DNA of 64,000 nt. Origin: Macrostomum lignano. Lineage: Eukaryota. Below are positions 1 through 64,000 of this stretch, piece after piece (the stretch's first letter is position 1; each line of letters starts with the position of its first letter). The translations under genes were made by a program, and so were the position numbers. The stretch is from positions 496,001 to 560,000 of the forward strand of contig NIVC01000362.1 in the NCBI GenBank assembly GCA_002269645.1, read 5' to 3'. A model generated the notes under the pieces. It saw only the letters and a list, made by a program, of their open reading frames with translations. It was not told the origin of the DNA and searched no databases.

Positions 1-1042
1 AAGCTAGATCAGTGTTTTGCGGGCTCTTGAGCACATTCATGCAACTTTGGTTTGCTTCTAGGACTTGTAATAACCGTATGTACAATTAATGAGGCGGTTT
101 ATTACAGAATAGGCCAGTAAGTTTTCCCGATTAGTCGCTACCCCCCCCCCCCGGCCTAGAGCCGCTTAATGGTGACGTCACTACATATCGTGCAGATAAG
201 TGTTGATTTTTAGGCAGATTTGACGCAAAAAACGCAAATTATACTACTATCTGAAAATGAAGTAAGTAGTATACAAAAACGCTATCCTAAGCGTGATATG
301 GCAATATGTAGTTGTAATAATCCATGTGCTCATATATGTACATTAATTCCATGTACATTATTCCCTATCTATCTCAAATTGTACATTAATCCCATGTACA
401 TTAATCCCTATCCCAAATTGTCTATCCCCAATTCTATATGTACACTTACATTAATCTACAGTGTCATCCCCAACGCGCGCACACCAAAATTACATCTCGA
501 AAACCTACTACAAGTACAGTTGTACAATCCCATCTAAATGAGTCAACTAATTGTATAGCTCACATCGTAATGTATATTTCCAATGTACATTCTCAGAGAC
601 AGATTTGAATAATACGGGTCGGAGTCTATATGTACATCGATAGCCTCTATACTCATATCCGCTACATACCCCAAAAATTAGGTATGTACATTTCACCCTC
701 GGAGAATGTAGGTTTGAATATGCTGATAATTTATTCGAAATCACTTATAAAATACACATACTTTCATATAGAGGAGGGCCTGTACAAACTCTCACCAAGC
801 GAGGGGGTGGAGGTTGCGTCATCCAAGCCTCTCCCCAAGTCAGACCCCAAATGCAGGACTGTGTTGAAGCAGTGCTTTATATTTCTATTGATAGTGGGTA
901 TGATACAAGACGCTTCGTCGCGCTTTAATTACAGTAAACCATCCCCTCGAAGCTCCTATACTGAATGCTGAATCACCCTTTAACTCGGACCATAGTCAAA
1001 TTCAACCCTGTTCGAAAACAGCCACCCCTCCGATGTTCACCA

Positions 1043-4000
1043 GACTCGTCTTCACAGCGCAGACTCCATAGCAAAATCGAGCTAAATTTTAACACTCGCC
1101 CCTGTTTTCTCTGTCCCCCTTCTAAATGCCAAGGAATTTCGACCCTCTCTCCATTTTCAGTGTACAGACAGATCTTTCCACAGCACAGACCCTATATTAA
1201 ACTTCATTCAGCAAAACCCCTCTCTTCTCCGATTACGTCATCCATGCCACCCCAGATAGCAAGAAACCAACTTTTAATGCACATATCAACCCCGCGAATC
1301 TGAGCAAATCCGAGTCCGCCAACCTCTACCTGCATTGACAAACCCCAGCTGCATTTGTAAATGTACACAGCCTATGAATCAGTGTCTCCACCGCATGCAA
1401 TTCTGATTTACTTGATCTAAACTTTGTAAATAGTATAAGTCACCCTTGCGTTTACTAGAAGTAGTGAAGTCCACAAATTTAAATACGTGAGGCTATTCAA
1501 TTCTGCCTCTCCGCCTCCCCTGCCTCTCACTTCAAGCTTTCAGACTTGGTCTTTGAGACGGTTTAATCTGTTAGAAGCAGGAATGAATCATGCACTGACC
1601 TCTCCACACAAAGTAAAGTTGGAATTTCAAACAAGAAATTTGGTTATTTTGAAAGCTAAATGACTAGAAATGCACATTTTTTCATAAGAAAATACAATTT
1701 TTCACAGTTTTTATGCATTTTTTACGTTAAAATGCAGACTTTATTGATCAAAATCAGTAGTTTCATCACTAGAAACCATACTTTCAACAGCTAATTTGTC
1801 CAAATGTTGCTTTCAACTTGACCTTAGACAGCTTTTAAGCAGGAATGAACCCCACACAAACATCCACAAGCCAGCCCAAAATCATCCAAAGACATGGCTA
1901 TTGAAGCCTAAATTGCTAGAAATGCGCATTTTTTTTCATAAGAAAATACATTTTTCACAGTTTTTATGCATTTTTTACATTAAAATGCAGACTTTATTGA
2001 TCAAAATCAGTAGTTTCATCACTAGAAACCATACTTTCAACAGCTAATTTGTCCAAATGTCGCTTTCAACTTGACCTTAGACAGCTTTTAAGCAGGAATG
2101 AACCCCACACAAACATCCACAAGCCACCCCAGAATCAACCAAAGACATGGCTATTGAAGCCTAAATTGCTAGAAATGAGCATTTTTTCAGAAGAAAATAC
2201 AAATTTTCACAGTTTTTACGCATTTTTTACGTTAAAATGCAGACTTTATTGATCAAAATCAGTAGTTCATCACTAAAAACCACAATTTTAACACAAAATT
2301 ATCACAAATGCTACTTCTGGAACTCTGAGACAGTTTTGAGCAGGAATTATAATCGCACACGGATTACCCGAGCCAGTCCAATTTCCACTAAAGCCATCGT
2401 TTTTTTAAAAGCTAATTCTTAGAATTTCTCATTCTTTCGTTTAATAAAGGCCAATTTTCACAGTTTTATTATTTTCTAACGTTAAAATGCGAAATGCGAA
2501 TTGATCAAACTTAGTAGTTTCATCCCAAAAGCCATAATTTCAACCGCTAATTTGTCCAAATGCTGATTTCAAAGTTGGCAAGAGACAGCTTTCGAGCAGG
2601 AATGAGTCACACACTGATCTCCATATGCACACCCCGGCCCAAGTTGGAATTCCACCCAAGACATTTTCATTGAAAGCTAAATTACTAGAAATTGCACATT
2701 TTCGTTTTAAAAAGGTCAATTTTCACAGTTTTTACTCTTTTTAACGTTAAAATGCTGACTTTATTGAACAAAATTAATCACTTCATCAGCAGAAACCATA
2801 ATTTTTACAACTTAATCGTCAAAAATGCTGTTTCATCATTCAAATGTATGTATTTGGTACGTGTAATACCCCTCAAGAAGTCAGGGAAGGGATTATTCTT
2901 GAATATTGGGTTAAAACGTACAGTTTGCTATAAACCTAGCTATAATAATTTTAACATATACAGTCGGCGAAGCGGCCCGTTGATTTCGATTGACATTTAA
3001 ACTGTCCCTCCCAGACCTCTCTCTCTCTCCTTCTGCACCCACCGAGAAAAGTGACTCATGCGGCAATCAGCTGGACAGGTTTAGTATATTACTGAATTGG
3101 CAAAACAGCCAACACCCAATGGTCATATTAGACTCGTCTTCACAGCACAGACCCATGTAGAACAGAACCACTCGTCCCTGTCTCTCTGACCTTACCATTT
3201 CTAACTGTCAAGGAATTCCGACCCTCCCTCTCCAATTTCAGTGTACAAACCCAGATATTTTCACAGCACAGATTCATATATTGAGCCTCCTCCAACCAAA
3301 ACCCTATCTTGATTACGTCATCCACCTCCCCATAGGAGCAGTTAGCAAGAAACAAAATTTTTCGATGCACATATGAACACTGTGAACCATGCAAAATCGC
3401 ACATCTACGGGTCGATTTTGATTGACAATTTAATACCTTTTGTTGATGCTGCTGTGTACAGTAGTCTTATTTCCGAAGCTCCTAGCAGTCATCTTTTAGA
3501 TGTGGTGAATCAGTGTTGTTTTTGCCAACTTTACATCTTGATTCATCCTCTAAATTCTTTAACTCTGACCATATTCAATAATTTAACCCATGCAAGTAGA
3601 TTTACCAATTCGCCAAATTAGCCAATACGAATGGGGCCAGAGGACCCACCCAAATCGAGCCCTTGTCTCTCTCAGGCCTCTCTCTCCTACACATACCCCA
3701 GAAAAGTGACTCATGAGGCAATCAGTTTAACAGGTTCAGTATACTGAATTGGCAAAACAGCAAACACCCAATGGTCAATGGACTCGTCTTCGCAGCACAG
3801 ACCATTTTGAATAAAGCCAAAACACACATACACCCCTATTCTCTGACCAAACCTTTCCATTTCTAGTTGTCAACGAAATTCGACCGGCCTCTCTCTCAAT
3901 CCCAATGTACATTTTGACGAAGCAAGCAGATCTTTTCACAGCACGGACCCAGCCCCCCCCCCCCCAACCAAAGCCCTATCTCTGATTACGTCATCTATAC

Positions 4001-4150
4001 ATCCCCATAGAAGCAGTTAGCAAGAAAAAAATTTCGATGCACATATATGAACAATGCGAACCAAGCAAATCCGCGCGTCTACCAAAGCCAACCCTACCCT
4101 GCGTGCTGTAATTGCATTTGTCAATGTACACACCCTATGAATCAGTGTCT
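1043..4150. repeat. Three diverged copies of a 300-400-bp module (starts about 1043, 3131, 3781), each containing GATTACGTCATC; also present in every A unit
   Basis: Shared gactcgtctt(c/g)cagc...gattacgtcatc...tagcaagaaa...atgcacatat blocks at the three positions. Confidence 0.8.
1660..2830. repeat. About 253-bp satellite-like subrepeat, about 5 progressively diverged copies (also at about 6910-8080, 16770-17940, 26630-27800)
   Basis: ttattgatcaaaatcagtag at 1741, 1994 and 2246, with diverged copies near 2500 and 2761. Confidence 0.9.
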
Positions 4151-7100
4151 CCTTCTTTGGAACACACGAAGGCATTAGTCAGAAAGTTTGGATGCAATTA
4201 AAAACTCTCTCGATGCTTTGTGTATAAACGAGTAATCGATTGAATCAATTGTACACTTGACACATTTAATTACGTGCTGCCATGCAACGGAAAGACAGGA
4301 TAATGGGGTGGGTGGTCACGCAGCCTCATTCTCTCTTTCCTACTGATTTTTCATTATCTATCAATCTCAGCTCTTTCCGGGGCAACTCGCGCATGTGTGC
4401 ATAGTTCCTCATCAGATTTACCACATGTTCATTTACATGTGATGTACATATGCAAGCGGCAGCCGATTTAAACCTGATAAATGGTTGAAGCACTCCCCCG
4501 ACTATGACTAAAACGCATGTCCTGTGTTACGACACTGCCTAGCAACAGTATAATTTTTGCAGGTCAAGGAGCATTAATACTAACACTCCTATTTTACATT
4601 CATTGAGAGGCGGCGGCAGCGGGCGGAGGCGGCAGTAGAGACAGGGACTGTGCTGCGCACAGTCACGGTCCGGCCCCCCTCTGACACTAACACTCCTATT
4701 TTACATTCATTGAGAGGCGGCGGCAGCGGGCAGAGGGGGGCCGGACCGTGACTGTGCGCAGCACAGTCCCTGTCTCTACTGCCGCCTCCGCCCGCTGCCG
4801 CCGCCTCTCAATGAATGTAAAATAGGAGTGTTAGTATTAATGCTCCTTGACCTGCAAAAATTATACTGTTGCTAGGCAGTGTCGTAACACAGGACATGCG
4901 TTTTTCTGTAAAGTAATAATAACCCCACCATTAATATAGACAGTTGGTTGTGTAAACGAATGATTTGAAAGTTTAGTCTATGTTTTGCAAAATGTCTCTA
5001 TGAAAACTCATCTTCCTACTGACAGTAGAGTTTGCAAAAATCAGTTCTTGGAAGAATGCGACATTTTCGTGAAAATATTTAAACTGCTATATTGGGCCTA
5101 TGACAGATTTTTATTGAGAAACTATCATCATTTCCACAGAGAAAGATAAACATGTGAAGCTTTCGTGAAGATTACATCTTCATACTACGGGTATCAAATT
5201 ATCCTGTATTTGACTGAACGTACGTGCATTTAGTCATAGTCGGGGGAGTGCTTCAACCATTTATCAGGTTTAAATCGGCTGCCGCTTGCATATGTACATC
5301 ACATGTAAATGAACATGTGGTAAATCTGATGAGGAACTATGCACACATGCGCGAGTTGCCCCGGAAAGAGCTGAGATTGATAGATAATGAAAAATCAGTA
5401 GGAAAGAGAGAATGAGGCTGCGTGACCACCCACCCCATTATCCTGTCTTTCCGTTGCATGGCAGCACGTAATTAAATGTGTCAAGTGTACAATTGATTCA
5501 ATCGATTACTCGTTTATACACAAAGCATCGAGAGAGTTTTTAATTGCATCCAAACTTTCTGACTAATGCCTTCGTGTGTTCCAAAAAGGAGACACTGATT
5601 CATAGGGTGTGTACATTGACAAATGCAATTACAGCACGCAGGGTAGGGTTGGCTTTGGTAGACGCGCGGATTTGCTTGGTTCGCATTGTTCATATATGTG
5701 CATCGAAATTTTTTTCTTGCTAACTGCTTCTATGGGGATGTATAGATGACGTAATCAGAGATAGGGCTTTGGTTGGGGGGGGGGGGCTGGGTCCGTGCTG
5801 TGAAAAGATCTGCTTGCTTCGTCAAAATGTACATTGGGATTGAGAGAGAGGCCGGTCGAATTTCGTTGACAACTAGAAATGGAAAGGTTTGGTCAGAGAA
5901 TAGGGGTGTATGTGTGTTTTGGCTTTATTCAAAATGGTCTGTGCTGCGAAGACGAGTCCATTGACCATTGGGTGTTTGCTGTTTTGCCAATTCAGTATAC
6001 TGAACCTGTTAAACTGATTGCCTCATGAGTCACTTTTCTGGGGTATGTGTAGGAGAGAGAGGCCTGAGAGAGACAAGGGCTCGATTTGGGTGGGTCCTCT
6101 GGCCCCATTCGTATTGGCTAATTTGGCGAATTGGTAAATCTACTTGCATGGGTTAAATTATTGAATATGGTCAGAGTTAAAGAATTTAGAGGATGAATCA
6201 AGATGTAAAGTTGGCAAAAACAACACTGATTCACCACATCTAAAAGATGACTGCTAGGAGCTTCGGAAATAAGACTACTGTACACAGCAGCATCAACAAA
6301 AGGTATTAAATTGTCAATCAAAATCGACCCGTAGATGTGCGATTTTGCATGGTTCACAGTGTTCATATGTGCATCGAAAAATTTTGTTTCTTGCTAACTG
6401 CTCCTATGGGGAGGTGGATGACGTAATCAAGATAGGGTTTTGGTTGGAGGAGGCTCAATATATGAATCTGTGCTGTGAAAATATCTGGGTTTGTACACTG
6501 AAATTGGAGAGGGAGGGTCGGAATTCCTTGACAGTTAGAAATGGTAAGGTCAGAGAGACAGGGACGAGTGGTTCTGTTCTACATGGGTCTGTGCTGTGAA
6601 GACGAGTCTAATATGACCATTGGGTGTTGGCTGTTTTGCCAATTCAGTAATATACTAAACCTGTCCAGCTGATTGCCGCATGAGTCACTTTTCTCGGTGG
6701 GTGCAGAAGGAGAGAGAGAGAGGTCTGGGAGGGACAGTTTAAATGTCAATCGAAATCAACGGGCCGCTTCGCCGACTGTATATGTTAAAATTATTATAGC
6801 TAGGTTTATAGCAAACTGTACGTTTTAACCCAATATTCAAGAATAATCCCTTCCCTGACTTCTTGAGGGGTATTACACGTACCAAATACATACATTTGAA
6901 TGATGAAACAGCATTTTTGACGATTAAGTTGTAAAAATTATGGTTTCTGCTGATGAAGTGATTAATTTTGTTCAATAAAGTCAGCATTTTAACGTTAAAA
7001 AGAGTAAAAACTGTGAAAATTGACCTTTTTAAAACGAAAATGTGCAATTTCTAGTAATTTAGCTTTCAATGAAAATGTCTTGGGTGGAATTCCAACTTGG

Positions 7101-10100
7101 GCCGGGGTGTGCATATGGAGATCAGTGTGTGACTCATTCCTGCTCGAAAGCTGTCTCTTGCCAACTTTGAAATCAGCATTTGGACAAATTAGCGGTTGAA
7201 ATTATGGCTTTTGGGATGAAACTACTAAGTTTGATCAATTCGCATTTCGCATTTTAACGTTAGAAAATAATAAAACTGTGAAAATTGGCCTTTATTAAAC
7301 GAAAGAATGAGAAATTCTAAGAATTAGCTTTTAAAAAAACGATGGCTTTAGTGGAAATTGGACTGGCTCGGGTAATCCGTGTGCGATTATAATTCCTGCT
7401 CAAAACTGTCTCAGAGTTCCAGAAGTAGCATTTGTGATAATTTTGTGTTAAAATTGTGGTTTTTAGTGATGAACTACTGATTTTGATCAATAAAGTCTGC
7501 ATTTTAACGTAAAAAATGCGTAAAAACTGTGAAAATTTGTATTTTCTTCTGAAAAAATGCTCATTTCTAGCAATTTAGGCTTCAATAGCCATGTCTTTGG
7601 TTGATTCTGGGGTGGCTTGTGGATGTTTGTGTGGGGTTCATTCCTGCTTAAAAGCTGTCTAAGGTCAAGTTGAAAGCGACATTTGGACAAATTAGCTGTT
7701 GAAAGTATGGTTTCTAGTGATGAAACTACTGATTTTGATCAATAAAGTCTGCATTTTAATGTAAAAAATGCATAAAAACTGTGAAAAATGTATTTTCTTA
7801 TGAAAAAAATGCGCATTTCTAGCAATTTAGGCTTCAATAGCCATGTCTTTGGATGATTTTGGGCTGGCTTGTGGATGTTTGTGTGGGGTTCATTCCTGCT
7901 TAAAAGCTGTCTAAGGTCAAGTTGAAAGCAACATTTGGACAAATTAGCTGTTGAAAGTATGGTTTCTAGTGATGAAACTACTGATTTTGATCAATAAAGT
8001 CTGCATTTTAACGTAAAAAATGCATAAAAACTGTGAAAAATTGTATTTTCTTATGAAAAAATGTGCATTTCTAGTCATTTAGCTTTCAAAATAACCAAAT
8101 TTCTTGTTTGAAATTCCAACTTTACTTTGTGTGGAGAGGTCAGTGCATGATTCATTCCTGCTTCTAACAGATTAAACCGTCTCAAAGACCAAGTCTGAAA
8201 GCTTGAAGTGAGAGGCAGGGGAGGCGGAGAGGCAGAATTGAATAGCCTCACGTATTTAAATTTGTGGACTTCACTACTTCTAGTAAACGCAAGGGTGACT
8301 TATACTATTTACAAAGTTTAGATCAAGTAAATCAGAATTGCATGCGGTGGAGACACTGATTCATAGGCTGTGTACATTTACAAATGCAGCTGGGGTTTGT
8401 CAATGCAGGTAGAGGTTGGCGGACTCGGATTTGCTCAGATTCGCGGGGTTGATATGTGCATTAAAAGTTGGTTTCTTGCTATCTGGGGTGGCATGGATGA
8501 CGTAATCGGAGAAGAGAGGGGTTTTGCTGAATGAAGTTTAATATAGGGTCTGTGCTGTGGAAAGATCTGTCTGTACACTGAAAATGGAGAGAGGGTCGAA
8601 ATTCCTTGGCATTTAGAAGGGGGACAGAGAAAACAGGGGCGAGTGTTAAAATTTAGCTCGATTTTGCTATGGAGTCTGCGCTGTGAAGACGAGTCTGGTG
8701 AACATCGGAGGGGTGGCTGTTTTCGAACAGGGTTGAATTTGACTATGGTCCGAGTTAAAGGGTGATTCAGCATTCAGTATAGGAGCTTCGAGGGGATGGT
8801 TTACTGTAATTAAAGCGCGACGAAGCGTCTTGTATCATACCCACTATCAATAGAAATATAAAGCACTGCTTCAACACAGTCCTGCATTTGGGGTCTGACT
8901 TGGGGAGAGGCTTGGATGACGCAACCTCCACCCCCTCGCTTGGTGAGAGTTTGTACAGGCCCTCCTCTATATGAAAGTATGTGTATTTTATAAGTGATTT
9001 CGAATAAATTATCAGCATATTCAAACCTACATTCTCCGAGGGTGAAATGTACATACCTAATTTTTGGGGTATGTAGCGGATATGAGTATAGAGGCTATCG
9101 ATGTACATATAGACTCCGACCCGTATTATTCAAATCTGTCTCTGAGAATGTACATTGGAAATATACATTACGATGTGAGCTATACAATTAGTTGACTCAT
9201 TTAGATGGGATTGTACAACTGTACTTGTAGTAGGTTTTCGAGATGTAATTTTGGTGTGCGCGCGTTGGGGATGACACTGTAGATTAATGTAAGTGTACAT
9301 ATAGAATTGGGGATAGACAATTTGGGATAGGGATTAATGTACATGGGATTAATGTACAATTTGAGATAGATAGGGAATAATGTACATGGAATTAATGTAC
9401 ATATATGAGCACATGGATTATTACAACTACATATTGCCATATCACGCTTAGGATAGCGTTTTTGTATACTACTTACTTCATTTTCAGATAGTAGTATAAT
9501 TTGCGTTTTTTGCGTCAAATCTGCCTAAAAATCAACACTTATCTGCACGATATGTAGTGACGTCACCATTAAGCGGCTCTAGGCCGGGGGGGGGGTAGCG
9601 ACTAATCGGGAAAACTTACTGGCCTATTCTGTAATAAACCGCCTCATTAATTGTACATACGGTTATTACAAGTCCTAGAAGCAAACCAAAGTTGCATGAA
9701 TGTGCTCAAGAGCCCGCAAAACACTGATCTAGCTTTAAGCTGCCGGATGGTCAGCAGAGCTGACCATGGACCCTTGGACCAACAGCCTTCACTGCTGATT
9801 TTTTTGAGTCTATGGTAAAAGAAAAGTTATGTGCTGCACCCACAGTAGCCGTTTCTGCCGAGCATGGTCAGCAGCGCTGATCATACGAAAAATGGGTGAA
9901 AAAAGTCCTACTTATCTGCAATGGAATCCAGTGACTCGGTTTCAGCATTCTCTGTAATATCATCAGTCCTGCAGAATCCGATGTATGCAAAATTTCCATG
10001 GCTGTAGCTGATTTACTTTTAAAAAATGATGCACTACTCGTATTAAGGAGGTGCAGTGCTTTTTCTTTCAAAAAGGCCTGTTTGCAGATTTTAAAGTGAA

Positions 10101-11009
10101 CTGTAATGTCTATAGCCAGGTATCGAGTGTACACACTGCATAATCTATATAGAGTGCATCAAGTGAAATGCACTTTGAAACTGCTTTTTTTCGACCCTAG
10201 ATTTGTCCAAGCCAAGTATAGAATGCTCCCTTCTCGGCTAGAATACAGCGGCGCATTAAGATTCTAGCTATGGTCTATGGACAGCCCAGCTGACCATGCC
10301 GGCAGGAACGGAGCTTTTGTATTTCTAGCTCCGGTGCGAAAAGGCTAGAAATCCTGGAGCTATCTGGAAAAGCTGCGATCAAAGGATTTCTACTATCCAC
10401 AAACACACATTCCACAACAGACACAATCATCTCGTTGAGTCTCTACTCATCTTCGCTGTAGTCGGTTGGGGGAGCCAAAGGGTAATAAGTCACTCAAGAC
10501 AGCTACGATTTCAGCAAGACTTAGTGACTCAAAACCGATGCTGTCTTCTATATACTACGTCGCTCGTGTTGCAAATAACTCAAAAATGTTGCAGATAAAA
10601 ATTAAAGAGATCAAGTAGACCTACAGACAATTACTCATTCGATCATAAATACCCAATCCAGTATTTTCGAGAACTGCATCAAATCGACATTATTAAAATT
10701 TCCTATGTTAACATGGCAAAAACTGGGGTATAAATAAATTATTTTCATTTATATTAGTCTATGGTCTAAAGCATAACCTTCGGACTTGTTCCAGGCCTCG
10801 GCCATGGAGGAAAGAATAGAATGGAGTGCTAATCTGAGCAAGTTATTTTTGCTTCGCTCAATCTTCACTTTTAGCACCCCTTCCCCCCTGTTCCTTCCTA
10901 TTGGCTCGTGACTGCCATAGACAGTCATTCTCGTCTAAACCATACGAGGACATTCCATCATACGAGTATCCTAGCCCATGTGTCGTCTCAACCCATCTAA
11001 CACGCTTGA

Positions 11010-11315
11010 GCCCTCTGTCCTCCTCTAGCACCCCTGCTCCCCCTCTAGCCCTCTGTCCCCCTCTAGCACCCCTGCTCCCCTCTAGCCCTCTGTCCCCCTC
11101 TAGCACCCCTGCTCCCCTCTAGCCCTGTCCCCCTGCTCCCCTCTAGCCCTCTGTCCCCCTGCTCCTCTCTAGCCCTCTGTCCCCCTGCTCCTCTCTAGCC
11201 CTCTGTCCCCCTGCTCCCCTCTAGCCCTCTGTCCCCTGCTCCCCTCTAGCCCTTTGTCCCTCCTCTATCCATCTGTACCCCGTCTCCCCCTAGCACCGTT
11301 CCCTCTGCCCTCTCT
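11010..11315. repeat. Pyrimidine-rich minisatellite (ccctctagccctctgtccccctgct variants); second copy about 20872-21177
   Basis: Repeat units are visible directly. Confidence 0.9.
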
Positions 11316-12165
11316 AAGATAGCACCCCTCACCCCTTACGTGTTAATAATCAGTTAGTTTAAGTTAGCATCAACTCACTTAATTAGGGACAAAGTTAAGT
11401 TATATTACTATTTAGTAGTAAAAGTCGCTAATTTTATTATATCTCTCCCTAACCACTTTACCTTGAATTATATATTATATCAATGCGCATACTTAAGTAG
11501 AATAAAGTAACAAAAATAAACAAATATTACAAAACAGATTTCCAACTGATAATAAATTTCAACTGTGCTTGAAATATTACAGATTTTTGTTTCTTCTTTT
11601 AAACAGATGGTTTATTTATTAGAGTAGATTATTAATTATCAGATTAGGAAACTAGAGCAAGAAAGAGAAGTGCAATACATTATGATTAGCTGCTAGGCTG
11701 AACTTGCTATAATATTACTATTATACGAATTATTATTATATGATTTAAAACCAGTGAAACTATGCAACAAAAGACCTCGTTGTTCATTGTTACAAAGACA
11801 ACTAAATAAATAACTGAAAAACACTAACACACACACAAATACACACATATATATTGAAATACTTTATTTGTTTGTTTACAAAAATAGTTATAAAGAAACA
11901 GAACAGATGAGGCTGATATTTTGGTTACTATTTATGGAAACAACTAGTGAATTACCCTTATTATAAAACTCGTACATAAAGGCGATAACCGCCGGTCTTT
12001 TAATTAATTTTTTACAACAACAAAGAATGTCCACCCTAGTTGAATTAGTTAGTGCAGAATGTACGCAGGTAATGAGTCGATGAGTCAATATTAGACACTG
12101 CTCAGGCAGGGCCTGGCTTAACAAAGCAATATTTAAATTATATCAGTACTAGAGAAACTTTCAAT

Positions 12166-12810
12166 TTGGAATCTCACCCTGACAGTCTGGAATCTCACCT
12201 TGACAGTTTGGAATCTCACCCTGACAGTTTGGAATCTCACTCTAACAGACTGGAATCTCACTTTGACAGGCTGGAATCTCACCCAGACAGTCTGGAATCT
12301 CACCCTGTCAGTTTGGAATCTCACCCTGACAGTCTGGAATCTCACTTTGACAGTCTGGAATCTCACCCTGACAGTTTGGAATCTCACTCTGACAGTTTGG
12401 AATCTCACTTTGACAGTCTGAAATCTCACCCTGACAGTTTGGAATCTCACTCTGACAGTCTGGAATCTCACCCTGACAGTTTGGAATCTCACTCTGACAG
12501 TTTGGAATCTCACCCTGACAGTCTGGAATCTCACCCTGACAGTTTGGAATCTCACTCTGACAGTTTGGAATCTCACTCTGACAGTTTGGAATCTCACTTT
12601 GACAGTCTGGAATCTCACCCTGACGGTTTGGAATCTCACCCTGACAGTCTGGAATCTCACACTAACAGTCTGGAATCTCACCCTGACAGTTTGGAATCTC
12701 ACTCTGACGGTTTGGAATCTCACCCCGCAGTCTGGAATCTCACACTGACAGTCTGGAATCTCCCCCTGACGGTTCGGAATCTGACCCTGACAGTCTAAAA
12801 TCTCGCTCTG
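12166..12810. repeat. 21-bp minisatellite, about 30 copies (ggaatctcaccctgacagtct), unit 1
   Basis: Exact 21-bp period, translating as (SLESHPD)n and (VRFQTVR)n. Confidence 0.95.
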
Positions 12811-12950
12811 ACAGTCTGACAGCCTACTATAAAACTTTGAGAAATGAACAGCAAACATTAAAAAATTCAGTTTAAATTCCTGTAAAAGCAGCCACAAGCC
12901 CCGCAGGTCAGTTACAAACTAAACGACAAAAGTTCGAAGAATTCAGGCAC

Positions 12951-13386
12951 TCAGCGCGAACCGGAGCGAGAACGCGAGCGCGAACGAGAATGAGACGGCG
13001 AACGAGAGCGCGACGGCGAGCGCGACATCGAGGCGGCGCCACGGCGATCATTGTCCTCGTCGTCGTAGTTGTCGCGGCCTGAAGCTGGCGGCAGCGGTGC
13101 CATCGGCGATGGCGAGCGATGCTGAGGCGGCGGAGAGCCCGACGAAGCTCGGCGACGCCTATTATCTTCGCCGCCTCCGTTCTCGTCGGTGGCGTCACGT
13201 CGTCTGCCGCGGTCACGGTCGCCGCGGTCGCTGCGGTCACGGTCGCCGCTGTCGCCGCGGTCGCTGCCGCGATGATGCCGAGATTCGCGGTCATCGCCTC
13301 CGCCGCCTCGGCTGCCGCTGCCAGCTGGCGAGCGAGACGATCGACGGCCGCGCCCGGAGCTGCGACGCGGGGAACGCGGCGAGCGG
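12951..13386 (-). CDS. Terminal coding exon of a serine/arginine-rich (RS-domain) protein, unit 1 copy; partial gene
   Basis: A frame absent from the ORF track (no ATG) reads RSPRSPRRSSGRGRRSSRSP...SMSRSPSRSRSPSHSRSRSRSRSGSR*. It is preceded by a branch-like ctcac, a polypyrimidine run and gcag acceptor (AG at 13388-13387). GC-rich relative to the flanks. Confidence 0.7.
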
Positions 13387-13489
13387 CTGCGCAGGTAGGG
13401 GGGGGGGTGGGGTGAGTTGGCGGCTGTGCTGGAAGGGGAATTACATCCCTTCTACCACTTCCTACCCGTAGTTCTACCTCTCCCACCTG

Positions 13490-13740
13490 TAATTCTACCA
13501 CATTTCCCTGTAATTCTACCATTTGCTACCTGTTAGTCTACCATTTTCTACATGTTAGTCTACCATTTTCTACATGTTAGTCTACCATTTGCTACCTGTT
13601 AGTCTACCATTTGCTACCTGTTAGTCTACCATTTGCTACCTGTTAGTCTACCATTTTCTACATGTTAGTCTACCATTTTCTATCTGTAATTTTAGCACTT
13701 TTACCTGTAATTTTAGTAATTTCTACCTACAATTTTACGA
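13490..13740. repeat. 22-bp minisatellite (tgttagtctaccattt(g/t)ctac); copy at about 23350-23600
   Basis: Tandem units are visible directly. Confidence 0.85.
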
Positions 13741-14543
13741 ATTACTGCCTGTATTTCTACTAATTTCGACCTGTAATTATACCACTTTCCAGATTTATGC
13801 TTCTGAACCACTCCATTCCCAAGTTTCGCATATCATTCTCACCGTCTCTATTCCCATGATTAGGAGGCAGTTCCTGATCAGCGCAAAGGTAGGCAAAGCA
13901 GGGCCCATCAGAGTCCCGGGTTGTAAACTGCTCGAAGAGCGTCCAGCTGCGGCTACATGTACTTTCCTCCCGTAGCATAGACGTAGAGGAGCCTCTTCTT
14001 TGCTCGCTGCAGTAATGACGCACAAGTCCTGTTCATTGACGGCTTGCATCGCATTCTGAGCAAAGCGAACTACAAACCATTTGTTTAGTTGATGCTCCAT
14101 GTGCAACCTGAAATAACTGCAAGGACAGTGAAAGTAAAATTAGTCATATTTTTCGATGGTACTGCACTATTATTGTGAAGCACATTTTTTATTAACTTTT
14201 GTGTTTCTTCTACCAACTTTGGCAGTTTTACAACTTTACAGTTAGTACTTTTTAAACTTTCTACTTATTCCAGACAAATATACCTATATTATTCAAGAAT
14301 ATTTTTCTCTGACGGCTTCTACATGCCCAACAGCTTATACTTTGCTTTTTATCTGACATGATAAAGCTAGAAGTCACTAATCACAATTAAAAAATATTTT
14401 ATGAAAAATAACAAGGACAAAATACTACTGAGGATAAAAATCAAATGATGGGAGCTCAAAGTGCAAATGCAAGTGCATGCAAAAAGGTTATTTTTGTGAT
14501 TTAATGATTTAAAGTTATTTATTGATTTATAATGTCTCCCTCT

Positions 14544-14696
14544 GCCCGCTGCCGCCGCCTCTCAATGAATGTAAAATAGGAGTGTTAGTGTCAGAGGGGG
14601 GCCGGACCGTGACTGTGCGCAGCACAGTCCCTGTCTCTACTGCCGCCTCCGCCCGCTGCCGCCGCCTCTCAATGAATGTAAAATAGGAGTGTTAGT
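14544..14696 (+). repeat. 46-bp direct repeat pair at the start of unit A (14544-14589 and 14651-14696; also in the other copies)
   Basis: gcccgctgccgccgcctctcaatgaatgtaaaataggagtgttagt occurs twice, 107 bp apart. Confidence 0.9.
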
Positions 14697-17600
14697 ATTA
14701 ATGCTCCTTGACCTGCAAAAATTATACTGTTGCTAGGCAGTGTCGTAACACAGGACATGCGTTTTTCTGTAAAGTAATAATAACCCCACCATTAATATAG
14801 ACAGTTGGTTGTGTAAACGAATGATTTGAAAGTTTAGTCTATGTTTTGCAAAATGTCTCTATGAAAACTCATCTTCCTACTGACAGTAGAGTTTGCAAAA
14901 ATCAGTTCTTGGAAGAATGCGACATTTTCGTGAAAATATTTAAACTGCTATATTGGGCCTATGACAGATTTTTATTGAGAAACTATCATCATTTCCACAG
15001 AGAAAGATAAACATGTGAAGCTTTCGTGAAGATTACATCTTCATACTACGGGTATCAAATTATCCTGTATTTGACTGAACGTACGTGCATTTAGTCATAG
15101 TCGGGGGAGTGCTTCAACCATTTATCAGGTTTAAATCGGCTGCCGCTTGCATATGTACATCACATGTAAATGAACATGTGGTAAATCTGATGAGGAACTA
15201 TGCACACATGCGCGAGTTGCCCCGGAAAGAGCTGAGATTGATAGATAATGAAAAATCAGTAGGAAAGAGAGAATGAGGCTGCGTGACCACCCACCCCATT
15301 ATCCTGTCTTTCCGTTGCATGGCAGCACGTAATTAAATGTGTCAAGTGTACAATTGATTCAATCGATTACTCGTTTATACACAAAGCATCGAGAGAGTTT
15401 TTAATTGCATCCAAACTTTCTGACTAATGCCTTCGTGTGTTCCAAAAAGGAGACACTGATTCATAGGGTGTGTACATTGACAAATGCAATTACAGCACGC
15501 AGGGTAGGGTTGGCTTTGGTAGACGCGCGGATTTGCTTGGTTCGCATTGTTCATATATGTGCATCGAAATTTTTTTCTTGCTAACTGCTTCTATGGGGAT
15601 GTATAGATGACGTAATCAGAGATAGGGCTTTGGTTGGGGGGGGGGGGCTGGGTCCGTGCTGTGAAAAGATCTGCTTGCTTCGTCAAAATGTACATTGGGA
15701 TTGAGAGAGAGGCCGGTCGAATTTCGTTGACAACTAGAAATGGAAAGGTTTGGTCAGAGAATAGGGGTGTATGTGTGTTTTGGCTTTATTCAAAATGGTC
15801 TGTGCTGCGAAGACGAGTCCATTGACCATTGGGTGTTTGCTGTTTTGCCAATTCAGTATACTGAACCTGTTAAACTGATTGCCTCATGAGTCACTTTTCT
15901 GGGGTATGTGTAGGAGAGAGAGGCCTGAGAGAGACAAGGGCTCGATTTGGGTGGGTCCTCTGGCCCCATTCGTATTGGCTAATTTGGCGAATTGGTAAAT
16001 CTACTTGCATGGGTTAAATTATTGAATATGGTCAGAGTTAAAGAATTTAGAGGATGAATCAAGATGTAAAGTTGGCAAAAACAACACTGATTCACCACAT
16101 CTAAAAGATGACTGCTAGGAGCTTCGGAAATAAGACTACTGTACACAGCAGCATCAACAAAAGGTATTAAATTGTCAATCAAAATCGACCCGTAGATGTG
16201 CGATTTTGCATGGTTCACAGTGTTCATATGTGCATCGAAAAATTTTGTTTCTTGCTAACTGCTCCTATGGGGAGGTGGATGACGTAATCAAGATAGGGTT
16301 TTGGTTGGAGGAGGCTCAATATATGAATCTGTGCTGTGAAAATATCTGGGTTTGTACACTGAAATTGGAGAGGGAGGGTCGGAATTCCTTGACAGTTAGA
16401 AATGGTAAGGTCAGAGAGACAGGGACGAGTGGTTCTGTTCTACATGGGTCTGTGCTGTGAAGACGAGTCTAATATGACCATTGGGTGTTGGCTGTTTTGC
16501 CAATTCAGTAATATACTAAACCTGTCCAGCTGATTGCCGCATGAGTCACTTTTCTCGGTGGGTGCAGAAGGAGAGAGAGAGAGGTCTGGGAGGGACAGTT
16601 TAAATGTCAATCGAAATCAACGGGCCGCTTCGCCGACTGTATATGTTAAAATTATTATAGCTAGGTTTATAGCAAACTGTACGTTTTAACCCAATATTCA
16701 AGAATAATCCCTTCCCTGACTTCTTGAGGGGTATTACACGTACCAAATACATACATTTGAATGATGAAACAGCATTTTTGACGATTAAGTTGTAAAAATT
16801 ATGGTTTCTGCTGATGAAGTGATTAATTTTGTTCAATAAAGTCAGCATTTTAACGTTAAAAAGAGTAAAAACTGTGAAAATTGACCTTTTTAAAACGAAA
16901 ATGTGCAATTTCTAGTAATTTAGCTTTCAATGAAAATGTCTTGGGTGGAATTCCAACTTGGGCCGGGGTGTGCATATGGAGATCAGTGTGTGACTCATTC
17001 CTGCTCGAAAGCTGTCTCTTGCCAACTTTGAAATCAGCATTTGGACAAATTAGCGGTTGAAATTATGGCTTTTGGGATGAAACTACTAAGTTTGATCAAT
17101 TCGCATTTCGCATTTTAACGTTAGAAAATAATAAAACTGTGAAAATTGGCCTTTATTAAACGAAAGAATGAGAAATTCTAAGAATTAGCTTTTAAAAAAA
17201 CGATGGCTTTAGTGGAAATTGGACTGGCTCGGGTAATCCGTGTGCGATTATAATTCCTGCTCAAAACTGTCTCAGAGTTCCAGAAGTAGCATTTGTGATA
17301 ATTTTGTGTTAAAATTGTGGTTTTTAGTGATGAACTACTGATTTTGATCAATAAAGTCTGCATTTTAACGTAAAAAATGCGTAAAAACTGTGAAAATTTG
17401 TATTTTCTTCTGAAAAAATGCTCATTTCTAGCAATTTAGGCTTCAATAGCCATGTCTTTGGTTGATTCTGGGGTGGCTTGTGGATGTTTGTGTGGGGTTC
17501 ATTCCTGCTTAAAAGCTGTCTAAGGTCAAGTTGAAAGCGACATTTGGACAAATTAGCTGTTGAAAGTATGGTTTCTAGTGATGAAACTACTGATTTTGAT

Positions 17601-20600
17601 CAATAAAGTCTGCATTTTAATGTAAAAAATGCATAAAAACTGTGAAAAATGTATTTTCTTATGAAAAAAAATGCGCATTTCTAGCAATTTAGGCTTCAAT
17701 AGCCATGTCTTTGGATGATTTTGGGCTGGCTTGTGGATGTTTGTGTGGGGTTCATTCCTGCTTAAAAGCTGTCTAAGGTCAAGTTGAAAGCAACATTTGG
17801 ACAAATTAGCTGTTGAAAGTATGGTTTCTAGTGATGAAACTACTGATTTTGATCAATAAAGTCTGCATTTTAACGTAAAAAATGCATAAAAACTGTGAAA
17901 AATTGTATTTTCTTATGAAAAAATGTGCATTTCTAGTCATTTAGCTTTCAAAATAACCAAATTTCTTGTTTGAAATTCCAACTTTACTTTGTGTGGAGAG
18001 GTCAGTGCATGATTCATTCCTGCTTCTAACAGATTAAACCGTCTCAAAGACCAAGTCTGAAAGCTTGAAGTGAGAGGCAGGGGAGGCGGAGAGGCAGAAT
18101 TGAATAGCCTCACGTATTTAAATTTGTGGACTTCACTACTTCTAGTAAACGCAAGGGTGACTTATACTATTTACAAAGTTTAGATCAAGTAAATCAGAAT
18201 TGCATGCGGTGGAGACACTGATTCATAGGCTGTGTACATTTACAAATGCAGCTGGGGTTTGTCAATGCAGGTAGAGGTTGGCGGACTCGGATTTGCTCAG
18301 ATTCGCGGGGTTGATATGTGCATTAAAAGTTGGTTTCTTGCTATCTGGGGTGGCATGGATGACGTAATCGGAGAAGAGAGGGGTTTTGCTGAATGAAGTT
18401 TAATATAGGGTCTGTGCTGTGGAAAGATCTGTCTGTACACTGAAAATGGAGAGAGGGTCGAAATTCCTTGGCATTTAGAAGGGGGACAGAGAAAACAGGG
18501 GCGAGTGTTAAAATTTAGCTCGATTTTGCTATGGAGTCTGCGCTGTGAAGACGAGTCTGGTGAACATCGGAGGGGTGGCTGTTTTCGAACAGGGTTGAAT
18601 TTGACTATGGTCCGAGTTAAAGGGTGATTCAGCATTCAGTATAGGAGCTTCGAGGGGATGGTTTACTGTAATTAAAGCGCGACGAAGCGTCTTGTATCAT
18701 ACCCACTATCAATAGAAATATAAAGCACTGCTTCAACACAGTCCTGCATTTGGGGTCTGACTTGGGGAGAGGCTTGGATGACGCAACCTCCACCCCCTCG
18801 CTTGGTGAGAGTTTGTACAGGCCCTCCTCTATATGAAAGTATGTGTATTTTATAAGTGATTTCGAATAAATTATCAGCATATTCAAACCTACATTCTCCG
18901 AGGGTGAAATGTACATACCTAATTTTTGGGGTATGTAGCGGATATGAGTATAGAGGCTATCGATGTACATATAGACTCCGACCCGTATTATTCAAATCTG
19001 TCTCTGAGAATGTACATTGGAAATATACATTACGATGTGAGCTATACAATTAGTTGACTCATTTAGATGGGATTGTACAACTGTACTTGTAGTAGGTTTT
19101 CGAGATGTAATTTTGGTGTGCGCGCGTTGGGGATGACACTGTAGATTAATGTAAGTGTACATATAGAATTGGGGATAGACAATTTGGGATAGGGATTAAT
19201 GTACATGGGATTAATGTACAATTTGAGATAGATAGGGAATAATGTACATGGAATTAATGTACATATATGAGCACATGGATTATTACAACTACATATTGCC
19301 ATATCACGCTTAGGATAGCGTTTTTGTATACTACTTACTTCATTTTCAGATAGTAGTATAATTTGCGTTTTTTGCGTCAAATCTGCCTAAAAATCAACAC
19401 TTATCTGCACGATATGTAGTGACGTCACCATTAAGCGGCTCTAGGCCGGGGGGGGGGTAGCGACTAATCGGGAAAACTTACTGGCCTATTCTGTAATAAA
19501 CCGCCTCATTAATTGTACATACGGTTATTACAAGTCCTAGAAGCAAACCAAAGTTGCATGAATGTGCTCAAGAGCCCGCAAAACACTGATCTAGCTTTAA
19601 GCTGCCGGATGGTCAGCAGAGCTGACCATGGACCCTTGGACCAACAGCCTTCACTGCTGATTTTTTTGAGTCTATGGTAAAAGAAAAGTTATGTGCTGCA
19701 CCCACAGTAGCCGTTTCTGCCGAGCATGGTCAGCAGCGCTGATCATACGAAAAATGGGTGAAAAAAGTCCTACTTATCTGCAATGGAATCCAGTGACTCG
19801 GTTTCAGCATTCTCTGTAATATCATCAGTCCTGCAGAATCCGATGTATGCAAAATTTCCATGGCTGTAGCTGATTTACTTTTAAAAAATGATGCACTACT
19901 CGTATTAAGGAGGTGCAGTGCTTTTTCTTTCAAAAAGGCCTGTTTGCAGATTTTAAAGTGAACTGTAATGTCTATAGCCAGGTATCGAGTGTACACACTG
20001 CATAATCTATATAGAGTGCATCAAGTGAAATGCACTTTGAAACTGCTTTTTTTCGACCCTAGATTTGTCCAAGCCAAGTATAGAATGCTCCCTTCTCGGC
20101 TAGAATACAGCGGCGCATTAAGATTCTAGCTATGGTCTATGGACAGCCCAGCTGACCATGCCGGCAGGAACGGAGCTTTTGTATTTCTAGCTCCGGTGCG
20201 AAAAGGCTAGAAATCCTGGAGCTATCTGGAAAAGCTGCGATCAAAGGATTTCTACTATCCACAAACACACATTCCACAACAGACACAATCATCTCGTTGA
20301 GTCTCTACTCATCTTCGCTGTAGTCGGTTGGGGGAGCCAAAGGGTAATAAGTCACTCAAGACAGCTACGATTTCAGCAAGACTTAGTGACTCAAAACCGA
20401 TGCTGTCTTCTATATACTACGTCGCTCGTGTTGCAAATAACTCAAAAATGTTGCAGATAAAAATTAAAGAGATCAAGTAGACCTACAGACAATTACTCAT
20501 TCGATCATAAATACCCAATCCAGTATTTTCGAGAACTGCATCAAATCGACATTATTAAAATTTCCTATGTTAACATGGCAAAAACTGGGGTATAAATAAA

Positions 20601-22027
20601 TTATTTTCATTTATATTAGTCTATGGTCTAAAGCATAACCTTCGGACTTGTTCCAGGCCTCGGCCATGGAGGAAAGAATAGAATGGAGTGCTAATCTGAG
20701 CAAGTTATTTTTGCTTCGCTCAATCTTCACTTTTAGCACCCCTTCCCCCCTGTTCCTTCCTATTGGCTCGTGACTGCCATAGACAGTCATTCTCGTCTAA
20801 ACCATACGAGGACATTCCATCATACGAGTATCCTAGCCCATGTGTCGTCTCAACCCATCTAACACGCTTGAGCCCTCTGTCCTCCTCTAGCACCCCTGCT
20901 CCCCCTCTAGCCCTCTGTCCCCCTCTAGCACCCCTGCTCCCCTCTAGCCCTCTGTCCCCCTCTAGCACCCCTGCTCCCCTCTAGCCCTGTCCCCCTGCTC
21001 CCCTCTAGCCCTCTGTCCCCCTGCTCCTCTCTAGCCCTCTGTCCCCCTGCTCCTCTCTAGCCCTCTGTCCCCCTGCTCCCCTCTAGCCCTCTGTCCCCTG
21101 CTCCCCTCTAGCCCTTTGTCCCTCCTCTATCCATCTGTACCCCGTCTCCCCCTAGCACCGTTCCCTCTGCCCTCTCTAAGATAGCACCCCTCACCCCTTA
21201 CGTGTTAATAATCAGTTAGTTTAAGTTAGCATCAACTCACTTAATTAGGGACAAAGTTAAGTTATATTACTATTTAGTAGTAAAAGTCGCTAATTTTATT
21301 ATATCTCTCCCTAACCACTTTACCTTGAATTATATATTATATCAATGCGCATACTTAAGTAGAATAAAGTAACAAAAATAAACAAATATTACAAAACAGA
21401 TTTCCAACTGATAATAAATTTCAACTGTGCTTGAAATATTACAGATTTTTGTTTCTTCTTTTAAACAGATGGTTTATTTATTAGAGTAGATTATTAATTA
21501 TCAGATTAGGAAACTAGAGCAAGAAAGAGAAGTGCAATACATTATGATTAGCTGCTAGGCTGAACTTGCTATAATATTACTATTATACGAATTATTATTA
21601 TATGATTTAAAACCAGTGAAACTATGCAACAAAAGACCTCGTTGTTCATTGTTACAAAGACAACTAAATAAATAACTGAAAAACACTAACACACACACAA
21701 ATACACACATATATATTGAAATACTTTATTTGTTTGTTTACAAAAATAGTTATAAAGAAACAGAACAGATGAGGCTGATATTTTGGTTACTATTTATGGA
21801 AACAACTAGTGAATTACCCTTATTATAAAACTCGTACATAAAGGCGATAACCGCCGGTCTTTTAATTAATTTTTTACAACAACAAAGAATGTCCACCCTA
21901 GTTGAATTAGTTAGTGCAGAATGTACGCAGGTAATGAGTCGATGAGTCAATATTAGACACTGCTCAGGCAGGGCCTGGCTTAACAAAGCAATATTTAAAT
22001 TATATCAGTACTAGAGAAACTTTCAAT

Positions 22028-22672
22028 TTGGAATCTCACCCTGACAGTCTGGAATCTCACCTTGACAGTTTGGAATCTCACCCTGACAGTTTGGAATCTC
22101 ACTCTAACAGACTGGAATCTCACTTTGACAGGCTGGAATCTCACCCAGACAGTCTGGAATCTCACCCTGTCAGTTTGGAATCTCACCCTGACAGTCTGGA
22201 ATCTCACTTTGACAGTCTGGAATCTCACCCTGACAGTTTGGAATCTCACTCTGACAGTTTGGAATCTCACTTTGACAGTCTGAAATCTCACCCTGACAGT
22301 TTGGAATCTCACTCTGACAGTCTGGAATCTCACCCTGACAGTTTGGAATCTCACTCTGACAGTTTGGAATCTCACCCTGACAGTCTGGAATCTCACCCTG
22401 ACAGTTTGGAATCTCACTCTGACAGTTTGGAATCTCACTCTGACAGTTTGGAATCTCACTTTGACAGTCTGGAATCTCACCCTGACGGTTTGGAATCTCA
22501 CCCTGACAGTCTGGAATCTCACACTAACAGTCTGGAATCTCACCCTGACAGTTTGGAATCTCACTCTGACGGTTTGGAATCTCACCCCGCAGTCTGGAAT
22601 CTCACACTGACAGTCTGGAATCTCCCCCTGACGGTTCGGAATCTGACCCTGACAGTCTAAAATCTCGCTCTG
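22028..22672. repeat. 21-bp minisatellite, unit 2 copy
   Basis: Matches 12166-12810 shifted by 9862. Confidence 0.95.
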
Positions 22673-22812
22673 ACAGTCTGACAGCCTACTATAAAACTTT
22701 GAGAAATGAACAGCAAACATTAAAAAATTCAGTTTAAATTCCTGTAAAAGCAGCCACAAGCCCCGCAGGTCAGTTACAAACTAAACGACAAAAGTTCGAA
22801 GAATTCAGGCAC

Positions 22813-23248
22813 TCAGCGCGAACCGGAGCGAGAACGCGAGCGCGAACGAGAATGAGACGGCGAACGAGAGCGCGACGGCGAGCGCGACATCGAGGCGGCG
22901 CCACGGCGATCATTGTCCTCGTCGTCGTAGTTGTCGCGGCCTGAAGCTGGCGGCAGCGGTGCCATCGGCGATGGCGAGCGATGCTGAGGCGGCGGAGAGC
23001 CCGACGAAGCTCGGCGACGCCTATTATCTTCGCCGCCTCCGTTCTCGTCGGTGGCGTCACGTCGTCTGCCGCGGTCACGGTCGCCGCGGTCGCTGCGGTC
23101 ACGGTCGCCGCTGTCGCCGCGGTCGCTGCCGCGATGATGCCGAGATTCGCGGTCATCGCCTCCGCCGCCTCGGCTGCCGCTGCCAGCTGGCGAGCGAGAC
23201 GATCGACGGCCGCGCCCGGAGCTGCGACGCGGGGAACGCGGCGAGCGG
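22813..23248 (-). CDS. Terminal coding exon of an RS-domain protein, unit 2 copy; partial gene
   Basis: Same sequence as 12951-13386. Confidence 0.7.
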
Positions 23249-26200
23249 CTGCGCAGGTAGGGGGGGGGTGGGGTGAGTTGGCGGCTGTGCTGGAAGGGGA
23301 ATTACATCCCTTCTACCACTTCCTACCCGTAGTTCTACCTCTCCCACCTGTAATTCTACCACATTTCCCTGTAATTCTACCATTTGCTACCTGTTAGTCT
23401 ACCATTTTCTACATGTTAGTCTACCATTTTCTACATGTTAGTCTACCATTTGCTACCTGTTAGTCTACCATTTGCTACCTGTTAGTCTACCATTTGCTAC
23501 CTGTTAGTCTACCATTTTCTACATGTTAGTCTACCATTTTCTATCTGTAATTTTAGCACTTTTACCTGTAATTTTAGTAATTTCTACCTACAATTTTACG
23601 AATTACTGCCTGTATTTCTACTAATTTCGACCTGTAATTATACCACTTTCCAGATTTATGCTTCTGAACCACTCCATTCCCAAGTTTCGCATATCATTCT
23701 CACCGTCTCTATTCCCATGATTAGGAGGCAGTTCCTGATCAGCGCAAAGGTAGGCAAAGCAGGGCCCATCAGAGTCCCGGGTTGTAAACTGCTCGAAGAG
23801 CGTCCAGCTGCGGCTACATGTACTTTCCTCCCGTAGCATAGACGTAGAGGAGCCTCTTCTTTGCTCGCTGCAGTAATGACGCACAAGTCCTGTTCATTGA
23901 CGGCTTGCATCGCATTCTGAGCAAAGCGAACTACAAACCATTTGTTTAGTTGATGCTCCATGTGCAACCTGAAATAACTGCAAGGACAGTGAAAGTAAAA
24001 TTAGTCATATTTTTCGATGGTACTGCACTATTATTGTGAAGCACATTTTTTATTAACTTTTGTGTTTCTTCTACCAACTTTGGCAGTTTTACAACTTTAC
24101 AGTTAGTACTTTTTAAACTTTCTACTTATTCCAGACAAATATACCTATATTATTCAAGAATATTTTTCTCTGACGGCTTCTACATGCCCAACAGCTTATA
24201 CTTTGCTTTTTATCTGACATGATAAAGCTAGAAGTCACTAATCACAATTAAAAAATATTTTATGAAAAATAACAAGGACAAAATACTACTGAGGATAAAA
24301 ATCAAATGATGGGAGCTCAAAGTGCAAATGCAAGTGCATGCAAAAAGGTTATTTTTGTGATTTAATGATTTAAAGTTATTTATTGATTTATAATGTCTCC
24401 CTCTGCCCGCTGCCGCCGCCTCTCAATGAATGTAAAATAGGAGTGTTAGTGTCAGAGGGGGGCCGGACCGTGACTGTGCGCAGCACAGTCCCTGTCTCTA
24501 CTGCCGCCTCCGCCCGCTGCCGCCGCCTCTCAATGAATGTAAAATAGGAGTGTTAGTATTAATGCTCCTTGACCTGCAAAAATTATACTGTTGCTAGGCA
24601 GTGTCGTAACACAGGACATGCGTTTTTCTGTAAAGTAATAATAACCCCACCATTAATATAGACAGTTGGTTGTGTAAACGAATGATTTGAAAGTTTAGTC
24701 TATGTTTTGCAAAATGTCTCTATGAAAACTCATCTTCCTACTGACAGTAGAGTTTGCAAAAATCAGTTCTTGGAAGAATGCGACATTTTCGTGAAAATAT
24801 TTAAACTGCTATATTGGGCCTATGACAGATTTTTATTGAGAAACTATCATCATTTCCACAGAGAAAGATAAACATGTGAAGCTTTCGTGAAGATTACATC
24901 TTCATACTACGGGTATCAAATTATCCTGTATTTGACTGAACGTACGTGCATTTAGTCATAGTCGGGGGAGTGCTTCAACCATTTATCAGGTTTAAATCGG
25001 CTGCCGCTTGCATATGTACATCACATGTAAATGAACATGTGGTAAATCTGATGAGGAACTATGCACACATGCGCGAGTTGCCCCGGAAAGAGCTGAGATT
25101 GATAGATAATGAAAAATCAGTAGGAAAGAGAGAATGAGGCTGCGTGACCACCCACCCCATTATCCTGTCTTTCCGTTGCATGGCAGCACGTAATTAAATG
25201 TGTCAAGTGTACAATTGATTCAATCGATTACTCGTTTATACACAAAGCATCGAGAGAGTTTTTAATTGCATCCAAACTTTCTGACTAATGCCTTCGTGTG
25301 TTCCAAAAAGGAGACACTGATTCATAGGGTGTGTACATTGACAAATGCAATTACAGCACGCAGGGTAGGGTTGGCTTTGGTAGACGCGCGGATTTGCTTG
25401 GTTCGCATTGTTCATATATGTGCATCGAAATTTTTTTCTTGCTAACTGCTTCTATGGGGATGTATAGATGACGTAATCAGAGATAGGGCTTTGGTTGGGG
25501 GGGGGGGGCTGGGTCCGTGCTGTGAAAAGATCTGCTTGCTTCGTCAAAATGTACATTGGGATTGAGAGAGAGGCCGGTCGAATTTCGTTGACAACTAGAA
25601 ATGGAAAGGTTTGGTCAGAGAATAGGGGTGTATGTGTGTTTTGGCTTTATTCAAAATGGTCTGTGCTGCGAAGACGAGTCCATTGACCATTGGGTGTTTG
25701 CTGTTTTGCCAATTCAGTATACTGAACCTGTTAAACTGATTGCCTCATGAGTCACTTTTCTGGGGTATGTGTAGGAGAGAGAGGCCTGAGAGAGACAAGG
25801 GCTCGATTTGGGTGGGTCCTCTGGCCCCATTCGTATTGGCTAATTTGGCGAATTGGTAAATCTACTTGCATGGGTTAAATTATTGAATATGGTCAGAGTT
25901 AAAGAATTTAGAGGATGAATCAAGATGTAAAGTTGGCAAAAACAACACTGATTCACCACATCTAAAAGATGACTGCTAGGAGCTTCGGAAATAAGACTAC
26001 TGTACACAGCAGCATCAACAAAAGGTATTAAATTGTCAATCAAAATCGACCCGTAGATGTGCGATTTTGCATGGTTCACAGTGTTCATATGTGCATCGAA
26101 AAATTTTGTTTCTTGCTAACTGCTCCTATGGGGAGGTGGATGACGTAATCAAGATAGGGTTTTGGTTGGAGGAGGCTCAATATATGAATCTGTGCTGTGA

Positions 26201-29200
26201 AAATATCTGGGTTTGTACACTGAAATTGGAGAGGGAGGGTCGGAATTCCTTGACAGTTAGAAATGGTAAGGTCAGAGAGACAGGGACGAGTGGTTCTGTT
26301 CTACATGGGTCTGTGCTGTGAAGACGAGTCTAATATGACCATTGGGTGTTGGCTGTTTTGCCAATTCAGTAATATACTAAACCTGTCCAGCTGATTGCCG
26401 CATGAGTCACTTTTCTCGGTGGGTGCAGAAGGAGAGAGAGAGAGGTCTGGGAGGGACAGTTTAAATGTCAATCGAAATCAACGGGCCGCTTCGCCGACTG
26501 TATATGTTAAAATTATTATAGCTAGGTTTATAGCAAACTGTACGTTTTAACCCAATATTCAAGAATAATCCCTTCCCTGACTTCTTGAGGGGTATTACAC
26601 GTACCAAATACATACATTTGAATGATGAAACAGCATTTTTGACGATTAAGTTGTAAAAATTATGGTTTCTGCTGATGAAGTGATTAATTTTGTTCAATAA
26701 AGTCAGCATTTTAACGTTAAAAAGAGTAAAAACTGTGAAAATTGACCTTTTTAAAACGAAAATGTGCAATTTCTAGTAATTTAGCTTTCAATGAAAATGT
26801 CTTGGGTGGAATTCCAACTTGGGCCGGGGTGTGCATATGGAGATCAGTGTGTGACTCATTCCTGCTCGAAAGCTGTCTCTTGCCAACTTTGAAATCAGCA
26901 TTTGGACAAATTAGCGGTTGAAATTATGGCTTTTGGGATGAAACTACTAAGTTTGATCAATTCGCATTTCGCATTTTAACGTTAGAAAATAATAAAACTG
27001 TGAAAATTGGCCTTTATTAAACGAAAGAATGAGAAATTCTAAGAATTAGCTTTTAAAAAAACGATGGCTTTAGTGGAAATTGGACTGGCTCGGGTAATCC
27101 GTGTGCGATTATAATTCCTGCTCAAAACTGTCTCAGAGTTCCAGAAGTAGCATTTGTGATAATTTTGTGTTAAAATTGTGGTTTTTAGTGATGAACTACT
27201 GATTTTGATCAATAAAGTCTGCATTTTAACGTAAAAAATGCGTAAAAACTGTGAAAATTTGTATTTTCTTCTGAAAAAATGCTCATTTCTAGCAATTTAG
27301 GCTTCAATAGCCATGTCTTTGGTTGATTCTGGGGTGGCTTGTGGATGTTTGTGTGGGGTTCATTCCTGCTTAAAAGCTGTCTAAGGTCAAGTTGAAAGCG
27401 ACATTTGGACAAATTAGCTGTTGAAAGTATGGTTTCTAGTGATGAAACTACTGATTTTGATCAATAAAGTCTGCATTTTAATGTAAAAAATGCATAAAAA
27501 CTGTGAAAAATGTATTTTCTTATGAAAAAAAATGCGCATTTCTAGCAATTTAGGCTTCAATAGCCATGTCTTTGGATGATTTTGGGCTGGCTTGTGGATG
27601 TTTGTGTGGGGTTCATTCCTGCTTAAAAGCTGTCTAAGGTCAAGTTGAAAGCAACATTTGGACAAATTAGCTGTTGAAAGTATGGTTTCTAGTGATGAAA
27701 CTACTGATTTTGATCAATAAAGTCTGCATTTTAACGTAAAAAATGCATAAAAACTGTGAAAAATTGTATTTTCTTATGAAAAAATGTGCATTTCTAGTCA
27801 TTTAGCTTTCAAAATAACCAAATTTCTTGTTTGAAATTCCAACTTTACTTTGTGTGGAGAGGTCAGTGCATGATTCATTCCTGCTTCTAACAGATTAAAC
27901 CGTCTCAAAGACCAAGTCTGAAAGCTTGAAGTGAGAGGCAGGGGAGGCGGAGAGGCAGAATTGAATAGCCTCACGTATTTAAATTTGTGGACTTCACTAC
28001 TTCTAGTAAACGCAAGGGTGACTTATACTATTTACAAAGTTTAGATCAAGTAAATCAGAATTGCATGCGGTGGAGACACTGATTCATAGGCTGTGTACAT
28101 TTACAAATGCAGCTGGGGTTTGTCAATGCAGGTAGAGGTTGGCGGACTCGGATTTGCTCAGATTCGCGGGGTTGATATGTGCATTAAAAGTTGGTTTCTT
28201 GCTATCTGGGGTGGCATGGATGACGTAATCGGAGAAGAGAGGGGTTTTGCTGAATGAAGTTTAATATAGGGTCTGTGCTGTGGAAAGATCTGTCTGTACA
28301 CTGAAAATGGAGAGAGGGTCGAAATTCCTTGGCATTTAGAAGGGGGACAGAGAAAACAGGGGCGAGTGTTAAAATTTAGCTCGATTTTGCTATGGAGTCT
28401 GCGCTGTGAAGACGAGTCTGGTGAACATCGGAGGGGTGGCTGTTTTCGAACAGGGTTGAATTTGACTATGGTCCGAGTTAAAGGGTGATTCAGCATTCAG
28501 TATAGGAGCTTCGAGGGGATGGTTTACTGTAATTAAAGCGCGACGAAGCGTCTTGTATCATACCCACTATCAATAGAAATATAAAGCACTGCTTCAACAC
28601 AGTCCTGCATTTGGGGTCTGACTTGGGGAGAGGCTTGGATGACGCAACCTCCACCCCCTCGCTTGGTGAGAGTTTGTACAGGCCCTCCTCTATATGAAAG
28701 TATGTGTATTTTATAAGTGATTTCGAATAAATTATCAGCATATTCAAACCTACATTCTCCGAGGGTGAAATGTACATACCTAATTTTTGGGGTATGTAGC
28801 GGATATGAGTATAGAGGCTATCGATGTACATATAGACTCCGACCCGTATTATTCAAATCTGTCTCTGAGAATGTACATTGGAAATATACATTACGATGTG
28901 AGCTATACAATTAGTTGACTCATTTAGATGGGATTGTACAACTGTACTTGTAGTAGGTTTTCGAGATGTAATTTTGGTGTGCGCGCGTTGGGGATGACAC
29001 TGTAGATTAATGTAAGTGTACATATAGAATTGGGGATAGACAATTTGGGATAGGGATTAATGTACATGGGATTAATGTACAATTTGAGATAGATAGGGAA
29101 TAATGTACATGGAATTAATGTACATATATGAGCACATGGATTATTACAACTACATATTGCCATATCACGCTTAGGATAGCGTTTTTGTATACTACTTACT

Positions 29201-40012: not shown

Positions 40013-40076
40013 AGTAGTATTATTAAATTACACGCACCCCACATTTTTACATGTAAAAATGAATATAGTCCCCACC
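40013..40076 (+). repeat. Left terminal inverted repeat
   Basis: agtagtattattaaattacacgcaccccacatttttacatgtaaaaatgaatatagtccccacc matches the reverse complement of 61057-61120 at 60 of 64 positions. Confidence 0.92.
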
Positions 40077-40330
40077 TACACTCGAACTGTAATACGCCTC
40101 CGTCAGTTCGAGCTAACGAACGAAACGCAACTCGCCCAAGCCGGCGTTCGATAAGGTACAAATCTTAGCTTTCTTATCTTAATACGACACACTAACCAAC
40201 ACTAGCGTTCTCCCAAAAGAAATATTGAATTCAAAGTCCAATTCTTCCTTAGCCTTGGCCATTTATTTCTGCAAAGTATATTTGACTGAATTCGCCGCAA
40301 GTCCATACGCATTAAAAACGAGTAAGCAAA

Positions 40331-40875
40331 TTACCGCAATCTAATACGCAGATAGTTCATCGCGAAAGAACGCAAACGATTATAACAGCGCTTAAACAGA
40401 TTCTCGGCGCCACCACCACTAATCATGCTCGCTAGAAAATCCTTCAAACCACCACCACGATGCAGTTTAAAGTATAAATAAAACGAAATCCATATACCAC
40501 AGTGCAGACTTGTTGGTTCTTGAATAGCAAAACGCGAATATTCCCAATTTCCCCCTCCACAATTCCGTATAAACCACCGACGTATTAACTCACATGGATT
40601 TAACCCAAGGAATCGAAATACTCTCCCTTCCTAGAGCCCCTCCTACCCAACCTAAAACCCCCCACCCATAACAAAACCCAATGAGAACCCGGCAAATTTG
40701 AAGTATCGGTATTCACGATCAGAAAATAATGCCTTCTGTCTCTCGGGATTCGCGGGATACTACTCAACAAATCGACAGGAAAAATACCCAAAAAACAAAC
40801 GTCTTTAAAACCGTTACATAGAATAATCACAACACGTTGCAAGAACAAGTTCGTTACACCTTCGCCTCGCCTCAT
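40331..40875 (-). CDS. Adenain-like cysteine protease (about 181 aa; one frameshift near 40602)
   Basis: GIFPVD...IVNTDTSNLPGSHWV (catalytic His)...EYFDSLG. Adding one T continues LNPCELIRRWF...IQEPTSLHCGIW (Gln/Cys)...RIRLR*. The ATG overlaps the MCP stop (ATGA). Confidence 0.92.
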
Positions 40876-42194
40876 TTCCAAGCGGTTCCTGGCACAACGT
40901 CCCGCAGTTCGGTAATCTGTAGTTGCTTGTCGAAAACACCACCGAAAATAACGTTATAGACCTCCGCTGTAGCCGTTCCAAAACGCATCTCCAGTCGGAC
41001 ATTCCCTTCCTTATACAATTGTACCGTCGGCGCAACTCCCCCGTCAGATCCTAACGAATACGCGAGTATCGTATACCCTCCGTTGTAGTCCGCCATCGAG
41101 AACCCCAAATCCCGTCCTTGTAAATACAAACCCAGTTGTTGACGCAGAGTTGTATACTCCTTTGCACAATCCCCTGTGAAGTCGAATTGACTAGGCCGTG
41201 TCGGTACCGCCTCACCATTTACGTAAACTCCAACGCTGATCAAATTCGCATGCACGAAATTGAACGGATTTGTCGCCAGACTTCCATTAAATGCAGTATT
41301 TCCAACGACTACCACCAGCAAAAGACGTGGCACTCCGCTCGGAAACAGATTTTCGTGCGTATGGCTTAACGACCCTTGCGGTATTGTGAACGTACCCAAT
41401 GATAAACTGCGATGAGGGTACAAGGCATTATGGGTCTTCAAACCATGTGCATGGGCTCCAATCACACTGGCAGATGGCTGAACATACCGCAAACGAAGCT
41501 CCGCACTCTGAATCTCAACCTCGTAATCCTTTAACACTGCCTCACCAATCTGTGCGGCACTTAACACGAATTTGCTCTTTGCCGGTAGTAACTTTATCCG
41601 CAAAGGCGTCTTTGACAACAAATACCGTGGCTGACGAAATAGATCCAAAAACAAAGGCCCTGAAACCGTACAAGTTCTCCCACCCGCAATTAGTGCCTGT
41701 CGCTTCACTCGCCCAACGTTCGCGACGCCGGTGGCATTCATTTTTCCAGCAGTGTCCTTGTAAAATCCCCAGGCAGCCAATCCGCCGTCTTGTCCCAACC
41801 GACCATACTCCAAAAGCGTCAGAAGCATGGCCTTGTACGGATACATGAAGCTCCCGCCTTCAACGACCGTATCTCCTATCCGCAATTGCACGTCTTCGAA
41901 CAGCGTACTCACCACCATGTTATTCAGACAGACATAGTTTTTCGCAGCATCCACAGCCCCTCCACTCTCGTCTACTACTCGGATTCCAACAGTTAGAACT
42001 GTTTCTTGTAAGTCGACATACAAATCTCCAGCCGGTACAATCTCGAACTCAATTGGCCCTCCTTGCGTAATCCCATGTTGAGGCTGTATATCCGTGTAGC
42101 GACTGTCCACAACACTGAATTGTACTGGTGGGCTGTCAAATAACGTCAACTCACTTTTCAATCCAGCGACGTCAGGCCCCAACAACTGATCCAT
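40872..42194 (-). CDS. Major capsid protein (double jelly-roll type), 440 aa, intact
   Basis: N-terminal KSELTLFDSPPVQFSV...GGPIEFEI...YVDLQET and later GSLATNPFNF...VYVNGEAVP resemble Maverick MCPs. Size and position also fit. Confidence 0.92.
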   Translation of the reverse strand: MDQLLGPDVAGLKSELTLFDSPPVQFSVVDSRYTDIQPQHGITQGGPIEFEIVPAGDLYVDLQETVLTVGIRVVDESGGAVDAAKNYVCLNNMVVSTLFEDVQLRIGDTVVEGGSFMYPYKAMLLTLLEYGRLGQDGGLAAWGFYKDTAGKMNATGVANVGRVKRQALIAGGRTCTVSGPLFLDLFRQPRYLLSKTPLRIKLLPAKSKFVLSAAQIGEAVLKDYEVEIQSAELRLRYVQPSASVIGAHAHGLKTHNALYPHRSLSLGTFTIPQGSLSHTHENLFPSGVPRLLLVVVVGNTAFNGSLATNPFNFVHANLISVGVYVNGEAVPTRPSQFDFTGDCAKEYTTLRQQLGLYLQGRDLGFSMADYNGGYTILAYSLGSDGGVAPTVQLYKEGNVRLEMRFGTATAEVYNVIFGGVFDKQLQITELRDVVPGTAWK

Positions 42195-42587
42195 CTACTT
42201 GCCAAACAAACTGAATAACTTTTTAGTCGTGGCGCTCGGCTTTTTCTTTTTACGTATGCGTCTAACTCGCCGACCACGTCCAACCTGTTTTTTTACCGCA
42301 GGTGTCTTTCTGCTTATACCCTTTTTCCTGACTCGTCGTCGCTTAACCACAACTGGTCCATCAGTAGTCGTCAATCTACGTTTCTTACCCATTCCAATCG
42401 TCTTCTTCAGGAAGCTTAAACCGCCCTCTACTAAATCCTTCCGAGCTCTACGTAGCACGGGATATATCACTCTCTCTGTTAAATTCGTCAAATATCCGTA
42501 TCCCTCGTACACAGGTATCGAACTCGACCCACCACCCGTCCGCGGCTGTGTACTAGGTCCCGAATAGAATGCAAAAACCGGATCCAT
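42195..42587 (-). CDS. Small basic core/DNA-condensing protein, 130 aa
   Basis: MDPVFAFYSG...GGG...PVYEGYG N-terminus and an Arg/Lys-rich C-half. Its stop abuts the MCP ATG. Confidence 0.75.
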   Translation of the reverse strand: MDPVFAFYSGPSTQPRTGGGSSSIPVYEGYGYLTNLTERVIYPVLRRARKDLVEGGLSFLKKTIGMGKKRRLTTTDGPVVVKRRRVRKKGISRKTPAVKKQVGRGRRVRRIRKKKKPSATTKKLFSLFGK

Positions 42588-42616
42588 GAATGCCGAGCGA
42601 AACTATACGTCAAAAT

Positions 42617-43759
42617 CTACTTAAAGTGCTTTGCTAATACCCGTGCTGTCTCTTTATCTAGATCTGATTCAGCCAACCACTGACCTCTCGAGTCGGGCAT
42701 TCCCTCCCACTTGACAAAATATCGCCTGCCCTTCTTCCCCATACGCTCAACACGCTCGACCCGATCAATTTTAACAACCTCCGCCTCAGGTTCAGCCACT
42801 AGAAGCAGTTCACCTTGGTTGAATCGACCCTCCAACACTGTCGAATCGTCCTCGGGGTCTAACAGACCATAAGACGGTGGCTTCGTAGAATACACCCGAT
42901 GAATTCGATACACCCTATTACTCCATGTCGTTGTGTAACCCTTCTCAAATTTTCCCTTTTGACGTGCAAGTCGTACCCAATCACCAACCTTAAAACGCGG
43001 AATAGGCCTCACATCGTCGCCATACAACTCCTCCCACACCATGCCCTGCAGATGGCCATCCGCACTCACATCAATGGGGCTACGACCATTTAAACTGCGG
43101 TGTGGAGAGTTATTCAACGCAAGCTCTAATTTTGGTAGAACATCAAACCACCGGGCCAGATTTCGAGTCCGAAATAGTCGTAGTAATCGCTCCTTCACGG
43201 TGCGTATCAATCGCTCAGCCATGCTCGCTTTGTAGGTACTCTGACTTACGAAAAATCGTACGCCCTCACGCTTTAACATCGACTGAGTTTCTCGCCCAAG
43301 AAACTCTCGACCAGCATCGCCTTGTAAGTACAGCGGTTTAAACCCCGTGCGGAATATCTCATACAATACACGGCTCACCTCACTTGGCTTCTTCGTCTTC
43401 AAAGCTCTCAAGCGAGCCAACCTAGTGAAACAGTCGACTAATACGAGGATGTACCTGTAACCACGGTTTTCGTCCTGATATTGCGGTAAGTCTGCCAAAT
43501 CAATCTGCATTTGAAATTTTGCAACGGGCGGTAGTTGTATTTTCGGAGTTTTGAACTTCCGATTCGACTTCTGGAACAGATGTATCTCCTTCGTCCTACG
43601 CACCCACTTGTCAACAACAGCCTTGGCTTTTTTTTGCGTTAACTCCGGATACCTCCGCCTCAAAACTCGTATAAATTGCTTCTTATTACCACTAAACGCA
43701 GTAGGGCGTTCCAAGTCGAAAAATGCCACGTCCAGAAACTTAAAAAAAATCGCTTCCAT
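42617..43759 (-). CDS. int: Retroviral-type (rve) DDE integrase with C-terminal chromodomain, 380 aa, intact
   Basis: QIDLAD, LQGDAGREF and ASMAERLIRTVK (D,D,E). The C-terminal YFVKWEGMPDSRGQWL is chromo-like. Confidence 0.95.
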   Translation of the reverse strand: MEAIFFKFLDVAFFDLERPTAFSGNKKQFIRVLRRRYPELTQKKAKAVVDKWVRRTKEIHLFQKSNRKFKTPKIQLPPVAKFQMQIDLADLPQYQDENRGYRYILVLVDCFTRLARLRALKTKKPSEVSRVLYEIFRTGFKPLYLQGDAGREFLGRETQSMLKREGVRFFVSQSTYKASMAERLIRTVKERLLRLFRTRNLARWFDVLPKLELALNNSPHRSLNGRSPIDVSADGHLQGMVWEELYGDDVRPIPRFKVGDWVRLARQKGKFEKGYTTTWSNRVYRIHRVYSTKPPSYGLLDPEDDSTVLEGRFNQGELLLVAEPEAEVVKIDRVERVERMGKKGRRYFVKWEGMPDSRGQWLAESDLDKETARVLAKHFK

Positions 43760-43786
43760 CCTCCGTATTAGCGGCTCTCCAAATTT

Positions 43787-43960
43787 TTATGATGCAGAAC
43801 CCACATTAGTATTGCAACAGTTAAAACTTGCCTTTACCGTTACGTCTCCGTCAGGCTCCTCTGCGCGCAGTACGCGTTCCAATAAATTCGCAATGCAACC
43901 ACCCTCCCCCAAAAAACAAATTCTAAAACGCTTGTACAACCACTGAAACACATTCGCCAT
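43787..43960 (-). CDS. Small hypothetical protein, 57 aa (below the ORF-track cutoff)
   Basis: ATG-to-TAA ORF MANVFQWLYKRFRICFLGEGGCIANLLERVLRAEEPDGDVTVKASFNCCNTNVGSAS fills the gap between ORF223 and the integrase in the same orientation. Confidence 0.55.
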   Translation of the reverse strand: MANVFQWLYKRFRICFLGEGGCIANLLERVLRAEEPDGDVTVKASFNCCNTNVGSAS

Positions 43961-44003
43961 CCCCAGACTCGATATATTTCACGTAAAATACAATGCTTAT
44001 ACA

Positions 44004-44675
44004 TTACGCTAGAGTCTCATAATCTTCCAAGGCTTGCAAGTCCCCACCGCGCGACTCTGACTCGGGAGTAGGTTCCATGGGTGTTCCTTCCTCCAGAACG
44101 TTTCGCATATGCCGCCCTAGCATCGACGGTGGAATTGATTCCCTGCGAAGCAGTGAGACGAAACGTTCCAGCTCTGCCGCCGGAGGCGATCTCCCTCGTT
44201 TCAATGGTTGGTCGCGAGTGACATACTCTACTAGCTCGTCAAAATCTCCTCCTCCAATCTCATTCGCAGCACCTGTCAGCCTTGCCTTCAGACGGTCGAA
44301 ACGTGGTTGTACATTACGGGGGAGTCGCCTCCCCTTCTCGGTCTCACCCTCCGTCGGGCCATCATGACCAACGGATGAGCGAACCTCTGGCGGGGTCTCA
44401 CCATTCTTATTGTACAGAGACCGCGTTTGTAGCAACCGACTCTCCAAATCAGTTCTTTCCAACTGTGCGGTTGTAGGCTGCAGACTAGTCGATTCACCAA
44501 TCTCCCGGTCAAGCCTATTCATCTCACCTTGCATTTCAACAATATTCTTACCCAAAGCGTCCACAGGTCCGTCCAATACTCCCGTCCTTCGCTCATCTTT
44601 CGACGTACATTCCAAATAAGCCTGCAACGGCAGCAAAACCATTCGCTGAAGAGTTCCTCCTCTATTGACTGGCAT
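44004..44675 (-). CDS. Maverick hypothetical protein, 223 aa
   Basis: Intact ATG ORF co-oriented in the core block. The N-terminal RMVLLP motif resembles a recurrent Maverick ORF. Confidence 0.7.
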   Translation of the reverse strand: MPVNRGGTLQRMVLLPLQAYLECTSKDERRTGVLDGPVDALGKNIVEMQGEMNRLDREIGESTSLQPTTAQLERTDLESRLLQTRSLYNKNGETPPEVRSSVGHDGPTEGETEKGRRLPRNVQPRFDRLKARLTGAANEIGGGDFDELVEYVTRDQPLKRGRSPPAAELERFVSLLRRESIPPSMLGRHMRNVLEEGTPMEPTPESESRGGDLQALEDYETLA

Positions 44676-44676
44676 A

Positions 44677-46073
44677 TTACCTACGCCGTCCGGCCCGAAT
44701 TGCTCGAACTAGATTTGCCGTCCCCGCAGCCGTACCGGCCAATCCCGATGTAATCCCTAGAGCCGTGCCAATGGCTGGCAAAGCAGAAATTATCGGAGCA
44801 AGAAACGGCAGGAAACCACCACGCTGTACCAAAATTTCCTTCCTGGCTCTAGTTGATTTTTTCTCCTTCAACAATTCTTGTATCGGTTTCGATAGCGTTC
44901 TAAACGTTTCTTGTCACACGACTTTAACGGCACGCGTCCTTTTACGATATTCAAAAGAAACTCAACCAGGCAACGCACCTCGCCCGGACTTAAACTTCGC
45001 AGAAATCGCTTGCGCTGGTCCAATCCCGAAGCCTCGCGACAACTTGCAATAGGAAGGCACACTGGGACAATGATCGCGCGCTTTGTACGCTCTTTTCTGT
45101 CAGCCCGGTCATTGTCTATCATGCCTTCTACTGATTCCGACNNNNNNNNNNNNNNNNNNNNNNNNNNNNNNNNNNNNNNNNNNNNNNNNNNNNNNNNNNN
45201 NNNNNNNNNNNNNNNNNNNNNNNNNNNNNNNNNNNNNNNNNNNNNNNNNNNNNNNNNNNNNNNNNNNNNNNNNNNNNNNNNNNNNNNNNNNNNNNNNNNN
45301 NNNNNNNNNNNNNNNNNNNNNNNNNNNNNNNNNNNNNNNNNNNNNNNNNNNNNNNNNNNNNNNNNNNNNNNNNNNNNNNNNNNNNNNNNNNNNNNNNNNN
45401 NNNNNNNNNNNNNNNNNNNNNNNNNNNNNNNNNNNNNNNNNNNNNNNNNNNNNNNNNNNNNNNNNNNNNNNNNNNNNNNNNNNNNNNNNNNNNNNNNNNN
45501 NNNNNNNNNNNNNNNNNNNNNNNNNNNNNNNNNNNNNNNNNNNNNNNNNNNNNNNNNNNNNNNNNNNNNNNNNNNNNNNNNNNNNNNNNNNNNNNNNNNN
45601 NNNNNNNNNNNNNNNNNNNNNNNNNNNNNNNNNNNNNNNNNNNNNNNNNNNNNNNNNNNNNNNNNNNNNNNNNNNNNNNNNNNNNNNNNNNNNNNNNNNN
45701 NNNNNNNNNNNNNNNNNNNNNNNNNNNNNNNNNNNNNNNNNNNNNNNNNNNNNNNNNNNNNNNNNNNNNNNNNNNNNNNNNNNNNNNNNNNNNNNNNNNN
45801 NNNNNNNNNNNNNNNNNNNNNNNNNNNNNNNNNNNNNNNNNNNNNNNNNNNNNNNNNNNNNNNNNNNNNNNNNNNNNNNNNNNNNNNNNNNNNNNNNNNN
45901 NNNNNNNNNNNNNNNNNNNNNNNNNNNNNNNNNNNNNNNNNNNNNNNNNNNNNNNNNNNNNNNNNTCGCTTGCGCTGGTCCAATCCCCGAAGCCTCGCGA
46001 CAACTTGCAATAGGAAGGCACACTGGGACAATGATCGCGCGCTTTGTACGCTCTTTTCTGTCAGCCCGGTCAT
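44677..46073 (-). CDS. pX/mu-like (GGFLP) Maverick protein, about 145 aa, reconstructed across the gap (46073-45966 joined to 45005-44677, one extra base near 44882)
   Basis: Joined reading: MTGLTEKSVQ...LRGLDQRKR|FLRSLSPGEVRCLVEFLLNIVKGRVPL...RNRIQELLKEKKSTRARKEILVQRGGFLPFLAPIISALPAIG. The GGFLPxLxPII motif resembles the adenovirus pX precursor. Confidence 0.8.
45142..45965. other. Assembly gap (824 N) flanked by a duplicated 136/137-bp overlap
   Basis: 45006-45141 equals 45966-46102 except for one extra C in caatcccc. Confidence 0.97.
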
Positions 46074-46131
46074 TGTCTATCATGCCTTCTACTGATTCCG
46101 ACTGTACTTGCTTATAATCAATCGTCTCGTA

Positions 46132-47073
46132 CCTGAAGTGCAGCACAGCAATCACATGGCTTCCATCAGGGAAAATTCAAATCTTGCCCCGTTGGTCGGC
46201 CAGACGAATGGAGATCTCATTAATGTAGCTCCGATTTGTCCGCAAGTAATATGGCGTCTGCAAAGCATTTCCGTCTCGTCGAAATATTCCGTTCTTTTCC
46301 TGGCGAAACTCAACCACGCGAAGTAGCGGAACCTGACGACTTCCAACCATTTGATATTCAACAATGTCGCTATAGCAGTACATGTAAACACTCCGCAGTA
46401 TCGCTTCGGGTATTCTATCCAAATAGACCTTCGTCAGACCCCACGCACGATTTTTCCTCCAATACTCAACCACCTCCTTTAACGTATCCCCGGCAGGCCG
46501 TATTACCTGCGTACTCTTCATCCAGACGGCGAAACCAGGTTCCAAGACAGCACGAAAATCGTACCAATTCGAATCTAATATACCTGCCTCGTCCATTGCA
46601 TTCGTTATGTTCGTCCAGGATTCACCCGCCGCATCCGCGGGTTGGGTGCGTCCGTCGTGAGCTGTCAAACCCCACGTACTGAAACCAAAGCATGTCAAAA
46701 AACTCCTTGGCAGTTCAATGCCCATACGTCGGCTGCCGGAATTTCGCAAATACCAAACATATGCTTTAGTAGCCGGCGTCCACGACAAGTGTACCTCCAA
46801 ATCATCGGCCTGCCAGACCTTACCCAAGAAGACTTCATCTGTTTTCTCGATAATTTTCTCGATGTTGCAATAATATATCACCTTCACCTCTTCTCGAAGT
46901 TCCGCCGAGGAAGTTTCCGCCGGCGGGCTGTTACATAGCAAATCCACCAAAGCCACTTCATACTTCCCAGCCGGCGCTAGATTCAATGGTGTAGTTAGCC
47001 GCACCCGAAACTCGTGCGCAGAATTGGTCGGATAACTACGATCGTTTGACGGAATAAACACAAAGAAACTCAT
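46132..47073 (-). CDS. Minor capsid protein (penton, single jelly-roll type)
   Basis: MSFFVFIPSN...YEVALVDL N-terminus and YSDIVEYQMVGSRQVPLLR C-terminal motif. An in-frame TGA at 46177 precedes VIAVLHFR and is removed by swapping two T-run lengths (giving GKILNFPDG). The true stop is uncertain. Confidence 0.88.
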
Positions 47074-47103
47074 AATCTCACCCCATAAGCTGTAGCCGCT
47101 TCC

Positions 47104-47817
47104 TCAAAACTTGCTTATAATATCCTCCTCCTTGATAGTCTCCGGACGCATATAAACAACCTGGTGAGTGTCACTCGGAAAGACATTCGTCCGTATGCGT
47201 ATCATATCCGGCGTGTCCTGTCGTAAGTCTATGAAGAGATAGCTGAAGGCCTTGTCACCCGTCGCGTCGTCATAAGCCTGCACCAGAAATCTACTAGCTC
47301 GGGGGTACATCTGCCGACCCAAATGTTCAACGGCGCTACGATCCCTAACATTTCGGCTTAAACAGATATAACTCGTCGATAAACTTCTTTTTCTTGCCTC
47401 AGGATCCGCAGGGTCAAACAAATTTTGGCACAAATAAAGACAAGTCAATGGCGTATGATGAGCCAATTTGGTGAATACAGCGGTAAAAGCGCGTTGCTTT
47501 GCAACTTCACCCTGCAAATCATCAACAACGACTAAATCGTGCGGCTTGAATCTAGCCAACAACTGATCGGGGAATCCCTGTACGAAGTGACATTCGCCAC
47601 TTCCACCCAATGTCCAACATTCTCGAACTCGTTTTTCCTCAGACGAATGTAACTCTGTACCGTGACACCAAATTAGACGCCTTGGTACTACTCGAAACAG
47701 ACCCAAGCGCTCCCTTACCAGTCGAAGCACCCATTCAGTCTTTCCCGAATTCGAAGGACCTGCGACGATAAACGTCGAGTCATGAGCAAATCGCAAGTCG
47801 AATGTACGCCTGTCCAT
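47104..47817 (-). CDS. A32/FtsK-like genome packaging ATPase
   Basis: GPSNSGKT (Walker A), LVVVDDL (Walker B), TKLAHHTPLTCLYLCQNLF. First ATG at 47817. Confidence 0.94.
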   Translation of the reverse strand: MDRRTFDLRFAHDSTFIVAGPSNSGKTEWVLRLVRERLGLFRVVPRRLIWCHGTELHSSEEKRVRECWTLGGSGECHFVQGFPDQLLARFKPHDLVVVDDLQGEVAKQRAFTAVFTKLAHHTPLTCLYLCQNLFDPADPEARKRSLSTSYICLSRNVRDRSAVEHLGRQMYPRASRFLVQAYDDATGDKAFSYLFIDLRQDTPDMIRIRTNVFPSDTHQVVYMRPETIKEEDIISKF

Positions 47818-47818
47818 T

Positions 47819-48239
47819 CTAGGCACCCAAACGCTGTTTTACGTTCATAACACGGGATACCAGTTTTGCGGCCAAACGTTCCCCCACTTAGTTGTAGGAT
47901 CCGCAGCAATCTCTCGAGCTCCTGCTTCGAGTTGTTGATCGGCCTTTGAACGCTCTGCCACGTCCGAGTGCTTCTCGTATGCCAGGTCGTGTAAGAGACA
48001 CAATTTATCGAGCCGATTCTTCCCAGTATCGCCCCGCGCTAAACGTTCTCTCAATCTGGTCCCGGGGCCGCAGAATTGGTAACCCCCGGCAAATGAAGCT
48101 CCCCTGGGAGATGATTTATTACCCAATTAACAATACCAAACCCCGTCTGACCTCGACGACGAGATTTCTTAGCTCGAGTCGACTTTGCTGCTGTCGAACG
48201 CACTCGCTTCTTCTTCTTCTGTCGGCCTTGTGTTCCCAT
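47819..48239 (-). CDS. Parvovirus-VP1-like phospholipase A2 domain protein, about 140 aa (frameshifts at 48083-48087 and 47881-47885)
   Basis: Reconstructed: basic N-terminus, then ELHLPGGYQFCGPGT...NRLDKLCLLHDLAY...ADQQL...WGERLAAKLVSRVMNVKQRLGA*. Has the Ca-loop Y/FxGPG and the catalytic HD. Confidence 0.88.
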
Positions 48240-48385
48240 CCCACTTAATTGTACCAAAAGAACCAATTGCATTTGCTTATACACACAGTGGTTAAATCCA
48301 CGAGCAGTATATTGTATTAATAATCAAAGTGACAAGCCGCCACCAATTCCCACCACCGACCGACGGGCTCCGGGCGTGACCAGCA

Positions 48386-48867
48386 TCACATGTTAGTGCT
48401 GCCCATGCCACCCGTCTCGCGAACCGCCACCGGCTCCGGTTGTCGGTGCCACACCCCCGGCAGCTGGCCCTCGCGAGCTCGACCGACTTCTACCGGGGGC
48501 GTGACGCAGCGCTCCAGAATCAATTGGGCCACGCTGGTGGCACACGACAGATGAACTTTCTCATCTGACGTGTTGTGCAGGATCACGCGGAGTTCCCCGG
48601 TATAGTCCGGGTCAACCACGCCACCCTGCACATTTAGGCCTCGGTTGGCCCAACTGGACCGGCTCGCTATCCGACCATAGGTGCCCGGCGCAGCATCACC
48701 CGGAGGCCGGTGCGAATGATGGCCGTGTCAAAGGCCTCCACAGTGCGGTCTTCGCACGTGGCTAGGTCGTAGCCCACCGACCCGGCCGTAGCTCGCCGAG
48801 GCATCACTGCCCCGGCATCCGTGAGCACTACGCGCAGCGGGACCGTCGAGCAAGAGTCGGAGCTCAT
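48386..48867 (-). CDS. dut: dUTPase, about 160 aa (one frameshift near 48690; a possible upstream start at 49002)
   Basis: AGSVGYDL (motif 1), GTYGRIASRSS (motif 2), GVVDPDYTGE (motif 3), AQLI (motif 4), RETGGMGST (motif 5). Confidence 0.93.
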
Positions 48868-49127
48868 AGTGGCTGCGGGATCATAGTTCATCTTATGCTT
48901 AGGAGGTTCTTCGTCCTCTAAAATAAGTCTAGTACTACCCGCGTAATCCTCGTCCCAATCAAAAAAACTAAGCCTAGTACTAATCCCCTGCACTGCCATC
49001 ATAGGCCTAGAAAAACGAAGAGAAAGAAGGAAAGGCGGATTCTTGCATATACATTCGATAATTGCGCGCATATATTGTGTGCAGAAAAAGCATAAACAGA
49101 CAGAAAACAGAGAGCGGAGAGAACAAG

Positions 49128-52100
49128 TCAAGTCAACCGCCAATGACCAAATGGGAGGGATGAGTAGGGATCGAGCCAGGCTCGCTTCGTGTCGAAGAAG
49201 CTAAGCGCCTGCTTGCGCTGCTCAAGAAGATAAATCTTCTGTCGTCGCGAAGTAATCGTCCGCATCGTTACATGCTCCAAAACTCGATCCTTCAACACAC
49301 TCAAAAATACATTGTGCTTCATACCTCTTACAATCGACTTCGACACGCCCTTGCAACGCACAATCTGACAGAGGCTTTCCTTTGCATACACCATTGAATA
49401 GTTTTTCGGGCGTAGAAATGCAAACTCCAACAGTGTACAACCGGAAACTTCATCTTTCCAGGCCATTAACTTCCCTTTATACTTTGTTGTATAAAGCGGA
49501 TGAGAAGGTGGATAATTACTAGTGTCTAACACACCGCACTCCACCAAGTCTTTAAACAATGTCTCCTGAGGACTCGTCTCCGGGTCGGCCATAACCAATG
49601 CCAGGATCAAACTATCCGTATCTCCACCAAGCACGCGGGCAGAAGCAAGCGACCTATGGCATTGAATCCTTGAATAGAAAAACTCGTAGACAAATGTTTT
49701 CGCAAGGTCCAGAATAGCGCTACCAATCAGAATTGGCTTGTTTAGCAATACTCGACGAGGAGTCAAACTCACGCCCGCTAGACGATCTGTATACAGAATC
49801 ACGTCCATAAACTCCTCTTTAGCGACATACGTTTCCAACTTCTCGGCAGTAGTACACATGCGATAGCTGAGTCGGTCTCGAACTCGCTGCAGAAACTTGC
49901 CGTACACAGCATTGTTCAATAGTTTAAAGAAATCTCGATCGAAATCGCTAGTCGCCTCAGACCGCCGACGAATATTATGTTCAATATATTCCTGTAGAAT
50001 AGGACCTTCTACGAATTCGAGAACACGATTAACCCGCGTCACGCGCATGCCTAACTCGAGGTAAAGACGCAATGCTCGATGATGTACAATGTACCCTGTT
50101 TTATGCGTAACAGAGCCAATTAGTTTCCTTGTCGGAGAAGTGAATCGTTTTACGTCCTCGTATACCTCCGCATTCCTCTTCCTGGGATCAAGCTGGCGTT
50201 GCAGACAAACCCAATCCTGCTTCATATGCTCGGTTAAATAGGCACTATCAATTCTTTCATGGCCAATAGCCAGAGGTAGATCGGCAGTTGAGTCGTGCAA
50301 AAACTTTGGGTAGTAAAGATCGACATTCAATAACGCCCCTCGTCCATTCGAGCAATAGCTAGACAACCAAGCCAAAAACTTGCTCGACTTGTTCGGATTT
50401 TCCAACTCAGCTGCCTCATCATCAACTGATAGATTTTCAATCACTTCACGGGGCAACCAACGATAGGCCTTATACGGCAGCGCCTGCACCATACAACTGG
50501 CATAAAGAGAATTAGCATCAAGGTAGGCCAAGTGAGTGCCATACGGTGCATTCCGCCGTAGTTCTCTTAAATTGTCGTCGTCGTCATCCAGCTGCCGACG
50601 ACATTCTTCTACCATTGGATTATTTGCCGTAGTAAGATGGCGAGTGCCAAAACTGAACCCACCTCGAATCGAAGCTTCAACCTCGGAGTACATACGAGCG
50701 TCTGTAAACAACTCGATCGGCTTCTTCACCTTCAACAGACACGCAGCCAGACTATACATTGGCGATCCGAGAAAATGACACACATCCAAACCGTATTCTC
50801 GAATTGCAGTCCGACGAAAACTCTCAAATACGTCGCATAACAGTAGTACATCCAACAGTAAATACGCAGTCAGATAGTCACGCAAATTGGCACAATCAAA
50901 CTCTTGCCAACTCTGCTGAGCGCGTGTGTACTCCTCCTTAGAACACTCTTGCCGGGTCATTGCGTCGTAAAACAAATCTCGCGATGGCAGTTCAGTCACA
51001 CTGTCCAACTTCTCTTCAGAGTCCAAGTAACAATACGGAAACACTCCCTTCTGCTGCAGAGTAGACAGTTGGAGTTTAGGATAAACATTCAGCAAATCTC
51101 GACAGTGTACCAATTGTTCCTGCGTCAAACGGTTTGCCAGACTAGCTAGACTTGTCGACAAGTACGCAAACGTGTCCTTGAAGCAGATTTCAAACCAAAC
51201 AAAATTCTTCTTCTTCTGCTTTTGTTGCTGCGGCCGTTGACTGCCAACCAGCAGCGGTACCTTGAACTTTAATGAAAACGTCTTAAACCGTTCCCTAGAC
51301 TCGGGAAGAACGTGCAGTTGAACGTCGTCTTCTCCACTAAACACATTGTACACCTCACGAACAATTATTTTACCGTCATATCCTCGAAGATTGTGCAGGT
51401 AGACGATAATTCGATAGCGCTGCAGGGCAAGTTTTCGATTGCACGACATGCAAGCCATTCCACGTGGAAGACCACTCAAATGACAATGATCCCAGACTTG
51501 AGACTCGTCAGCGGAAAACTCGCGACGACAGACGTAGCATCGATCTGCGCTAGGACGCTGACCTAGATACTTTCTAAGCATTGGTCTATAAGTCATCTTG
51601 CTAGTCGCATTAGTTACTTCGAATGCAAGCTCGCGCAGAGCCAAGAGAAACCTGCCAATACAATCTGTTGTGCCAGGCGTAGAATAAAACAACTTGCATG
51701 GAGTATTGTATCTGCTCAACAAATCCTCCCTCGTTACACTATCCAAATCCGGATCGACAACCAAACGAAAGGCCACACAAACGGGCACGTGAATTTGTAA
51801 AACACGGCTGTTAGCCGTAGGCACTGGCAGGCCCTTGACGAGGCCCCTCGATGCCTTTTCAACAGGTACAAGTAGACTCTCAATATCAGCATAAACCAAA
51901 TACAGCGGCGGCAGTCGAGTCTCGTAGGCTGAAAAAGACAAAATGCTTTGCCCTCCTCTGGTAAAACCTCCTCCGTGACTGGCTTTGGCGTTCGAATGAA
52001 GCCGCCGCCGCCGCCGCCGCCTGGTTGCTCCTCCGTCGTCTGGCCACACACGTGTTCTTTCAAGATATAATCCCAAGACGTGGTGTGAATAAAGCTCGCC

Positions 52101-53574
52101 AGACATTCAGGACAATAGCGCCGGCGTTTAGCACGAGAACTCAACAGCCTATCCAGATTTAGCACCGCCATGTAGTGTCCATACTTGAATTCTGCGTAAG
52201 GTGGTATGAACAGACAATTGACTGGCGCAAGGTCACCAGTGGAACGACGAAAATTAAAAAACAGCACGGCAGTATTCGTGGCATGACTCCAGACAAACAC
52301 ACGCATCAGTCTAATTCGAGGGTTCAGCCGGCAAAACTTTCTGTAGCTCCCAATTGAGTGACGAGTCACTCCGGCGCGCGTAAATCGAAAGCTTTTCAGC
52401 CAAGGCCTGTAAGACGCCTTTCGCCTTTTACGGGCTTGCCCTTCGACCTGTGAGGAAAAGACGCTCGACACGACAGCATACATAAAACAATCATGCTGAT
52501 CTGCTCGGTGCGGGCGTAGAAACAAAACCGCTCCCGGCATACGACCAACAGCCAGTGGAACGCGGAATGGAACGGAACGGGTCGGAGCGGATTCTGTTGG
52601 ACCGCCGCCCGCCTGCGCGCCCGCCGCCGCCGCCGCCACGCCCGCCGCCACCACCACCGCCGCCCCGCCACCCGCTCCCCACACGTCCTGCTGCTGCTGC
52701 CGACGACTGCTAGTGTTCGACTGTAGTAGTAGATATTTTCGGCGGAATATGCACAGCATAACGTCGACCTTGACAACGCCGAGGAACTTCCAGTTACTAC
52801 CTCGGGACTGAAAGTTGTCTAATTTAGCTACCAGATCGTTTGTTGCCTCGCTGTACCATTGGTTGAAAACGTCCTCAGAGAGAAGAAGTACACGGCGGCC
52901 GGCGGCTGGAGCATTCGCATCGAAGGAGACCATAACGACTTTGGAATTGAAGAAGGGCGCGATTACTTCTACCTCTTCGTTGTGGGGGGATTCACCAGCA
53001 GCCGTGTCATTGGCGGGGGGATAACGGTACGATACATTTTTACATTAAGATGTATACATGTACGGAGTAAACAGTCCGCAGATCCGAGAGAGTTAAAAAG
53101 ACGAAAAAGTGGAACTTGCAGTTGTGGAAGTAACTCGCTGGGTGGTTCGGTCTCGCCATCGTCCTCGTCCAGCAGAGGCGTGAACGTCAGAAAGTTCGCC
53201 CGACCTCGGTGTGCGGACTCGGTATGTTGTACCGACCAGCCTGGTGGAGTGTCCTCTTCGATTAGCCGACGCACTGGTTCTCGAAGTAAAAGTTGGTCTG
53301 GTTGATAGCACGAGCCATTGTGCGAGTGCCCATGGAGGGCGGCTTGACTGTTGAATCTCTGCCGGCACACGGGGCATCTGATTTGTTTCGTCGTCGTCGT
53401 CGACGGCTGGAATGGTGTTGGCGATTGTTGGCGACGGGGTGGTTGTGATAATCGCCTAAATAGTTTGCTCGGTGGTAAAAATAAGGAAGGAATGCACAGC
53501 CTTAAGTTTGGTGGACAGTCCAAAAATGTCCTCCGCCGCGTGGTTAAACTGTATTTTACTTTGCAGAGATACAA
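49128..53574 (-). CDS. pPolB: Protein-primed family B DNA polymerase with N-terminal terminal-protein region, about 1,480 aa (frameshifts near 51948 and 53017; 5' start unresolved)
   Basis: Exonuclease motifs YADIES and HNLRGYD, EndoVII-like DHCHLSG...CMSCN insert, and polymerase motifs YLDANSLY, KLLNNAVYGK and GDTDS. Upstream frames carry RGSNW, DCFMYAV, HYMAVLNLDRLL, CPECL and a CPVC..H..H zinc finger. Confidence 0.95.
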
Positions 53575-53867
53575 TTATGTAGACAATTTGAATATTTAGG
53601 AATGAACAGCAGGCTAGTAAGTAGTAGGTCGTTGACGGTGGTTGAAAGAATAGAATCGTATAACTTAGTCAATGGTAGTGTTTTTAGGGGTCTGAAGCAG
53701 TTCGAATGGATCATCATGATAAACAAAAATCGTTGGGTACGCATGGGAATTTTACCTTCGGGTAGTAATAGCGGTAGGTGGTGTTTTTTCAACTTGGTAG
53801 GGGCTCGGTTGAATTTAGGTGTTTATTACTACAGCAGAAAATCGTTGTTGTTAATATCAAGTGCATG

Positions 53868-55250
53868 TCAGAGCTCACGACGAATGATGCCGCCAACAAG
53901 ATGGGCTAGATCGGTCGTAGATGTATCCGATCTGATTAGAATTTCGTGTACGTTCGAGTAGTCCTGGTAGTGTCGTGTAAACGCCTCGTCTAGCGATCGT
54001 AGATAGTCCAGGGAGATGCCAGTCTCCTCACCGCTGCGTCCGCGCTGCGCGATGCGTTGAATGGCCAACTCCGGGTCAATGCGCAGGTAAATAAGCGTCG
54101 TGTTCGCGCCGGTAAAGGGTACCCCAGTCGCTTCGAGGACGTCTAGTTGGCGCTGAGCAATCGCCCATTCGGTGTCAGACAGCGAGCCTTGACGGTGTAG
54201 TACGTCTTGGAATGCTCGAGCCGACCCGAGGCAGCGGTCGAGGATAACCACCTTGTTGTTGGATTGTTGGTTAACCTCATTCCGGACCTGGGTGGTAACA
54301 CAAGATTGGCAAAAGTAGCTATACCGTGCGTGTCTTTCGACATTGGTTGTACATGCAGTAGGAGCTATACGAAAGGAATTGCTAGATACTATAGTACCAC
54401 TTACTTTGCTGTCTCTGTCGAGCAAGTCGTGGGAGACGTGCTGTTGGAATGCGACGGCCGGAAGCTCGCCTCGATAGAATGACTGAAGCAGATTTACCGA
54501 GTCCGGGAGGAGCGGGTGTCGCGCGTACTGGTGAACAGGCTCGGGACCGAAGACGGCTTTGTCGGCCCAACCCTCGAGGCGGGAGGTGAGAGCCAGTTCT
54601 CGAAGCAACGTCGACTTCCCGGCACCGATTACGCCCTCCAGGAGAAAAATGCGAGACTGGCTCGTCATATTGGCTAGAATTGGAACAAATTCTGGTTTCG
54701 GAGCGGCTTCCTGACACAATTGTTTAACAATGTTGATCATTTCTAAAATCTGGCTAGTAGTCTTTGCACCTATTATAACGATCTTAAGGGAATGAAAAAT
54801 ATTGCACACCGTCCTATTGAGTGGAGCAGTACTACGGAGGGTGATGGCTTGTGGGAATATCTCCGCGTCGTAATACAGCCGAGCTGTGTGAAACGGCCCG
54901 ATAAAGTTTTTCAGGGTCGAAAATTTGAGTCCAGGATAGTGGAGCAGACCAACGGTTGTAGAGCTGATTATACGAATCGATGTTTTGATTAGTTTAATTA
55001 CTTTAAGGTGTATGAAATTCAGGGCACGTAGAAGTTGGACTCGGGATCTACAGCCATAAAGCGTGAGTAGTCCTCCGGGGTAGAACTGACATGAAAATTG
55101 GGGCAGTCCGATACGAAGCATACTTGGCTTGGCGGAGTATAATTTGGAGGGGATTCCCGCCTGGCCTAGACGTTTTTTTAGCCTATTTAAATCTAACTTT
55201 TCTCCTGGAGGGGTACTCGTTCTGGCTTGCACTATTAGTAGGACCAATCT
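53868..55250 (-). CDS. TBP-like domain (about residues 1-180) fused in one ORF to a deoxynucleoside kinase; predicted 117-bp intron 54288-54404; 5' end unresolved
   Basis: Two TBP-like half repeats: KLDLNRL...CQFYPGGLLTLYGCRS and YDAEIFPQ...CNIFHSLKIVIIGAK. Kinase motifs: EGVIGAGKST, GPEP, AFQQ, ILDR, RIAQRGRSGEE. No stop between the domains. Confidence 0.85.
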   Translation of the reverse strand, partial: RLVLLIVQARTSTPPGEKLDLNRLKKRLGQAGIPSKLYSAKPSMLRIGLPQFSCQFYPGGLLTLYGCRSRVQLLRALNFIHLKVIKLIKTSIRIISSTTVGLLHYPGLKFSTLKNFIGPFHTARLYYDAEIFPQAITLRSTAPLNRTVCNIFHSLKIVIIGAKTTSQILEMINIVKQLCQEAAPKPEFVPILANMTSQSRIFLLEGVIGAGKSTLLRELALTSRLEGWADKAVFGPEPVHQYARHPLLPDSVNLLQSFYRGELPAVAFQQHVSHDLLDRDSKVSGTIVSSNSFRIAPTACTTNVERHARYSYFCQSCVTTQVRNEVNQQSNNKVVILDRCLGSARAFQDVLHRQGSLSDTEWAIAQRQLDVLEATGVPFTGANTTLIYLRIDPELAIQRIAQRGRSGEETGISLDYLRSLDEAFTRHYQDYSNVHEILIRSDTSTTDLAHLVGGIIRREL

Positions 55251-55389
55251 CTGAAAAGAATAAATACGAGAAAAAATTCTGTATAACGGTTAAGATTTTT
55301 ATATATTTCTGGGTGATGCGTTTCCGTTTACGGAGAATGGTAGTTAGAGTTATAGGTATAGCTTCCCGCCACCAAGTGAACGCTAACGG

Positions 55390-56481
55390 TCACTGTGCGA
55401 AGACTTCATCATCTTCGCTGTCCATGGGCTCCGTCGAGGCCCCCGAGTCCACGTCCCCTAGCGCTGGGTTGGAGGCTGCAGCTTTACCCGCTTTGGGGAC
55501 AGTATTGGTAACACCGCTTACAAGATCTTTGACGGGAGTCACCGTGATCCAGTCTTCAGCTGCTGCTGCTGTTGTTGCTGCTCCAGTCGTCTTGGTGGGG
55601 CGTTTGGCGGGGCTGCGACGAGTTGGGCCTTGTCGTCGTTTTCGTCCGCTAACTGGTTTCACTAGCGTCGTCGTAGTTGTTGACTCTTCTTCCTCAGTTG
55701 CGGCGGTGGCGGCGATTGGAGTCGACGTAGTTGGGATGTGAAAACGCAAAGCTTGGGCTAGCATCGGCAGGTGTTTCGGGTCGTCGTCGACCAGTGTCAG
55801 CGAGCGAAGGGCGAGGCCGAGGCGCCATGTCTTGCTTTCCTTCTGACGATAAAGACTTGTGAGCTGAACGGAGAGATGGTAAAGACCGCTAAGTCCTCTC
55901 AGCTCGCTTGTGTCAACTTCACGCGGGTGTTGATTAGGCAGTGCTCGAAAGGTGAAACATGGTAGTGTAGGTTTTATGGCAATCCACTGGGCAAAGCCCA
56001 GGTCGCCTTCCTCGGTGGCGCGGGAGATGCGAAGCAGCGGCATCGGATCGCCCATTTGCTTTAGTTTGATAGCGATGCCTCTTTCGACTTGTCTAGCGAG
56101 AGCAAGGGGATTGAAGAGCAGTAAGAATTCATGGTCTAGTGAGTATGCACATGTAACAAGGATGGCGAATTCTTAAACTTACTTGATGCATTGTAGGAAT
56201 TTGCTGCAAAAGGCCGATGATGACAGTCCGATGGCCACCGCCTCACGGTCTCCGGCTAAAAACTCTCCGGCATCCTGTATTTGGATACCACGAAGAATCT
56301 CGACTGGGGTCGTGGTTTGAATCACTAGTGGGGACCTCCTGTCGACTTTGGGGGGCGTCCACGTTACGCTACGGAAGGTGCAGCTTGCTGTAGGAGCGTT
56401 GGGTTCGCCTAGGTGGAGATTACCAACGTCGGCTTGGATAGCACCCGGTTGGAATACGGATTCGGCAGCGAAACCAGCCAT
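55390..56481 (-). CDS. Two-exon protein (56481-56183 + 56092-55390), about 333 aa, possible OB-fold ssDNA-binding protein with acidic tail
   Basis: Two same-frame ORFs separated by taa-gtt-taa. Donor GTAAGT at 56182 and pyrimidine tract plus TAG acceptor at 56093 splice in frame (CIK|QVERG). Good Kozak context. Ends MDSEDDEVFAQ. The SSB function is inference. Confidence 0.6.
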
Positions 56482-56571
56482 GGTGTTGATCTTGCCTTGC
56501 TCGGAACGCGTGTTTGAAGTGCCTTCTATTTGGAGTCTTAATGAATATTTTATTTCGTTTAGGGGTACCTA

Positions 56572-56578
56572 TTTTATA
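56572..56578 (-). promoter_or_regulatory. Candidate TATA box upstream of the putative SSB gene
   Basis: TATAAAA on the minus strand about 90 nt upstream of the ATG at 56481. Confidence 0.4.
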
Positions 56579-57191
56579 GAGTTGTTTTTAAGGGGGGGCG
56601 TGGGATCGTTGAAGATTGTAGTTGGTCTTCTGGCTGGTGAATTCCCAGGGACTTTAGACATTTTGTTAAAGAGTTTAGGGTTGGTGAGATGCGATGCATA
56701 TATACGTGCGTTAAGAGATAATTTTGGCATTATAGTAGTGCGTGCAAATCGGTGAATTGATTTGACATGCTATTTAAGTTCACTAATTTGGTGTTCACTA
56801 GTCGAATAGGAAATTGATCTCACTCGATGCGTTCGGGTTTATAATAGTACGGGTTATAGTAGGCTGGGGTCGGTGAATTGACTGCATGCATTTCATGGGC
56901 GTAAATTGCGTGCTCATTGCTGGATTGATAAAAATTTGGAAATGCCTGCACCCTAGTTTGGGTCACGGGTGACGTTTTCCCATAGAGGTCGGTTTGTAGA
57001 AAGATACCGAAAGGGGGGTTTTACTGGCTTCGGCATTGAGTGGTTGGTTGACAGCGCGGTGCTATCTATATGCTATATGCCGATAACGGAAATTGTGCAA
57101 TCCCCCGCGTGGGTTGAGTTTCATATGAAGGGGAGATCTAGGTCATTGAGTTAGAGAGGAGACTTGGAACTGTTCGAACGATAGATTGCGA

Positions 57192-58929
57192 ATGACAATG
57201 GCCGAGGCTCAGGACGGATCGCGGGAAGAGTATTGGAAGGCACAGGAGGGATACTTTGAAGAATTGGAACGCAAATTCGCTTTCGTGGACTACGGTAGCG
57301 ATCGACTCCGACGAGTGTCGCCCTTGAGTAGACCGTCTGGTAAGTATAGTTTTTTATGGCTGCCACTCCTCTTGTATGGCACCGTATTTTGATAGGGCAT
57401 CATATACCGACTTCAGTAGACGGGCAGCAAGACCTCCGTCCGGTCGCGGTAGTTCCGCCTAGTGTGCGTGGCCGCGAGGATCCCTATGACGGGGAAATTA
57501 ATATAGGGAGGAATACGTTCCCACCAAGGACAGAGGTATGTAATATGCATTCTGAGTTCGATTGCTTTGTGGTAGTATAACTTACTATGCCTTCATCTAC
57601 TGGTAGGATTACTTCAACGCAAGGACGGTAGCTTTGGAGGAGCTAAGTGAGGAGCGACCCGAAGTTCGCTATCGTGAAGCGGGTTACGACGTAAGATTGA
57701 TTTTTAGTTAGTAGTGCCTGAGCTTGTACTTGACGAGTTCATTTTGCCTTTTTTAGCAACTATGCATGAGTGACCGAGTAGTTTTGCAGCACCAGTGGGC
57801 GACGGCAGTTTGTACGCGAACGCATGAACTGGTGCCGGAGATGGTGGCTCGGGGAAGGGAGGTACGAGACAATATTCGTATGCTTTTCTTATCACATATT
57901 GCATTAATAAATAAAGAATTTCCCATTCTCATTTTAGGAGTTTTTAGCCATGGTGAGTGGAGATGTGCTTTTTGGTGTGGTATAATTCACTCGTCCGTAT
58001 GAAAATAAATTTACTTGTCTGTTCTTTATTCTTGAATCGTAGATTCGCGGACGTGGGCGTCGGACTCGAAACGAGGTATGGATATTGTATTTTAATTGAG
58101 TGTGATCCTAGTTCAATATTGTAGCCCAGTTGTATTTTCTGCTGTTGCATATTCCAGGCTGCGTGTGTTTCGTCCAGCCCAACACAGCTTACAATGGTCA
58201 GTATTCGCTTGGCATTGATTAAACATTGAAGATATAAAGGCTGGAATCTTATTTGACATTTCAGGCGAATTGCGCGATCGGAGAAGGGCGAGCTCCCGGA
58301 CCACCGCAGCCATGTGTTCCGGTTAGTGATACATCGAACCCCATGCTCTTTATTTTGGCGGGATGTACATAAGTAGCTCGGTTTGGGAGGTGCTCTTCAC
58401 GTGCCGGTTTAAGATGGAGTTACGAGGTTTTATGGTAGTAGAATTCGTGTTATTTAGTGTGAGACGGGACCGTTAATGCATGAACCAGTTCTACTTTATG
58501 CTGCCACGCATTCAAGACTGCATGGCATTGATTAAAACTTGAGGGTTAAAACAGTTGAAATCTTATTTTTTAAATTGCAGACAAATTTCGTGTTCGGACG
58601 GGGGCGGACTCCTGGACCGCCGCAACCTTCCACGGTTGGTGTTACGTAGAAGAATATGCTCTTCTTTGTAGGGTGTTCACAGTCATATCGGGTGGGGGGG
58701 GGCAGGTTGGTAGTGGTTTAGGGTGAAATATGCAAGTCTATGGTGGTAGAGTTTGTGTTACAACAAAGAGTTATTTATACAATCAAATTTTAGATTCCGA
58801 AGCCGCCATCCGGAAGTGGATTCCCTGGTGGTGGTAGGGTTAGTAAATTTTATATTGATTGCAGCGTAGTAAATTGACCTGGTAAATGTATGTCATCTTC
58901 CTTGGTTTCAGGATGCGGACCTGTCGTAG
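57192..58929 (+). CDS. 11-exon gene of unknown function, about 245 aa; exons 57192-57339, 57396-57535, 57607-57690, 57757-57861, 57938-57952, 58043-58075, 58158-58196, 58265-58321, 58581-58634, 58794-58838, 58912-58929
   Basis: Ten consecutive GT...YAG introns (56, 71, 66, 76, 90, 82, 68, 259, 159, 73 bp) join into one stop-free frame. Nine are phase 0. The last three exons are less certain. Confidence 0.72.
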
Positions 58930-59892
58930 GCATTCGGAACTCGGCGTGTGGGTTGGTTGACTCCGTCGCCGCCGTCGGCTTGTTTATGTGGACTGTAGGG
59001 GACTTGTATTTGTAAATGTTTCGTATGCGACTTTTATTTAGTGAAGGCTTGGACATATGTGTCTATTTATTCTTTTGGATTCGCTCTGTGTGCAGAATCG
59101 TACATGTAAATACAGTGTGGCGTAGATCCAAGGCCTTCGTTCTATGTAAGGGCTTGCCAGCGGGGTGTCTGTCTTGTTGTGTCATCGGTGGAAATATAGC
59201 GTTGTTAAAGGATTGGTTTGGATCTTGTTTGTCTTAGGGTTAAAGAGAGGGGTGATAAACTCGGGGTTTGAGTTTTCGGTGGTGTTGTTAGTTCTAGGGC
59301 TTCTGGGGTGGGGGGTCTGTATTATGGGGTCTGGTTTATCTCAAGTGGGGGTGAAGCATGGGGGTGGGAGTCGAATCACCCGGGGGAATCTTAACGCGGC
59401 TATATTTTTTAAATCGCATGTAATTTGCTTTAGTTCTTTAAATTCAACTTTTATTCAATTTTATTTTATTTTACTTGTTAAAAACTTTTAATACAAAAAT
59501 ATACCGGTTTGTCAATGAATGTATTAAAACTTGTAGTGCTAAAATACACGGATTCGATGTTGGTTGAAGTAGCTACTGAAGCCGGCGTTCAATCGAGAGG
59601 GCGGATAAGGTAAACAAAAGTGCAAGATATGCATATGTAGATGCCGCGGAGACGGATGAAAAGTAACAGAAAATATGCGAAAAAGTATAAGTACGAATAT
59701 GAGTGGTTGGTATCGAGGTTTTGAGTTCTATGGGTAAAATATTGAAGCCTAGTGACAGTCCCCCTGGTTCTAATCTGTACTACATAAAAATGGAAAATAT
59801 CCTGATCCTAAAATTGTAGACGTTTCGAGAAGTTTAACAATACAGCATAATAATGTTTGTTAGCAGGTAGGCGAGTACACTTAATGGCGGAT

Positions 59893-64000: not shown

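Follow-up and report, generated by a model that had tools for sequence, protein, structure and literature searches.

The closest described systems are the Mavericks/Polintons (adintoviruses, PMC8502044), and the element examined here has in common with them, as far as the available parts of that account go, terminal inverted repeats starting with AGTAGT, a protein-primed type B DNA polymerase (PolB), an RVE integrase with a chromodomain, a putative packaging ATPase and a length of ~21 kb. In the available text of the adintovirus paper (Starrett et al. 2021, PMC8502044), a TATA-binding protein (TBP) is named once, as a figure-legend label in the section on non-animal hosts, and splicing is not mentioned. 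In contrast to that account, the TBP found here is an ATG-less exon behind a conserved predicted intron and beside a deoxynucleoside kinase (dNK). Polinton papers checked by term contained no mention of TBP, and no publication on a TBP exon or on leader splicing in Mavericks was found among openly accessible papers. The new feature of this locus is its splice arrangement, an ATG-less TBP exon with a conserved donor-acceptor pair.

The TBP mimics of beta- and gammaherpesviruses (KSHV ORF24; PMC7498053, PMC6541308) offer, in the available portions of these papers, a viral TBP fold proposed to serve late genes with variant TATA boxes and host Pol II; in contrast, the protein considered here is a 182-aa exon with the word TATAAGY and a predicted role, and no six-protein initiation complex was seen. 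TBP-like proteins of the Nucleocytoviricota resemble it as virus-coded TBP folds and are its neighbours in Foldseek and Atlas searches. The adenovirus E2 unit produces an ssDNA-binding protein and a protein-primed polymerase from one spliced unit in which downstream frames are started by splicing; unlike in E2, where a short leader exon carries the donor, the donor of the Maverick is placed far inside the upstream gene. Adenoviruses are not known to encode a TBP or a dNK. Flatworm spliced-leader trans-splicing (PMC8629364, PMC12582326, PMC9851317) shares with the locus leader genes, acceptors 124-489 nt past an upstream stop and the motif YTNCAG; in their available text these studies cover host genes, and leader use by a Maverick is our proposal. 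The reading we prefer for the locus, with a probability of about 0.5, combines an ATG-less TBP exon, alternatively cis-spliced to an upstream gene (UP) for a probable ssDNA-binding protein, with a role of this TBP as the late-promoter factor of the element.

The Maverick element and its TBP-like domain

The window, i.e., the 64,000-nucleotide stretch of Macrostomum lignano DNA that was analysed, contains a Maverick/Polinton of 21.1 kb between 65-bp terminal inverted repeats. Its main features outside the TBP region are as follows:

40012..40076, no strand: left terminal inverted repeat, 65 bp, 94% against the right repeat
40872..42194, minus strand: likely major capsid protein, 65-74% identity in three other families
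42617..43759, minus strand: retroviral-type integrase with chromodomain (PF00665, E 5e-7; PF00385, E 2e-5)
45142-45965: N gap of 824 nt inside the element
47104..47817, minus strand: putative packaging ATPase (Pox_A32, E 0.024, weak; Walker A visible)
49128..53406, minus strand: protein-primed DNA polymerase B (PF03175, E 7e-21), phase-0 acceptor at 53407, without ATG
61057..61121, no strand: right terminal inverted repeat; in a second copy, C297, the match to the window extends to both ends

The PF00665 score of the integrase (30.3 bits) is slightly below the cut-off of 32.6, and PolB of the window copy is broken over three frames. The 440-aa ORF at 40872..42194, which had no Pfam match, is presumably the major capsid gene, and the gene after the TATAAGC word at 47113..47119 is taken by us to be the minor capsid gene. 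No protease gene was located in the element, and the N gap falls in that region; a dUTPase fragment was detected by Pfam, and an Rfam search of the window gave no match. No 6-bp target-site duplication was present, as the flanks differ in both of the two Maverick copies with both ends; recombination or assembly may be the cause. Other observations in and around the window include an intronless frame of 2229 codons adjoining the Maverick (31287-37976, minus strand) that encodes SecA-DEAD, helicase C and OTU-like domains, a ~9.86-kb unit repeated in tandem about three times (about 6200-30000, from repeating ORF patterns), and an ORF near the right repeat (60088-60474, minus strand) whose stop overlaps a donor-like GTAAGT and which may be a first exon. 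In a rearranged copy (L008 on C1668), the 3' part of the TBP and the likely capsid gene lie next to each other and point in opposite directions.

On the minus strand, an open frame of 460 codons runs from 55250 to 53868; its residues 1-182 form the TBP part and residues 195-460 the dNK:

54705..55250, minus strand: TBP-like domain, residues 1-182, first ATG only at residue 44

The window frame holds a real TBP fold. The initial annotation had recognised both halves of a TBP-like domain from the sequence and had proposed a structure model as a check, and both the domain and the fold were borne out. The domain matches PF00352 with 25.8 bits (cut-off 22.9) in the second repeat, and its best PDB sequence matches are all TBPs (E 7e-4). 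The AF2 model built from a 20-row alignment is a full two-repeat alpha/beta saddle with a pLDDT of 94.5, compared with a poor model (pLDDT 50) from the single sequence. Foldseek matched this model to human TBP (7egb_P, TM 0.78, E 1.4e-9), all 30 ESM Atlas matches were TBP at 0.96, and the neighbours in both searches are giant-virus TBPs.

In yeast TBP numbering, two of the four canonical intercalating Phe are kept, one is Tyr and one is lost (the alignment is loose near the lost one), the paired minor-groove Asn are replaced by Leu and Ser, the TFIIA-contact residues are lost, and the acidic TFIIB stirrup is kept (D128, E130). The Phe pair of the C-terminal repeat and the second stirrup Glu are invariant in 20/20 rows, and contacts of the N-terminal repeat are altered. 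Compared to cellular TBP/TRF2 (PF00352; 7egb_P), the two-repeat saddle, C-terminal Phe and stirrup Glu are shared, whereas the element TBP has neither N-terminal tail nor own start and has lost the first Phe, both Asn and the TFIIA contacts. It is 19% identical to the TBP of the host, and an unrooted 20-row tree with long branches places it apart from host TBP and TRF2 (99/99). Its dN/dS is 0.14-0.29 in the measurable family pairs and 0.42 in one close pair, most pairs being saturated at synonymous sites; the measurable values of 0.14-0.29 therefore indicate that the TBP protein is under selection.

A TBP domain search of the M. lignano genome (G000) yielded 75 matches among 85 candidates, and 20 further loci were fetched in addition to those returned by the search. 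The TBP loci constitute six families, mostly 30-40% identical to the window TBP, and copies of the window family are 96-100% identical to one another. In the window family the frame is open from the acceptor in 3/8 copies; four carry a frameshift within the TBP and one is truncated. A frameshift near TBP codon 26 is present in genomic copies L005-L007 and in contigs of 3/4 RNA-like runs, and therefore much of the sampled RNA would be unable to yield this protein; these runs are assembled contigs whose type was only guessed as RNA, a guess supported by their GT-AG joints. The C593 family (L019-L030, L065-L066, L128) has 26 listed copies with an open TBP frame of 185 codons, 12 of which were compared and are >99% identical. 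Because a mapped copy has neither dNK nor most of PolB, this family looks non-autonomous.

Moreover, in a second, larger clade of Mavericks the TBP-like gene starts with an ATG of its own and the gene order is different (150 scored matches of 330 Pfam candidates, the 330 taking in host TBP and TRF2). This high-copy clade occurs on C414, C96, C136, C114, C878, C100, C130, C1407 and many more contigs (L076-L095); its TBP is ~28% identical to host TBP and is flanked by the ATPase on one side and a convergent PolB on the other. A third type of TBP-bearing Maverick is represented by L091. HMMER against 1.84 billion representatives returned eight matches, namely four close relatives, one cellular TBP, one named TBP and two repeats; the four relatives, from outside the M. 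lignano genome, have 33-39% identity, with Gln at the acceptor position in two. A word-index protein search with the TBP confirmed none of 52 candidates, and the single match of a metagenome scan was spurious on inspection.

TATAAGY words before the structural genes

In the structural half of the window element, the sense strand contains the following words:

48275..48281, minus strand: TATAAGC before the gene upstream of the ATPase
47113..47119, minus strand: TATAAGC, 46 nt ahead of the likely minor capsid ATG (43-51 nt in three other families)
46110..46116, minus strand: TATAAGC directly before the N gap
43995..44001, minus strand: TATAAGC before a 57-aa ORF upstream of the integrase
42312..42318, minus strand: TATAAGC, 124 nt before the likely major capsid ATG (158 nt in three other families)

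In four families, TATAAGY occurs 5, 7, 6 and 5 times on this strand of the structural half, with corresponding spacing ahead of homologous genes, against shuffle means below 1 (maximum 4 in 300), and 0-1 times each on the antisense strand and in the early half. The word TATAAGC was chosen after inspection of the same sequences, and over the whole window it is not enriched (9 seen, 8.0 expected). TATAAGY differs from TATAAAA in the 3' half of the box. When TBP binds DNA, the 5' end of the box is contacted by its C-terminal repeat and the 3' end by its N-terminal repeat; with this geometry, the altered contacts of the N-terminal repeat fit a box changed in its 3' half.

We predict that the element TBP would recognise TATAAGY ahead of the genes for packaging and capsid and would bring in TFIIB and Pol II of the host. 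Since TATAAGY precedes structural-side genes in 4/4 families, such a late-gene role appears more likely than host shut-off. The initial annotation had suggested a viral TBP that redirects or blocks host Pol II: the fold upholds the viral TBP, the stirrup and the TATAAGY words make the direction of Pol II plausible, and for blocking no evidence was found.

A TBP exon without a start codon

The region upstream of the TBP-like domain was resolved into the following features:

56572..56578, minus strand: canonical TATAAAA, likely host-read early promoter, ~97 nt 5' of the UP ATG
56183..56481, minus strand: UP exon 1, ATG at 56481, ends in phase 2
55522..56092, minus strand: UP exon 2 up to a conserved phase-0 donor at 55521
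55251..55521, minus strand: predicted alternative intron, 271 nt, GTAAGC ... TTTTCAG
53822..53827, minus strand: AATAAA, likely shared 3' end of UP, TBP and dNK, the sole one from 56554 to the polymerase gene

A TATAAA lies near the equivalent UP position in 6/8 copies; in the C277 and C1680 copies, the 1.7 kb next to the acceptor contain none. The UP intron 56182-56093 is spliced in 2/4 runs, and UP intron 1 of the C593 family in 3/4 runs.

The missing ATG and the acceptor at 55251, both pointed out previously, are general: in 6/6 families, TBP codon 1 is an Arg (coded AGA, CGA or CGC) straight after a pyrimidine-rich YAG in phase 0, with no ATG. The pyrimidine content of acceptor 55251 is in the top 0.7% of the 461 YAG sites of the element, and the acceptor is TAG instead of CAG in 1/6 families. 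Residues 2-11 form the first core strand (pLDDT about 95) and the first Met comes at residue 21-44; since this Met lies past the core strand and a phase-0 acceptor stands at codon 1, the TBP domain is therefore an exon. Over TBP codons 1-42, pN is below pS in 15/15 family pairs.

Upstream of this acceptor, a GTRAG donor is present in the UP frame, in phase 0, at a homologous K-x-L/V-S site (the slash marks the exon end) in 8/8 copies of the six families. Of 12 further loci, 11 have it as well, and the remaining one did not fit the acceptor pattern. In the available text of PMC8629364, GT[G/A]AG ranks first among the donor motifs of this type of host. Other Val-Ser pairs in long ORFs are GTRAG-coded in just 22 of 69 cases, and the chance of such a conserved donor is ~0.001-0.003 for 5-6 independent families. 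The distance from donor to TBP acceptor is 259-618 nt across families, and the simplest explanation for a conserved, otherwise unpaired donor so placed upstream of a conserved acceptor in matching phase is an intron.

In the proposed mechanism, retention of intron 55521-55251 would yield UP alone (333 aa), the retained segment supplying its last 43 codons and stop (55392-55390), and splicing would yield UP(1-290)-TBP, which in the window family would continue through the dNK to 711 aa by exon lengths. UP is probably an ssDNA-binding protein, judging from its homologue P0012, which leads in the ESM Atlas to Nucleocytoviricota clusters including Pox_I3 and DUF2738 (0.86-0.91, lead level); searches of UP against Pfam, PHROGs and PDB gave nothing usable and no significant Pfam or PHROG match. 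Homologues of UP in UniRef are labelled Macrostomum lignano.

Several observations count against this cis route. The splice from 55521 to 55251 rests wholly on conservation, and the exon side of the donor is weak (CTT/GT). The tail encoded by the retained intron has its own conserved motif in most families, and the Val-Ser pair may be selected as protein; an RV-x-SKDL-x-Y-like motif was seen in this tail in three families, with a partial version in one more (L031, L035, L036, L128), not in the window family or C1680. In addition, flatworm acceptors that resolve operons are seldom cis-spliced, according to the available part of PMC12582326. In favour of the cis route, contigs run continuously across the retained 55251..55521 intron, one of them also with the dNK intron spliced out. 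Among the matches listed from four runs for the window family and four for the C593 family, in which contigs show presence only, there was neither a joint into the TBP acceptor nor a leader-like loose end; X14 barely covers the stretch and X13 does not cover the TBP exon.

Other sources of a start were also examined. UP exon 1 is unable to supply the TBP frame because it ends in phase 2, in both families checked, and its shared use was discarded for this reason. A TATA-like word 55 nt 5' of the acceptor was rejected as a TBP promoter: no ATG follows it, and TATAAA occurs there in 1/8 copies. A 3-codon ATG frame ending at the UP exon 1 donor is confined to the window family, and no ATG/GTRAG micro-exon was found upstream of the TBP in 5/5 families scanned. 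In the public gene model P0017, this donor is likewise used, but its partner is an AG where the TBP domain ends; the model contains other odd splices and was not counted.

A less probable but serious competitor is that a host spliced leader ending in AUG is trans-spliced at 55251 and gives the start Met, the product being Met-TBP-dNK (422 aa by exon lengths) in the window family and Met-TBP elsewhere; both routes could share the acceptor. A 21-nt segment of the published flatworm leader has 61 exact matches in the genome, against 0 for its reversed control, and 9 of the 32 fetched continue as ATG/GTAAG with an Sm-like site and a three-hairpin fold. Acceptor 55251 fits the host trans-splice motif YTNCAG (PMC8629364), and a leader AUG has been reported as initiator for Schistosoma (PMC9851317), in the available text of both papers. 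The dNK acceptors, 2-5 nt before the dNK ATG in four families, were also counted in favour of this route, which however leaves the conserved in-phase donor 259-618 nt upstream unexplained. The one family of six with TAG at the TBP acceptor speaks against it as well, and so does nematode work, in which cis-splicing is favoured when an acceptor is preceded by an unpaired donor. The remaining 23 of the 32 fetched leader matches (L096-L107, L117-L127) are followed by exon-like DNA, not GTAAG, several in a common flanking context; they are possibly captured or retro-copied trans-spliced messages.

For the polymerase, the leader appears to be the better reading, because the own ATG of PolB in two families is replaced in four by a phase-0 acceptor, downstream of which no Met comes before residue 85-124 (two of these four have an in-frame ATG further upstream). 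It is likely that the spliced leader of the host, trans-spliced to the respective acceptors of dNK and polymerase, frees both from the shared unit. A more ambitious version of the preferred cis-splicing reading, which we regard as doubtful, is that this one regulated intron gates the late phase: its retention would give the ssDNA-binding protein, its removal a fusion of that protein to TBP on replicating ssDNA, coupling capsid transcription to replication, with the polymerase started from a leader AUG.

The dNK junction and its significance

Downstream of the TBP-like domain, the frame consists of the following parts:

54669..54704, minus strand: linker of 12 codons, also the acceptor tract of the dNK (AG ends at 54674)
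54405..54668, minus strand: first part of the dNK, own ATG at 54668, P-loop
54288..54404, minus strand: dNK intron, GT-AG, 117 nt, in frame and stop-free in this copy
53868..54287, minus strand: second part of the dNK to the stop, DR motif and lid

That the TBP runs without a stop into a dNK holds for the frame 55250-53868 (PF01712, E 6.5e-24; Drosophila dNK, E 1.3e-8), and the internal ATG (MTSQS) noted earlier as a start for the dNK alone is indeed present. All five dNK-bearing families have an own dNK ATG, 2-5 nt past an acceptor in four. The P-loop, the catalytic Glu of the EP motif, FQ, the (D/E)R motif and the Arg lid are intact. The intron, overlooked by the initial annotation like the donor at 55521, corresponds to 39 codons of the frame (283-321); its joint 54404-54288 was found in contigs of X1, X2 and X5 (3/4 runs), with a variant joint in the fourth, and no such intron was seen in the dNK of the other families.

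No AATAAA lies between UP and the end of the dNK, and the TBP-dNK junction is stop-free in 8/8 copies of the window family. With neither stop nor poly(A) signal between the two domains, a spliced chain would therefore run on through the dNK in this family, and a TBP made from an open copy is predicted to carry the dNK. The five other families break the connection, as the dNK is in a different frame in three, behind two stops in one and absent in one; a conserved coupling of the TBP to nucleotide supply, as once suggested, is thus unsupported, and a stop or frameshift between the domains, previously named as evidence against the fusion, is found in the four other families that have a dNK. The read-through is likely an incidental trait of one lineage, its dNK tail probably arising from lineage-specific loss of the TBP stop and being tolerated, not required.

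It is improbable that the fusion is a selected bifunctional protein tying late transcription to nucleotide salvage. The stop-free junction and the intact dNK motifs agree with selection, and a TBP stop before the family-specific dNK intron could invite nonsense-mediated decay, which would favour read-through; the TBP frame of the C889 family is likewise open for 130 codons across the dNK, in another frame. However, the fusion occurs in 1/6 families, one family has 26 open TBP copies without dNK, the dNK retains its own acceptor and ATG, and the window-family copies are 96-100% identical and therefore go back to a single event; a search of 7999 candidates of 365-2000 aa gave no longer homologue of the TBP, a weak argument. 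The overlap of the C889 family (L035, L038) has P about 0.001 by synonymous shuffling and is weaker in L031 and L034.

Least probable is that the TBP is a decoy sequestering host TFIIB, or is translated without a splice from Met44 or a near-cognate codon: the lost TFIIA-side residues and minor-groove Asn suit a decoy, and codon 2 is TTG, GTG, ATT or CTG in 5/6 families and all rows of a nine-row alignment have a Met at residue 42-44, but three of four intercalating aromatic positions are kept, the TATAAGY words are conserved, a Met44 start would remove a core strand and helix, and neither idea accounts for the fixed donor and acceptor.

By itself, the TBP-dNK fusion is of modest significance. 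With regard to the timing of Maverick/Polinton genes, the locus offers, in a laboratory flatworm, a testable scheme of a host-read early unit, a splice that would enable the TBP of the element, and a variant TATA before the structural genes. The findings also suggest that genes of such elements are overlooked or wrongly fused when annotation relies on ATG starts. Moreover, the element may depend on the AUG of the host leader, which would narrow its host range.

Follow-up and report, generated by a model that had tools for sequence, protein, structure and literature searches.

Mavericks and Polinton-like viruses are usually annotated from open reading frames and their genes are held to be intronless, as stated in the accessible parts of two reports (PMC8097293, PMC9356565). 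One end of such an element in Macrostomum lignano raises the question of whether a gene cut into eleven exons can be a working gene of the element, what its many small exons are for, and where it came from. The window analyzed here is a stretch of 64,000 nucleotides (contig NIVC01000362.1, positions 496,001 to 560,000), and all coordinates refer to it. A sequence-only reading had placed the gene on the plus strand at 57192-58929 inside a viral-type element, and had suggested either a combinatorial micro-exon cassette or a captured host gene.

The surrounding element is indeed of viral type, a Maverick/Polinton of 21.1 kb (40013..61120) with AGTAGT...ACTACT ends and terminal inverted repeats of ~65 bp (94% identity). 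It encodes a protein-primed B-family DNA polymerase (49128-52106; PF03175, E 7e-21), a retroviral-like integrase with a chromodomain (42617-43759; rve E 5e-7 at 30.3 bits, just below the 32.6 cut-off), and dUTPase and kinase domains. The major capsid protein frame at 40872-42194 had no Pfam match and 111 homologs, the named ones from coral, sea cucumber, snail and fish, with two labelled capsid protein; it is thus related to the capsids of other Mavericks from animals. A putative packaging ATPase frame (47104-47817), which carries a P-loop-like motif, had no Pfam match, and no adenovirus-like protease was matched among the 16 sequences scanned. The polymerase was split over two overlapping minus-strand frames (49128-52933), the larger containing an endonuclease VII domain; frame breaks recurred near the same point in sister families, and could reflect a frameshift, splicing or an assembly error. 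Genome-wide, at least 97 capsid matches fell into at least four identity classes (100, 75, 65 and 33%), many with open frames, and the host genome thus holds a rich set of Maverick families.

The two flanks of the window copy differ from each other, but both have a counterpart elsewhere, each fitting the flank at the other end of a copy from a different contig. When the six-base flanks were paired across contigs, five near-identical insertions were obtained, and in addition contig C1391 carries an intact duplication; the element has therefore inserted at least five times recently and was recently mobile. The target-site duplications at 40013 and 61120 of the window were paired across contigs with C1430, C1431, C297, C4380, C1668 and C356. 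Such pairing points either to an exchange of near-identical copy ends during assembly or to recombination between copies, and the window element is probably a chimera of two copies joined at an N gap. The 11-exon gene was present at four of the five right ends of these insertions, the C1668 copy being rearranged and lacking it. Its position is the variable right end of the element, on the polymerase side.

The ten donors and the lengths of exons 3-10 given by the sequence-only reading defined exactly one path with all-YAG acceptors, which was 738 nt long (245 aa and a stop), and in which exons 3-10 were all multiples of three as claimed. We compared this path with contigs from four of the 24 listed runs (X1, X2, X7 and X15) placed on the region 55200-60700. 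None of the listed runs is recorded as RNA; the RNA nature of X1, X2 and X7 is a guess, and reliance was placed on GT..AG joints. Run X2 (study P2) joined every intron but intron 3, nine of the ten, with introns 4 and 5 bridged by a single joint that encloses the exon 5 letters, and run X7 (study P4) joined six, intron 3 among them. Run X1 gave a single ambiguous joint near intron 9. In the DNA-like run X15, introns were covered by sequence and no joint was listed (one at a repeat was discarded). All ten introns were therefore joined at GT..AG across X2 and X7 contigs, and none in X15. Contigs running through introns were also present in X1 and X7, which indicates that unspliced or DNA-derived sequence is common, and contigs drop rare variants and cannot count isoforms. 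As for the spliced 11-exon model itself, we regard it as almost certainly correct. That it is the only plus-strand gene agreed with the open reading frame list, while the run contigs bear on this for the 55200-60700 region only.

Two details of the model changed. The only acceptor observed for intron 1 ends the intron at 57416, not 57395, that is 21 nt further downstream (one X2 contig of depth 3.8, whose shorter side spans 22 letters). With this acceptor, the single open frame stood, and its length fell from 245 aa to 238 aa if counted from the first ATG and to 236 aa if counted from the next one. In three of the seven other close copies the first ATG (57192) reads TTG, whereas the second is kept in the close copies, which makes 57198 the likelier start (236 aa). 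Introns 2-10 are in phase 0 and intron 1 is in phase 1, so that the claim of a phase-0 gene held for nine of the ten introns.

The resulting coding sequence of 711 nt runs through exon 1 (57198..57339), exon 2 (57417..57535, previously begun at 57396), exon 3 (57607..57690, 84 nt, X2 and X7 joints) and exon 4 (57757..57861, 105 nt, X7 and X2 joints), then through a 15-nt micro-exon 5 (57938..57952), which was present in a spliced X2 contig. It continues, with joints in the runs throughout, into an RG-rich exon 6 (58043..58075, 33 nt), exon 7 (58158..58196, 39 nt), exon 8 (58265..58321, 57 nt), exon 9 (58581..58634, 54 nt) and exon 10 (58794..58838, 45 nt), and ends in the coding part of exon 11 with the stop (58912..58929), beyond which X2 contig coverage extends to ~59290. 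The introns are 66-259 nt long, eight of them 66-90 nt, and have a GC content of 28-41%, compared with 40-67% in the exons.

The encoded protein falls into two parts. Exons 1-4 encode 150 acidic, charged residues without a Pfam match, of which exon 1 is the best-conserved part and is predicted to be helical (pLDDT 69, single-sequence prediction). Exons 5-11 encode 86 weakly conserved residues that are 42% Arg, Gly and Pro, in line with the tail described earlier. The protein is likely to be largely disordered. A hydropathy scan found no signal peptide or hydrophobic N-terminus (GRAVY -0.76; best 9-residue value in the first 33 aa 0, best 19-residue window 0.73). Self-comparison showed a tandem duplication of a ~313-bp exon-intron unit on the plus strand at 58207..58760 (58207-58452 vs 58520-58760, 67% identical, E 4e-24). 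The duplicated unit includes intron sequence, and exons 8 and 9 belong to its first and second copies; the Arg/Gly/Pro tail grew by duplication of an exon-intron unit.

Splicing was not confined to this gene. Divergent from it on the minus strand lies gene A (55390..56481), with an intron at 56093-56182, its own stop after an acidic tail, and an internal donor at 55521. Both X2 and X7 also join another intron (55251-55521), which starts inside the last exon of gene A and leads in frame into a minus-strand frame of 460 aa with TBP-like and deoxynucleoside kinase parts (53868..55250); with both introns removed, the fusion would be ~750 aa (53868-56481). The first TBP repeat begins at the acceptor, and the frame has its first ATG only 43 codons further on. 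The model of this frame had a mean pLDDT of 50 (low confidence), better over residues 21-80, and a structure search with it gave TBP in all top listed rows, none reaching E 0.001. No homolog of the TBP-like domain was found among 353 candidates, nor any report of a Maverick-borne one in the literature searched. A phase-0 donor lies 129-150 nt before the gene A stop in all four sister copies examined. Among these sisters, the TBP-like frame starts from an in-frame acceptor in C1680, the frames of C424 and C84 open exactly there, and that of C3758 is out of frame; both splice sites are kept in three Maverick families. The evidence for the unspliced form of gene A is its conservation together with one X2 contig, which extends just 30 letters past the donor. 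Taken by itself, the conserved alternative splice of gene A is likely to be real. The Atlas neighbours of gene A were viral DUF2738, DUF5871 and Pox_I3 clusters (0.82-0.87, a lead only), which may represent single-strand DNA-binding proteins.

A two-exon gene convergent with the 11-exon gene occupies the minus strand at 59892..60474 (intron 60023-60091; lower end approximate). It consists of a coiled-coil-like part, a hydrophobic stretch predicted to lie in a membrane and a Ser/Pro/Thr tail, and a similarly built gene was seen on the opposite strand in L054, of the family whose capsid is 75% identical. The window element resembles vertebrate Mavericks in its capsid, integrase, protein-primed polymerase, terminal repeats and 6-bp target duplication. 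However, no introns were reported in 134 intact vertebrate elements in the available part of that study (Barreat and Katzourakis, PMC8097293), whereas 13 introns with RNA joints lie within 5.5 kb here.

A search of the M. lignano genome for the 11-exon gene found eight close copies (95-100% identity) and three at ~70%. Splice-site conservation, proposed earlier as a check, was high: the six close copies of full length retained 118 of 120 splice dinucleotides, and the distant subfamily retained 12 of the 13 that could be compared (p ~0.008 at an intron identity of 76%). Compared with the distant subfamily, exons 1-4 had a dN/dS of 0.27 over 124 codons (Fisher p 3e-8), their differences by codon position were 41/21/58, and the other two frames had no signal of purifying selection. 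Judged by these codon comparisons, exons 1-4 are under purifying selection. Among close copies, by contrast, dN/dS was 0.5-0.7, a shortfall from 1 that did not reach significance (17 synonymous and 37 non-synonymous changes, p 0.15). The dN/dS of exons 5-11 against the distant copies was set aside, as the alignment there is unreliable. Exon 4 changed at 12 of 105 sites among close copies, compared with 56 of 1021 intronic sites (p 0.03, uncorrected for 11 exons), and positive selection on it was non-significant once corrected. Intron interiors diverged less than synonymous sites in both the close and the distant comparisons (close: 0.035-0.04 vs 0.07), which may be due to constraint, CpG effects or alignment bias.

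Lesions were found in six of the eight close copies and in all three distant ones, and some may be assembly errors. Only the window copy and L004 kept all splice sites with neither a stop nor an exonic indel. Of 21 indel events, all nine common to at least two copies were intronic, and five of the 12 found in a single copy were exonic. The three distant copies sit in deleted elements and have a stop in exon 1, a lost donor 3 and out-of-frame lengths of exons 2, 4 and 6. They lack the exon 8-9 region and do not keep the RG motif of exon 6; in this subfamily the length of exon 3 is down by 3 nt and that of exon 7 up by 9 nt, and exon 5 keeps its 15 nt but not its sequence. We read this pattern, from sequence comparison, as that of a protein probably selected in the propagating lineage and decaying in stranded copies. 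Since copies decay after insertion, selection likely acts via propagation of the element, not for the host.

We favor, as reasonably probable, the explanation that this is a spliced accessory gene of a mobile Maverick, likely encoding one main intracellular protein of 236-238 aa that likely regulates the element. That it makes mainly one isoform is likely. Transcription would be by host RNA polymerase II, using a divergent promoter that also serves gene A, and removal of the introns by the host spliceosome would be mostly constitutive. The N-terminal 150 aa, which are conserved, acidic and helical, likely bind a host protein, and the poorly conserved Arg/Gly/Pro tail may be a disordered, possibly RNA-binding appendage. 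A nuclear or RNA-linked regulator is a tentative suggestion for its function, with less than even odds; single-exon queries found no homolog of the 11-exon protein in support of any function. The phase-0 symmetry would be a trace of whole exon units gained and lost in frame over evolution, not a device for making isoforms, as in-frame gain, loss and resizing of units could explain the phase-0 run without regulated skipping.

A different origin for the same gene is that a host gene was captured whole with its introns, like the wasp and krma cargo of nematodes, the parent having been lost, having diverged, or lying in another species. This reading is compatible with the accessory-gene explanation, differing on origin only, and we give it a real but somewhat less than even chance. 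Ten short canonical introns in a coding sequence of this size, unlike the intronless core, speak for capture. So does the content of the slot: two sister families (capsids 75% and 65% identical) keep the gene order of the window element across the core and gene A and carry unrelated spliced genes there, as expected of cargo exchange, so that three families with the same core layout each have a different occupant in the slot. One sister has a predicted two-exon plus-strand gene and the other a predicted two-exon membrane-protein gene. The former (L051:6532-7412 on C1680, with copies L064-L071) has a phase-1 GTAAGT intron after 63 codons, and an overlapping frame of its exon 2 is RG-rich. Homology of the 11-exon gene to the sister slot genes was rejected, the best match being eight Pro-rich residues (z 2.7).

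Against capture, the host paralog looked for at the suggestion of the earlier reading did not appear: single-exon peptide queries of only 35-49 aa had no non-Maverick match in the M. lignano genome or outside, and all own-genome matches were Maverick-linked (exon 1, 11 of 11; exon 2, 8 of 8; exon 4, 11 of 11). Outside searches with single-exon queries of 28-49 aa are weak negatives. In these, exon 1 gave no match among 1.84 billion representatives, none in the Atlas (low recognition), four candidates but no scored hit among longer proteins, and no confirmed pattern match among 78 viral and 597 metagenome ones. Moreover, at least one exon arose by local duplication, and the element's own conserved genes are spliced too, which means that the introns need not stem from capture.

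The closest precedent is the cargo of nematode Mavericks, and intron-bearing Maverick cargo is thus already known. Widen et al. (bioRxiv 10.1101/2022.07.12.499685) describe intron-bearing wasp proteases and krma kinases in a variable region of 2-5 kb. As there, a poorly conserved region with intron-bearing genes lies by a terminal repeat and the core is intronless. However, the nematode cargo genes belong to families of folded enzymes for which many homologs are known, and their region is bounded by the repeat on one side and the integrase on the other, whereas the gene here is an orphan, largely disordered, has ten introns and an internal duplication, and sits at the polymerase-side end with spliced element genes as neighbours. 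Dinoflagellate Maverick-Polinton-like elements likewise carry spliceosomal-type introns, described as introners in the available part of PMC11957031; unlike these, the introns here do not form a repeated mobile family. Their derivation from introners was rejected, as intron similarity was confined to the tandem duplication, bar one weak match (z 2.7). Group I introns are reported in cryptophyte elements (PMC12220804, available part), and the portions seen of PMC10748475 and 10.64898/2026.10.13.758929 contain nothing on spliced genes. The literature searched, which took in few subscription papers and no supplements, contained no account of the present 11-exon gene or of any conserved alternative splice of a Maverick.

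The combinatorial cassette originally proposed, in which symmetric exons are skipped to give a pool of isoforms varying in the tail, as in schistosome micro-exon genes, is unlikely. Eight consecutive exons are symmetric and phase 0. At an assumed background frequency of 0.45-0.5 for phase-0 introns, nine out of ten would have p 0.005-0.01. In the close copy L007 the acceptor of the 15-nt exon 5 is lost, a loss that skipping would tolerate, and exons 3-4 change fast among close copies. However, none of the 13 listed joints in the four runs skips an exon and exon 5 is included, with the proviso that low-level skipping could escape contigs. Two reports (10.1101/2023.06.21.545858; PMC4350168) give the defining features of micro-exon genes as symmetric exons of tiny size, introns that are long, a signal peptide, and exon skipping. 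The gene here shares with them at least ten exons, mostly multiples of three, one of them 15 nt. It differs in that its introns are short, its exons mostly 33-142 nt, no skipping was seen, and it is borne by a mobile element. Two of the nine internal exons are ≤36 nt, six lie within a wider 81-nt limit and eight are symmetric, only 48 of the 711 coding nucleotides lie in exons ≤36 nt, and the tiny-exon, long-intron (0.1-5 kb) and signal-peptide features are absent.

In adenoviruses, the early regions close to the ends of the genome contain spliced genes with accessory and regulatory roles, where alternative donors lead to different C-termini. A comparable arrangement here would combine a switch, conserved across three families, of the SSB-like gene A protein between an acidic tail and a TBP-like (kinase) fusion with a divergent gene built inside the element by exon-unit duplication, whose symmetric tail exons are skipped in some cells to give an isoform repertoire. 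As a whole we consider this improbable, the exon-skipping repertoire being its unlikely part, and the adenovirus comparison is an analogy only. The weakest alternative, that of a decaying or non-coding transcript with real splicing whose protein no longer matters, would fit the lesions, the non-significant dN/dS among close copies and the low divergence of intron interiors, but is very doubtful given the codon-position signal in exons 1-4, an uninterrupted 11-exon frame in two copies that are among the youngest, and the avoidance of exons by indels common to copies.

The 13 introns with RNA joints in this 5.5-kb end hide one whole gene and alter the protein read of two more. Should the same hold widely, current counts of accessory and regulatory genes in animal Mavericks are too low, and seemingly empty ends need re-reading with RNA data. 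The splice of gene A onto the TBP-like frame may matter more than the 11-exon gene. As the element is young, multi-copy and transcribed, the regulation of its genes is directly testable. Just outside the element, a single-exon minus-strand frame (31287-37973) encodes a protein of 2228 aa with SecA-like helicase and OTU-like domains. Further upstream, positions 1-29300 of the window consist of about three tandem units of 9.86 kb at 100% identity, with inverted arms of up to 3.8 kb and internal 252-bp repeats.
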